DNA from: Octopus vulgaris | Taxonomy: Eukaryota | DNA: 64,000 nucleotides | Direction of reading: 5' to 3' | NCBI GenBank assembly: GCA_951406725.2 | Contig: OX597826.1 | Location: forward strand, 7,502,001-7,566,000 | Shown here: piece after piece, positions 1 through 64,000 of the stretch | Position numbering within the stretch: position 1 is the first letter of the stretch | Layout of the letters: every line of letters starts with the position of its first letter | Notes under the pieces: model-generated | Databases searched by the model: none | What the model saw: only the letters and a program-made list of their open reading frames with translations | What the model was told of the DNA's origin: nothing | Made by a program: the position numbers and the translations under genes

Positions 1-1617
1 AATCTTCCAAGGTGACTCGTTTGCTCTGTGACTATTTGTAATTGCACTAATACCCATAACAATGACACTTAGGAAATTTAAGATGGGTTACAGATGTGGG
101 AAGAAGGGTCCATCGTTGAACCATCTTTTGTTTAGGGATGACCTGAAATTGTTTGGGAAATCTGAAAAACAGATAGATTCCTTAACCAAACAGTCCAGAA
201 GTGTGGTAGAGGCATCTACATGGAATTTGGGATTACCAAATGCTCAGTACTTAATATGAAAACAGGGGAGAAAGCAGCCTACAGAGGATTGCGGTTACCA
301 TCAGGAGACACTGTGGGTGAACCCGACGGTAGTGGGTATAGATATTTAGGGATTTTGGAGCTGGATGACATTCTACACAAAGAAATGAAAGTCAAGGTCA
401 GCGAGGCGTTTCAAAAAAGTGTGAAGATGATTGTGAAATCCAACCTGAACGCCAAAAATTTGATTACCACAATGAATATCTGGGCAGTTGCGGTGAACAG
501 ATATAGTGCGTCCATCTTGAAATGGACTAAGGAGGAAATATCAACACTGGATAGACGGCCAAGAAAGTTGATGACGCTGCATGGGGAGCTACACTCTAAA
601 GCAAACATAAAGAGTCTGTATATGAAAAGAAAGAATGGCAGCAGAGAACTAATTAGTATAGACCATTGTATAAGGTGTGAAAGGAGAACGCTTGCCGTGT
701 ATTTGAGAAATAGTGATGAAGACTTGCTGCAATATGCCGCGAAAGATATGAGTGTAAATGCAGATGAAATGTTGAACAAGGTAGAGTTTAACCAAAGAGT
801 TGAGGAGAAGAGAAAAGAAGACCTTCTTGAAATGAGAATGCATTGACAATTTGAAAGGAATACACGGGACGTTAAGGATAATACAGCATCGTGGGCATGG
901 CTTGAGCGAGGTGATTTGAAGCGCACCAGCGAAAGCCTGATCATTGCTGCACAAGACTAGGCTCTCGCTACCAATTCAGTGAAGTATAGCATCTATAAAA
1001 CTTCTGACACCCAGAAATGCAGACACTGTGAAATCAGTGTGGAAAATGCGACCCACATTGATAAGTGGATGTGAGAGCCTTGCACAAAAAGAATACAAGT
1101 GCCGCCACGATAAAGTGCGTGTGTATCTTCATTGGCTCTTATGCCATAAATGCTAATAGGAAGTAACAAGAAACCGGTATGAACAAGTACCAAGTAAAGT
1201 TATGCAGGATAATGGGAAAATAACGATACACTGGGACTATGGTTTTCAGATGGATCGTGTAATCAAACACCGTCGGCCGGATATTGCCATATGTAACAAG
1301 CGAGACAGATACTGTCAGATAATTGATGTAGCCATACCAAATGACATGAATGCTGTGAGTAAAGAGGTTGACAAAATCACCAAGTACTTCGAACTGGAAG
1401 TGGAAATGGCAAGACTGTATGGAATGCGAGAGGGTAATGTAAAAGTGATACCAGTGATACAACTGGAAATCCCATGCAAGATTGATGTCTTACAAAAAGC
1501 AGCCTTATTGGACGCAGCGAACATCTTAAGGAAAGTATTATCTAGTTGAGGTCCTTGTTGTGACTTGACAGATGACTAAAGACTCCGGTGTATTTTTACT
1601 TACACTGTGTTGCCAAG
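1..1617 (+). mobile_element. Decayed non-LTR retrotransposon, R4/Dong-like (family A): RT C-terminal half, zinc knuckle, restriction-like endonuclease, 3' UTR; runs off the window's left edge
   Basis: Translations give IFQGDS and HLLFRDDLKLF (RT motifs), MEFGITKC, YRYLG, CRHC...H (knuckle) and WDYGFQMDRVIKHRRPDI...IIDVAIPND...KEVDKITKY (PD-(D/E)xK RLE). Frameshifts and stops are present. An (AAC/AAT)n tail follows. Confidence 0.92.
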
Positions 1618-1681
1618 GAATAATGATAACAACGATAACAACAACAACAACAACAACAACAACAATAATAATAATAATGAT
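1618..1681. repeat. (AAC)n/(AAT)n microsatellite at the 3' end of the LINE
   Basis: Direct reading. Confidence 0.95.
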
Positions 1682-1756
1682 ACAGTACCAGATATTGGCT
1701 TTCATTGCTTCTGATCTTAACTGATTGGAAGTGTTATGTACATTGTTTTGTACATA

Positions 1757-2248
1757 AGATGGCATAGGCACACACCAGAAAAGGTCACAGAAAACGAGAA
1801 AGCAACCATACAGTGGGATATGCCGATACACACAGATAGAGAAATTAAGGCCAACAGACCAGATATAGTTTGTCAGAGATCCTGAAGAAAAAAAATGCTT
1901 TCTAATTGATGTATCAATACCGGCAGAAGACAACGTGTCTCTAAAAGAAATGGAGAAACTTTCAAAATACAAAGACCTGGAAATAGAGGTAACCAGAATG
2001 TGGAATCTAAAAATAGAAACAATCCCTATCATAGTAGGTGCATTAGGCATGATAAAAAATATTCAGACAAATACATAACAAAACACCAGGACTTACAAAT
2101 ACATATAACATACAGAAAATTGCACTACTAGGCACTGCACTTTCCATACAATAACCATCAGAGCATCACAACAAATCACAGCACATACTCAAGGCACACA
2201 GAGCTGCGCTCGGTAGTGAAGTGAAAGCACGCTATAAAAATAGAACTA

Positions 2249-2251
<3 letters not shown>
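1757..2251 (+). mobile_element. 5'-truncated R4/Dong-like LINE (family B): RLE domain plus 3' UTR
   Basis: Encodes HTPEKVTENEKATIQWDMPIHTDREIKANRPDI...LIDVSIPAEDNVSLKEMEKLSKYKDL. Near-identical to the copies at 32311-33590 and 33711-34743. Followed by (AAT)n at 2252-2313. Confidence 0.93.
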
Positions 2252-2314
<63 letters not shown>

Positions 2315-3039
2315 TGAGCATGAAAGCGGACGAAATCTTGCTTAGCAACTCGCCCGGCGAATTCGATGATTCTGTCAAATCAATAACAACAGCAACATCA
2401 TCAATGACATAAGTAAAAAGAACTTCGCCAGCAACATTAGCATCAGCAACAACACCAATGATGCCAACGACAATAACAGGAAGGGAATGAGTATAAGCGT
2501 AAGAGAATTGGCACTCAATTGCAGTCGGGAGTCTGGAGTGAGCAAAGAGAGAATCCTTCAGAGTAGGTTCGAACAGGAGATACGCGTTTCAGTGAAGGAC
2601 ATTAAGCTTTTCAATATCGTGATCCTAATCTCGATGTAAGAGGAGCAATTGAAACCAATAACAAAGGAAATATTGATTTCTGACATAGGCACAATGGCAT
2701 ATATTTTTGTTGTTGTTGTTGTTGTGCTGGTGCTGCTGCTGGTGTTGTTGTTGCTGCTGGTGCTGGTGGGAAGGGTGTAGGAATAATCGATTAAATCGAC
2801 ACCAGTACTTGACTCGTTCTTACAATATCGATCTTCAAATCATGTAAGGTACACTTGACCTCGGCTGGAATAGAAATAAATGCAAAACAAAAACAAAATA
2901 GAGATACAAGCAAAACGAAATAAAAATAAGTGTATTTTATTTTGGTTGGTGCTATCCGGATTCTGGTAAATATCATTCCGAAATAATATCGATATTAATT
3001 AACATTTTCTTTTGTTTTAACAAATTTCCATGATATACT

Positions 3040-3296
3040 GGCGCAGGATAAGTTTGCTGGCAAACCACATGTGTGTCATTGTGTAGCACCTCAGCCAGCT
3101 GACTTCTATTATAGTCTCGGGTCGACCAAATGCTTGTGAGTAGAGATACTAGAAGGAAACTGAAAGAATCCTGTCGTATATATGTATAATTATATATATA
3201 TATATATATATATATAAATATGTATATATATGTTTATATATATGTATATATATATATTTATATATATATATATAAATATGTATATATACGTTTATA

Positions 3297-3365
<69 letters not shown>

Positions 3366-3473
3366 GTATACATATATATATAGAAATATATATATATATG
3401 TATAAACATATATATATATACATATACATATATATATATGTATGTATGTATCTACATGTATATGTATATATAT

Positions 3474-3506
<33 letters not shown>

Positions 3507-3802
3507 CATGTATATATATGTATATATATATGTATACATATATATATATGTGTGTATACATATATATATACATATACATATAAATATATACGTGCGTATG
3601 TCTTTGTGTCTGTGTTTGCCACCCACCACCGCTTCACAACCGGTGTTGGTGCGTTTATGCCGCCGTAATCTAGCAGTTCGGCAAAAGTTACCGATAGAAT
3701 GAGTATCAGGCATCAAAAAATATTAATCGAGTCGATTCGTTCGATTTAAATTCTTGAAGGCGGTGCCCCAGCATAGGCTACCAGAAACAATATAGGATAA
3801 AA
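3040..3802 (+). mobile_element. tRNA-derived SINE family 1 (CORE-like), degenerate, with a greatly expanded internal (TA)n/(TATG)n tract
   Basis: 5' part (GGGTCGACCAAATGCTTGTGAG...GAAACTGAAAGAA) and 3' part (CAGTTCGGCAAAA...AAGGCGGTGCCCCAGCAT) match other family 1 copies. They are separated by about 415 bp of microsatellite. Confidence 0.8.
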
Positions 3803-3974
3803 GTTTAAAGATATGTTTTCTCTTTTACTAGTTCTAGCCTTTGGACTGCGGTCATGTTGGTGCATTTTGTCTGTTTTGATTTGAACGGATTGCCTTCAGT
3901 GTAATACATATTCTAGCAGCTTCCTTGCGCAACCACTGTGGGGACGTAAACAAACCGTATATATATATGTATGG

Positions 3975-5485
3975 GCCAAATATCAACTACATAAAAAACA
4001 AAAAATCAATTAGATGAAATTAACCAAATTTCTGTAGAAACTGGAATGAAAAGTAGTGCGTCCAAACGTGCATTTTGGACAATAGTACGTGGAGAAGTTG
4101 TGCCCTTTTCTAAACACTTAGAAATGAAAGGCTTGACAATAGAGCTTCAACAGTCAGGTGACAATTATTGGTATCTTGGATAAGATGAGAATGTCATATA
4201 TAACTTATGAATAAGAAAAAGACCAGGAATGACTACCCCAGGAGAGTAAAAGAGAACATAGTTATTAGAACTCTCAGCTTAAAACAAGAATAATGCGCAC
4301 AACACCTTTGCAGTAAATGTCCGCACGCCATATTTTGGCCTTGTGAACTGGTCGATGCAAGAACTCAATGAGATGGATGTTGAACCTCAGAGCAACTTCG
4401 AGTTACAGATTACTTTAGCATCAAAGTTGATGTGGAGACGCTATGCTTCCCAGCAAGGATGTTGATCACAGTTACAAATTTGTATTGATGTCATATGAAG
4501 TACGCTGTATTGTGACAATGAAACATCTTCATCAGAAGAAAAAGACATCTAACTATCTTGCCTGAATGTTTGTTAATGAAATCAACAACATAATTAGGAT
4601 AGCTAATGAACTTGAGGAGGTCTATGAAATAAGAGATGATAAGGATCTATCTCCAAGGAACGTTGATAAAATCTACTTATCAAGACAACAAAATAATAAA
4701 AATGGACTATTTCATTGAGAAGATAGTACCAGTGTATTTGGCTCAAAAAAGACAAGCCATATAAGTTATTGATCATGTCAAAAGTTTAGCATGGAGAACC
4801 GACACTCTTATGATATCCTATTTCGAAGGTTACCTCCATATAATATAGAGAGACGCACAAAGTACCTACAACATTAAAAGCAGAAATCGTTGACAGACAA
4901 AAAATGTAGGTTGTGCTAGAGTAAGACAAAAGGCATCGGTCACATTTTTACCAACTGCGCGAGTATGTCTTCCAAATATTATTTCCCCATGAGCTATGAT
5001 GCCGTGGAAGAGGATGACAAGAGAGAAAGTCTGGAAGAGGATGACAAGAAAGCATGCACCTGCTGACGAAATCGATTATGTTGAGATCGATAACTGAAAA
5101 GAATATTGGTGTGACTTAGAAATATAAAATAGCCACCAATTTAAAACACAACCGTCGAGATATAGTCGTGTGGGACGCCAAGGAAAAGATATGTTCTGCA
5201 GCGGCAATCACCTGCCCTCTTGATACGAATGTGGTCAGAAAAATACAAGAGAAAAAAGAAATCTATGGACTATTAATAAACAGTTTGGAAATCCAGACCC
5301 AAAATACACTTTTAGCTTCATAACTATTATTTTTGGAGTGACAGGATATATATATCAACCCGTCTGAAGCACAGTATTGCTGAACTTGGGTTTTTAGGGA
5401 GAGGACGTTAATCCTTGATTCTTATACTACAGATGATTACGATATCTAGGACAATAAAAATCAGCAAGACCTTCTTAAGATGAAA
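3975..5485 (+). mobile_element. Heavily decayed RLE-type non-LTR retrotransposon (fifth, more distant family)
   Basis: Remnants NYWYLG*DEN, then IATNLKHNRRDIVVWDAKEKICS..ITCPLDTNVVRKIQEKKEIY (RLE-like), ending in ...TIKISKTF. Many stops. Confidence 0.7.
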
Positions 5486-5660
5486 AGGATGATGAACAAA
5501 ACGAAACACTTTCCTTCAGAGCTTTGCTTCCACGTAGATGGCCAGTCAAAATTTATTCTAAAGTAAAAAGTGACAACAACGTGCATGCAAGCATGCATAC
5601 GTACATGCATGCATGCGTGTACATATATACATGCAAGTGTGCATACATTCATGCGTGCAA

Positions 5661-5726
<66 letters not shown>

Positions 5727-6208
5727 GTATGTATATAAAGTTACTTACATCAGGAGGCTATCACAGGAACTGTACAAATTTGTCAAATTTTCCAGAGTTT
5801 TACCATTTATGCAACCGTATGTCTAGACATGCATCTATATGCACGTGAATACATACATAAAACAAAACATAAAATTCTGCACATGCATCTAACTCCAACT
5901 ACTAAACATATACGTACATATATGCAAAAATACCCAGTTGATGTTGGTGAAATTCCAATAAAGAGTGCTTGGGTCTCGGTTACAAACTGGCTTTTTCTCT
6001 ATTGGTGAAAAATCTTGAAATAGAATTGAATAATGACATACGTACACACACATATACACACACATAAACGCACGCGCACACAAACGCACGCATACACACA
6101 CACATACACACACAAACTCACACACTCACACACACTGTTTGCTTTCTGATACTTGATTTAAATGCTTTATCTTTTGCTGCTAATAACTTCATAGATATTT
6201 TCTCGTAT

Positions 6209-6346
6209 TAAGGCGGCGAGCTGGCAGAAACGTTAGCACGCCGGGCGAAATGCTTAGAGGTATTTCGTCTGCCGTTACGTTCTGAGTTCGAATTCCGCCG
6301 AGGTCGACTTTGCCTTTCATCCTTTCGGGGTCAATTAAATAAGTAC
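6209..6346 (+). mobile_element. 3'-truncated Meta-domain SINE (family 2) between long direct repeats
   Basis: tRNA-like head (GGCGGCGAGCTGGCAG...GTTCGAATTCC) plus GCCTTTCATCCTTTCGGGGTC...TAAGTAC Meta-like core. Confidence 0.85.
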
Positions 6347-8984
6347 AAACGCACGCATACACACACACACACACACACTGTTTGCTTTCTGATACTTGAT
6401 TTAAATGCTTTATCTTTTGCTGCTAATAACTTCATAGATATCTTCTCGTATGTCAATTTTTTATTATTCCCTCCGCATCTTAAATATAAATTCTGATATC
6501 GATTGAAGGGTCAAAATTTGGTGATGAGAACAGCTGATTATATTAATCCGAGTTCTTGTCTAGTTCTTCATTTACTCCATTACAGTAGTATAAATTAAGA
6601 GGATGTTGGTTTCAGCAGAATTTGAAATCACACCCTCAAGAACCGTAACATCATTTCTGCTTCACACGATACTGGTTCAGCTCATATGCCAACTTTTCGT
6701 TCATTAATAATTTCACAAATATGGATAAAGATTAAAATAATCCCAGTTAAATGTTTCCGTTGGTTTACGTTATTAATCATTAATTTATTGTGTATTACTC
6801 GCAAAATAAAATAAACGTTGAATTCTTTGGTTCGATTTAAATTTGAATAAATGTGGCAACACGTCTAGGGTGCCTTCAATCTCCATCTACACTTTTAAAC
6901 CGATTTCCGCCAGCCTCCTCTTCCTTAAAAATATAATTATCACATTCTAAAAAAATATATCCGTTTTCGTACGTTCACTAATAAGCCGGTGTCATAGTAT
7001 TTAATAAATCTTCGAGATTGAATGGATTGAAGATTTTTCGGTAATTATGAACCTTAATATGTTTAGAAGAGGTTATATAGCAATGTATTTCCTCTATTTC
7101 ATAGTTGTTGTTTAATTAATAGAAGAGAAATGTCAATCACAAAAAACAAACAAAAAGAAAAACAAGCATGGCTACAGATGCTTTTGGTGAGGTTCATATC
7201 CTCGAGATAATGAGATTTATTTTCATAAGGCACTGTTGCTGTATATTTCTAGAAATAGCAAAGGAAAAATGTAATGTTCATCACTCTTCCAAAGCCAGAA
7301 TCGGAAACAGGTGGGAGACTGAAGTGTTCTTTGTGATCCTAATACCTTTTATATATTTTAAAAATTTAATGCATTTGCGGGCCATTGAGCAATTGTTAGA
7401 TTTTTGACAGTCTTTAGAATAACGATTTAAGTTTTGTTTAATTTTTTTGCTTTTCCAGTGATGGAAATGAAAGGCGATATTTTTATATGTAAAATATAAC
7501 ATACATATGAACGAATGACAAATTCAAAAATATCAAATCGGGCCTTTACAAAAATAAGTTCGTGATCCCAGCTCTAACGCAATTTTATTGCCAAAATTAC
7601 GTAAAATGACCTTTTTCTGGAAGTGTAACATTCGTTATTCGAGCTAAAATATATTTATTCTCTATATTTACGTAATAATTTTCATGCAAATATAATGCTT
7701 GTTTTTTTCTGAATAAGTTGTTCAGCAAAGCATGCTTAAAGGAGTGATCATTTAGTTGCCCAATACAGATTTTTTGTTAAAGAGTGGCTTTAACACACAG
7801 TTCATAAAATCCAACACAGAATGTGTTTTGAAGAATAAATATTTTTGAATATTTTAACAAATTTATCTTCAATTTTAATAGTCCACACCAGCATATGTTT
7901 CCAATCGTGTAATGTAAATACGGTTTAGAAATTGTTTAAAATTTAATAAACTGCACCTTTTCAAAATAATTCCGTAGGCATTAACGAGGAAAAAAATAAT
8001 AAAAGATTACAACCGAAAAGAATCATATCTTATTTTCTCCGTTTGCTGAATAAGACATTATCATATTAAAAATAAATGTGTTAAATGCTTTGTGATATAC
8101 GTTGCAAAGACATTAAATAATCTTTTTGGTTTGTTATTTGACTTTTAATCTAATAATAAAATGAAAGGACAAAAAATGATAATGTTAAGAAGACAATTAC
8201 TTGATTTGAATTTCAAAGTGTAAGCCCACATGCTTAACTCGATTTCTACCCCTTTCCTTTTATTAATACATTCCTCATGCTACGAAGATATCGAGTTATC
8301 TGACCATTTTGGCATGACATTCACCACATTAAAAGACAGTGAAAAGAAAATTAAACGGTACAGAACAATTGAACATTTTTTCTCAACATCATTTACATTG
8401 TCATCAGATTGTCAACACAGCTTTACATATGCAAATGAGTGTACATAATCATATTGTAGCAAAATTATGGAGAAAATAAAACAAAACTAATAACGAAAAA
8501 ATTATTAATTCAAAACATTAATATATGCAAAGAATTTAATAGGAATTTACGATATTAAATCCCACAACTACGACAGGTCCCGTATAATATTAGTAGGTTC
8601 ACAAGAAAATACTGGACGAAGTATCTTCAATGGAAAGGGGTAAATGAACTGCTGTGGCACTCAAGCCTTTGCAATGAAATTCCATACGTAACAGAAAGAG
8701 AGAGCGAGAGACAGAGAGAGAGAGACAGGCAGACAAACAGACAGACAGGCAGAGATTTCATTCAAGCGCAATTAGATGTAGACACAATTAGCCAGTCTCA
8801 AACCTACTACCTAGGTTTCATTTCACCAGATCATATTGTGATATTATACATTTCATAAACGGTTACCAGAAAAGCATTAAGACTGATGTCTTTTCTGTGA
8901 CGTAAGAGCGGAACATAAGTCAATGTCCTCAACTGAGAAGTGAAACAGCAGCTTAAACTGAGCCCAGTGTGTATTTGCAACATT

Positions 8985-9371
8985 GCATGGAAGCACTCCG
9001 TCGGTTACGACGACGAGGGTTCCGGTTGATCCGAATCAACGGAACAGCCTGCTCGTGAAATTAACGTGCAAGTGGCTGAGCACTCCACAGACACGTGTAC
9101 CCTTAACGTAGTTCTCGGGGATATTCAGCGTGACACAGAGAGTGACAAGGCCGGCCCTTTGAAATACAGGTACAACAGAAACAGGAAGTAAGAGTGAGAG
9201 AAAGTTGTGGTGAAAGAGTACAGCAGGGATCACCTCCATCCCTGCCGGGGCCTCGTGGAGCTTTAGGTGTTTTCACTCAATAAACACTCACAACGCCCGG
9301 TCTGGGAATCGAAACCGCGATCCTATGACCGCGAGTCCGCTGCCCTAACCACTGGGCCATTGCGCCTCCAC
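8985..9371 (-). mobile_element. tRNA-derived SINE family 3, full length, 12-bp TSD
   Basis: The minus strand begins GGAGGCGCAATGGCCCAGTGGTTAGGGCAGCGGACTCGCGG...GGTTTCGATTCCC (A/B boxes). TSD ATTTGCAACATT at 8973-8984 and 9372-9383. Closely matching copy at 53037-53416. Confidence 0.9.
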
Positions 9372-10003
9372 ATTTGCAACATTACACATTCAGACACCCA
9401 ATAAATGATATAAAGCCAACAGCCCTCCGCAGGGACACGAATATGATTTACGGTTGATCTTATAAACCATAAAAATGTCATTTGTGTGATCATCAACAAA
9501 TTCGGTTATTCCTGAGGAGAGGAATAAATGCTGTCTTTTCCTGCTTTTCCTATTTCCTTACTCTTGTTGAAAAAAGATCGTTAGCAGTTTTCTCGTATTT
9601 CAGATGTTGCCCTTTATTTCAGAAGAAATATAATGTAAATCTACGAAATTATACTATTTACAAAAACATCAGTCATGTGATTGGGTGCAATGAGGTAAAA
9701 TACTTCCAAGAATAAGTGGATAAATTGTCTCAGCAGGTGATACTCCTACGATTAGTATACAGAAAATACTGTAATCTATCATATGCAGAAAAAAAGAAAA
9801 CAAGAAACAACTTCATTTCTAGTGGAGTAGATATATATTTAGAACGAATGATATTGAAATATCTATGATGTTCTATTAATAATTGATGAATGAGGCGATT
9901 TTCTTTAATAAATCTGAGAAATGATAAGGGCAAGCGTTTCAGTACTTTTGAAAAACTTCGCATTTAATTCAAGATACTTAGAACTGATACAGTCTGCCTG
10001 CAA

Positions 10004-10073
<70 letters not shown>

Positions 10074-10075
10074 CA

Positions 10076-10286
10076 CTTTACTCTTTTACTTGTTTCAGTC
10101 ATTTGACTGTGGCCATGCTGAGTCACCGCCTTTAGTCGAGCAAATCGACCCCAGGACTTATTCTTTGTAAGCCTAGTACTTATTCTATCGGTCTCTTTTG
10201 CCGAACCGCTAAGTTACGGGGATGTAAATACACCAGCATCGGTTGTCAAGCGATGTTGGGGGGGGGGGACAAACACAGACACACAA

Positions 10287-10321
<35 letters not shown>

Positions 10322-10493
10322 CATATATACGACGGGCGTCTTTCAGTTTCCGTCTACCAAATTCACTCACAAGGTTTTGGTCGGCCCGAGGCTATAGTAG
10401 AAGACACTTGTCCAAGGTGCCACGCAGTGGGACTGAACCCGGAACCATGTGGTTCGTAAGCAAGCTACTTACCATACAGCCACTCCTACGCCT
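10076..10493 (-). mobile_element. SINE family 1, full length
   Basis: Head GGCGTAGGAGTGGCTGTATGGTAAG...GGTTCAGTCCC, CORE-like CCTTGGACAAGTGTCTT, internal (TA)n(TG)n, and a GTAAAAGA-repeat tail. Confidence 0.9.
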
Positions 10494-10539
10494 ATATATA
10501 TATATATACATTCATACACACACATATACATACATACAT

Positions 10540-10589
<50 letters not shown>

Positions 10590-11067
10590 CATATAACATG
10601 TATGTACTTGTGTGTATGTGAAAGGAAATTAGATGACTAAAGAATAAAAAATTATCATATGAAATTCATTATCTTACATCTAATTTCCGTTATAAGATGT
10701 GGTGGAGTCGTAGTTGAGTACCTGAGTACCACATTATAGCTTTATCATGGTATCAGAACTGAAAAAGTATGAGGCACTCAACTATGAGTCTTATGCACCT
10801 TATAGCAGAAACAGTTGCAAGCTAATGTAGTGCATAAAATAATCGTTCTGAAGCATGGTATATTGAAGATCTACACCAGGTTATTAGTTGTTCAATGCTT
10901 AAGTGAAATATATATACACATACTTACATACGTACCCACATATATACATGCATGCATACATACATGCATACACATATACATGTGCGTGTGTAAATTTGTG
11001 ATGTTCCTATGTGTGTGCATGTATATATTTGTAAATGCGTGTATGTGTATGTATACACCTACATACA

Positions 11068-11118
<51 letters not shown>

Positions 11119-11169
11119 TTTGATAGGTTTCGGCCATTATTGGCCCAGGCCATGTCTAACTTAATAGCA

Positions 11170-11223
<54 letters not shown>

Positions 11224-11628
11224 GTATATAGGTATACAAGAACATACAAACGCCTACGCATTCCGAAAAACTTTACAAATATGAAAAAATATATATATAT
11301 GTGCACTTATTGTCGGGTTACTTGTGTTATTTATAGGTATCATATAACCCAGTAATACCTACTGCATATTGATGTCGACAACTTAACTAGCATCCAACGA
11401 AGCCTGTTTGGTAAAGGGGAAGATTTTTCACATCTTGCAGAATACAAAAACTAGCACCTCTGAAAGGGCAGGTAAATTCAATGATCATCTTACTAAAATA
11501 TATACCTATAAATTTATTTTTGTATGCTTGCTGCTACCCGTTCTTTTCATTCAAATGAATTATGGAAAAAATATATAATCTCCGTATCAACAATGAGAGC
11601 AGCTAGTGCAGGTGACAACCTACAATCT

Positions 11629-12171
11629 TATTTCTTTCCTGCCCACAAGGGGCTACACACAGAGGGGACAATCAAGGACAGACAAACGGATTAAGTCGAT
11701 TATATCGACCGCAGTGCGTAACTGGTACTTATTTAATCGACCCAGAAAGAATAAAAGGCAAAAGTGACCTCGGCTGAATTTGAACACAGAGCGTAGCGGC
11801 AGACGAAATACCTATTTCTTTACTACTCACAAGGGGCTACACACAGAGAGGACAAACAAGGACAGACAAACGGATTAAGTCGATTACATCGACCCCAGTG
11901 CGTAACTGGTACTTATTTAATCGACCCCGAAAGAATAAAAGGCAAAAGTGACCTCGGCTGAATTTGAACACAGAACGTAGCGGCAGACGAAATACCTATT
12001 TCTTTATTGCCCACAAGGGGCTAAACACAGAGAGGACAAACAAGGAGAGACAAACGGATTAAGTCGATTATATCGACCCCAGTGCGTAACTGGTACTTAT
12101 TTAATCGACCCCGAAAGGATGAAAGGCAAAGTCGACCTCGGCAGAATTTGAACTCAGAGCGTAGAGGCAGA
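11629..12171 (-). repeat. Tandem array of three 184-bp units derived from Meta-domain SINE
   Basis: TATTTCTTT...CAC unit starts at 11629, 11813 and 11997. Confidence 0.92.
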
Positions 12172-13082
12172 ATTTGCGTAGGTATCGCCATGACAACTTT
12201 CTGTCATGGTTAATGCGACGATCACACGCTACACACCTTCCTATCAAGCACTCCACACCTTCCTAACAGCAGAAGTGAGCTAGAATGTTAAAACTTAGTG
12301 TGCATGCACAGCAGAGTTCAAGGTCAATCTGTGCCAAGCGGCTTCACTCTGTCTGCTGTATCTTCGTTACTACGGCAACAGACTGGATGCTTATTGACCA
12401 GACCTCGTATTCTGTAAGAAAGAGAGGTTAACATTTATGCTACGGTGGTTATTTCTCAGTTAACAATACAACTTGGGTTAGTTTAGCATCTCTGTCCAGA
12501 GAGTAATTCCGTGTGGTTGGTAGTTGACAGACGCTTGACAAGGGGTCGAGTATTCTTGCTATTCATAAGGTCTTCAACAAATCTGTGACAAAGAACGTCA
12601 CATACATCGTTCCAGGAAGACGACGTGAGAGTGTATGTAAGCAAGAGCAGTTGTGACATTTTATTCCCCGCCCCCAAATGACTCGATTCCTCGTAGAAGT
12701 GCTGCGCCGCGTAGTCCGCGATGGCTGTAATTCATAACTGATAGGAGAAGCTTCCTAAAGCCTCTGACAGTAGCACATTTATTGAGGCAATGAAATACTG
12801 ATAACTTTATAGCTTCAAGCGTGGTGGTGAACTAGTACATGCTGAAGTAGTTGTAACCTAATGGTCCCTTGAAGAGATATGCACGCAGTTGGAGTGCCGC
12901 ATACTTGAAGTGTTTGGTACCATTAATCATCAGCGGACGAACACAATAGTTTTAGTTATCTTTTGTTTTCTTCTTATTCTGTCTGACTTGTCTTCCTTAT
13001 TTCCTTCCTTTCATCTTTCTTTCTTTCTTTCTTTCTGTCTTTCTTTCTTTCGTTCTTTCTTTCTTCTTTCTTATTTTATTTC

Positions 13083-13291
13083 TTTTCCACTCTAGGCACA
13101 AGGCCCGAAATTTTGGGGAGAGGGCCAGTCGATTACATCGACCCTAGTCCGCAACTGGTTCTTAATTTAAAACCCCAAATGGATGAAAGGCAAAGTCGAC
13201 CTGTGCGGAATTTGAACTCAGAAGGTAAAGACACACGAAATACCGCTAAGCATTTCGCCCAGCGTGCTAACGTTTCTGCCAGCTCGCCACC
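13083..13291 (-). mobile_element. Meta-domain SINE monomer (tail type B)
   Basis: Matches family 2 head and core; tail GGGCCTTGTGCCTAGAGTGGAAAAGA. Confidence 0.85.
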
Positions 13292-13519
13292 TTTCCTTTC
13301 TTATTTATTAGCTGGCTGTTGGGATACCATCGTCACTTCTGATGAATAATCAACTGATCACATACATACACATAAAAAATTTACACATACAAACATACAT
13401 ATATGCATACATACGTAATAATATGTATATATTTTGAAATATGTATGTGTGTGTGTGTGTTTGTGCGGTGTACACATTCTCGTACAATACGTTGTATATA
13501 CACATGCATGCATATATAT

Positions 13520-13765
13520 GCTTCCATATACTTTATCTCCCATTCTTCCTAGCTCTCGTGTGTGCGGCATTCACCATGATAGATCGCTAGCCACTACACA
13601 TTCTTTATTTTCTCTCCTTGTTTCTTTCTGTGTTCCTTCCTGTGGAAGAGCGTAGGCTCGAAACGTTAAAGACATTTTCACTTTCCGAGCGTTAAACTAA
13701 CACATCTGTTTGTTGTCTACACCGCCTGTCTTCGTTTTTTGGGGTTTTTTTTGCGAATTCTTCCC

Positions 13766-13770
<5 letters not shown>
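13520..13770 (+). mobile_element. Penelope-like pseudo-LTR fragment with a degenerate minimal hammerhead motif
   Basis: CTGTGGAAGAGCGTAGGCTCGAAACGTTA at 13640-13668. It abuts (TA)n and has the same architecture as 28000-28206. Confidence 0.6.
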
Positions 13771-13811
<41 letters not shown>

Positions 13812-13859
13812 CGGATGAGTGAATAAATATCTATATATTCTCTCACAAACGTTCATGAT

Positions 13860-14900
13860 ATGTTGGGCAAAAACATTTATAAGATTTAAAAATGTGATGT
13901 ATGGAACTTCATTTTGATCTATACAATTCTCTTGAATCTATCTTCTTGAACAGATCATACCTGTAGCGCCCATTTTCTAACTGGAGATTCTAGTGGTAAG
14001 ATTCCGAATATTGCGATTTAGGAATACATCAATGATTGTCACATAACTCTCAATGTTGTTCTTAAGCAGTTGATGGATTGTAGCATCCATGACATCTTAA
14101 ATAATAGTCCTTTAGAAATAGTCTCTCCTGGTCTCACCATGGAAAAATAACTCGGTTATTTTGCCAATTTGACTGTCACTATTATAGGAATGTATTTCAC
14201 CATGAATTGCATTTCTATTTGGAGCACTTTTAAAGGCAGAAGCTTCATAGATTCTCTAGTTTCGAGAAAAGAAGCAATCTGCACCTGATGGGTAACTTTT
14301 TTTCTATTTCCGTATGTATGCTGGATGGTCGTTTCAAACATTTTCTCCATATTGCTTTGTCTACTAATAATAGATATATTACGCACTTTCCCTATGTCGG
14401 TGATACACATATTTTCAATTGGTGTCAGGAGGATGGAGACATTTCATCTGCATGGGCTGGATGAAAGATTGCACGGAGGCTTTCAAACATTGCCATGTGT
14501 GGTTAGTGAAAACCTGTATTCATTCAAATCAATTATATTTTCTGGCCCTTAGTATTTTCCTGGAAAAAGGTAAAATAGAGCATTGGCTCTTCATTGGAAG
14601 TTTGGGTCATAAAAGACAGCGTTGACTAATTTCTCTCCTGATCATCCGAAGAAGGATTTTAATCTCTTTGTTGAATGGCCATCTGTGTCTGCAGCAGAGT
14701 CAGATTTAAGTAAAACCAGTAGCTCCCCGTCTCACCATGATTGTAGGATGAATTGTTTAATCTTCCAGAGGTGGTTTCAGAAAGCCCCGTTTGAAATGCT
14801 TTTAATTTCATATTCTCTACGTTCAGCTTTCTTGTTGGTAGCCTGCCATGAAGTGTTCTCCTGCTTCTCAATTTCTACTCAACTAACAATGATCCTATGA
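13860..14900 (-). mobile_element. Possible decayed hAT-like transposase remnant
   Basis: Minus-strand fragments FFHGETRRDYF*RTII*DVMDATI and LKICVSPT resemble hAT transposase segments. Very degenerate. Confidence 0.3.
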
Positions 14901-14993
14901 TCAGACACACACATAGACACACTAACACATCCAACAGACATATATGCATATGTGTATGTTTATAAATACAGAATTAATATATGTATACATATA

Positions 14994-15413
14994 TACTCTT
15001 TACTCTTTACTCTTTTACTTCTTTCAGTCATTTGACTGCGGCCATGCTGGAGCACCGCCTTTAGTCGAGCAAATCGACCCCGGGACTTATTCTTTGTAAG
15101 CCCAGTACTTATTCTATCGGTCTCTTTTGCCGAACCGCTAAGTGACGGGGACGTAAACACACCAGCATCGGTTGTCAAGCAATGCTAGGGGGACAAACAC
15201 AGACACACAAACATATACACACACACTTATATATATATATACATATATACGACAGGCTTCTTTCAGTTTCCGTCTACCAAATCCACTCTCAAGGCTTTGG
15301 TCGGCCCGGGGCTATAGCAGAAGACACTTGCCCAAGATGCCACGCAGTGGGACTGAACCCGGAACCATGTGGTTGATTAGCAAGCTACTTACCACACAGT
15401 CACTCCTGCGCCT
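14994..15413 (-). mobile_element. SINE family 1, full length
   Basis: Near-identical to 10076-10493. Confidence 0.9.
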
Positions 15414-15429
15414 ATATGTAGGTAAATAT

Positions 15430-16017
15430 AATTTCTTGTCTATTCTAGGCACAAGGACCGAAATTTTGGTTGAGGGGCCAGTCGATTAGATCAACACCAG
15501 TACACAACTGGTACTTAATTTATTGACTTCGAAAGGACGAAAGGCAAAGTCGACCTCGGCAGAATTTGAACGCAGAACTTAGGTAAATATATATTCTTTT
15601 CTGCTCTAGACACAAGGCCCAACACTTTGGAGGTGGGGACCAGTCGATTAGATTGCCCTCATTACGGAACTGGTACTTAATTTATCGACCTCGAAAGAAT
15701 GAAAGGCAAAGTCAACTTCGCCGGAATTTTAACTCAGAACGTAAAGACAGACGAAGTTTTTCATACCGCGTGCTAACGTTTCTTATTTTTTTATTGCCCA
15801 CATGGGGATAAACATAGAGGGGCAAACAAGGACAGACAGAGGGATTAAGTCGATTACGTCGACGCCAGTGTGTAACCGGTGCTTACGTTATCGACCGCGA
15901 AAGGATGAAAGACAAAGTCTATCTCGGCGAAATTTGAACTCAGAACGTAACGGCAGACGAAATACCGGTAAGCATTATCGCCTGACGTGCTAACGTTTCT
16001 GCTAGCTCGCCGCCTTA
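15430..16017 (-). mobile_element. Stack of three Meta-domain SINE copies
   Basis: Three same-strand GAAAGGATGAAAG-type cores. A TAGGTAAATATA-like spacer recurs at about 15419, 15580 and 16017. Confidence 0.8.
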
Positions 16018-16269
16018 AGTTAAACATATATTGTAATTTTACGTGTATTAGCTTAATTTCGAGTGTATGCATATCACTCTCAAGAGTTGATATTATTTTG
16101 AAATTCCTCCAGAATTAATTCTCCTTTTAATTCCCTAACCTTACGAGTAACGTCCTTCTACAAATTTTTCAAGTTGCAAGCTGTAAACTCCATCTTGCTT
16201 TCTAGCGTTTGGCTCATCGTATAGTTAATGGGACGGTGGGTTATATTGCTTTCGCATTAATGTGGGGAA

Positions 16270-16685
16270 CTATAGACTGGTTAGCACCCCCGGGCAAAAT
16301 GTTTAGCGACATTTCATCGGTCTCTACGTTCTGAGTTCAAATTCCACCGGGGTAAACTTCTGGCTAGATGAAATAAGTACCAGTTACGTACTGAGGTCGA
16401 TGTAATCGACTAACTTCCTTCCTCCAAGTCTACAGGCTTTGTTGCTATAGTAGAAAGGATATTACTTTTCGCATTTCGGCGGCGAGATGGCAAAACAATT
16501 AGCAAGCTGTGCAAAATGCTTCGGGACATTACGTTCCGAGTTCAAATTCCATCAAGGTCGACTTTGCCTTCACGTCTTTTCTGGGTCGATAAAATCAGTA
16601 TCATTTGAGCATTCGAGTGTCCTTGTAATCGACTACATCTTGCTCCTCATAACACTGGCCTTGGGTCAAAATATGAAATCGATAT
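16270..16685 (+). mobile_element. Two older Meta-domain SINE copies in tandem
   Basis: Degenerate heads (GTTAGCACCCCCGGGCAAAATG; GGCGGCGAGATGGCA) and GTTCAAATTCC B boxes. Confidence 0.7.
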
Positions 16686-17949
16686 TACCTTTTGCATTGG
16701 TCAGTTCAATTTCTAGATAAATTAATTGGTATTTCTCTTGTAATGAAGTACGCAACGGATTCGTTAAAATTAGTTTAATTCGTTTTTAAATCAGTATTGA
16801 ACTCTAGACTTTATGATAGATTTCTTGTGAGTACCAGGTGTGTGAGTGCCAGAATCACAGCAGGTAATGTTTTAGTAATTGCTCTTAAATATGGCTCGTC
16901 TTCGCAGGTGTATATTATATGACTCGGAAAATTTCGACAATAACATGCGTCATCATCGCAATAATTCTTCACTGTTTAACAGATGCGATCGTGTTTTTCT
17001 TTCTGTCATCTCTTACTTGCATTTAAATATTAATATGTAATATGAGTTCTATAGTTTCATCTCATGAATACGATATTATATAAATGGGAACCATTTTATA
17101 TTGAAAGTACTCTTTTCATTTTACAAAGACGCTATTTGGCTTCATGTTGATACTTTATCATGTTGATATTTTCTCAGAATATTCTTAATTTTTGCTGTCA
17201 TATATACTAATTTTAATTAAAATCTGGTGCTCTATTTAATCTTTAAACAAAATGTATATTCAAAGAAGACATGTTTTATTTGTTTAGGAAGTTCACAATC
17301 TATATGATCGTAAGTTGAAATATTCTACCGAAATATAAAAATACATTTTCCTTTTCCAAAATTTTAAGACGCTTAATTGTAGTTTTATCTTAGAAGCCTA
17401 GAAGAGATTTCATCTCATTTATCTCCGTTTTTTAACTTTTTTTTTCAATTAATCCATTATTCATTAAATATATTTGTAATTTCAGGAAATTATTTACGTA
17501 ATTACAGATATTCAGTCTCCCTTCATGCTATTTCCTTTAAAGATAGGTCGAGATATAAGTTTGTTGAGTTGTCTTTGTTATATGATTATACCAATACCGA
17601 ATGAAAGTAACTCCTTTAGCGACAATAATTTATACTTATTAGATGAATAAGTAAATTCGCACCTGTCACTAATGTCAGCAGATTTGTCAAAACAACTTAA
17701 TAATGAATATCATCTTTTCCGAACTTTGAACTAGATTATTGATGTAGCAGCCGTGGTTACTAAGTGTTTCTGATTAGTTATGATCCATTTTGAAAGGACT
17801 ATTGTTTGTAATTATTCACCTCATCGGAATTAGAATTTCCCCTAATTCAAACAATATACTCGCTAAGAGAGCATATCCCCAAATTTGTATACCTTTCTTT
17901 GCCAGAGCATATCTACATCGGTGTTCACATAGTCGAATTCCCCCTCTCT

Positions 17950-17981
17950 CACATACAGACACACATACATGCGTATATGTA

Positions 17982-18021
<40 letters not shown>

Positions 18022-18079
18022 TAGATAGATATACACACACAAACACACACTTACACATACTTGTATATATATATGTATG

Positions 18080-18129
<50 letters not shown>

Positions 18130-18147
18130 TATATATGTGTGTGTGTG

Positions 18148-18178
<31 letters not shown>

Positions 18179-18450
18179 GTTGATAGATAGATATACACAC
18201 ACAAATACACATTTACGCATACATGTATGTATATATATATATATATGTGTGTATATATGTATATATACACATATATTTGCTTGTATATAGGAGAGAAAAT
18301 AAGGATGTGTAGTGGCTTGCGATATATATATGAAACCTTGTGCATATGTATGTATATGTGTGCATATATATATATGAATGCATACGTACATAGACATATA
18401 TGTATATATTCATACATCTACATACTCACAGGCATATATGTGTATGTGTG
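17950..18450. repeat. Compound (TA)n/(CA)n/(TATG)n microsatellite
   Basis: Direct reading. Confidence 0.9.
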
Positions 18451-18457
18451 CAGACGT

Positions 18458-18609
18458 GACTGAGTGGTAAGTAGCTTGCTACCCAACCACGTGGATCCGG
18501 GTTCAGTCCCAATGCGTGGCACTCTGGGGCAAGTGTCTCCTACTGTAACCTCGGGCCGACCAAAGCCTTGTGAATGGATTTGGGAGACAGAAACTGAAAG
18601 GAAACTTTC

Positions 18610-18675
<66 letters not shown>

Positions 18676-18870
18676 CTGATTTTGTTACCTCACCAACGTT
18701 TCACAGCGGTTGCTGGTGCGTCTACGTCCCCGTAAATTAGCAGTTCGGCAAAAGAGCGCAATAGAATAAGTACTAGGCTTAAAAAGAATAAATCTCCGGG
18801 TCGATTTGTTCGTCTAAAGGCGTTGCTCCAGCATAGCCGCAGCCAACTGACTGGGGCAAGTAAAGGAATA
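18458..18870 (+). mobile_element. SINE family 1
   Basis: GTGGTAAGTAGCTTGC...GGTTCAGTCCC, GGGCAAGTGTCT, internal (TA)n(TG)n, and family 3' part. Confidence 0.87.
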
Positions 18871-18955
18871 AACGAATACACACACACATACATATATATA
18901 TAATAAAGGAAAAATATATAGTAAATACACTAGCTAAAAACGCATACCATATATT

Positions 18956-19421
18956 TATTTCTTTATTGCCCACAGTGGAATTAAAGATAGAGGGGTCAAA
19001 CAAGGACAGACAGAGGGGATAATTAGATTACCTCCACCCCAATGCATAACTGGTACTTATTTAATCGACCCCGCAACGTTGAAAGGTAATGTCGACCTCG
19101 GCGGAATTTGAATTCACAACGTAACCGTAGACGAATTACCGTAGAGCATGTCGCCCGGCGTGCTAACGATTCTGCCAGCTCGCCGCCTTATGCGTTTAAC
19201 ATATATTAATTTCTACCCTAGGTACAAGGCCTGAAATTTTGGGGGAAGGATCCAGTCAATTTGATCGACCCCAGTACGCATCTTGTTTTTAACTTATCAA
19301 CCCCGAAATGTTGAAAGGCACAGTCGACCTCGGCAGAATTTGAACTCAGAACTTAACCGCAGACGAAATACCGCAAATCAATTTGCCCGGCGTGCTAACG
19401 ATTCTGCCAGCTCGTCGCCTT
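18956..19421 (-). mobile_element. Two stacked Meta-domain SINEs (tail A and tail B) separated and flanked by a repeated spacer
   Basis: CGTTTAACATATATT at 19193 and 19424, and a diverged CGCATACCATATATT at about 18941. Confidence 0.85.
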
Positions 19422-20014
19422 AAACGTTTAACATATATTGATTTTATGCACAAACGGACGGAAGACAGACACAAAAGTTCCCTAATTCTTTATCAGTTAT
19501 CAACCAGGTGGTATTACTCAGTTTTGCGCCCTTAATAATAAGACTGAGATGCCTCCCACGCTAGCTGTTCCTGCTAAAGTTACGGAGGATATAACGGTGA
19601 GGGCAAATAATATATGAAAAATAAGCGTTAGATATGTGGATATAGAAAAGTGAATAAATGTATTTTAAGACGATGGGTGAAAGACAAAGGTGAACTAAAT
19701 AAGAAACAAGCAGAATATAGCCTCAGGGCCAAAAGAACATCAATGGTGGGTAATGCTTAGAGGGTAATCCTAAAGGATTGGAAAAACAAAATGCAAGATA
19801 CGTACCAGTGGGACACAGAATTTTGGACCGGACAGCTACGCGCATGGCTGTAAAAAAAAGGGGGAAGAAAGAGGCTAGCTACAGATCACGTGTAAGCGGC
19901 AGGCAGAGGAGAAAGAGGATAAGAGAGAGGGACAGAGAGAAGGGGAGGGATGAAGAGCAGTAAACGGAAAAAGAAGAAAGGCTAGAAATAGAGTCGCACG
20001 GATATATTATTTTA

Positions 20015-20182
20015 TACTTTTATGAAGTTGACTGCAGCCAAATTACTATAGTCGAATAAATCGAGCCCAGAACTTATTATTTGTAAACCTAGTACTTATT
20101 CTGTTGGTCTCTTTTTCCGAACCGCTAGATTACAAGGATGCAAACACACCAACATCGGTTGTGTGGGAAACAAAGACAGATA

Positions 20183-20235
<53 letters not shown>

Positions 20236-20406
20236 GTATATACGACGGGCTTCTTTCAGTTTCCGTCTACCCAATCCGCTCACTAGGCTTTGGTCGGCTC
20301 GAGGCTATAATAGAAGGCACTTGTCCTATGTGCCACGCAGTGGGACTGAACCCAGAACCATGTGGTTGGTAAGCATGCTTCTTAGCACACAGTTACACCT
20401 GCGCCT
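20015..20406 (-). mobile_element. SINE family 1, diverged
   Basis: Similarity to other family 1 copies; internal (CA)n. Confidence 0.82.
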
Positions 20407-20804
20407 GAATATCTAACTATTAATAAAATCCAGATATAGAATATATTTTCCACGTTGATTTAGTATTCATATGTACACGATATGGACAGATACAATCTAC
20501 ATTAAATCTTTTTAATGGCAGCTGGAGACATGGTTAACTTCCTTGTACCTATTCATATTTATAAGATCTATTTATTAGTAGTATTAGTATTATTAGTATT
20601 CATTTCTATTAGTATTCGCTATTCATAGTTATAAGATAAGTATTAGTATTCGCTATAACGCGGCGGAATTTATTTCAATTCCATCAGACGTTGCATGCAT
20701 TTTCGAAAATATTGGAGTCCTCACACAGAAGCCAGAATCTTATTCTAGGTAAATGTTATCATACGCACGTAACTATTGTTATATTAGTAACCGTGGTTAA
20801 TACA

Positions 20805-21067
20805 TATTTCTTTACTACCCACAAGGGGCTAAACACAGAGAGGACAAACAAGTACAGGCAGACGGATTAAGTCGATTTCTTCGACCCCAGTGCGTAACTG
20901 GTACTTATTTAATCGACCCCGAAAGGATGAAAGGCAAAGTCAACCTAGGCGGAATTTGAACTCAGAACGTAGCGGCAGACGAATTACCGCTAAGTATTTC
21001 GTAACGGCAGACGAAATGCGGCTACGCATTTCGCCCGGCGTGCTAACGTTTCTGCCAGCTCGCCGCC
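20805..21067 (-). mobile_element. Meta-domain SINE (tail A) with a small internal duplication in the head
   Basis: Family 2 sequence; CGTAgCGGCAGACGAA segment duplicated. CGTGGTTAATACA is repeated at 20792 and 21175. Confidence 0.85.
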
Positions 21068-21381
21068 TCTTAAAATTTTCAGCTGATCTCACCACAATTT
21101 GAACTCACGTCTTAAACAAATATCTCAAGAAATTCTGCTGAACACTCTAGCAACTGCACCAACTCACCACTAGACGTGGTTAATACAATCAGGAGTAATA
21201 TAAACATCTAAATTCGATCAATCGACTTTTAGTGATAATCGGTGTCAACTATAACAAAAGCTTGTTGAATGTAACAAGCAATAATTTTCAAATAATCAGG
21301 TTCGAAGAGGTACCTTAACAGTGTCTGCCGTTTATCGTGTTTGCGTATTTAATTTCTGAATTTCCTTGCTTTTTATTTTTC

Positions 21382-21733
21382 ACTGGCACTATGACGCGGC
21401 AATGCCGGGTAATAGTGCTAGTACATGCATATACAGCTGTGTGTGTGCGCACACACACGGGAGTACTGTCCAAATCTCCGACCAATCATATACAGCTAGC
21501 TGGCATTCAATTGGCGTATCAAGTTTCGGGCATTTTGATTGGGTTTTGGATAGAAACTTCACAAAAAAGTCGGTTCTATTGATTTTTTAATGGCTTTGCG
21601 GAGTGACTTGGGAAATGTAAAGATGTGCACGACCATCCTTGGACGGTTTTAAATCACCATAGAAAGTGCGAGCCCTCTAACAGAAAATTTGTGGATTTGT
21701 ATAAGGGACACACACACAGACAGACATTTTGCC
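21382..21733 (-). mobile_element. Non-autonomous Helitron-like element
   Basis: The minus strand starts TCTCTCTATATATGTAAACGGCAAAATGTCTGTCTGTGTG (typical TC...TATATA start with (GTCT)n). The other end carries a GC-rich hairpin with a CTAG-like terminus. Confidence 0.6.
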
Positions 21734-22173
21734 GTTTACATATATAGAGAGATTTTTTCTTATTCTAAATATGGTTTAATGACTCCAAATGCGACCATCT
21801 ATATAAATATTTTGAACATAAAGCTTCCGAGGCTAAACTTATGAGTCATTTAAAATGTTTTCTTTAAGAAAGGCACAAAATGCGTCGATCATTTCCAAGA
21901 ATGGTGAGAAAAGGCTAGGATTAAGTTGAGCCACGTTGACAGGCTTTTGAACTTAACAAGGGATTCTCGCGCTTGGGTCTCCATGTATCAGAGGAAACGC
22001 AAGAATAGGACGACTGAAAAGGACCACAAGGTTCCAGCTGGGCCATTTTAAGAACATTTTATACAGTGAGGACCCACACTCTGCTTCTTTCGAAGGTTTC
22101 ATCGATGTATGTTGAATTATTCTCGTATACCTCAGTAATTGTACATATATACACATATGCATACATACATACA

Positions 22174-22225
<52 letters not shown>

Positions 22226-23059
22226 GTATTGCAAATTTTTGGGAGCAGTTAATCGATTATATTGATTCATCAACTTCATTTTATCGATCCTGGAAACAGA
22301 AAAGAAAGAGTTTATGCCGGCGGGATTGAAACGATGTGTATACAACACCGGAATACATACTACGCGGCTTTTCTTAATAAATATCAATCCCTCTAAATAT
22401 TAATCCACAGTATACATGTATGTGTATGTGCGTGTGTGTGCGTATGGGTGTATATGTAAAAGAAATTATGATTAAAACAAATTTATATATTTTCCCCATG
22501 GCTTTATATTTTCGAACAAGGGAATGTAGCACCCCACTCAGCTCAAAACAATATCGGTATATCGCGATTTCTGAGTTATTTCTCTTCATCAGCACAAAAT
22601 AATTGTTTTGCTAGAAGTGGCGCTGCTAAATTCGCGTCCGAAATATATAGTTTTCAAAGTGACAACTAGTCACTGATCTACAAATTAGAAAATTACCAGA
22701 TGGTGTCGTATAGTCAACTGGAGACGATATCTCCTGGGGCTGAATTACAGTAACATTCGTGCTAAACCAGGACTGCCGTGTTATGTTAGCAAAAAATCTT
22801 TACTCCAAAGTACTGTTGCTGAACATCTCTCGTTGTGAGATTTACAAATAGTAATTTTCTAAGAGGGATTTGCGTCATGGTGCTATTTTACTCACAGACG
22901 GTGGCAAACTGACCCTATTGTACTGTGTAGTCCATAAAATCAAAACAAACAATGCGCATGCGCGAAATTAAGAATATAATACGGTGACAATTTAATCATC
23001 GCACACTGTATGTATATATATATATATATCTGTGTGCGTGTGTATTCTTTTTTTCTTTT

Positions 23060-23397
23060 CTTTTACTTCTTTCAGTCATTTAACTGCGGCCATGTTGGAG
23101 CACCGCCTTTAGTCGAACAAATCGACCCCAGGACTTATTGTTTGGAAGCCTACTTATTGTTTGGAAGACTATTCGACTCTTTTACCGAATAGTTAATTTA
23201 AGGGGACGTAAACACACCAACATCGGCTGTCAAGTGTTGGTATGGGGATAGACACAGACACACAAATACACACACACACACAAACATTTATATATATATA
23301 CAACAGGCTTCTTTCAGTTTCCTTCTACCAAATCCACCCAGAAACGCTTGGTCGGGCTGAAGCTATAGTAGAGGACACACAGATACTCCTCCGCCTA
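23060..23397 (-). mobile_element. SINE family 1, diverged and internally deleted
   Basis: CAGTCATTTAACTGCGGCCATG...CACCGCCTTTAGTCGAAC match. Confidence 0.8.
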
Positions 23398-23409
23398 TAT
23401 ATATAATAC

Positions 23410-23445
<36 letters not shown>

Positions 23446-24129
23446 TATCTCAAGAGAGGGAGGAGACTGAGCGAGCATGAACATTGATTTTTGTAAACCA
23501 ACAAGTTTTAAGATGTAAAAAGCGTTGACAGGTTTTTAACATCGCTGTCATATCAAACAGGTGACGATATATTTGAGATCATGTTAGATATATTATTTAT
23601 ATAAAGTATCGAAATAGTACATGATGGTATTTTACATTTTCCACCTGTGAAAATTTGATATAAATTTTCTCAGTTAAAGTATGTGCGTACGGAGTAAATA
23701 AACGTTATTAATGTCTTTCATTTTGACGTCTTTTATACCCCACACATATCTTGATAAGACTGTAGCCTTCTTTAAGTGTTTTTCATATTTTCGCGTTATT
23801 TAGAAATGGAACAGGTGCGATGTTAAAAGAAACTGCATATGGAGACTGCTTACGCCCAATCCGAAATAAGGGTTTCTTTCTCAAATCCCTTGCTACCACG
23901 TTTAATAATACAGAAAGCTAAACACTATGGTATGTTTAAACCAGTTTTGATAAACTATTCAGAAAAAAGATTATCTTCACCTAATTGTAAAGAAAACGCC
24001 TCCTCGAAGAAGAATATTTCAGTTGCAAAATAATACACATTCTGACATTGCGTACACAACATTATATTCATAAATACCTACACACATTATACATTCAAGC
24101 ACGCATATATATTTATACCATTAGCTCAT

Positions 24130-24160
<31 letters not shown>

Positions 24161-24175
24161 GTATGAATTTATATA

Positions 24176-24209
<34 letters not shown>

Positions 24210-24217
24210 TTTATATA

Positions 24218-24292
<75 letters not shown>

Positions 24293-24325
24293 GTGTGTCT
24301 GTGCGTGTATGTGTGTATTTATAAT

Positions 24326-24360
<35 letters not shown>

Positions 24361-24547
24361 GAATAACACTATTCTTCAGGTTCTAGATAATTTTTTTTCT
24401 TCCTCCGAACAACTTAACGAAAGAATCAACAAACAAAGCGAGTGTAAAGCAATGAAGTTCGGTTTTTCAAAGAACAGAATAACAAAGGAAAGCGAAAGCT
24501 ATAAAATGCAAATGATCTTTGAAAGAATATTAATGCATTATCATTAC

Positions 24548-24618
<71 letters not shown>

Positions 24619-24656
24619 GATATTTTTCTGTTATTAAAGATGATGATAAAAAATAA

Positions 24657-24695
<39 letters not shown>

Positions 24696-24991
24696 AACAA
24701 CAATGAAATAAAAATCAAAAATACACAGCAAAAAGTGGACGATGATAAACATTGTTTTATATAGCGTTATAGACGATTATGTCGTATATCATTAATTTGA
24801 TAACAGTATGCTTAATTCATGATTGAAACTTATGCAGCAACGACACCGCCAAACTTGGCGTTGGGGCTATTTATTATTGGTTGGACGATAAAATAGTATG
24901 TCTTTCCTTCTATTATATATTCTTAACTCCAAAATAATAATGATAATAACGATAATAATAATAAATAATAATAATAATGATGATGATGATG

Positions 24992-25048
<57 letters not shown>

Positions 25049-25656
25049 TTGATAATATGATGAAAACAACACCGACAACAACAGCAGAAATATCAAGTAA
25101 ATACCCTCCCAAACAACCAGCCAACCAACCTACCAACCAAACAGTGAACCTACCACTCAGCCACCCTACAAGCATCTCAATCAATATTACTTTTAATAGC
25201 CAAGAAAATATGATCAATCTCTTGAATATTCAAGAATTATTCTGAGTTAAATAAATTGGAGAAGATAATAAGGATAAAGGAAGAAGAAGAAACGCAAAAA
25301 ATGAAATTCTTTGAAAAATTAAGAAAAAAAAATATAAAAGAAATAGCGGAACACAACCAAAAAGTAAAAAAAAAACGATAACATAAACAGACAGAAACAA
25401 AAGAAAAGAATAACAAAAAGAAAATAAAACTACAAAATAACACACAAAAAAAAAAAAACAAAGCTTATTGGTTCATAACTGAATTAGAAATTTCATAAGG
25501 GAGAACATAAAAGAAAGCAGAAAGAGATAGATTAGAGAGGGAATCAGAGAGAGAGAGAGAGAGAGAGGAAGACAGTGGGAGAGAGAGAGAGAGGGAGAGA
25601 GAGAAAGACAAAGAGAGTGACGATAAATAGATGTGGTATGATTTTGCATATGCATC

Positions 25657-25699
<43 letters not shown>

Positions 25700-25862
25700 C
25701 TTTCTTCCGCTCTTCATGCCCCCCCCCCCACACACAAAAAAATAGTGGAAGGCAGTGGGGAGAAATAATGATTTATATTGACTCCGAAAGACTCTGTGAC
25801 TCTATCACGTATGATTATTGAATAGGTTCACCGTTTGCCTAACTCAGTGAGCTAATTATATA

Positions 25863-25961
<99 letters not shown>

Positions 25962-26234
25962 GTATGTACGTATGTATGTACGTATGCATGTATGTATATA
26001 TATATATATATATATATACATATGTACATACATAGTTTCATACATATATATATATATATATATATATACAAAGATTCTTAAATATATGCACATACAGTGT
26101 GCATCGGTGCGAATATAATATGAACAAGTTGGTAGATTTGTACACAAACAAACATACACGCACATACATATGCATATGTGTAAGAATAGACATGTGTGTT
26201 TGTGTGTGTATATAAATATATATATATGTATGTA

Positions 26235-26305
<71 letters not shown>

Positions 26306-26600
26306 ATGTGTGTGTGTATGTATATATACACGTGTGCATATTTTGCTATATAATCAAATGCACTCTGATGATAAAAAGTCTAAGTGCGCGTGTGTAACCA
26401 TAGAACGGATTGGAGCGTACAATTTGTGTATTTTAAGCCTATATATATTTATATGTGTGTGTGTGTGTGTATGCATGCATACATGCGTACACAGACGCAC
26501 ACATACATGCAAGGCCTTAATTATATATTTTTATTTATTTAAATCTTCTGTTAGTGTATATGTGTATATGTTTCTGTATTTGTATGTTTATATACAAGAT
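24130..26600. repeat. Dense cluster of (TA)n, (TAT)n, (AAT)n, (GA)n and (TG)n microsatellites
   Basis: Direct reading. Confidence 0.9.
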
Positions 26601-27481
26601 ATTATATGTATGTACGTCTGAATCTATATGTGCGTACGAAAATATGCATGCATATATGGATATATGTACGTATTCATATCAAAATGATTGGGTGCTCAAC
26701 GCAACAATTGACTTGAAAGCATTCTTTTCCAGCTAACAGTGATTAGAAGAAGAAGAAGAAGAAATCACATCAACTGGTTTTCATAGCGTCAATGAAAACA
26801 CGGAATAGAGGAACGGGTTAAAGATAAGACGGAAAATAATATTTTTGTATTTTTAAAAAAATTTTTATCACAAAAAAATACAAGCAATTCCGACTAAAAT
26901 TAATAAAGGATTAAAGAATATGCTTCACGAGAATTATAAATATATTCCTAAAATTAAATAGCATTTTTTTTTTAAAACTTGATATATTCAAGTAAAGAAA
27001 ATTTAATTCATTTTTGTGATAATCATATAATCATTCCTGAAATGAATCACCCGTACCTCTTTGGCATACGATCCTTTTAATATTCAGTTGAATAGATTTA
27101 AGTGAATAAGTCTCAAGGGGAATAAATGTTGATTTCTTTCATCTCGACACAAAGTTAATGTGGTGAGTGAGGTATGGTTGATTGGATCGTTTCTGTATAT
27201 ATTACTGGACACTGAAAAGCCAAAGACGATGTCTTGGGCGACTTAGTCCCTCGCTAAAATCACTTATCTTGAGTAAATTTACTGAAAGATAATATTTGGT
27301 TCACCAACCTTATCGTTCGTTCTTAAAACTGATCCAAATTTCGATATGAAATTTAGCTTAAGCTACTAAACTATTTTCTTTTATCATAGCTCGTAGAGAG
27401 TTGAGAAAATTACTATTTCTGCTATTTTGCACAGACCTATGGGACTGAGTTCAGCTGATACTTGAGATCGAAATGATTTAT

Positions 27482-27519
<38 letters not shown>

Positions 27520-27607
27520 ATGGTATTATTAAAATACCATCACAAGTGGTAAGCGAATTATTAGCTCTACAGGCAAATTAATAAAATATATACATACAAT
27601 ATTAGAT

Positions 27608-27690
27608 ATGTACATATATACATAAGGGTACTAAATGTACATATATACATAAGGGTACTATATGTACATATATACATAAGGGTGCCAAAT
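27608..27690. repeat. 27-bp minisatellite, about 3 copies (ATGTACATATATACATAAGGGTACTAA)
   Basis: Direct reading. Confidence 0.9.
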
Positions 27691-27999
27691 GAGTACCTAT
27701 ATCGCTAATGATACAAGTCAAAAAATACTTCTGTACCACCGAATAGTCACAATTCCATTACAGACAAGATAGGAAAAAATATCAGGGAACAATAATAACA
27801 TCTTACCTCAAATGGGTCAGAACAAGCAAATGCTGGTCAACTCGGTACCGGTTTCGAAATTTAGCGCCACCTAGGCGCGTGATTTCTCATCAGCCGAGGT
27901 CCGCCAGCTAAATAACTACTAACATTCTCCCCCATTATGCCTGCGAAAGTTCGTTTGAAGTGACCAATATATATATATATATATACATATGTATATATG

Positions 28000-28206
28000 T
28001 GACGGTGTGTGTACCGTTGGCGATTTTTTTCCTCCGTCTTCCCTTCTCTGGATCTTTCCTTCTCCTATGTTTCCGACGAAGAGCTCCGCCCGAAACGTTA
28101 AACCCTCCTTCTTTTCTTCTTTCCTGAGCGTCCAATAATACTATATTTGTTCCACGTCCCCGCGTTGTTGTGTTTTTTTTTTGTGCTTTCATGTTTGGAT
28201 TAACTC
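28000..28206 (+). mobile_element. Penelope-like pseudo-LTR fragment in (TA)n with a minimal hammerhead-like motif
   Basis: GTTT-CCGACGA-AGAGCTCCGCCC-GAAACGTT-AAAC at 28069-28103. Confidence 0.62.
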
Positions 28207-28964
28207 TATATACATAGCCGAGTCTACTATATATAATATAACGAGCTGAAAACTTCATCGAAATTAAATTGTCAGAACATATACGATACAAAATGTTCAC
28301 CGAAGCGCATTTCAAAATTCTAGAAAACGACAAAGAAAGGGGCTAACTCCAATAAAATTTATAGAAATTTTGGACACTATCAACCACACAGATTTTATCT
28401 GGTCTTAAAATTTGACAGATTGAATCTGGTTTCAAAAGTTAGTAGTAACTGTCATGTTTTGATCTTAGATCTTTCTAAGCAAAGAATATATTCTATTGAT
28501 CAAATGATGGCTATTTTACCGATTAACCCTCCAGTAGTTCAGTGGGGGGGGGTCTCTCGTACCCCAGGTGATGTTTGCATATGTGCATCTTACATCTGGT
28601 AGCAGTGATAATGTTATCAATCCATGTAATTTCTTAACACACTCCACTCAGTTAATGCACAGCTCCCTCAGTTACTTGCTGAGTGATGACAAGTATACAC
28701 AAGTGTTATTTGTGCTTTGGGTTGTGCATGCCCCACTATACCATTCACTGTACTATTTATTGACAGGTACATATTTGTTTTCTTTTTCTTATTGTTTATT
28801 TTACTTATTTAGTTTTATATCTGAAAGGCTGACTATTTCTCGCATAAAATTATATATTATTGTCAACTGACCAATATGTTTTTTTTGTTATTTGAGTATT
28901 CTTTTTGCCATAAAAGTGAGAAATCTTCTTTCATTTCAGATTCACAATAGTCTACGAAAGACAA

Positions 28965-30796
28965 ATGGAAAAATGAAGAGAGATGATTGGGAGAGAATTA
29001 GATATAGGAGAATCAGAATCATGTCTTGATGAAGAACCAGATGAAGAAGAATTTGAAGTGAAAGGAAGAACTGATGAAGAAAAATGACAGATGAAGAGGG
29101 GGGGAACTGAAGCAGATGGCATGTTGCAGACTTTATCAGATGACCCTTAGAAGAAACAGATAAAGCTAATAATGAAGATGAAGAGCAGGCTCTCAGCAAC
29201 ACAGAAAACAGTTCGTAGGCAAAAATAATAAAACTCTGTAAAGAAGTTCCCCCATGTCTCCCATGGCCTACTCATGCAACATATACCAGGATCCACCAAA
29301 ATAAGAGGATCAGCAAAATATGTGTAGGCTGCAAAGGACTGCTGGTCTTTGTTTTTCACACAAGAACTTCTGAATGAATTAGCGGCTTAAACTAATATCT
29401 ACATTGCCAGTAAACAAGGAAAATATAAAGCTAAGTCAAAAGAGAGACATGCTCATCAAAGCGAGATGAAAGCTACGATAGGACTGCTTTATCGTTTTAG
29501 GATATTCTAGAGTTGACCAAATGAATATGGAAGATGCCTGGGCAGCCGATGGTACAGGAATTGAAAATTTTCCGGCAACTATATCTTTGCATCGATTTCG
29601 TTTCCTGGTGAGGTCTATGAGGTTTGATGACATCTACACCTGGATCGAAAGGAGGCGAGAAGACAAGATTGTACTCTTTAGAAAGTTCTTTGAGAAATTT
29701 GTTCATTATTGTATCTCCATTTATAATATCTCAGAGTATGCGACAGTAGACTAAATGTTGGCTTCCTTTAGAGGGAACTCTCCATTTATGGTCCACATGA
29801 CAAGCAAACCAGCAAAATATAGCATAAAATATTTACTTTGGCAGATGCTAAATCTTTCTATGTGTCACATATGGAGGTCTACTTGGGGAAACAACCAGAA
29901 GACCTTCTTGTAGCAGATTACATATACATCCATATTTATAAAAGACCTCTCTCTATATATACGCACATTACTGTTTCTTCTCGGTCTCTCGCTGATCCAT
30001 CAATACGGTTAGTGTCTCATATAAATGGGTCTGGAAGAAATATTACAATGGCTAATTGGTTTACAAGTTACGGACTTGCAGTTGATCTCTTGAAGAATTA
30101 TAGATTAACATTAGTTGACACTCTGAGAATGAACAAGATAGAATTTACCCCTCAGTTTATTGCTACAAGAGGCAGAACTGAATACACAAGCTTTTTTTGG
30201 TTTCCAAAAGCATGTTACACCGAACTCATATGTTCTCAAGAAAGATAAAAATGTTGCCCTTACAGAGCACAATGCATCTTGATGCTGCAATTGATAAACG
30301 TACAAAAGAAAGGTGAACCATAGATTATTACCTTCTACAACAGTACTAAAGGAGGGGCAGACACCGTGGATCAGTTGTGTTCCATCTACAATGTTTCCAG
30401 AAATATTCGACGTTGGCCAGTTACAATTCTCTACACCACACTCAATATTTCAGGAATAAAGGCACACATTTTCATGGCAAACTCTCAAACAGCTATCAGG
30501 CACCGAAAGTTTTTGAGGAAACTGGGACTCACGTTAGTGGACGATCATATCTATCATCGCAAGACAAACCCATATTTGAGGAAGGACTTGAAAAGGTAGA
30601 TTCGACAATTCTCAGCATCTAAGTAATTACCTCCAAAACGTCATCGTGAAGATTCCATACAAAGATGCTCATTATGCCCCATGTCAAAAGATCGTAAGAT
30701 AAGAACTTGCTACCAGAAGTGCTTGGTAGATGCTATGCACATTTGCATTGATTGCTTTGCTCAGAATAACGAGGATGATAGTGCAAACAATGAGTA
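28965..30796 (+). pseudogene. piggyBac transposase pseudogene (PGBD4-like)
   Basis: FPATISLHRFRFLVRSMRFDD, ATVD*ML.SFRG, KPAKYSIK, SGRNITMANWFTS (second catalytic Asp replaced by Ala), YNSTKGGADTVDQLCS.Y..SR..RRWP and a C-terminal Cys-rich RCSLCP...C..C domain. Multiple stops and frameshifts. Confidence 0.9.
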
Positions 30797-30904
30797 AATA
30801 ATAAATATGAAAGTAGCACTCCCCTTACCAAAATTAGCTTTATTTTGCTTGACCTTCATTTTCAAAGAGTATTCGTTTGTATTTGTTTACATGTTAAATA
30901 AATA

Positions 30905-31284
30905 CACTTGCGTCAGAAGTTAATTAGCACTTCTCAAATTTCTACATTAAATAGGTTAAATCAATTAACCTATGAGCTGTTCAAAACGTCTTACGCGATG
31001 AGAAAACTTAGTATGGTGTGATTTCGGTTCTTGCGAGGCGCTACCTATATCTATTAAACAAAGGAAGATTTGTCTGCATCCGCACTCCAAGTTGTTGTTG
31101 CACTGCTATGTCAACATCATAAGGCTGTAGACTCTCAAACTGCTCTGCAAACAAAGTTACGTCATCGTTCTGCGCAACAGTGAACTCGCAACGAAGCAAT
31201 AGTTCGAGATATGGCCACTAGGTGACAGCACATACCTTGAGTGAAGAGCAAATCAAGGGTGCTAATTAATTTCTGACGGTAGTG
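30905..31284. mobile_element. Tc1/mariner-type MITE nested in the piggyBac 3' region
   Basis: 26-bp TIRs CACTTGCGTCAGAAGTTAATTAGCAC versus reverse complement CACTACCGTCAGAAATTAATTAGCAC (23/26), flanked by TA on both sides. Confidence 0.88.
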
Positions 31285-32079
31285 TACATTATACCAGAAT
31301 ATGCTTTTTTGGTAATATTATTACTTAAGAACACATATAAAGTAATAAAATGTATTAAAAATAGCCGAAACTATGAGTGGAGTTCTCCATATCCCACCGC
31401 CCTAACCATGAAAATTTCAGAACCGCACCACGGGACGGTTAATGAATAACTGATGCTTAAAATGGGGATACCATTACAAACAAGGATCGGGGACAAACCA
31501 GCTTCCTGATTTAGGGTTAAATCTATTGTTTAAATCTGCTCCAAATGTAACAATAATACAGGGATCTGTGTCTCTCCCAATGACCCAGGCTATAACAATA
31601 TAAACTGCTCTTAACGAATTCATTATTGCTTTGAACTTATCAGCACTCTTTCTGCTTCTCATCTCATCTCTTCCTCAGTATTGAAACCATACAACTGTAT
31701 TCATTTGTGTATCTGGTTGCGTTTTGTCAGCAAACAATTTCCTCGATATATCAGAAAACCTTTCCACAAATAGCTCTTATGTGGGCTCACTAAAAGCACC
31801 TTCGCGTTTCGTAAGGCAAATTTAACTTTAAAAGAAGATGAAATTACAATCTTATTTTCAAAATAACAGTAAGTTCGAACAGATGCGTTTTTCTGTGCTC
31901 TACGGATTTTGCTATCCTTTTCCAATTTTCTAAAATACAATAGATCAAAATTTTGCGGGTTATACATGCACCACTAACATGATTTATTAATTCTGTAGGA
32001 TTTTCATCACATAATATTTTTATATTATATCCTTTTGGATATAATTTCATATCTCAGATAATTATGGCAAATACTCACA

Positions 32080-32262
32080 CGGTTCTGTGAATTTCGTTTT
32101 TGGATTTGGTTTGCAAGATTATTTATATGAGTTCGTGTGTTGATGCATTTTCTGTTGTTTCTGGGGAGATTCATTCTCTTTTGGTGCCTTATTATTTAAC
32201 ACACTCACCGGTAACATTTCCACTTATTTCTTATTTTTTGCTTTCTAAAACTTTCGTTGCGT
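32080..32262 (-). repeat. Interspersed repeat fragment, possibly a Penelope-like pLTR; related to 52300-52425
   Basis: Shared GGGGAGA.TCATT...CCTTATTATTTAACACAC.CACCG...TTTCCACT block. Confidence 0.55.
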
Positions 32263-32310
32263 TGTTGTTGTTGTTGTTTTTGTTGCTGTTGCTATTGTTA
32301 TTATTATTAT

Positions 32311-33590
32311 TCAGTAGTTTTATTTTTATAGCGTGCTTTCACTTCACTACCGAGCGCAGCTCTGTGTACCTTGGGTATGTGCTGTGATTTGTTGTGATGC
32401 TCTGATGGTTATTGTATGGAAAGTGTTCTGCGTAGGATGTGTGCAGTGCCTAGTAGTGCAATTTTCTGTATGTTATATGTGTTTGTAAGTCCTGGTGTTT
32501 TTGTTATGTATTTGTCTGAATATTTTTTTATCATGCCTAATGCACCTACTATGATAGGAATTGTTTCTGTTTTTAGATTCCACATTCTAGTTATCTCTAT
32601 TTCCAGGTCTTTGTATTTTGAGAGTTTCTCCATTTCTTTTAGAGACACGTTGTCATCTGCCGGTATTGATACATCAATTAGAAAGCATTTTTTTCTTCAT
32701 GATCTCTGACAACTATATCTGGTCTGTTGGCCTTAATTTCTCTATCTGTGTGTATCGGCATATCCCAGAGTATGGTTGCTTTCTCGTTTTCTGTGACCTT
32801 TTCTGGTGTGTGCCTATACCAATTTTTTATCTGTTGTTATTCCATAATGTTGGCATAGCTTCCAATGTATGTAGGTTCAACTCTGTCATGTCTGTGAATA
32901 TATTCCTTCTTAGCCAGGACTGGGCAGCTAGAGATAATATGATTTATTGTTTCTTGTCCATCTCCACATATTCTGCAGTTACTTGTAATATTTCTTTTCA
33001 TTACATGTTTTTGGTAATTTCTGGTGGGGAGGATTTGGTCTTGTGCTGCAATTAAAAATCCCTCTGTTTCTGCTTTGAGTCCTGAGCTTCTCAACCATTG
33101 CTGGGATTTTTCTTTGTCTATTTCTTTTGCGTTTAGTTTAGTGCAGTATTTACCATGAAGGGGCTTTTCTTGCCATCGTTTTATCATGGCTCGTTGCTGT
33201 TCTATTTTTAGTTTGGATTTCATTTGTTTTATAGCTTTTGTTGTTTCTTCATCATCTTCTTCTTCTTCTTTGTGTTTATTAGGTGGTATGATTTCTTGTT
33301 TGTATTTGTCAGCTTCCTTAAATACTGAGAACAGTTTTTTGTTTTGCTCGTGTTTTGCTGCTATCTGGATCAGTTTTCCTTCCTTCTGAAGTAGGTAATT
33401 TTGCAGTCCTATGGTGGTTATTTTATAGTAGTTTTCCAGCTGTATAAGGCCTCTACCACCTTCTATACGTTGTATATATAGTCTTTCTATGTCAGAATTT
33501 GGGTGATGCATCCTAGATCCTGTCAGTATTTTTCTTGTTTTCCTATCTATTTTGGACAGTTCATTTCGTGTCCAGTTAAGGATATTGTAT
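32311..33590 (-). mobile_element. 5'-truncated R4/Dong-like LINE, family B
   Basis: ORFs 32837-33511 (ERLYIQRIEGGRGL, WQEKPLHG, ETEGFLIAAQDQ, CRICGDGQETINHIISSC) and 32409-32648 (RLE C-terminus). Flanked by (TTG/TTA)n and (TTC/TTA)n. Confidence 0.95.
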
Positions 33591-33597
33591 TCTTCTT

Positions 33598-34805
<1,208 letters not shown>

Positions 34806-34806
<1 letters not shown>

Positions 34807-35108
34807 TATGTTTGACTTTTGCTTTATATTTGTACAAGTTGGCTCCAAATCTTACCCAGAGACCTCAAGAGACAACAGGTTGGAAGTTCGTGTTGTTGTT
34901 ATGCCTAATGTGCCATATATTTGGTTTTGTATTTAATGTTGTACTAGTGAATGTCTAAAAAAAACATACGAAAATTGTTAGTTTTAAAACCTGAGATCAC
35001 ATAGAAAGTATTTTGCTTAGGATATGAGCAGTTCCCATGAGCACTATCTTTTGAATTTCTTCCATGTTGGGGTTTCCTGGTATCTGAGTTAGGTAGCAAT
35101 CAGCCCCT
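34806..35108 (-). mobile_element. Short 3' fragment of R4/Dong-like LINE, family C
   Basis: The minus strand encodes YLTQIPGNPNMEEIQKIVLMGTAHILSKILSM* followed by a distinct 3' UTR; (TTA)n on both sides. Confidence 0.88.
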
Positions 35109-35266
35109 TATTATTATTATTATTATTATTATTGTTGTTGTTATTGTTGTCTTTGTTGTTGCTGCTGCTGCTGTTGTTGTTGTTGTTATTGTTATTATTA
35201 TTATTATTGTTATTATTGTTATTATTATTATTACTATTATTATTATTATTATCATCATCATCATCA

Positions 35267-35300
<34 letters not shown>

Positions 35301-35499
35301 CATTACTGCTTCTAACAAACGTACAAGGTTGGAAATTCAAGGCAGGAGATTTTTTGATAAAATGTGCTGCAATGTTTGACACGTATATTCGTTTTTCAAT
35401 CCCGGATTGATGAAAGTCGGAGTTGAATTGCCAAGATTGGCTCTCAGAACGTACAGTAGGAACGCTTAATTAACATAAGTGATTTTACCCAACGAGCGA

Positions 35500-35636
35500 T
35501 GGAGTAGCTGGGTCGTAAGTAGCTTGCTTACGGACCACATGGTTCCGGGTTCAGTCCCACTGCGTGGCACCTTGGGCAAATGTCTTCTACTTGTGTGTGG
35601 ATTTGGTAGACGGAAAGTGAAAGAAGCCCGTCGTAG

Positions 35637-35696
<60 letters not shown>

Positions 35697-35940
35697 CTGT
35701 GTCTGTGTCTGTGTGTGTATACGTGTGTGTGTGTCTGTGTTTGTCCCCCAGCATCGCTTGGCAACTGATGTTGGTGTGTTTACGTCCCCGTAACTTATCG
35801 GTTCGGTAAAAGAGACCGATAGAATAAGTACTAGGCTTAAAAAGAATAAGTCCTCGGGTCAATTTGCTTGACTAAAGGTGGTGCTCCCGCATGGCCATAG
35901 TCAAATGACTGAAACAAGTAAAAGAGTAAAAAAAAGAGTA
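35500..35940 (+). mobile_element. SINE family 1
   Basis: GTAAGTAGCTTGCTTACG...GGTTCAGTCCC, CCTTGGGCAAATGTCTT, GTAAAAGAGTAAA tail. Confidence 0.88.
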
Positions 35941-35999
35941 ATCCATTGTCCAATTCTGCTGAATGGGATGACTTCATATATTTTCCAAAAAGAGCAAAG

Positions 36000-38200
36000 A
36001 ATGAAATTGCAGTTACGGATACATCATGGATTAAGGACTCTGACTTGATTTAATCGAGAATCCCTTCACTTGCATGCCCACCAAGACTACTAAGACAAAA
36101 TCCTTCCTCGACTATAATTCTCCGACATATTTGTTTAATGCGAGCAGCCATGATCGCTTCTGTCAACCGCTCTTATAAACTGTTACTGGAGGAGAGTTTG
36201 TCTGCTTTTGTCTCTCAACCTCCTTCGCAAATGGATATTAGGAATTAGATGTTTGTCAGGATATTAAAGTGTATGTCTACACTCTACCCGCATAAAAAAC
36301 TATTTTGCCAAAACCGCAATTTTGCCCTTTTAAAGCAAGGCGGGAGTGTAGCTTTTAAAGTGAAGTCGTTCGATACATGGATCTCACTTACACAGGGAAA
36401 ATATCTAACAGAACTCCAGAGACCGTTAACGCTTGCACACTAAACATGTGCAGAAGAGTTTTGAGTCTCTACACGCACCTTGCGCAGAGCTACTTACCTG
36501 AAATTCAATTTGTTAGCCATTTATAGACGCTATCCACAGTTCCCGGACCGAAAGTACTCCGGAACAGAACAGTTAGGTTATTCTCATCGAGGTGTAGCGC
36601 TTAACTATGAACGTTACGGTTCTTCCCTGCCACTGTTAAACTGGAACTTCCATCGACCGCTTTGCTGTACAGTTGAATATAGTGAGTAATAGAGAATATT
36701 TCAAGCTAGTGTCCAGTTTTGGACTTTGTTTGGCCGGAGACTGCAATTCCTATTTCTTTACTACCCACAAGGAGCTAAACACAGAGGGGATAAACAAAGA
36801 GAGACAAACGGATTAAGTCGATTACATCGACCCCAATGGTACTTAATTTACCGACCCCGAAAGGATGAACGGTAAAGTCGACCTCGGCGGAATTTGAACT
36901 CAGAACGTAGCGGTAGCCGAAATACCACTAAGCAGTCCGGCTGGCGTGCTAACGATTCTGCCAGCTGCAATTCCATCAAAGAAATAAGCAGTGATAGACA
37001 TACTTGACAATGGCGGATCACTGTCAAGAAATATCTGTAGATAATGAGCATGTCTGCACAACAACAACCGCGGCATGCAGAACCTTCCTTACAAAAGTTG
37101 TTCACTACCTAGACTACCTGTTCAGTGGAAAACCTCCTTATCACAAAAAGTGGATGCACAGTTGTTCCAATATTTCCAGATGAAACCTGAAACAAGTCGT
37201 GAGACAGTTAAGTATAACGGATCGAATATACGCTCCTTGAGTTTCATTTCTTTGTGACACAAACCTGCTCGTAAACGTGCCCCAGTTACTATATAGCTAG
37301 GACTTCAGAGTGAATAAAGCAGTACAGCCGTTCGCTAGTCTTTCTGTCCAATATCACACTCCTCTTATTTGCGCTTTTTGTTTTTCGACAAAATTACTCT
37401 CATTATTATTATTCCCAGGCTCGGGGATATGGAGACTCATCCGTTCTACTGCTAATTTCAGTAGACATCGGTGAATAAGATTGCCATATACACATAAAGC
37501 TCAAATGGAAGACTACCAAACCGGATGATTTTCTTGTTAATCTACTAACACCGTATGTATCTTAGCTGGCGTTAATGAAATTTACTCACACGTCGGGTTT
37601 TTCCTCTGAAAGGCATGATAAATCGATACTTAGGTACATAACATTATTCAGTTTGCTGCTTGCATTGAACAGTTGAACAAAATACCGCTCGAAAAATGTA
37701 CGTATCTGCTTGCAATCGATTATATTCTGTTCATCCTGGGCTATCAAAAAACTAACTCTGGTTTTATTGCTATACCACACCTCTGTCACTGGAGACGATC
37801 AAATTGCTTACTAGCAACAGTAGTCGAACGCGCTGATCCATGAAAGCCCAGTCTAAAAGCCTCATCAAAAGGAAATTCAATTTTTCGTATTTTTCAACGT
37901 TTGACTGAAGTATTTGCAATCTGGTTTCTGTCGTAGGCTTAGACACCATTGATTTTTCTTTTACGCTGTTTCGATACTCCAAAGGACATATAATAAATCA
38001 TAATTTTAAAAAATGGTCCTAGCAGATAAATCTCTGATCTTAGGTACCCTCACAAGGGTTCAATTTTTCAACTCATTCCAGCAAGTTTATTCAAAAGTAC
38101 AAAAGAAAAACTTTTCACCAGATTCAGTTGTCTCTGAAGCGCCCTTTCATTTTCCTTCTTTATATCCTTTTACTAGAAGTAACAGCCAAGGATTTTTTTC
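36000..38200 (-). mobile_element. Old L1/Tx1-like LINE ORF2 remnant
   Basis: Minus-strand fragments IIDCKQIRTFFERYFVQLF and KKIIRFGSLPFELY resemble the I...F..Y..LF and KSPGxDGLPxEFY motifs in the expected order. Boundaries are approximate. Confidence 0.5.
36751..36964 (-). mobile_element. Meta-domain SINE monomer (tail A), 10-bp TSD
   Basis: CTGCAATTCC at 36741-36750 and 36965-36974. Confidence 0.9.
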
Positions 38201-38439
38201 AAATTCATAGTATCGTATAAAAGACAGAAGCATATGCTATCAGTGTAATCGTTTCACCATTCAACCATCTTAGTAATAATAACAATTATTTTTAATTTGG
38301 GCAAACGATCAGCGATTTTGGATTAAGCGAATGATCCTAACACAAAATTGGAATTTTATTTCATCAATGACTGAAAGTCGTACATTAAGGTTGAGACAAG
38401 CGGGTTAAGAATTCAAAACAGAATAATAATAATAATAAT

Positions 38440-38643
38440 TTCAAATTTTGGCACAAGACCAGCACTTTGGAGGCGGCTTAAGTCGATCACATCGATCCCA
38501 GTGATCAATTGATACTTATATTTTCGATCTCGAAAGGATGAACGGCAAAGTCGGCCTTGACAGGATTTGTTAGAACGTAAGGACGGATGAAATGCCGTGA
38601 AGCATTTTGTCCAGCGTGCTAATGATTCTGCCGGCTTGCTGCC

Positions 38644-38690
<47 letters not shown>

Positions 38691-38700
38691 TAATAATAAC

Positions 38701-38771
<71 letters not shown>

Positions 38772-39026
38772 CAACAACAACAACAACTACAACAATAATA
38801 TTAATAATAATACTTTCTATTATAGGTACGAGGAGGCTTGAAATTTGCGGGGAGGAAATCAGTCGATTAGATCGACCCAAGTACGCAACTGATACTTAAT
38901 TTATCGACTCCGAAAGGAAGAAAGGTAAAGTTGACCTCGGTAGAATTTGAACTCAGAGCGTAGCGACAGCCGGAACACCGCTAAGCATTTCGTCCGGCAT
39001 GCTAACCATTCTGCCCACTCGCCGCC
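38440..39026 (-). mobile_element. Two Meta-domain SINEs separated by an expanded (AAT)n tract
   Basis: Family 2 cores at about 38530 and 38910; (AAT)n at 38644-38810 and after 39027. Confidence 0.8.
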
Positions 39027-39066
39027 AATAATAATGATAGTAATAATAATAATGATAATAATAATG

Positions 39067-39140
<74 letters not shown>

Positions 39141-39144
<4 letters not shown>

Positions 39145-39522
39145 TAAAGACCTACTCATTGAAATTGAGAAAATGTGGCACCTCAAGGCGGTTACAATAC
39201 CAGTGATCGTAGGAGCACTAGGAATGATCAAGAAGGGAACCGAAAATTATATGAGAATGATCCCTGGCTTACCATCCCTGCAAGAAGTGCAAAAGATTGT
39301 CTTAACTGGTACATCACACGTATTGAGAAGAGCATTGTCGATGTGAGAACTGTTGCTGCTCATGTATTTTAATTTAACTTAAAAAAAAAAAAAAAAAAAA
39401 ATTAACGAACTACCGAGTTTGGTTTAATGGCCTACCAATATACACTATGAGTTTCTTTGCCCTAGGAGTCGGGAAGACACTCGGCAAGAAATGGAAGAAA
39501 ATTTGAAAGAAGAAAAAAAAAA

Positions 39523-39523
<1 letters not shown>
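39141..39523 (+). mobile_element. Short 3' fragment of R4/Dong-like LINE, family D
   Basis: Encodes YKDLLIEIEKMWHLKAVTIPVIVGALGMIKKG...QKIVLTGTSHVLRRALSM*, then its own 3' UTR; (AAT)n on both sides. Confidence 0.9.
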
Positions 39524-39554
<31 letters not shown>

Positions 39555-39577
39555 TAAAAAAAAAAATAATAATAATG

Positions 39578-39716
39578 TTTTCAATATAGACACAGGGCCG
39601 GAAGTTTAGGGGAGGGTGATAGTCGATTGCCTCGACCCACGGTGTTCATCTGGTACTTATTTTATCGACTCCGAAAGGATGAAAGGCGAAGTCGACCTCA
39701 GCCGAATTTGAACTCA
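39578..39716 (-). mobile_element. Meta-domain SINE fragment
   Basis: GAAAGGATGAAAGGCGAAGTCGACCTC core. Confidence 0.8.
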
Positions 39717-39773
39717 ATATAATAATAATAATAATGATGATGACGATGATGATGATGATAATGACGATGACGA

Positions 39774-39807
<34 letters not shown>

Positions 39808-39930
39808 GGTGTTGGTGATGGTGGTCATCGTCGTCGTGTTCGCGGTCGTGATCGTGGTTGAGTTCAGGGTGGTGGTGGTGGTAATTATGATGATGACGAT
39901 GATGATGATGATTATGATGGCCATGATGCA

Positions 39931-39978
<48 letters not shown>

Positions 39979-40080
39979 AAAACAAGATATTATCCCTTAT
40001 TGCCATGATGATGACAGATCAAAGGAGCAGAATATTTAGCACGCAAACACACACATACGCATAGATGTACAAACTCACAT

Positions 40081-40123
<43 letters not shown>

Positions 40124-40420
40124 TGCAGATATGTTTATATGTGTGTGTGTGTGAGTGCTGCTGCACTCTTGTACTTATTTAGCTATCAATTTCTCTCTGT
40201 CTCTCCTTCTCTCTCACTCTCTCTCTCTCTCTCTCACACGCACACTCTCTCCCTCTCTCTCTCACACACTCTCTCCCTCTCTCCCTCTCTCCCTCTCTCT
40301 CTCTCTCTTCGGTGTTTGTAGCTTGTGTGCCTGCGTGCACGCCCACACTAACACATGCATACATACATACATACATACATACAAACATGCATACATACAT
40401 ACATACGTACATACATACAA

Positions 40421-40451
<31 letters not shown>

Positions 40452-40732
40452 CATACATGCATACATATATGTATATATATATATATATATACATACATAC
40501 ATACATACACATACATACATATATGCGTACATACGTACATACATACATACCTACATACGTACATACATACATATATATACATACATACATATAGATACAT
40601 ACATACATATATACATACATACATACACACATACATACACACATACATACATTCATACACGCATACACACATACATACATACATACATACATACGTACAC
40701 ACATACATACATACATACATACATACGTACAC

Positions 40733-40763
<31 letters not shown>

Positions 40764-40982
40764 CATACATACATATAGATACATACATACATATATACAT
40801 ACATACATACATACATATACATACATACACGCACAAACACACAGAAATATGTGGGCTGCATCATCATCATCATCATCATCATCAACGACAACATTAATGT
40901 CACAAATCAACATTTTCAACCCATGTTGCAGTAGACGGCAAGTAGTAGTAGTAGTAGTTGCTGTTGTTTTTGTTGTACAGTT

Positions 40983-41040
<58 letters not shown>

Positions 41041-41540
41041 AAGTAACTGAAGAAGAAGAGGAGGAGGAGGAAGAAGAAGGAGAAGACGGAGAAGGAGGAG
41101 GAGGAGAAGAAGAACACGAAGACGAAGAAGAAGACGGAGAAGGAGGAGGTGGAGAAGGAGAAGAAGAAGAAGAAGAAGAAGAAGAAGAAGAAGAAGAAGA
41201 AGAAGAAGAAGAAGAAGAAGAAGAAGAAATGTAAGCCGTTCACGACTTCAGCAATTGCACTAATGTCAGCCACTGGGATGACAATGAAGTATAGCAGCAG
41301 CAACTGTTGCTGCAACTTTAACAGCAGCACCACCACCATCAACAGCAGCAGCTCTAACAGCTACAGCAGCAGCATCATCATCATCAGTGCCAATCACAAC
41401 AACAACAACGGTAACAATAACAGCAGCAGGTGTAACAGCAGTAGATGTAGATCTGCAGCAGGGAGAGCAGCAGTAGAGGCCGCAGCAGCAGCCGCGGCAG
41501 CAGCGGCAGCAGCGGCAGCAGCGGCAGCAGCAGCAACTTT
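39717..41540. repeat. Compound low-complexity region: (GAT)n, (CT)n, (CATA)n, (TAG)n, (GAA)n, (GCA)n
   Basis: Direct reading. Confidence 0.9.
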
Positions 41541-42427
41541 CAAATTCAGCAGTTACTGTAGAATCGAAGATCTGTTGAAAACGAAGCGAGTAACGGTCTT
41601 CGGAATATCGATCTTTGCATTTGGCCTTTTCGTCGATCATTCTTGAACTTTTGCTGCTAATGGTTTTATTGTTGTTTTAGGTGTTGTCGCTCTTGTTATT
41701 GTTGTAGTTGGTGTTGTTACGGTAGTAATAGCAGTACCGGTAGAAGTAGTAGTAGTAGTAGTAGTAGTGGTTGACTTGTCATTGTGTGTGTATAGTCTTT
41801 GCTAGTGTTGCCTTTACAAAGGTAGTTTATTCGGTAATTTTGCTTTCGTTGCTACCGATGTTGTTCGTGCGCCATATTAGTTGCTTCGTGACAACAATGG
41901 TGTTAATGGTAGTAGCAACGTTGTTAATATCAATTATTAGTATTATTGTTAGTATGGTTAGTATTATTTTGATCATTGCTATTGCAAGACACTTCTTCGA
42001 TTATTGTTATTTTCCTTTTGTGTTGCTGGTGTTGTTAGAAGTCGCATTGGTTATTTCCGTAGTAGTTCTCATTGTCGAAATTATTGCAGTTAGCATTGTA
42101 AGTATTGTTGTTAATGCAACTGTTACGAAATAATTGTTTGGTTATTGTGCTCCGGTTTGTGTTGCCGTTGGCAGTAGTAGTTGTATTGGCTGTTGTCAAG
42201 GTAGAGGCGGTGTAGGCGGTGATATTGTTGTGGTTACGATTTTCGTTACTTTGGTTGCAGTTTTGCTTCTGTTGGCGTTTGCACCGTTGTCTCTGTTAAT
42301 ATTCTGCTGTTAACAGATTTTGCCAGTGTCTTCCATCTTAATTGTATTAGTGATAATAAAGCTGTTAAATTATTTGCGTGTTATGGTAGTTGTAGTTACC
42401 ATTCTGTTAATACTGTTGTTATTATTA

Positions 42428-42462
<35 letters not shown>

Positions 42463-42465
42463 GTT

Positions 42466-44420
42466 GGTAAGCTGGCAGAAACGTTAGCACGCCGGACGAA
42501 ATGCGTAGCAGTATTAGGTCTGCCGTTGCGTTCTGAGTTCAAATTCCGCCGAGGTCGACTTTGCCTTTTATCATTTCGGGGTCGATAAATTAAGTACCAG
42601 TTACGCACTGGGGTCGATATAATATACTTAATCCGTCTGTCTGTCCTTGTTTGTCTCCTCTGTGTTTAGCCCTTTGTAGGTAGTAAAGAAATAGGTATTT
42701 CGTCTGCCGCTACGTTCTGAGTTCAAATTCTGCTGAGGTCGACTTTGCCGTTCATCCTTTCGGGCTCGATAAATTAAGTACCAGTTACGCACTGGGGTCG
42801 ATATAATCGACTTAATCCGTTTGTCTGTCCTTGTTTGTCTCCTCTGTGTTTAACCCTTTGTAGGTAGTAAAGTAATAGGTACTTCGTCTGCCGCTACGTT
42901 CTGAGTTCAAATTCTGCTGAGGTCGACTTTGCCTTTCATCCTTTCGGGCTCGATAAATTAAGTACCAGTTACGCACTGGGGTCGATATAATCGACTTAAT
43001 CCGTTTGTCTGTCCTTGTTTGTCTCCTCTGTGTTTAACCCTTTGTAGGTAGTAAAGTAATAGGTACTTCGTCTGCCGCTACGTTCTGAGTTCAAATTCTG
43101 CTGAGGTCGACTTTGCCTTTCATCCTTTCGGGATCGATAAATTAAGTACCAGTTACGCACTGGGGTCGATATAATCGACTTAATCCATTTGTCTGTCCTT
43201 GTTTGTCCTCTCTGTGTTTAGCCCCTAGTGGGTAGTAAAGAAATAGGTATTTCGTCCGTCGCTCCGTTCTGAATTCATATTCCATCGAGGTCAACTTTGC
43301 CTTGCATCCTTTCGGCTTCGATGTATTAAGTACCAGTGAAACACTGGGGTCGATGTAATCGTCTAGTCCCCTCCCAATAAACTTGAGTGCTTGTGCCTGC
43401 AGAATAAAGGATTATTACTAGTGTTGGTAAGGCGGCGAGCTGGCAGAAACTTTAGCACGCCGGGCGAAATACTTAGCGGTATTTCGTCTGCCGCTACGTT
43501 CTGAGTTCAAATTCCGCCTTGGTTGACTTCGCCTTTCATCCTTTCGGGGGGGGGGGGTCGATTAAATAAGTACCAGTTACGCACTGGGGCCGACAAACTC
43601 GACTTAATCCGTTTGTCTGTCCTTGTTTGTCCTCTCTGTGTTTAGCCCCTTGTGGGTAGTAAAGAAATAGGTATTTCACATGTCCCTATATTCTGAATTC
43701 AAATTCCATCGTGATCGAGTTTGTTTTTCATCCTTTCGGAGTCGGTAAATTAAGTACCAGCTGCGTACTGAGGTCTATTAAATCGACTGGCCCCCTCCCC
43801 AAAAATTTCGGGCCTTGTGCCTAGAGTAGAAAAGAATAGTTATTATGCTGGGCAAAATGCTTAGCGGTATTTCAGATGTCCCTATATTCTGAGTTCAAAT
43901 TCCATCGTGATCGACTTTGCCTTTCATCCTTTCGGTGTCGATAAATTAATACCAGTGAAATACTGTAGTTGATAGAACTGACTAGTCCCCTCACCCAAAA
44001 TTTCAAGCCTATTATTTTTGTAGCTAAGGCTAGTCGAAATGTTTAGCGATATTTCGACTGTCGATATGTTCTGAATTCAAATTCTGCCGTGGTCGACTTT
44101 GCTTATCATTCTTTCGGGCTTGATAAATCAAGTACCAGTTGCGTACTGGGTCGATCTAATCGACTGGCTCCCTCTCCCCCCAAAACGTCGGACCTTGTGC
44201 CGAGAGTAGGAAAGAATCGTTAGCACGCTGGTGAAAATGCTTAGCATCATTTCGTCCGACTTTACGTTCTGAGTTCAAATTCTGAGTTCAACTCAAATTT
44301 CCCTGTCATCATTTTCGAAGCAATGATATAAATTAAGTCATAACCGATGTCAATCTACTTGACTGATACTCTCACTCCGCTTAAAATTAGCCGGCCATGT
44401 GACAAAGTTTGAAACACCTA
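42466..44420 (+). repeat. Long head-to-tail array of about 10 Meta-domain SINE units, including a 184-bp periodic core
   Basis: AGGTA(T/C)TTCGTC junctions at 42693, 42877, 43061 and 43245; a second full head at 43430; increasingly diverged units to the right. Confidence 0.92.
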
Positions 44421-45075
44421 ATGTTCTTTGGTATATTTATGTTCGATGTCACTGTTCGCTCACTGTTCAAGACGTCCACGTTAGTGTTGCTCCCTATGGA
44501 AGCACCTATTATTCTTTCGTTTTGTCAGTGAAAAAATGTAAACCTGACGGAGATATAGTTGCTATTTTCAGTTGTTCGAACTGCTACGTAGAGTCTCCAT
44601 CGTTGTCTTGCTATCTTCTAATAACGTTGTTTTAGCTACTGTCGTACATGGTGGATACAGTAAGGATGATGATATCATCTTTGTTATAATATTGGTCGTA
44701 GTGATGATGATAGTGATAGTGTCATTAATGCCATTGGTGTGGGGCGATGGTATCGAAGACGTCATTGCTGCATTGATGATGGTAGCGTCGATGGCGAAAT
44801 TGAAACTGTTGTTACAGATATCTATCTCATTCATGTTGCTCTTAGTCTGGTTGAACTATTATCGTTGTTGCTTTTATTTTAGCTTCAGTCTTTGTTATAT
44901 ATGTTATTATTGCCGCTATTAATGTTGCTATTTCATTTGTTATCGTTCTAGTTGCTAATCTTAGCCTCATTTTGTTACTAGCGTTTCATGCTTTTGTTCT
45001 TTCTGTCTTCGTGATATGGAAGCTGATATTTCACTTGTTATTGCTTCTTCTGTTGCTGTTGCTGTTGTTGCTGTT

Positions 45076-45385
45076 GAGCGAAGCGGTCTTCGTCCCAGAG
45101 CGGGAGAAGTCCGAAACGTTGTCTTTTGCTATTCGTAAGACACGCTGAAGAGAAAGCAGGTCAACCCCTGACTCCGACAGCATCGACGGATGGATGACTG
45201 AGCATCCAGGAAGAAACAGTGAGAGAAAGTTGAGGCGAAAGAGTACAACAGGAGTCGCTACCACCCCCTACCGGAGACTCGTGGAGCTTTAGGTGTTTTC
45301 GCTCAATAAACACACACAACGCCCGGTCTGGGAATCGAAACTGCGATCCTCCGCTGCCCTAACCACTGGGCAATTGCGCCTCCAC
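45076..45385 (-). mobile_element. SINE family 3 variant with an alternative 3' module
   Basis: 45208-45385 matches the head and body of 8985-9371; 45076-45207 is unrelated to that copy's tail. Confidence 0.78.
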
Positions 45386-45435
45386 TGCTTCTGCTATAGT
45401 TTCCTTTCCTGAGTTCACATTTTGTTGTACATTTG

Positions 45436-45773
45436 TTATTACCTCCGCCTTCGCTAAGACGGAGGTATTGTTTTCAGTTGTGTTTGTTTATCCTTGGAGA
45501 AGATATCTCAAGAACCGCTGGATGAACCGTGACAGGCACGAATTGATTATATTTTGGAATTGATCCGGTACGGGCAAGAATTCCGGATTATTTTTTCCGG
45601 TTGTTTTACTTAATTTTTGAGAGAGGTCGGGTTCATTTCCAGTATTCTCCTTTGTGAGAGCAGTCGAGTTTGTCTCTGATATTTTCATTTTAACAATTCA
45701 TCTCCGGCTAATCGTTGAGAGGACGTTGGTATTGCCTTGGCGGAAGTTTGTGCTCTCTAGGTGTTCTTGTAGC
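45436..45773 (+). mobile_element. Helentron-associated (HINE/DINE-like) non-autonomous element
   Basis: TTATTACCTCCGCC...CGGAGGTATTGTTTT 5' inverted motif, a subterminal GGCGGAAGT complement, and a short 3' hairpin region. Confidence 0.68.
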
Positions 45774-45973
45774 TGTATTCAACTGATCCATTTGACGCTG
45801 TTGTTAATGTTGCTTGTGCTTCTATAACCGCCGTTCGATTCTCATTGTTCGATTAATCGCTTTGCTGCCATTGTTTTTACTGTTGTTGTATTTCATTGTT
45901 TATTGTTATTTGCTAGTAAATAATTGTTGCTGTTGTTGTTGTTGTGGTCGTCGTTGATATTTATGTTCGTCAT

Positions 45974-47020
45974 AAGACGGCGAGCTGGCAGAAACGTTAA
46001 AACGCCGGGCGAAATGCGTAGCCCTATTTCGTCTGACGTTACGTTCTGAGTTCAAATTTCGCCGAGGTCGACTTTGCCTTTCATCCTTCCGGGGTCGATA
46101 AATTAAGTACCAGTAACGCACTGGGCTCGATATAATCGATTTAATCCGTTGATCTGTCCTTGCTTGTCCTCTCTGTGTTTAGCCCCTTGTGGGTAGTAAA
46201 GAAATAGGTATTTCGTCTGTCTGTACGTTCTGAGTTCAAATTCAGCCGAGGTCACCTTTGCCTTTCATCCTTTCGGGGTCGATAAATTAAGTACCAGGTA
46301 CGTACTGGGGAAGATCTAATCGACTGGCCTCTCCCCCTCCCCAAATTTTGGACCTTGTGCCTAGATTAGAACAGATTCGTTAGCAGGCCGGGCAAGATGC
46401 TCAGCAGCATTTTGTCCGTCTCAACCTTCTGAGTTCAAATTCCACTGAAGTCGGTTGTGCTTTTCGTCCTTTCGTGGTCAATAAATTAAGCACCAGTTGA
46501 AAAATGGTGTCGATGTAATCGATTAGTACCCTACTTTGAAATGTTAAGCCTTGCACCTACAGTAGAAAAGAATATTTATGTTCGTCATGAGGCGGTGAGA
46601 TGGCAAGTTCATTCGCACGCCGAGGAAATCCTCGACAGCATTTCAGATTTAAAATTCCGGCTGAGGTGTGTCCCACCTTTCATCCTTACGGAGTCGATAA
46701 AATAAGATCACTTGATGGGTGTGGTTGATATAAATGACATATCCCTCTCACCCTGATATTACTGGCCCTGTGACAAAATTTGAAATCAATATTTATTTCC
46801 GTCATCAGGCAACGAACTGGCAGAATCTTTAGCACCCTTACAAAATGCTTAGCCTCATTTTGCTCCTCTCGATCTTCTGAGTTCAAATTCAGACAATGAC
46901 TAGTTTACATTTCATCGCTTCGAGGCCGATAAAATAAGTACCCGTTGAGTAGTGGGGTGGATATAATCGGCCTACTCCCCCCGCTCGAAATTACTGGTCC
47001 TGTGCCAAAATTCGAAGCCA
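45974..47020 (+). mobile_element. Ordered stack of Meta-domain SINEs delimited by four copies of a 17-bp spacer
   Basis: ATATTTATGTTCGTCAT at 45957 and 46572, with variants at 46789 and 47021. Confidence 0.9.
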
Positions 47021-47877
47021 ATGTGTATGTTTGTCACACTACCCTTCAGTCTGTTGCTATTGTCAACCACCTAGCAATTATTCCGATGCTATTGTTTATC
47101 TCCATGATGCTAATTACCTGGGCTGTTATTGCCTTTTGTCAAGCAGTTGTTTTCCTTGCTGTATTTCGAGTGTGTTGTTTATATTGTTGTTCATGTTGCA
47201 GTTGATGTAGCTACTGCTGTTATCCCTCTTACATATTTGCGTTATTATATTTTGTTGTTATTCCATTGCTGCAGGCGCAGTTGCTAATGCATTTGTCCTT
47301 GTAAATCTTTATTCTGCGACTAACACATCAATCCATCTTGTAATTGTTTCGGCGGGATCAATATGTCAAATTGCATTTGATATTATTACAGAGTGGTGTG
47401 ATGTTGTGAGTGTGTTGTAATGTGGTATATAGAATGACGGTAAGTAAGAACGAAAGAACTAGACGCAGTAGAAGTGTTGTAGATGGCCAGAAACGTAAGA
47501 AAAACAGGAAAACAGATGAGACGAAACAGCATGGTTCTTCTTCGTGTTTCCATTAAACATAGCAGTAATGGTCGCAGTGAAATCCTTGCTGTCGATGTCG
47601 TTTACTCATAGAGGAGTAGAGCTATGTTCAATGCATTTTGGCCTTGAACAAATTGTATTTACTTTATTCGGATATAAATCATGTACGATTTCCTTGATGG
47701 GTGTGTCCTTCTTTTTAAAGAGGATGAAGTATGAACCATGGATGATTAGGTTACTATATTTAGCAGTTTCATTGACTTCCTAGAAATTATTTGAAAATGT
47801 GGGAGGAAGTATTAAGAAGTGTTACCGTTTGTGATAGTAGTGGCAGACCTGTTATTTCCGATAGGTGCGTAGTAGCT

Positions 47878-48180
47878 GTGAAGTCGCGTGGCTTTGTGGT
47901 TAGGGCGCTGCACTTAAGATCGCGAGGTCAAAGTTTCGATTCCTGAACAGGGCCGAATATCGTGACTTTGAGCAAAACACTTTATTTTAAGTTGCTCTGC
48001 GATCATTTCAACATCTGTCGTGTGATATACGCCTGGACATACACCTGGACAAACAGTGCCTATTTGATGGCGGAAATCAACTAATGTGCAACACAAACAT
48101 TTGATCGTTGTAAACAAAAAATCTGTGCAGGTTGTTTCAGAGCAATTTGTGGAAAATTCATCTATCGTTTCCTACAGAAG
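47878..48180 (+). mobile_element. Degenerate tRNA-derived SINE with CORE-like segment
   Basis: GTGGCTTTGTGGTTAGGG...GTTTCGATTCC, CTTTGAGCAAAACACTT. Confidence 0.65.
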
Positions 48181-48559
48181 ATTCCTCCGGCGTAGGGGTA
48201 ATGGTGCGGCATTTATAGTAATAACGGGTTCGCTGGTTGTTTTGATATATAAATCATAGATTTGAGGTAGTGGTTGCATTTAATACCTATGGTTTTGTTG
48301 CAAATTATTTACAATGAGGATCGTGGTTGGTGATTTTGATAGAGTTGACGGCTGTGTTTGGTCATGTAATAGACGTACTATGAAACATAGACTATTTGGC
48401 ATGAGATAGATATTTGCGGTGTGGGAACGGTTGTTGTCACTAGATTAGTGGTTGTTTTAATAAAAATGTTAATGCCATTTTCGGTCATGACTTTGCTACG
48501 AGTGAAATGGTTATAAGAACGTTGTTGATTCTTATAAGTACGGTCTTGGAAATGTAGTA

Positions 48560-48566
48560 AACCTTC

Positions 48567-48619
<53 letters not shown>

Positions 48620-48735
48620 ATAGTAATAGTAGTGGTAGTAATAGTAGTGGCGGTGGTGGTAGTCGTAGTAGTAGCAGCAGCAGCAGTAGTATTAGTAGTA
48701 GTAGCAGCATTAGTAGAAGTAGTAGTAGTAGTAGT

Positions 48736-48767
<32 letters not shown>

Positions 48768-49190
48768 TAGTAGTAATGGTGATGGTGGTACTACTACTAC
48801 TACTACTAACACAACCATGATGTTGATGATGATGATGACAATGACAATGATGATAACGATGATGACGATGATGATGATAATCTTGATGACAACGACGACG
48901 ACAACGATGACGATGATGATGAGGAGGAGGAGGTGGAGGATCACTGTGATGATGTGGATGAAGATGATCACGATGATGACGACGACGATGACGGAGATGA
49001 TATGATGATGATGATGATGATGAGGATGATGATGATGATGATGATGGTGATGATGATGTTGATGATGAAGATGATGATGATGATGATATGATGATGATGG
49101 TGATGATGAAGATGATGATGATGATGATATGATGATGATGATGATGATGGTGATGGTGATGATGATGTTGGTGATGATGATGGTGATATT
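48560..49190. repeat. (TAG)n/(CAG)n/(GAT)n trinucleotide region
   Basis: Direct reading. Confidence 0.9.
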
Positions 49191-49213
49191 AAGTGGCGTT
49201 GACAGAGATTTAC

Positions 49214-49550
49214 TGAATAGATGCAGCAGCAGTTGTAGTAGCGACGCCAGTGCCGCGCTCAGCATGCAATTGGAGGGGGGTGGGGGTGGGGGTGGGGGTG
49301 GATGGATGTCGGATGTTGATGGCGATAATAGATGTGCGATAGCGCAGTTCGGTTTGTTGTGCAGTGTACGAGATGTCGTCGATAATGCGAGCGTCGGAGC
49401 TTGTGATGTGTCGCGCTTACTCGTAGGAATGGCGGTGGTTTGTGGCGGTAGTGGGTGTTGGTGTTGGTGGTGGTGGTGGTGGTGGTGGTGGCCGTCGATG
49501 TGAAGGTGGTGTTGGTTGTGGGGGTGTGGGGTGTTGGTACTGGTGGACAT
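49214..49550 (-). CDS. Candidate first coding exon: His/Pro-rich N-terminus ending in a hydrophobic signal/anchor-like segment
   Basis: ATG at 49550, then 112 codons MSTSTNTPHP...PPPPSNCMLSAALASLLQLLLHLF. A phase-1 donor-like CA|GTAAAT sits at 49214/49213, just where the sequence turns into pure microsatellite. No homology recognised. Confidence 0.3.
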
Positions 49551-49619
49551 AGTTCTAGTTGCGGTGTATATGGCATTATTTAGGTGCGTATATTGCTTGC
49601 TGATGAAGGTGGAGTAGTG

Positions 49620-49662
<43 letters not shown>

Positions 49663-50759
49663 CAGCAGCAGCAGTAATAGTAGTAGTAGTAGTAGTAGTA
49701 ATAGCAGCAGCAGCAGCAGTAACGGTAGTAGTAGTAGTAGTAGTAGTAGTTCTGATGGTGTGGAGGTTGGGAGGAATATGGTGATGATGATGACGTTGAT
49801 TATGGAGGAGGAAGAAGAAGAAGAAGAGGGGGAGGAGGAAGGGAGGAGTAGGGGAGGAGTAGGAGGAAGAGCATGGTGATGGCGACGACGACGATGATGA
49901 TGATGATGATGATGATAATGACGGAACGGAACGTCGTGTAATCGCGGTGTATCTTATTGTGGTACGCTGTTGTAGATTTTGTTGTGGTAGTTAGTGCTGA
50001 CAAATATCGTTGTGCCAGTGGTGGTGGTGTTGATGGTGGTGGTGGTGGTGGTGGTGTCGTTGGTGGTAGCGCTAGTTTTGGTGGAGCTGATGTAGCTGGT
50101 CCTATTGGTGGTGATGGTGGTTGTAGTTTTGGTTTTGGAGTCGGCGCTGGTAATGGTGGTGTGGGGCAGACGGTGGCGGTGGTAATATTGATGGTACTGG
50201 TGGCACTAGTGGTGCTGGCAACGGCCGGCAATGGTGGTAGTGTTAGTGGTGGCAGTGGCGGCAGTGGCGGCGGCGGTGGTGGTAGATGTGGAGGCGCTGG
50301 TGTTGGTGGTGGAAGTGGCGGCGGCAGCGGCTACGGCGGTGACAGTGGTGGTGGTGGTGACTGTACTGGTAATGGCGATAGGTTTTTGGTTGAAACAGCA
50401 AAAGGAAAAAAAAATAACACCAAGTAAAGGAAAAATGAAGAAGGAGAAAAAGAAAAAGAAAAAAACGAACCGAAAAAGTAAAATGAAAGAAGAGAGATTA
50501 ATTTTAAAGCAAGCATTTTCTTCTTGCTGCCAACACATACACGCACCTTAACTTGCAAGGAATTCAATTATTGACTGGTATTGATTTGATTAGGAGAGCC
50601 TGAAACATATATAACGTTCTCTCGTTGTATTCAATTCTGTTGTGAGATACTCTCACGCGTTGTTGTTTTCAGCGATGCTCTTTCCTGTTGTTTTCTGTTT
50701 CGTTTTCCGCCATTTTTATTCATTACGATATTTGGTCCTTGTATATGTGCGCATGTGTG

Positions 50760-51154
50760 TGTATGAATGTCTGTCTGTCTGTCTGTCTGTACGTATGTAT
50801 GTATGTATGTATGTATGTATGTATGTATGTATGTATGAGTGTGTGTATATGGGTTTTGTTTCGTTTCCAGTTTATGTATGTATATATATATATATATAAA
50901 TATATATATGCATGTACGTGTATGTACGTACTTGTGCATGTACATATGTAATTATGTTGTGCATATATGCATATATGTACATATGTGTATATGTATATAT
51001 ATATATATATATATGTGCGTGTGTATGTGTGTGTATATATATATATATGTATATATATGTATATATATGTATATATATGTATATATATATATGTATATAT
51101 ATATGTATATATATATATGTATATATATATATATGTATATATGCATATATATAT

Positions 51155-51204
<50 letters not shown>

Positions 51205-51340
51205 GTATATATATATATATACACACCATATAATATGTATGTACTTCTGTGTATGCATCAATGTGACTATATCTCTGTACGCATGTGTGTGTGTCTATAT
51301 ATATGTAAGTATCTATGTTTATATGTTTATCTATGTATGC
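50760..51340. repeat. (TATG)n/(TA)n microsatellite cluster
   Basis: Direct reading. Confidence 0.9.
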
Positions 51341-51520
51341 GTGTAGATGTTTTTCTTTTTTCGCCATTACCTTTCCTTCATTTTTATTCTTTCCATTTTA
51401 TTGCATTTTCTTCCTATGGTTGATTATTTTTGCCTTGTGCTTATTCTGTATGTCTTTTCTGTACTTGTCCGTTTGTTTGTTTTTTTTGTGGTCATTTAAT
51501 ATAACACACACACACACACA

Positions 51521-51616
51521 CACTAATCAGCTGATACGGATATATATATACATGTGTGTGTTGTGTGTGTACACAACACACACATGTATATATATATCCG
51601 TATCAGCTGATTAGTG
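51521..51616. repeat. Perfect 46-bp inverted repeat with a 4-nt loop
   Basis: 51521-51566 is the exact reverse complement of 51571-51616. Confidence 0.95.
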
Positions 51617-51905
51617 CAGCGAGACACAGGTCTCTGAAATAGGAGTGATCTGCTCTCTTGTCAGTTCGTAGCAACTCCCTCTCCAGTGATCGATGCTGAA
51701 GAAGAAGTAAATGCTGCGAAATGCACGCATCAGTCAATCTCGGTATGGGGATCTCTGGACTGACTTGCTTGCACCTAATGGCAAAATGCAGTTAATGACA
51801 TTCTTACGGATTCGAATAAGCTTTGAGTGTGTTTAAACTGGTAACAAGGTTTCTATATTTAAACATCGCTGCTTAGCCATTGTAATCCGTATGTGTATGT
51901 AGTTG

Positions 51906-51999
<94 letters not shown>

Positions 52000-52048
52000 T
52001 GTGTGTGTGTGTGTGTGCATATATATATATATGCACACACACGTTGTA

Positions 52049-52295
52049 TGTGGAGGCGCGTGGCTTTGTGGTTAGTGTGTCAGCACCATGATCATAAGAT
52101 TGTGGTTTCGATTCCTGGACCGGGCGACGCGTGGTGTTCTTGAGAAAAACACTTCATTTCACGTTACTCCAGTCCACTCAGCTGGCAAAATTGAGTAACA
52201 CTGCGATGGACTGGCGTCCCGTTCAGCTGGGGAACACATACGCCATTGAAACCGGGAAACCGGGCCCGTGAGACTGACTAAGCTTTAAAAGGGCG
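52049..52295 (+). mobile_element. tRNA-derived SINE with CORE-like and V-like central segments (family 4)
   Basis: GGAGGCGCGTGGCTTTGTGGTTAG...GGTTTCGATTCC head, TTCTTGAGAAAAACACTT and CTGCGATGGACTGGCGTCCCGTTCAG. Confidence 0.75.
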
Positions 52296-53036
52296 TATTG
52301 CGTTTGGGGAGAGTCATTTTTTTAGTACCTTATTATTTAACACACACACCGATGAAGTTTCCACTCATTTACTTATTTATTTTTCCTAAAATTTTCTTTG
52401 CGGCTTGTAACCTTTTCAGTAGTCGTTGATTGTGTCCATCATCCGAGCAGCGTTCTTTTTGACTGTTTGAGCGCATGCGTGTAGGTCAGTGCGCGTGCGC
52501 ATAAACATATTTATGTATGCATGAATGTATGCATGCATGAATGTATATATGGGTGTGTGGATGTATGTGTGTACACTTGTATGTATGTATGTATCCTGCA
52601 TATTCATGTGTTTGTGTGTTCGTGCTTGCGTGTTTGAATGTGTGTATGTGTGTGTGTGTGCGAGTGGTGTGTATGTGTCTTTGCATGTACCTCTGTGTCC
52701 TCGTGTGTGCATGTCTGGGTGTCTCTGTTCATGGGTTTGTGACTATGCACTCCGTCTGTTATATATGGATCTCTCTCTAAATGTGTCCTTGTGTGAAGTG
52801 AAGTGTGTATGTGTGTATATGGTCACGAGCTTTAGTTTTCATTTACATATGTGTGTACGTGTGCTTGGCTGTTCATATTACCTATGTACCTACCTGTCTG
52901 TATGTATATCTGTTCACATTCATATACATTTGCCTGCATAATATGCATATACATATACATATACATATATATACACATATACACACACAAATGCATACAT
53001 CTACATAGTAGTCCACTAACTTTTTTACCTGTTTAT

Positions 53037-53416
53037 TTTTACCGGTTACGACGAGGAGGGTTCCAGTTGATCCGAATCAACGGAACAGCCTGCTCGTGAA
53101 ATTAACGTGTAAGTGGCTGAGCACCCTACACAGACACGTGTACCCTTAACGTAGTTCTCGGGGATATTCAGCGTGACACAGAGAGTGACAAGACCGGCCC
53201 CTTGAAATACAGGTACAACAGAAACAGGAAGTAAGAGTGAGAGAAAGTTGTGGTGAAAGAGTACAACAGGGACCACCACCATCCCCTGCCCGAGCCTCGT
53301 GGAGCTTTTAGGTGTTTTCTCTCAATAAACACTCACAACGCCCGGTCTGGGAATCGAGACTACGATCCTGTGACCGCGAGTCCGCTGCCCTAACGACTGG
53401 GCCATTGCGCCTACAC
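53037..53416 (-). mobile_element. SINE family 3, 11-bp TSD
   Basis: TACCTGTTTAT at 53026-53036 and 53417-53427; closely matches 8985-9371. Confidence 0.9.
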
Positions 53417-53504
53417 TACCTGTTTATATATATGTATAGACGTATATATATATATATATATAAACTGTGGGTATAGTGGTATGACTACCTACAACGTATA
53501 TTTC

Positions 53505-54030
53505 CTATCTAGTACTGGGGATTTTGCGTTTCTGAGGACGTACCTCTCTATTAGTTGGATCCTTCATTTCCTTGAATAAAATGGGGATGTCAAGTTGACC
53601 CAGGCCGCCTCTATGTTGATCCTGGACATGTTGATAGTGTATGGAGGGCTGTTTTTTGTCGTCATATTGTCTCAATTGTCCATTTAGTCTTTCCGCAATG
53701 CTCTTAAATGTTTCCAATGTGTATGTCATGTACTTGTCTTCACAAGCGCCATCTATGCACTTTATGCTGTAGACTACCTTTCTAGTTCTAGAGTTAATGT
53801 GAGGGTTAATCAAACATAATCTGCAGTTATCATGGTGCATATGGTATTCCCAAATACACAGTTGTCATCTGGCTTTTCAACGACCTTCATGTTAAGTTTG
53901 GCCTCCTTCAAATCTTTCGTAAATCTACGGGCTAGTTCTCCATGGGTTGTGGCCTCTACAAACATCACTCTTTGATATTTGTCAGTATTGTACCACGTGG
54001 GATCCCGCTTTCTACAGTTAATAGAGTGAT
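53505..54030 (-). mobile_element. Penelope-like element remnant: linker plus GIY-YIG endonuclease
   Basis: VMFVEATTHGELARRF...MKVVEKP, then CRLC...RTRKVVYSIKC...C...YTLETFKSIAER...HVQDQH, a degenerate VVY/YIGET GIY-YIG pattern. Confidence 0.8.
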
Positions 54031-54099
54031 TGTACAATTCGCCAGAGAATGGAAGTAATCCACATTACCTCGTTCAGATCGACCAGGGCCCTCTGACAG

Positions 54100-54442
54100 G
54101 ACCCTTCGCTTTGTTAAGAGAAGTGTGTAGAATAATCCTCGTTGCAATGCCTCTGACATTGCAGAACACATTGATATTATTACCAGAACAGCTATCAGGT
54201 ATTTCCACAAAATTGACTACTATAGTAAAGCAGCAAGAAGGAAGCTATTTCTTCAATAAGCCAATATGAAGCGGAGAAGGGACTGGGCCAATGAGATGAT
54301 TAAGAGACCACTAGCATTTTGGGACACTGTCGTATTCTCTTATGAGTTCAGATTTGCTGTATTTTCTGACAGTGGCCGCGTGTGGGTCTGGAGACACTGT
54401 GGTCAAGACTTTGATGTGAATTGATTGCAGCCAACAATGAGA
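54100..54442 (+). mobile_element. Tc1-like transposase remnant
   Basis: AARRKLFL..NMKRRRDWA....LAFWDTVVFSYEFRF...DSGRVWVWR.......LQPTM matches the Tc1 WxxVxFSDExxF / GRxWVWR / PTVK motifs. Confidence 0.8.
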
Positions 54443-55553
54443 ATAGCTTTTTCGTACTTTGGGATTTAACTCCCATTTCTAGCGTACTGAAAAACCACTT
54501 AGTGGCTTTTCCCTTCCTGTATAACTTTTATACACACATATAATATATTTTTGTGTGTATGAATATATATTACACTGTCGTGTTATGTATATTGTTATGC
54601 ATATATTCAATTTCTTATTCAGACAAATATGCTTTCAACTTATATAAAACCACCTCACATGTTTCAAACGTTAGCTATTAATCTTAACTATTAATTAACA
54701 AATAGTTTTAATCTAAGTTCATTAATATTTAATTGACTATGTAGCTATCTGGTTTTTAATTATCACGGCCAATTGCTGTAATTGAAATCAAGTTTATTTA
54801 CTATTGATCACGAATCGGATACATTTTGTTCGTGTTGTTATTGCTGTCTTTGTTTTGTAACTTTGGATTATATATCTCCTTGTGCAGCTGACCTTAGCTC
54901 AAATCCGTTCCTGTCGTGACCATGCAGGTTTATTTCCATAGATTGTATAACTAGAAACATAGGAGGAATTACAACCGTGTTTCGTGGACTGCTACCACAA
55001 CAGCTCCTTTATAGGATCCAGTTAGCTCAAGACATCATCAGGAGGAACCACGTCCGGTTTCGGCCCCTACTCCTCTACCGTTTTGACGTGGAGCCCCCCC
55101 CCCCCTTTCGGAGGTGTCTTCAGCTCTGGTGTTGGGAGCATGTCTTCTTTCTTGTTCTTTCTTCTGTTCCCTGGCCTCTTCGATGTATCGTCAGTGAGTG
55201 TCAGCCGGTGACTGACTGACTTGTCAATTTTTCCCTTTAAATACTTGCCTCTAGTCTCCATGAGGCAGCCCCAGCAAGTTGTCACGTGACGGCAATGTTT
55301 CCTCTGTTGTTTAAAAGACAATAGTACAATTTCGGTGAAATTTGGCCAATTAGATGATTTTACATTGTATCGTATTTTGAATAGAATTCTATAGTAGTTC
55401 TAAACAATGGATAAAGGGTGACCGAATCGCTTAACAATTTTAAGACCCATCTTTCCATGCATACCAGTCAAAATCTTTGGCAATTTTGCGTGACATTTTC
55501 TAAAGTTTGTAGATGACCAATAATATCGCTTTCTCTATTTTTGTACACACACA

Positions 55554-55586
<33 letters not shown>

Positions 55587-55786
55587 ACACACACACACAC
55601 GCACACACACATACACACTCACACATACCCGCTCTCTTTTTTTCTCACGCGCAAACGTATATGTGTGTAGATATCTGCGTATATATATGTGTGTGCGTAT
55701 TTGCAAATGGCGCTATTTTGTGCGCACATTGAGTTAAGTTCCACACTAAGCAATATAATGGGGTCTACATTTTGTCGGGGGCACTA

Positions 55787-55919
55787 TGTAGCCTAGTACT
55801 TATTCTAACGGGCTCTGTTTTGCCGAACCGCTAAGTTACGGGGACGTAAACACACCAGCATCGGTTGTCAAGCGATGTTGGAGGTGGGGGGAACATAGAC
55901 ACAAACATATACACACTAA

Positions 55920-55965
<46 letters not shown>

Positions 55966-56128
55966 TACGACGGGCTTCTTTCAGTTTCCATCTACCAAAT
56001 CTACTCACAAGATTTTGGTCGGCCCGAAGTTATAGTAGAAGACACTTGACCAAGGTGCCACGCAGTAGGACTGAACCCGGAACCATGTGGTTGCTAAGCA
56101 AGCTGCTTACCACACAGCAACTCCTACA
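55787..56128 (-). mobile_element. SINE family 1, 3'-truncated
   Basis: Family 1 match with internal (TA)n. Confidence 0.85.
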
Positions 56129-56987
56129 TATAATATTAAGTATTTGCAACAAAAACACATGTGACATTTATTCATTTATTTTTCTTTCATCGGGGTGGGT
56201 AGCATTGCTCACAACTCATTTTAAAGCCTCCAAACCTCGTCGTACGAAACTGCTGAAGTGTTCTCCAGTCAAGGAATTGACCCGAATGTTTTTAATATAG
56301 CGGTTTTCATTGAGAACATCAAAGATGCTAATTAGCAATGTTAAACCCGGTGACGTGTAACGTTTAAAATTCAAGTAGTTCATAAAGAAATTTGAACTCG
56401 GAATGCATAGAACCCCAGCATATACCACAAGCCATCTGTTCCAATGTTTTTAGAAGACCTTCTAATCCACCACCTAAATGGAATTTGGTCTATTTTTCGA
56501 GATCCCGAAAGGATTGAAGTTAAAGCTAACCTAACCGAGATTTGAGCCATGAATATAAAGAGGATTCCTTCTTCTCAACGCTCTTACGGTTTTGGTTAAT
56601 ATTTTTAGCCGTAACATTACATATTTAAACAATTGATCATACAGAAAATGCATTCGTTTGCATGAAATAAATATTTTAAAAAAGCCAAATATTAAAACAT
56701 AAATTGCTTACTGACGCATGTTCTTAAGTGAAAGGAAAATTAATTTAAGAAAAAAAATTATCTTTTTTCTGCTGTGCGTAACTTAGACGCAATTCTTTCT
56801 ATAAAGTTATCTACAATTTTCTATATTTCCTGGTGCCTCAATAGCGGCGACCAATTTTGATAACGTCACTTCAATCATTGACGTCAGCGCTTCTGATATT
56901 AGAGAACTAAATGAATATTTATTTTATCACCGCGTCAATCGGAACTGCAGTCAACGCATTCTATTCCTCATCATGTGTTAGTTAATA

Positions 56988-57430
56988 TTCTTTTCTACTG
57001 TAGGCGCAAAACCTGAAATTTTAGGGGAAAATTTAATACATCAACCCCAGTGCGTCACTGGTATTTATTTGTTAAGGTGGTGAGCTGGCAGAAACGTTAG
57101 CACACCGGTCAAATGCGTAGCCGTATTTCGTCTGCCGTTACGTTCTGAGTTCAAATTCCGCCGAGGTCGACTTTGCCTTTCATCCTTTCGGGGTCGATTA
57201 AATAAGTACCAGTTACGCAATGGGGTCGATATAATCGACTTAATCCGTGTCTCTCCTTGTTTGTCCTCTCTGTGTTTAGCTCCTTGTGGGTAGTAAAGAA
57301 ATAGGTATTTATTTCATCGACCTCGAAAGGGTGAAAGGAAAAGGCGACATCGCCGGAATTTGACCTCAGAACGTAAAGACGGACGATATTCTTAGAAGTG
57401 TTTTACGCGGCATCCTAACAATTCTGTCGG
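56988..57430 (-). mobile_element. Old Meta-domain SINE interrupted by a younger copy of opposite orientation
   Basis: Host halves at 56988-57070 and 57304-57430. Confidence 0.78.
57071..57303 (+). mobile_element. Young Meta-domain SINE monomer (tail A), 11-bp TSD
   Basis: GGTATTTATTT at 57060-57070 and 57304-57314. Confidence 0.9.
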
Positions 57431-57652
57431 CTTGCCTGTTTTATCCAAGTTAATATTGATTTAAAATTTTGGCACAAGGCCAGCAATTTCGATGGGTGGG
57501 GGTAAGTCCATTACATTGATCCCAGTGTTCAACTAGTTCCTTTTTATTGACCTCGAAATGATGCAAAACCTCGGCGAAATTGGAACTGGTGTAGATCTAA
57601 TCGACTGCACCCTCCCAAAAAATTTTCGGGACTTGTGTCTAAAGTAGAAAAG

Positions 57653-57703
<51 letters not shown>

Positions 57704-57710
57704 GTCGTTG

Positions 57711-57748
<38 letters not shown>

Positions 57749-58127
57749 GTTGTTGTTATTGTTGTTGTTGTTGTTGTCGTTGTTGTTTTTGTTGTTATTG
57801 TTGTTGTCGTTGTTGTTGTTATTAAAATATTCAACTCATTTTTGTTTCGCGTTTGAAAGCACATTGTATTCAAACTTTACGAAATGAAATTTATTTTAAA
57901 GAATATATAAGAACAATTGCCTAAGGAAAGCCAACCTTTGGTACCTGGAGGTAGCTAGATGAAAAAAGAAAAGAGGCTTGTTTTACAAACTAAAAATTTA
58001 GAAACTACATTTTATTATCACGTTATTATAAAACGGCTCCCACACATGATTATGCTACACGACAAAAGACTCCAAACCCAAGAGAAAAGACACAATATGG
58101 AAACACACAGCTAAATTAATCCTTTTT

Positions 58128-58543
58128 TAACTCTTTTACTCTTTTAATTGTTTCAGTCATTTGACTGCGGCCATGCTGGAGCACTGCCTTTAGTCGAACA
58201 TATCGACTCTAGGATTTATTCTTTGGAAGCCTAGTACTTTTTTTATCGGTCTCTTTTGCCGAACCGCTAAGTTACGGGGACGTAAAACACCAGCATTGGT
58301 TGTCAAGCGATGTTGGGGAACAAACACAGACACACAAACATATACACACATACATATATATATATATATACATATATACGACGGGCTTCTTTCAGTTTCC
58401 GCCTACTAAATCCACTCACAAGACTTTAGTCGGCCCGAGTCTATAGTAGAAGAAACTTGCCCAAGGTGCCACGCAGTGGGAATTAACCCGGAACCATGTG
58501 GTTCGTAAGCAGTCTACTTACCATACAGCCACTCCTGCGCCTA
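58128..58543 (-). mobile_element. SINE family 1, full length
   Basis: Near-identical to 10076-10493. Confidence 0.9.
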
Positions 58544-59160
58544 TATACTTAAGATCTTTGGGAATAGTTCCCAATGCACCTGTAACTTACGAACTACATT
58601 GTTCCGGGTTCATTCCCACTGCTTGGCAACTTGGGCAGGTGTCTTGTACTATAGCCTCGGGCTGACCACACAGCCACTCCTGCGCTTATATACTTGAAGT
58701 AATTTACAAAATGTTTTGTAGACAACAGTGATAACAACAATAGCACTTGTGATTCAAAAATGTTTTTATGATTCCAAATACTGATGTCCATTTATAGCAA
58801 CTGGGCAAAAGAAAACTTTCTTTCAATACAAAAGGACGAAGGGAAGTTTTAAGACTATAGCTGTTATCAGAAAAGAAAATTGGACGGGTTTATTTTATAA
58901 TATTGAAAAGGATTTCATTGCCACAGGATATAAATACAGAAATCAAAGAATAAAATTACGTTCCAATGAGTAAGAGAAAACGTAGTCAAAAGATAGCAAG
59001 TACTTTTCCCCCCCGAGTCATTGAGGACAACAGATTCTGCAGAGCATGAAAGAATGTATGTCAGTTACAATATGTAAACGCAATGGAATTATTTGCCGAA
59101 ACTTAAAAATTGAAAACACAACCAAATTACTGGTTTCTGGATTAGATTTATTTTAATTTT

Positions 59161-59565
59161 AAGGCAATTAGCCGGCAGAAACGTTAGCACACCGGGCGAA
59201 ATGCTCAGCGGTATTTCATCTGCCGTTACGTTCTGAGTTCAAATTCCGCCGACGTCGGCATTGCCTTTCATCCTTTCGGGGTCGATTAAATAAGTACCAA
59301 TTGCACACTGGGGTCAATATAATCGACTTAATCCGTTTGTCTGTCCTTGTTTGTCCCCATCTCTGTTTAGCCCCTTGTGGGTAGTAAAGAAATAGGTATT
59401 TCGTCTGTCTTTACCTTCTGAGTTCAAATTCCGCCGAGGTCGACTTTACCTTTCATCCTGTCGGGGTCGATAAACTAAGTACCAATTGCGTACTGGGGTC
59501 GATCTAATCGATCGCCCCACCACTCCACTCCACAAAAATTTCGGGCCTTGTTCCTTGAGTAGAAA
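59161..59565 (+). mobile_element. Dimeric Meta-domain SINE (tail A unit plus headless tail B unit), 17-bp TSD
   Basis: AGATTTATTTTAATTTT at 59144-59160 and 59566-59582 encloses both units. Confidence 0.9.
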
Positions 59566-59652
59566 AGATTTATTTTAATTTTTATACCTTTCATTTACAT
59601 CTGCTCATTAATTTTTCGCTCACTTTACCTAGGGCAACAACAATTACTGCAA

Positions 59653-59905
59653 CAGGACTTATTCTTTGTAAGCCTAGAACTTATTCTATTGGTGTCTTTT
59701 GCCGAACCGCTAAGTTACAGGAACGTAAACACACCAGCATCGGTTGTCAAGCGATGTTGGGAGGACAAACACAGACACACAAACACACACATAATATATA
59801 TATTTATATATATATACATTTATACGACGGGCTTCTTTCAGTTTCCGTCTACCAAATCCACTCACAAGGCGTTGGTTGGCCCGAGGTTATAGTAGAAGAC
59901 ACTTA
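59653..59905 (-). mobile_element. SINE family 1 internal fragment
   Basis: Family 1 match. Confidence 0.85.
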
Positions 59906-60019
59906 CCCATAATTGTTATTGTGGTCCCTTTTACTTATAATTTCAGCACTAAAACTACAACTAGTACTACAGCATTCACCATTATTATTATCACTATTAT
60001 TATTGATATTATTTATTTT

Positions 60020-60085
<66 letters not shown>

Positions 60086-60754
60086 CACTACTACTGTTGT
60101 TGATTTGAATTTTTTTATCCATTCCCTAATTATACCGTTCCCGTCCCACGATGCTACCCACTCCACAACAAACACCACTCCCCAACGCTCCCTCACGTCT
60201 AACTAAACGTTCCTGGCGGAAACCCTACAGAGGACGATATTACGCAATAAAATTTGAAAAACACGATTCTATCTCGTCCAAAAGAAGCCATTGCAAAGAC
60301 AATATCCATGCGAACACTTTGCAAACTGATTGGATTGCCACAAAAAGAACGTGTCCAATCATATGCTTTCCCAGTGTGATGGAAACAAATGAATTTTCAA
60401 GAAGAAAATTTCATTTCTCAGTTTGAAAATAATTGTGTTTATTGATATTAGATTGCGACAATAAGGATGCAGTTGTAATTACTTCTACGTGCACAACTGC
60501 TGTTAATTTCTTCCTCTGACTCTTTTAAAGACACCAGAAAACGTTGCATTAATTACTTACTCTTCTAAGTTTGCTTTGTGCATTGATTTTCATGATACTT
60601 GTTTAAATTTGTAAGCCTTCAGTTCTTCTGCAAGAAGGGACTAGAAATTATCATATAAAGGTGTATAAAACCCACACGCTTGCACGCATGCCTGTGCCTT
60701 CCTCTGCTCCCTCTTACCTCGTTGCCTTCTCTTCTCCTCATTACCACTCACACA

Positions 60755-60796
<42 letters not shown>

Positions 60797-61666
60797 TCTC
60801 TTCCTTACTACTTCTCTACCTCGTTCTCCTTTCTCGTGTTTTCTCACTTTTGATCTATCTATTTATCCATCTGTCTATTTACATAGATATATGTGTATCT
60901 ATATAAATATATATATATGTGTGTGTGTATGTGTGTGCTTATGTGTATGTCTATATACAAACAAATCTGGTGTATACATATTATTTCAACGTAGAGTCAC
61001 ACTGACGCGCAAATATATATAAACACACACGGACGCATATGAATACGCACGCCCACATTTGCATACACACACATACACTCAAACATACACACACAAACAC
61101 ATACGCGCAAAACACATACATGTGAAGGAGTATGCCTAGCAACGAGATTCGTACAAAAGCTTGTTATTATATTCGGGATTTGATAATAAGAAAGTAGATT
61201 TGGGGTCTTGAGTTCTGGCATCAACAGCTTCGTATAAGAGAATATGTATACTGTACAAGCGAAGAGTTCGATTTTGCCAGTTTGTACTCCTAATCAACAC
61301 GGATATGTCTTAGTCTATAGAGACATACAAAAAAATCTCTACAAAAATTCCCCTTGTAAACACGGTTATAGAGCGTGCTTACCGATGGTAAGAATCACAT
61401 CTTGGTAGAATCACACCTTTAGTTCATATAAGTAATATCTACCATTGTATATAGTTTAAACATTGAATTTTCTTCTTACATTTCACTTCCGCTAGATATA
61501 TCTTCTTCCAAGACTTTAGGGTTTTATTTAATTTACATATCGTTCTATAGTTCTCATTTATTTGGTTACTGATTTTTTCTTTCTTTTACTCTTGCTCTTT
61601 CTATTGGCTACCTTTGACGTTATATCCGCTAAGACTTTAATTTAAAAACTTAATAGCGTTCAGTTC

Positions 61667-61751
<85 letters not shown>

Positions 61752-63719
61752 CATCCTTTTGTTACTCTACATAGATTTGTATGTATATCAATCCACACAC
61801 TATTCACACTCACACACACACACACAAAGTCACATCCATATACACACACACATGTGCTCACATACATATACATATGCATGTAAATCACGGAGGCGGTTTT
61901 TAACACTGAGGTTGCAAAACAAAACAGAAACATAGTGACCGGTGGTCCACTGACGTCATTTTCAATCCAGTTTTCACGCACAATGCTGTTTGGAACATTT
62001 TGTCTCCGAGCAAAATCCCGCAGCAAATACCTTCCAAACTCTACACCGCAGAATATTAATAAAATATATTGTACAACTTTATTTTGATTTTATGACATTC
62101 GGTACTTCGTGCACTCTCGGTATATATGTGTGTGTGGGTGGGGTGTGTTTGTGTAAATGACACCAATGGCAGGTGATATTTGGAAATTAAAAAAAAAAAT
62201 TATGTACATTAGTACATTACAAAGTCATTTATCATATAGGAAGATATTGAGTAAATAAAGACATTTTCTTGGAAGAACATATTTTTGAAGATAGCGGAGT
62301 ATGATAAATATTCAAAAAATAAAACATTGACACGAACAAAAAATATTTCTAAATACAAATCTGAACACAAATCACGTGTTTAAATACAAGAAATATAAAA
62401 TATACAAGGATTTAATATTCACAACAATTATACAAGGTAATATTTATATTTGGTACAGTTGTCTATAAAAAAAATGATGAAAGCTCTAGTTTTGATTTTA
62501 GGAAATGTTTACATTTCTTCACTATTCTTTATTAAAAGACGCAGTTTACAGCGATTAATATTCGAATGTTTAAATGCTGGTTGTATTTCCTGCTTGATTC
62601 GTTGTTGCTCTGTGTCTGAGTTTTGGAAATTTTAGCAATTTTGAAGAATCAGTCCTGTATGTATTGCAGTGTATCCACTCGATAGAGTTTTTCTGCTTTT
62701 CTAATAACTGATTCGCTCTTCATATATTGCCAATCTTAACAATCCGTCTTGTCGGCTGTAATTTGCCAGACATCCACATCATGTAATTATATAGATTAAA
62801 GTTTGAGAGTTGGAAACAAAACGCTTTTATTTTTGAGATTTTCTATCCATAAACTTGAATGTAGATTTTTCAGGCAAGTATAAACATGTAGCAATGTTAT
62901 GTTTTCCGCATTTTATAATAATGAAGCTAGAAATAAGTTTATAAACTATTTCTCTAGCAATCCTATTTCTAAACGGATTGAGTCGTCCAATGGATTTTTT
63001 TTTAATGGAAAAATGATTTCCAACACGTTTCCGGTTCTCAGGTCATTTTAATGTGGGTAAAGGTTTTTAGGGACCTTTTCGGCATTTTTAGAACTAATGC
63101 GGAATGCCTTGCAAACAACTTACACATGCAAGTGCTACCAGTCGAGAACTCCGCATACCGGAAGCCAGCAAGTGTATGGGCTCATCGGGAGAGAATGCGC
63201 GCCCTTTCAAGGCCTACCTCTCGATGGTATCAATGCGCACGCCCCCCTCACCAATATGAAACCCCACTTGCTAGATCAACGGGTTATTAAATAAAGTTCA
63301 ATATTTCTCTAGCCATCGCCCATCGTCTATTTTTAACCAAATCCAGTGGCTAGCCTTTTCCACTGTAATTTGGATATCGGTCATGGTGGTATTTACCATA
63401 CGATGAGTTAGGCCTACCGATACATGTATTGTATATTGAGCTTGTTAATTTTCCGAGTTTCTCCACTGTAGAGCCTGTCATTTTATAAAGAGCTCGACAT
63501 GCCTTGCTTTGAAACTCATTATATTAATGCCGAATATATATGACAAAATATTTCCCGGATTTTATTTTGTTCCCCTTTGGTCTTGAATGTTTGTGATTTG
63601 AAAATCGTCTAATACGTCATCGTGATTCGTAGGATTCGAAACGATTGTATAAAATATATTTCTCTATATTAAATCGAATGTTCTTTCTTGTATACCTAGG
63701 AATATTCTATTCTATTCTA

Positions 63720-63925
63720 TTCTTTTAATTGTTTAAATCACTTGATTCGGGCCTTCTGGAGTTTTATTGAAGAAATCGAGCCCAGGAATTATTATTTTCA
63801 AATTTTTAAGCCTCGTACTTATTTTACCGGTCTCTTCTACCGAAACGCTAATTTACGGGGACGCATGCGCACCATCACCGATTGTCAAATGATGGTGGTG
63901 GGGAACCCCAACACAAAGACTCACA
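63720..63925 (-). mobile_element. Diverged SINE family 1 3' fragment
   Basis: AAATCGAGCCCAGG...GTACTTATT...CGGGGACG match. Confidence 0.65.
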
Positions 63926-63946
63926 CATAAATGTACATGTGTGTGT

Positions 63947-64000
63947 GTGGAGGCACATGGCCTAGCGGTTAGAGTAACGGACCCGCAGTCGAAGGATCGC
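63947..64000 (+). mobile_element. Start of a family 3-like tRNA-derived SINE, cut by the window end
   Basis: GTGGAGGCACATGGCCTAGCGGTTAGAG...GGATCGC. Confidence 0.7.

Follow-up and report, generated by a model that had tools for sequence, protein, structure and literature searches.

Same-strand SINE stacks in the Octopus vulgaris genome and the probable reuse of one target site

Within a 64,000-nucleotide stretch of the Octopus vulgaris genome (GCA_951406725.2, contig OX597826.1, positions 7,502,001 to 7,566,000; hereafter the window), four copies of one 17-base sequence alternate with SINEs that all lie on the same strand. Such an arrangement raises the question of how it was built, and in particular whether it grew at one end, with each new SINE entering ahead of the last, and what would bring the new copy to that place.

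Anatomy of the locus and its SINE family

Consensus sequences for the SINEs were built from 1.26 Mb not chosen for SINE content, made up of 100 pieces of 10 kb taken at fixed positions, 20 more from the flanks of the window, and the window itself; this unselected sample was later enlarged to 1.46 Mb, with 605 SINE units. Four subfamilies have head and core in common and differ in their tails, and their median divergences are 0.198 for T1 (n=58), 0.173 for Tb (n=42), 0.112 for T2 (n=36) and 0.061 for T3 (n=113), T1 and Tb being inseparable outside CpG sites (both 0.171). The consensuses are 216–233 bases long and have the properties of a tRNA-derived SINE: they are short, non-coding, dispersed and flanked by target-site duplications (TSDs), and A- and B-boxes can be read by eye in the consensus head. 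ARAGORN and Rfam reported no tRNA, and Rfam otherwise nothing relevant. The preliminary description had called these Meta-domain SINEs. Judged from sequence, there is no support for placing them among the MetaSINEs, in which a 66-bp Meta domain directly follows the head: one motif taken from the available part of the published BivaMeta-SINE1 alignment (PMC4824008) gave 0 matches in the window with as many as 3 mismatches allowed, a narrow test that used one bivalve motif rather than a Meta consensus. For the CORE domain of the octopus OR1/OR2-type CORE-SINEs, only a 12-base resemblance to the accessible BivaCORE-SINE2 sequence can be made out by eye; a separate motif comparison is circular, the motif having been fitted to the present SINE.

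The locus comprises the following features, all on the forward strand:

45957..45973 (+): TSD1, target-site copy 1, with the original genomic upstream context kept
45975..46207 (+): A1, a full-length T3 SINE of the youngest subfamily (16/233 differences), its tail running without spacer into A2 at consensus position 49
46207..46377 (+): A2, the body of a T2 SINE from consensus position 49 onward (16/168 differences), its tail running without spacer into A3 at position 16
46373..46574 (+): A3, an old body from position 16 onward, its tail T2-like; the nearest subfamily is the intermediate Tb (44/201 differences)
46572..46588 (+): TSD2, target-site copy 2, identical to copy 1
46590..46790 (+): B, a full-length T1 SINE from which 16 internal bases are deleted (47/198 differences)
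46789..46805 (+): TSD3, target-site copy 3 (15/17)
46807..47022 (+): C, a full-length T1 SINE (47/215 differences)
47021..47037 (+): TSD4, target-site copy 4 (13/17), beyond which lies unique flank

The four 17-mers at 45957, 46572, 46789 and 47021 were reproduced with the matches first given for them (identical, identical, 15/17 and 13/17), and the first three were indeed seen each to adjoin a same-strand SINE head. SINE tails precede copies 2–4, and the tail adjoining TSD2 belongs to A3. Exact matches to the 17-mer in the 2.8-Gb genome number only four, two at the locus and two elsewhere without SINE context; since these extra matches stand apart from any SINE, the 17-mer is locus-specific and not a piece of the SINE consensus, the possibility that the preliminary description had set against its own reading. 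The sole part common to SINE tail ends and target sites generally is ATATT, the first 5–6 bases of the 17-mer. The four 17-mers are real and locus-specific, and they behave as one repeatedly duplicated target site. Copies 1 and 2 are separated from copy 3 by 2 mismatches and from copy 4 by 4, distances that fit the insertion order C, B, A3, in which only the last place of A3 is forced and the order of B and C is ambiguous.

Divergence from the best of the four subfamily consensuses is 0.069 for A1, 0.095 for A2, 0.219 for A3, 0.237 for B and 0.219 for C, so that decay is about equal in A3, B and C, the three insertions bounded by TSDs. Two junction types are present, type I being tail-TSD-head and type II the direct, spacer-less fusion of a tail with another copy at its position 16 or 49, and the type II joins fall at short matches between tail and head. 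The earlier picture was one of three SINEs with decay rising rightward; a steep age gradient exists, but it sits within the first unit (A1–A3), where it is mostly a type II product, and the bodies number five, with A3, B and C level. No sign of a function of the locus was seen.

Contigs from other genomes cover 46496–47600 (organism C) and 46482–47600 (organism B). These contigs take in the A3 tail, TSD2 and the SINEs B and C, and those parts therefore predate the splits from organisms B and C. A second sample of organism A spans 46325–46650 with one difference. No empty or shorter allele was seen in the contigs of 7 runs, which break at repeats; the comparison excludes the repeat at 45917–45961 and the short contigs at the A2/A3 joint (organisms B and D, with fewer than 31 bases on one side).

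Several other compounds lie in the window. A larger one at 42470–44450 (+) contains four T3 units joined at position 49 with a 184-base period, a spacer-and-head junction near 43410–43430 and several older bodies, and a degenerate look-alike of the 17-mer stands at 44433 (3 mismatches). A second TSD stack with three site copies is found at 18940–19440 (−), in which the upstream T2 copy (0.12) has decayed less than the T3-tailed copy downstream of it (0.16), the latter unusually old for its kind. At 15430–16040 (−) a T3+T2 compound is followed by a common TSD and then by a T2 copy 5'-truncated to begin at position 66, a headless stack member, and at 16274–16690 (+) an old pair, T2-like and T1, is accompanied by three TSD copies that have decayed. 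The sites at 11629–12171 (−) and 59161–59570 (+) contain T3 arrays and a T3+T2 compound, joined at head position 49, the commonest junction genome-wide. A T3 copy at 57076–57400 is inserted antisense into the core of another SINE, where there is a short match to its tail, and this antisense core site is used again in loci L081, L149 and others.

Stacks across the genome and their direction of growth

Genome-wide searches for tail-spacer-head patterns gave 144, 53 and 311 exact matches, all of them lower bounds, and the reversed-pattern controls gave 0. Pooled counts exclude one array (L043) and ten overlapping or duplicate loci (L002, L003, L044, L188, L189, L194, L224, L226, L248 and L274). 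In the unselected sample, 13 of 182 heads had a same-strand tail 5–26 bases upstream, and opposite-strand heads at this spacing numbered 0; the rate of tails at 5–26 bases was 3.25 per 1000 vs 0.12–0.16 at 269–1060 bases, a difference of ~20-fold. The larger sample (1.46 Mb) contained 15 stacked heads out of 207, and away from the window the count was 7/147. Stacks are common genome-wide and involve ~5–7% of heads.

Spacer lengths peak at 13–18 bases, like the TSDs of solo copies. The expectation that the spacer repeats the 5' flank of the upstream copy held at 54 of 139 junctions against a null of 1.5%, and the spacer matches the 3' flank at 67/139; it did not hold throughout, for 47/139 had no match among the spacer and the two flanks. 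TSDs around single elements, detected by another score, were found in 42/98, 31/78 and 38/103. At 3/139 junctions the TSD surrounds the whole dimer and the inner spacer is foreign. Loci L030, L035, L039 and L052 have this look, with a flanking TSD around both copies, and candidate origins for such dimers are read-through copying and recombination. Two further stacks (L230 and L231; G000:C5, ~84.042–84.044 Mb) are found 1.2 kb from each other; their strands are opposite and their spacers similar, and they are possibly an inverted duplication.

Type II junctions, spacer-less and internal to a head, number 71 among the 605 units, and their upstream unit belongs to the same or a younger subfamily with the sole exception of one Tb-into-T1 case. 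A T2 body that follows T3 has the same age as a single T2 copy (0.097 vs 0.095), and the heads (positions 1–48) at T3-into-T2 joins diverge by 0.069 vs 0.123 in single T2. A T2-aged body under a T3-aged head indicates that T3 likely entered later and overwrote the head; insertion of T3+T2 as a ready-made dimer was rejected on the same body ages. In L207, L208, L210 and others, a T3 tail is followed by head bases 49 to ~64 and then by a full new head, and the repeated bases are a visible TSD, which speaks for insertion rather than recombination at position 49.

Direction of growth was assessed from the order of subfamilies and from the site copies themselves. With symmetric genome-wide patterns, T2 lies upstream of T1 in 33 cases vs 3 in the opposite order; one of these three is a T3 variant, and T3 invasion of T2 heads hides some cases of this kind. 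Where junctions were chosen by the T1 tail alone (n=28), the owner of the downstream tail was T1 in 18, Tb in 1, T2 in 0, T3 in 0 and unassigned in 9, and among 29 junctions chosen by the T2 tail a T1 owner followed in 6. Raw counts for the other pair were 15 with T3 upstream of T2 and 43 with T2 upstream of T3; by our own reading of 30 downstream T3 copies, ~6 are true T3 ends and ~24 are T3 heads on older bodies, and once the latter are set aside T3 and T2 have no clear polarity. In same-subfamily pairs (n=66) the less decayed body was upstream in 35 and downstream in 25. The odd TSD copy in 44 triplets was copy 1, 2 or 3 at 39, 37 and 55 sites, respectively (one-sided p 0.024), with flat counts of 15/14/17 in the 16 young-upstream triplets, and a comparison of distances (14 vs 10) was not significant. 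The 15 unselected stacks are too few to settle the order. A 5' bias is shown genome-wide for one subfamily pair, T2 over T1. Growth at one end, which the preliminary description had claimed as a rule, is upheld for this pair but not for T3 and T2, and at the locus the order is partly readable.

Target-site reuse and its rivals

The stack is best explained, and in our assessment was probably built, by separate insertions that reused one target site and likely fell mostly on its upstream copy. The target preference was read from 48 non-T3 insertions that have a verified TSD and no neighbour upstream: a T-rich stretch comes first, then Y at −4 (44/48) and then AAT-AT(T), and the TSD length beyond AAT is mostly 13–16. 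The T1, Tb and T2 tails end in AAT, and this ending would provide a short match for priming. Scored with the 48-site matrix, the contexts created by the tails rank low among natural target sites, at or below the 6th percentile for T1 and at or below the 2nd for Tb and T2. A new tail joins at offset 0 to the start of the old TSD in 42/68 junctions, with spacers of 11–22 nt.

These features suggest that the partner LINE enzyme would nick at the T-rich-Y-AATAT(T) motif, that the SINE tail with its AAT end would prime at the nick, and that a second cut would follow ~16–19 bases further on. After insertion the preferred left context would stay with the upstream TSD copy, and the downstream copy would have the purine-rich SINE tail in its place. 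Because the left context would be lost at the downstream copy, growth would be biased to the 5' end without any part being played by a promoter, and the next insertion would land ahead of the old head and duplicate the same bases again. The anatomy points to a second route as well, by which T2 and T3 copies would have entered the first head later, at positions 16 and 49, and this entry would account for the steep age gradient of the first unit.

A model of the motif only predicts 0.5–2.7% reuse, the range depending on the decay correction assumed, and observed reuse was 7.2% (CI 4.1–11.7) overall and 4.8% (CI 1.9–9.6) away from the window. The excess could reflect hot chromatin, an underfitted matrix, a head match of one to a few bases, or guidance by the head. 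The upstream TSD has exactly the length of the spacer in 35/60 vs 18% expected from independent second cuts, and to yield this exact 5' boundary the model of site reuse must add a sequence-fixed second cut, here an assumption. The identity of TSD1 and TSD2 also counts against site reuse, given that A3 is 22% decayed.

Both the excess, ~2- to 10-fold above the motif-only estimate, and the exact boundary would be accommodated if the next copy were guided by the old head, whether by Pol III factors bound there (tethering of the Ty3 or TRE5 kind) or by short homology between the head and the new cDNA end at the second-strand step; that heads attract insertions is also suggested by the 71 head-internal junctions. 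We consider guidance of this sort unlikely. The 3' junction tracks the old cut site over 11–22-base spacers and keeps no fixed distance from the head or from the Pol III start, and private changes of the old head (positions 1–30) recur in upstream copies at 5/177 vs 15/225 in distant neighbours. Of 21 5'-truncated TSD-bearing copies, 3 also carry a stacked copy upstream, and in the unselected sample 2/8 truncated vs 2/36 full-length TSD-verified copies are stacked, the order being ambiguous in both sets, so that these counts do not decide on a dependence on an intact promoter. Longer copying of the old head by the upstream copy was rejected as well: an excess over shuffled pairs was gone when distant neighbours served as the comparison and near-duplicates and CpG sites were taken out. 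The preliminary description had the SINE targeting its own start site; targeting of the Pol III start as the cause of the stack is not supported, since the tail joins the old first-cut site and sequence preference predicts the direction. The wider claim, that the old head draws and positions the next copy before itself and that tens of thousands of stacks thereby record SINE waves from one end, is one to which we give a low probability.

Local duplication, by unequal exchange between TSDs or SINE copies, is a very improbable builder of the stack, even though it is the route proposed for SINE arrays in the accessible text of PMC11481361, same-subfamily pairs dominate and real cases exist in octopus: 6/65 of these pairs are near-duplicates by a second test, and array L043 (G000:C2:189949794-189952838, with L044) has 11 T2 copies, with identical 17-base spacers unlike the TSD that flanks the array. 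B and C, of the same subfamily and age, could likewise stem from an early duplication after insertion, but they differ by 0.35 and have 7/47 private changes in common. Moreover, A1, A2, A3 and B/C fall in different tail subfamilies, and of 72 same-subfamily neighbour pairs only 2 look duplicated and 70 do not. Duplication of A versus B appears largely refuted on these sequence comparisons. Neighbouring copies are mostly independent insertions, which agrees with the earlier claim that sequential insertion re-duplicated one target site. A copy of A2-A3-B from a donor elsewhere was also rejected, the best other match having 79% identity among the 40 of 8577 candidates that were scored. One might finally suppose that both TSD copies are hit equally and that downstream insertions replace the old element through homology, so that only upstream ones survive as stacks. 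Overwriting of homologous sequence that lies upstream does occur, as the T3-aged heads on T2-aged bodies attest, but chimeras of an old head and a young tail are rare (1/60 T2, 0/91 T3), a count to be read with the proviso that complete replacement would leave no such trace; we regard this replacement as very improbable.

Comparison with known systems

Younger Alus reportedly reuse the cut site of older Alus, as attributed to El-Sawy and Deininger in 2005, and tandem Alus with a common TSD, an Alu target-site triplication, are said to have been described by Lee et al. in 2015. Alu also often inserts into the A-tail at the 3' end. The octopus SINEs, unlike Alu, are without an A-tail, and the missing A-tail may be a reason for the strong 5' bias here.

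The preliminary description knew of no account of a SINE targeting its own start site, but consecutive insertion and the Ty3 analogy both appear in Weber 2006 (PMC1687206), the accessible text of which reads two different retroposons in tandem, with three copies of one TSD, as consecutive insertions and raises the Ty3/TFIIIB-TFIIIC idea as one possibility. That target-site triplication concerns a few mammalian cases made by L1 machinery, with no polarity count in the accessible text, whereas the octopus stack has four TSD copies, with stacks at ~5–7% of heads and a measured 5' bias. According to the portion available of McGurk and Barbash 2018 (PMC5932611), a target motif together with a TSD almost guarantees dimers. 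Their double insertion is alike in having the TSD in head-to-tail junctions and dimers that may expand into arrays, as L043 has here; it differs in concerning Drosophila LINEs and DNA transposons, and in that portion of the paper the word SINE is absent and the direction of growth untreated. In crocodilians, tandem SINEU-3 copies sandwich a TSD and are attributed to sequential insertion in the accessible text of Kojima 2015 (PMC4494074), but the SINEU-3/Tx1-Mar target is a fixed site in Mariner, whereas the octopus TSD is locus-specific around a short motif. Both octopus anatomies have counterparts in a mollusc, the blood clam, where the available text of PMC11481361 gives arrays of the form TSD-(SINE-TSD)n and of the form TSD-(SINE)n-TSD with head-truncated inner units; the clam units resemble one another closely and unequal exchange is put forward for them, whereas in octopus most neighbours are independent and belong to different subfamilies. 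In mammals SINE multimers are frequent, according to the parts available of PMC8466645 and PMC10702118.

A literature search, with subscription papers mostly outside its reach, found no polarised SINE stacks in octopus. Ty3 and TRE5-A insert near the Pol III start, and CRISPR arrays grow at one end. The octopus stack is like the former in that insertion takes place near a Pol III start, and unlike them in having no fixed distance from it and only same-strand copies at the stack spacing. Unlike a CRISPR array, the stack has no dedicated machinery or function that we could see, its repeat is the target, and the insert is always the same element; the likeness is one of geometry only.

Stacks nevertheless offer a natural test of how a retrotransposon chooses its cut, for nothing but the outer flank sets the two TSD copies apart, and the counts favour the left one. 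From stacks the order of SINE subfamilies can also be read without a clock, and stacks seed tandem arrays such as L043. Should the reuse beyond the prediction of the motif model come from the head itself, this would amount to a self-guiding step of which the literature searched held no example. A CRISPR-like or promoter-guided system is likely not what the locus represents; in its working it resembles, and it belongs to, double insertion and target-site reuse, of which it is a rather clean example.
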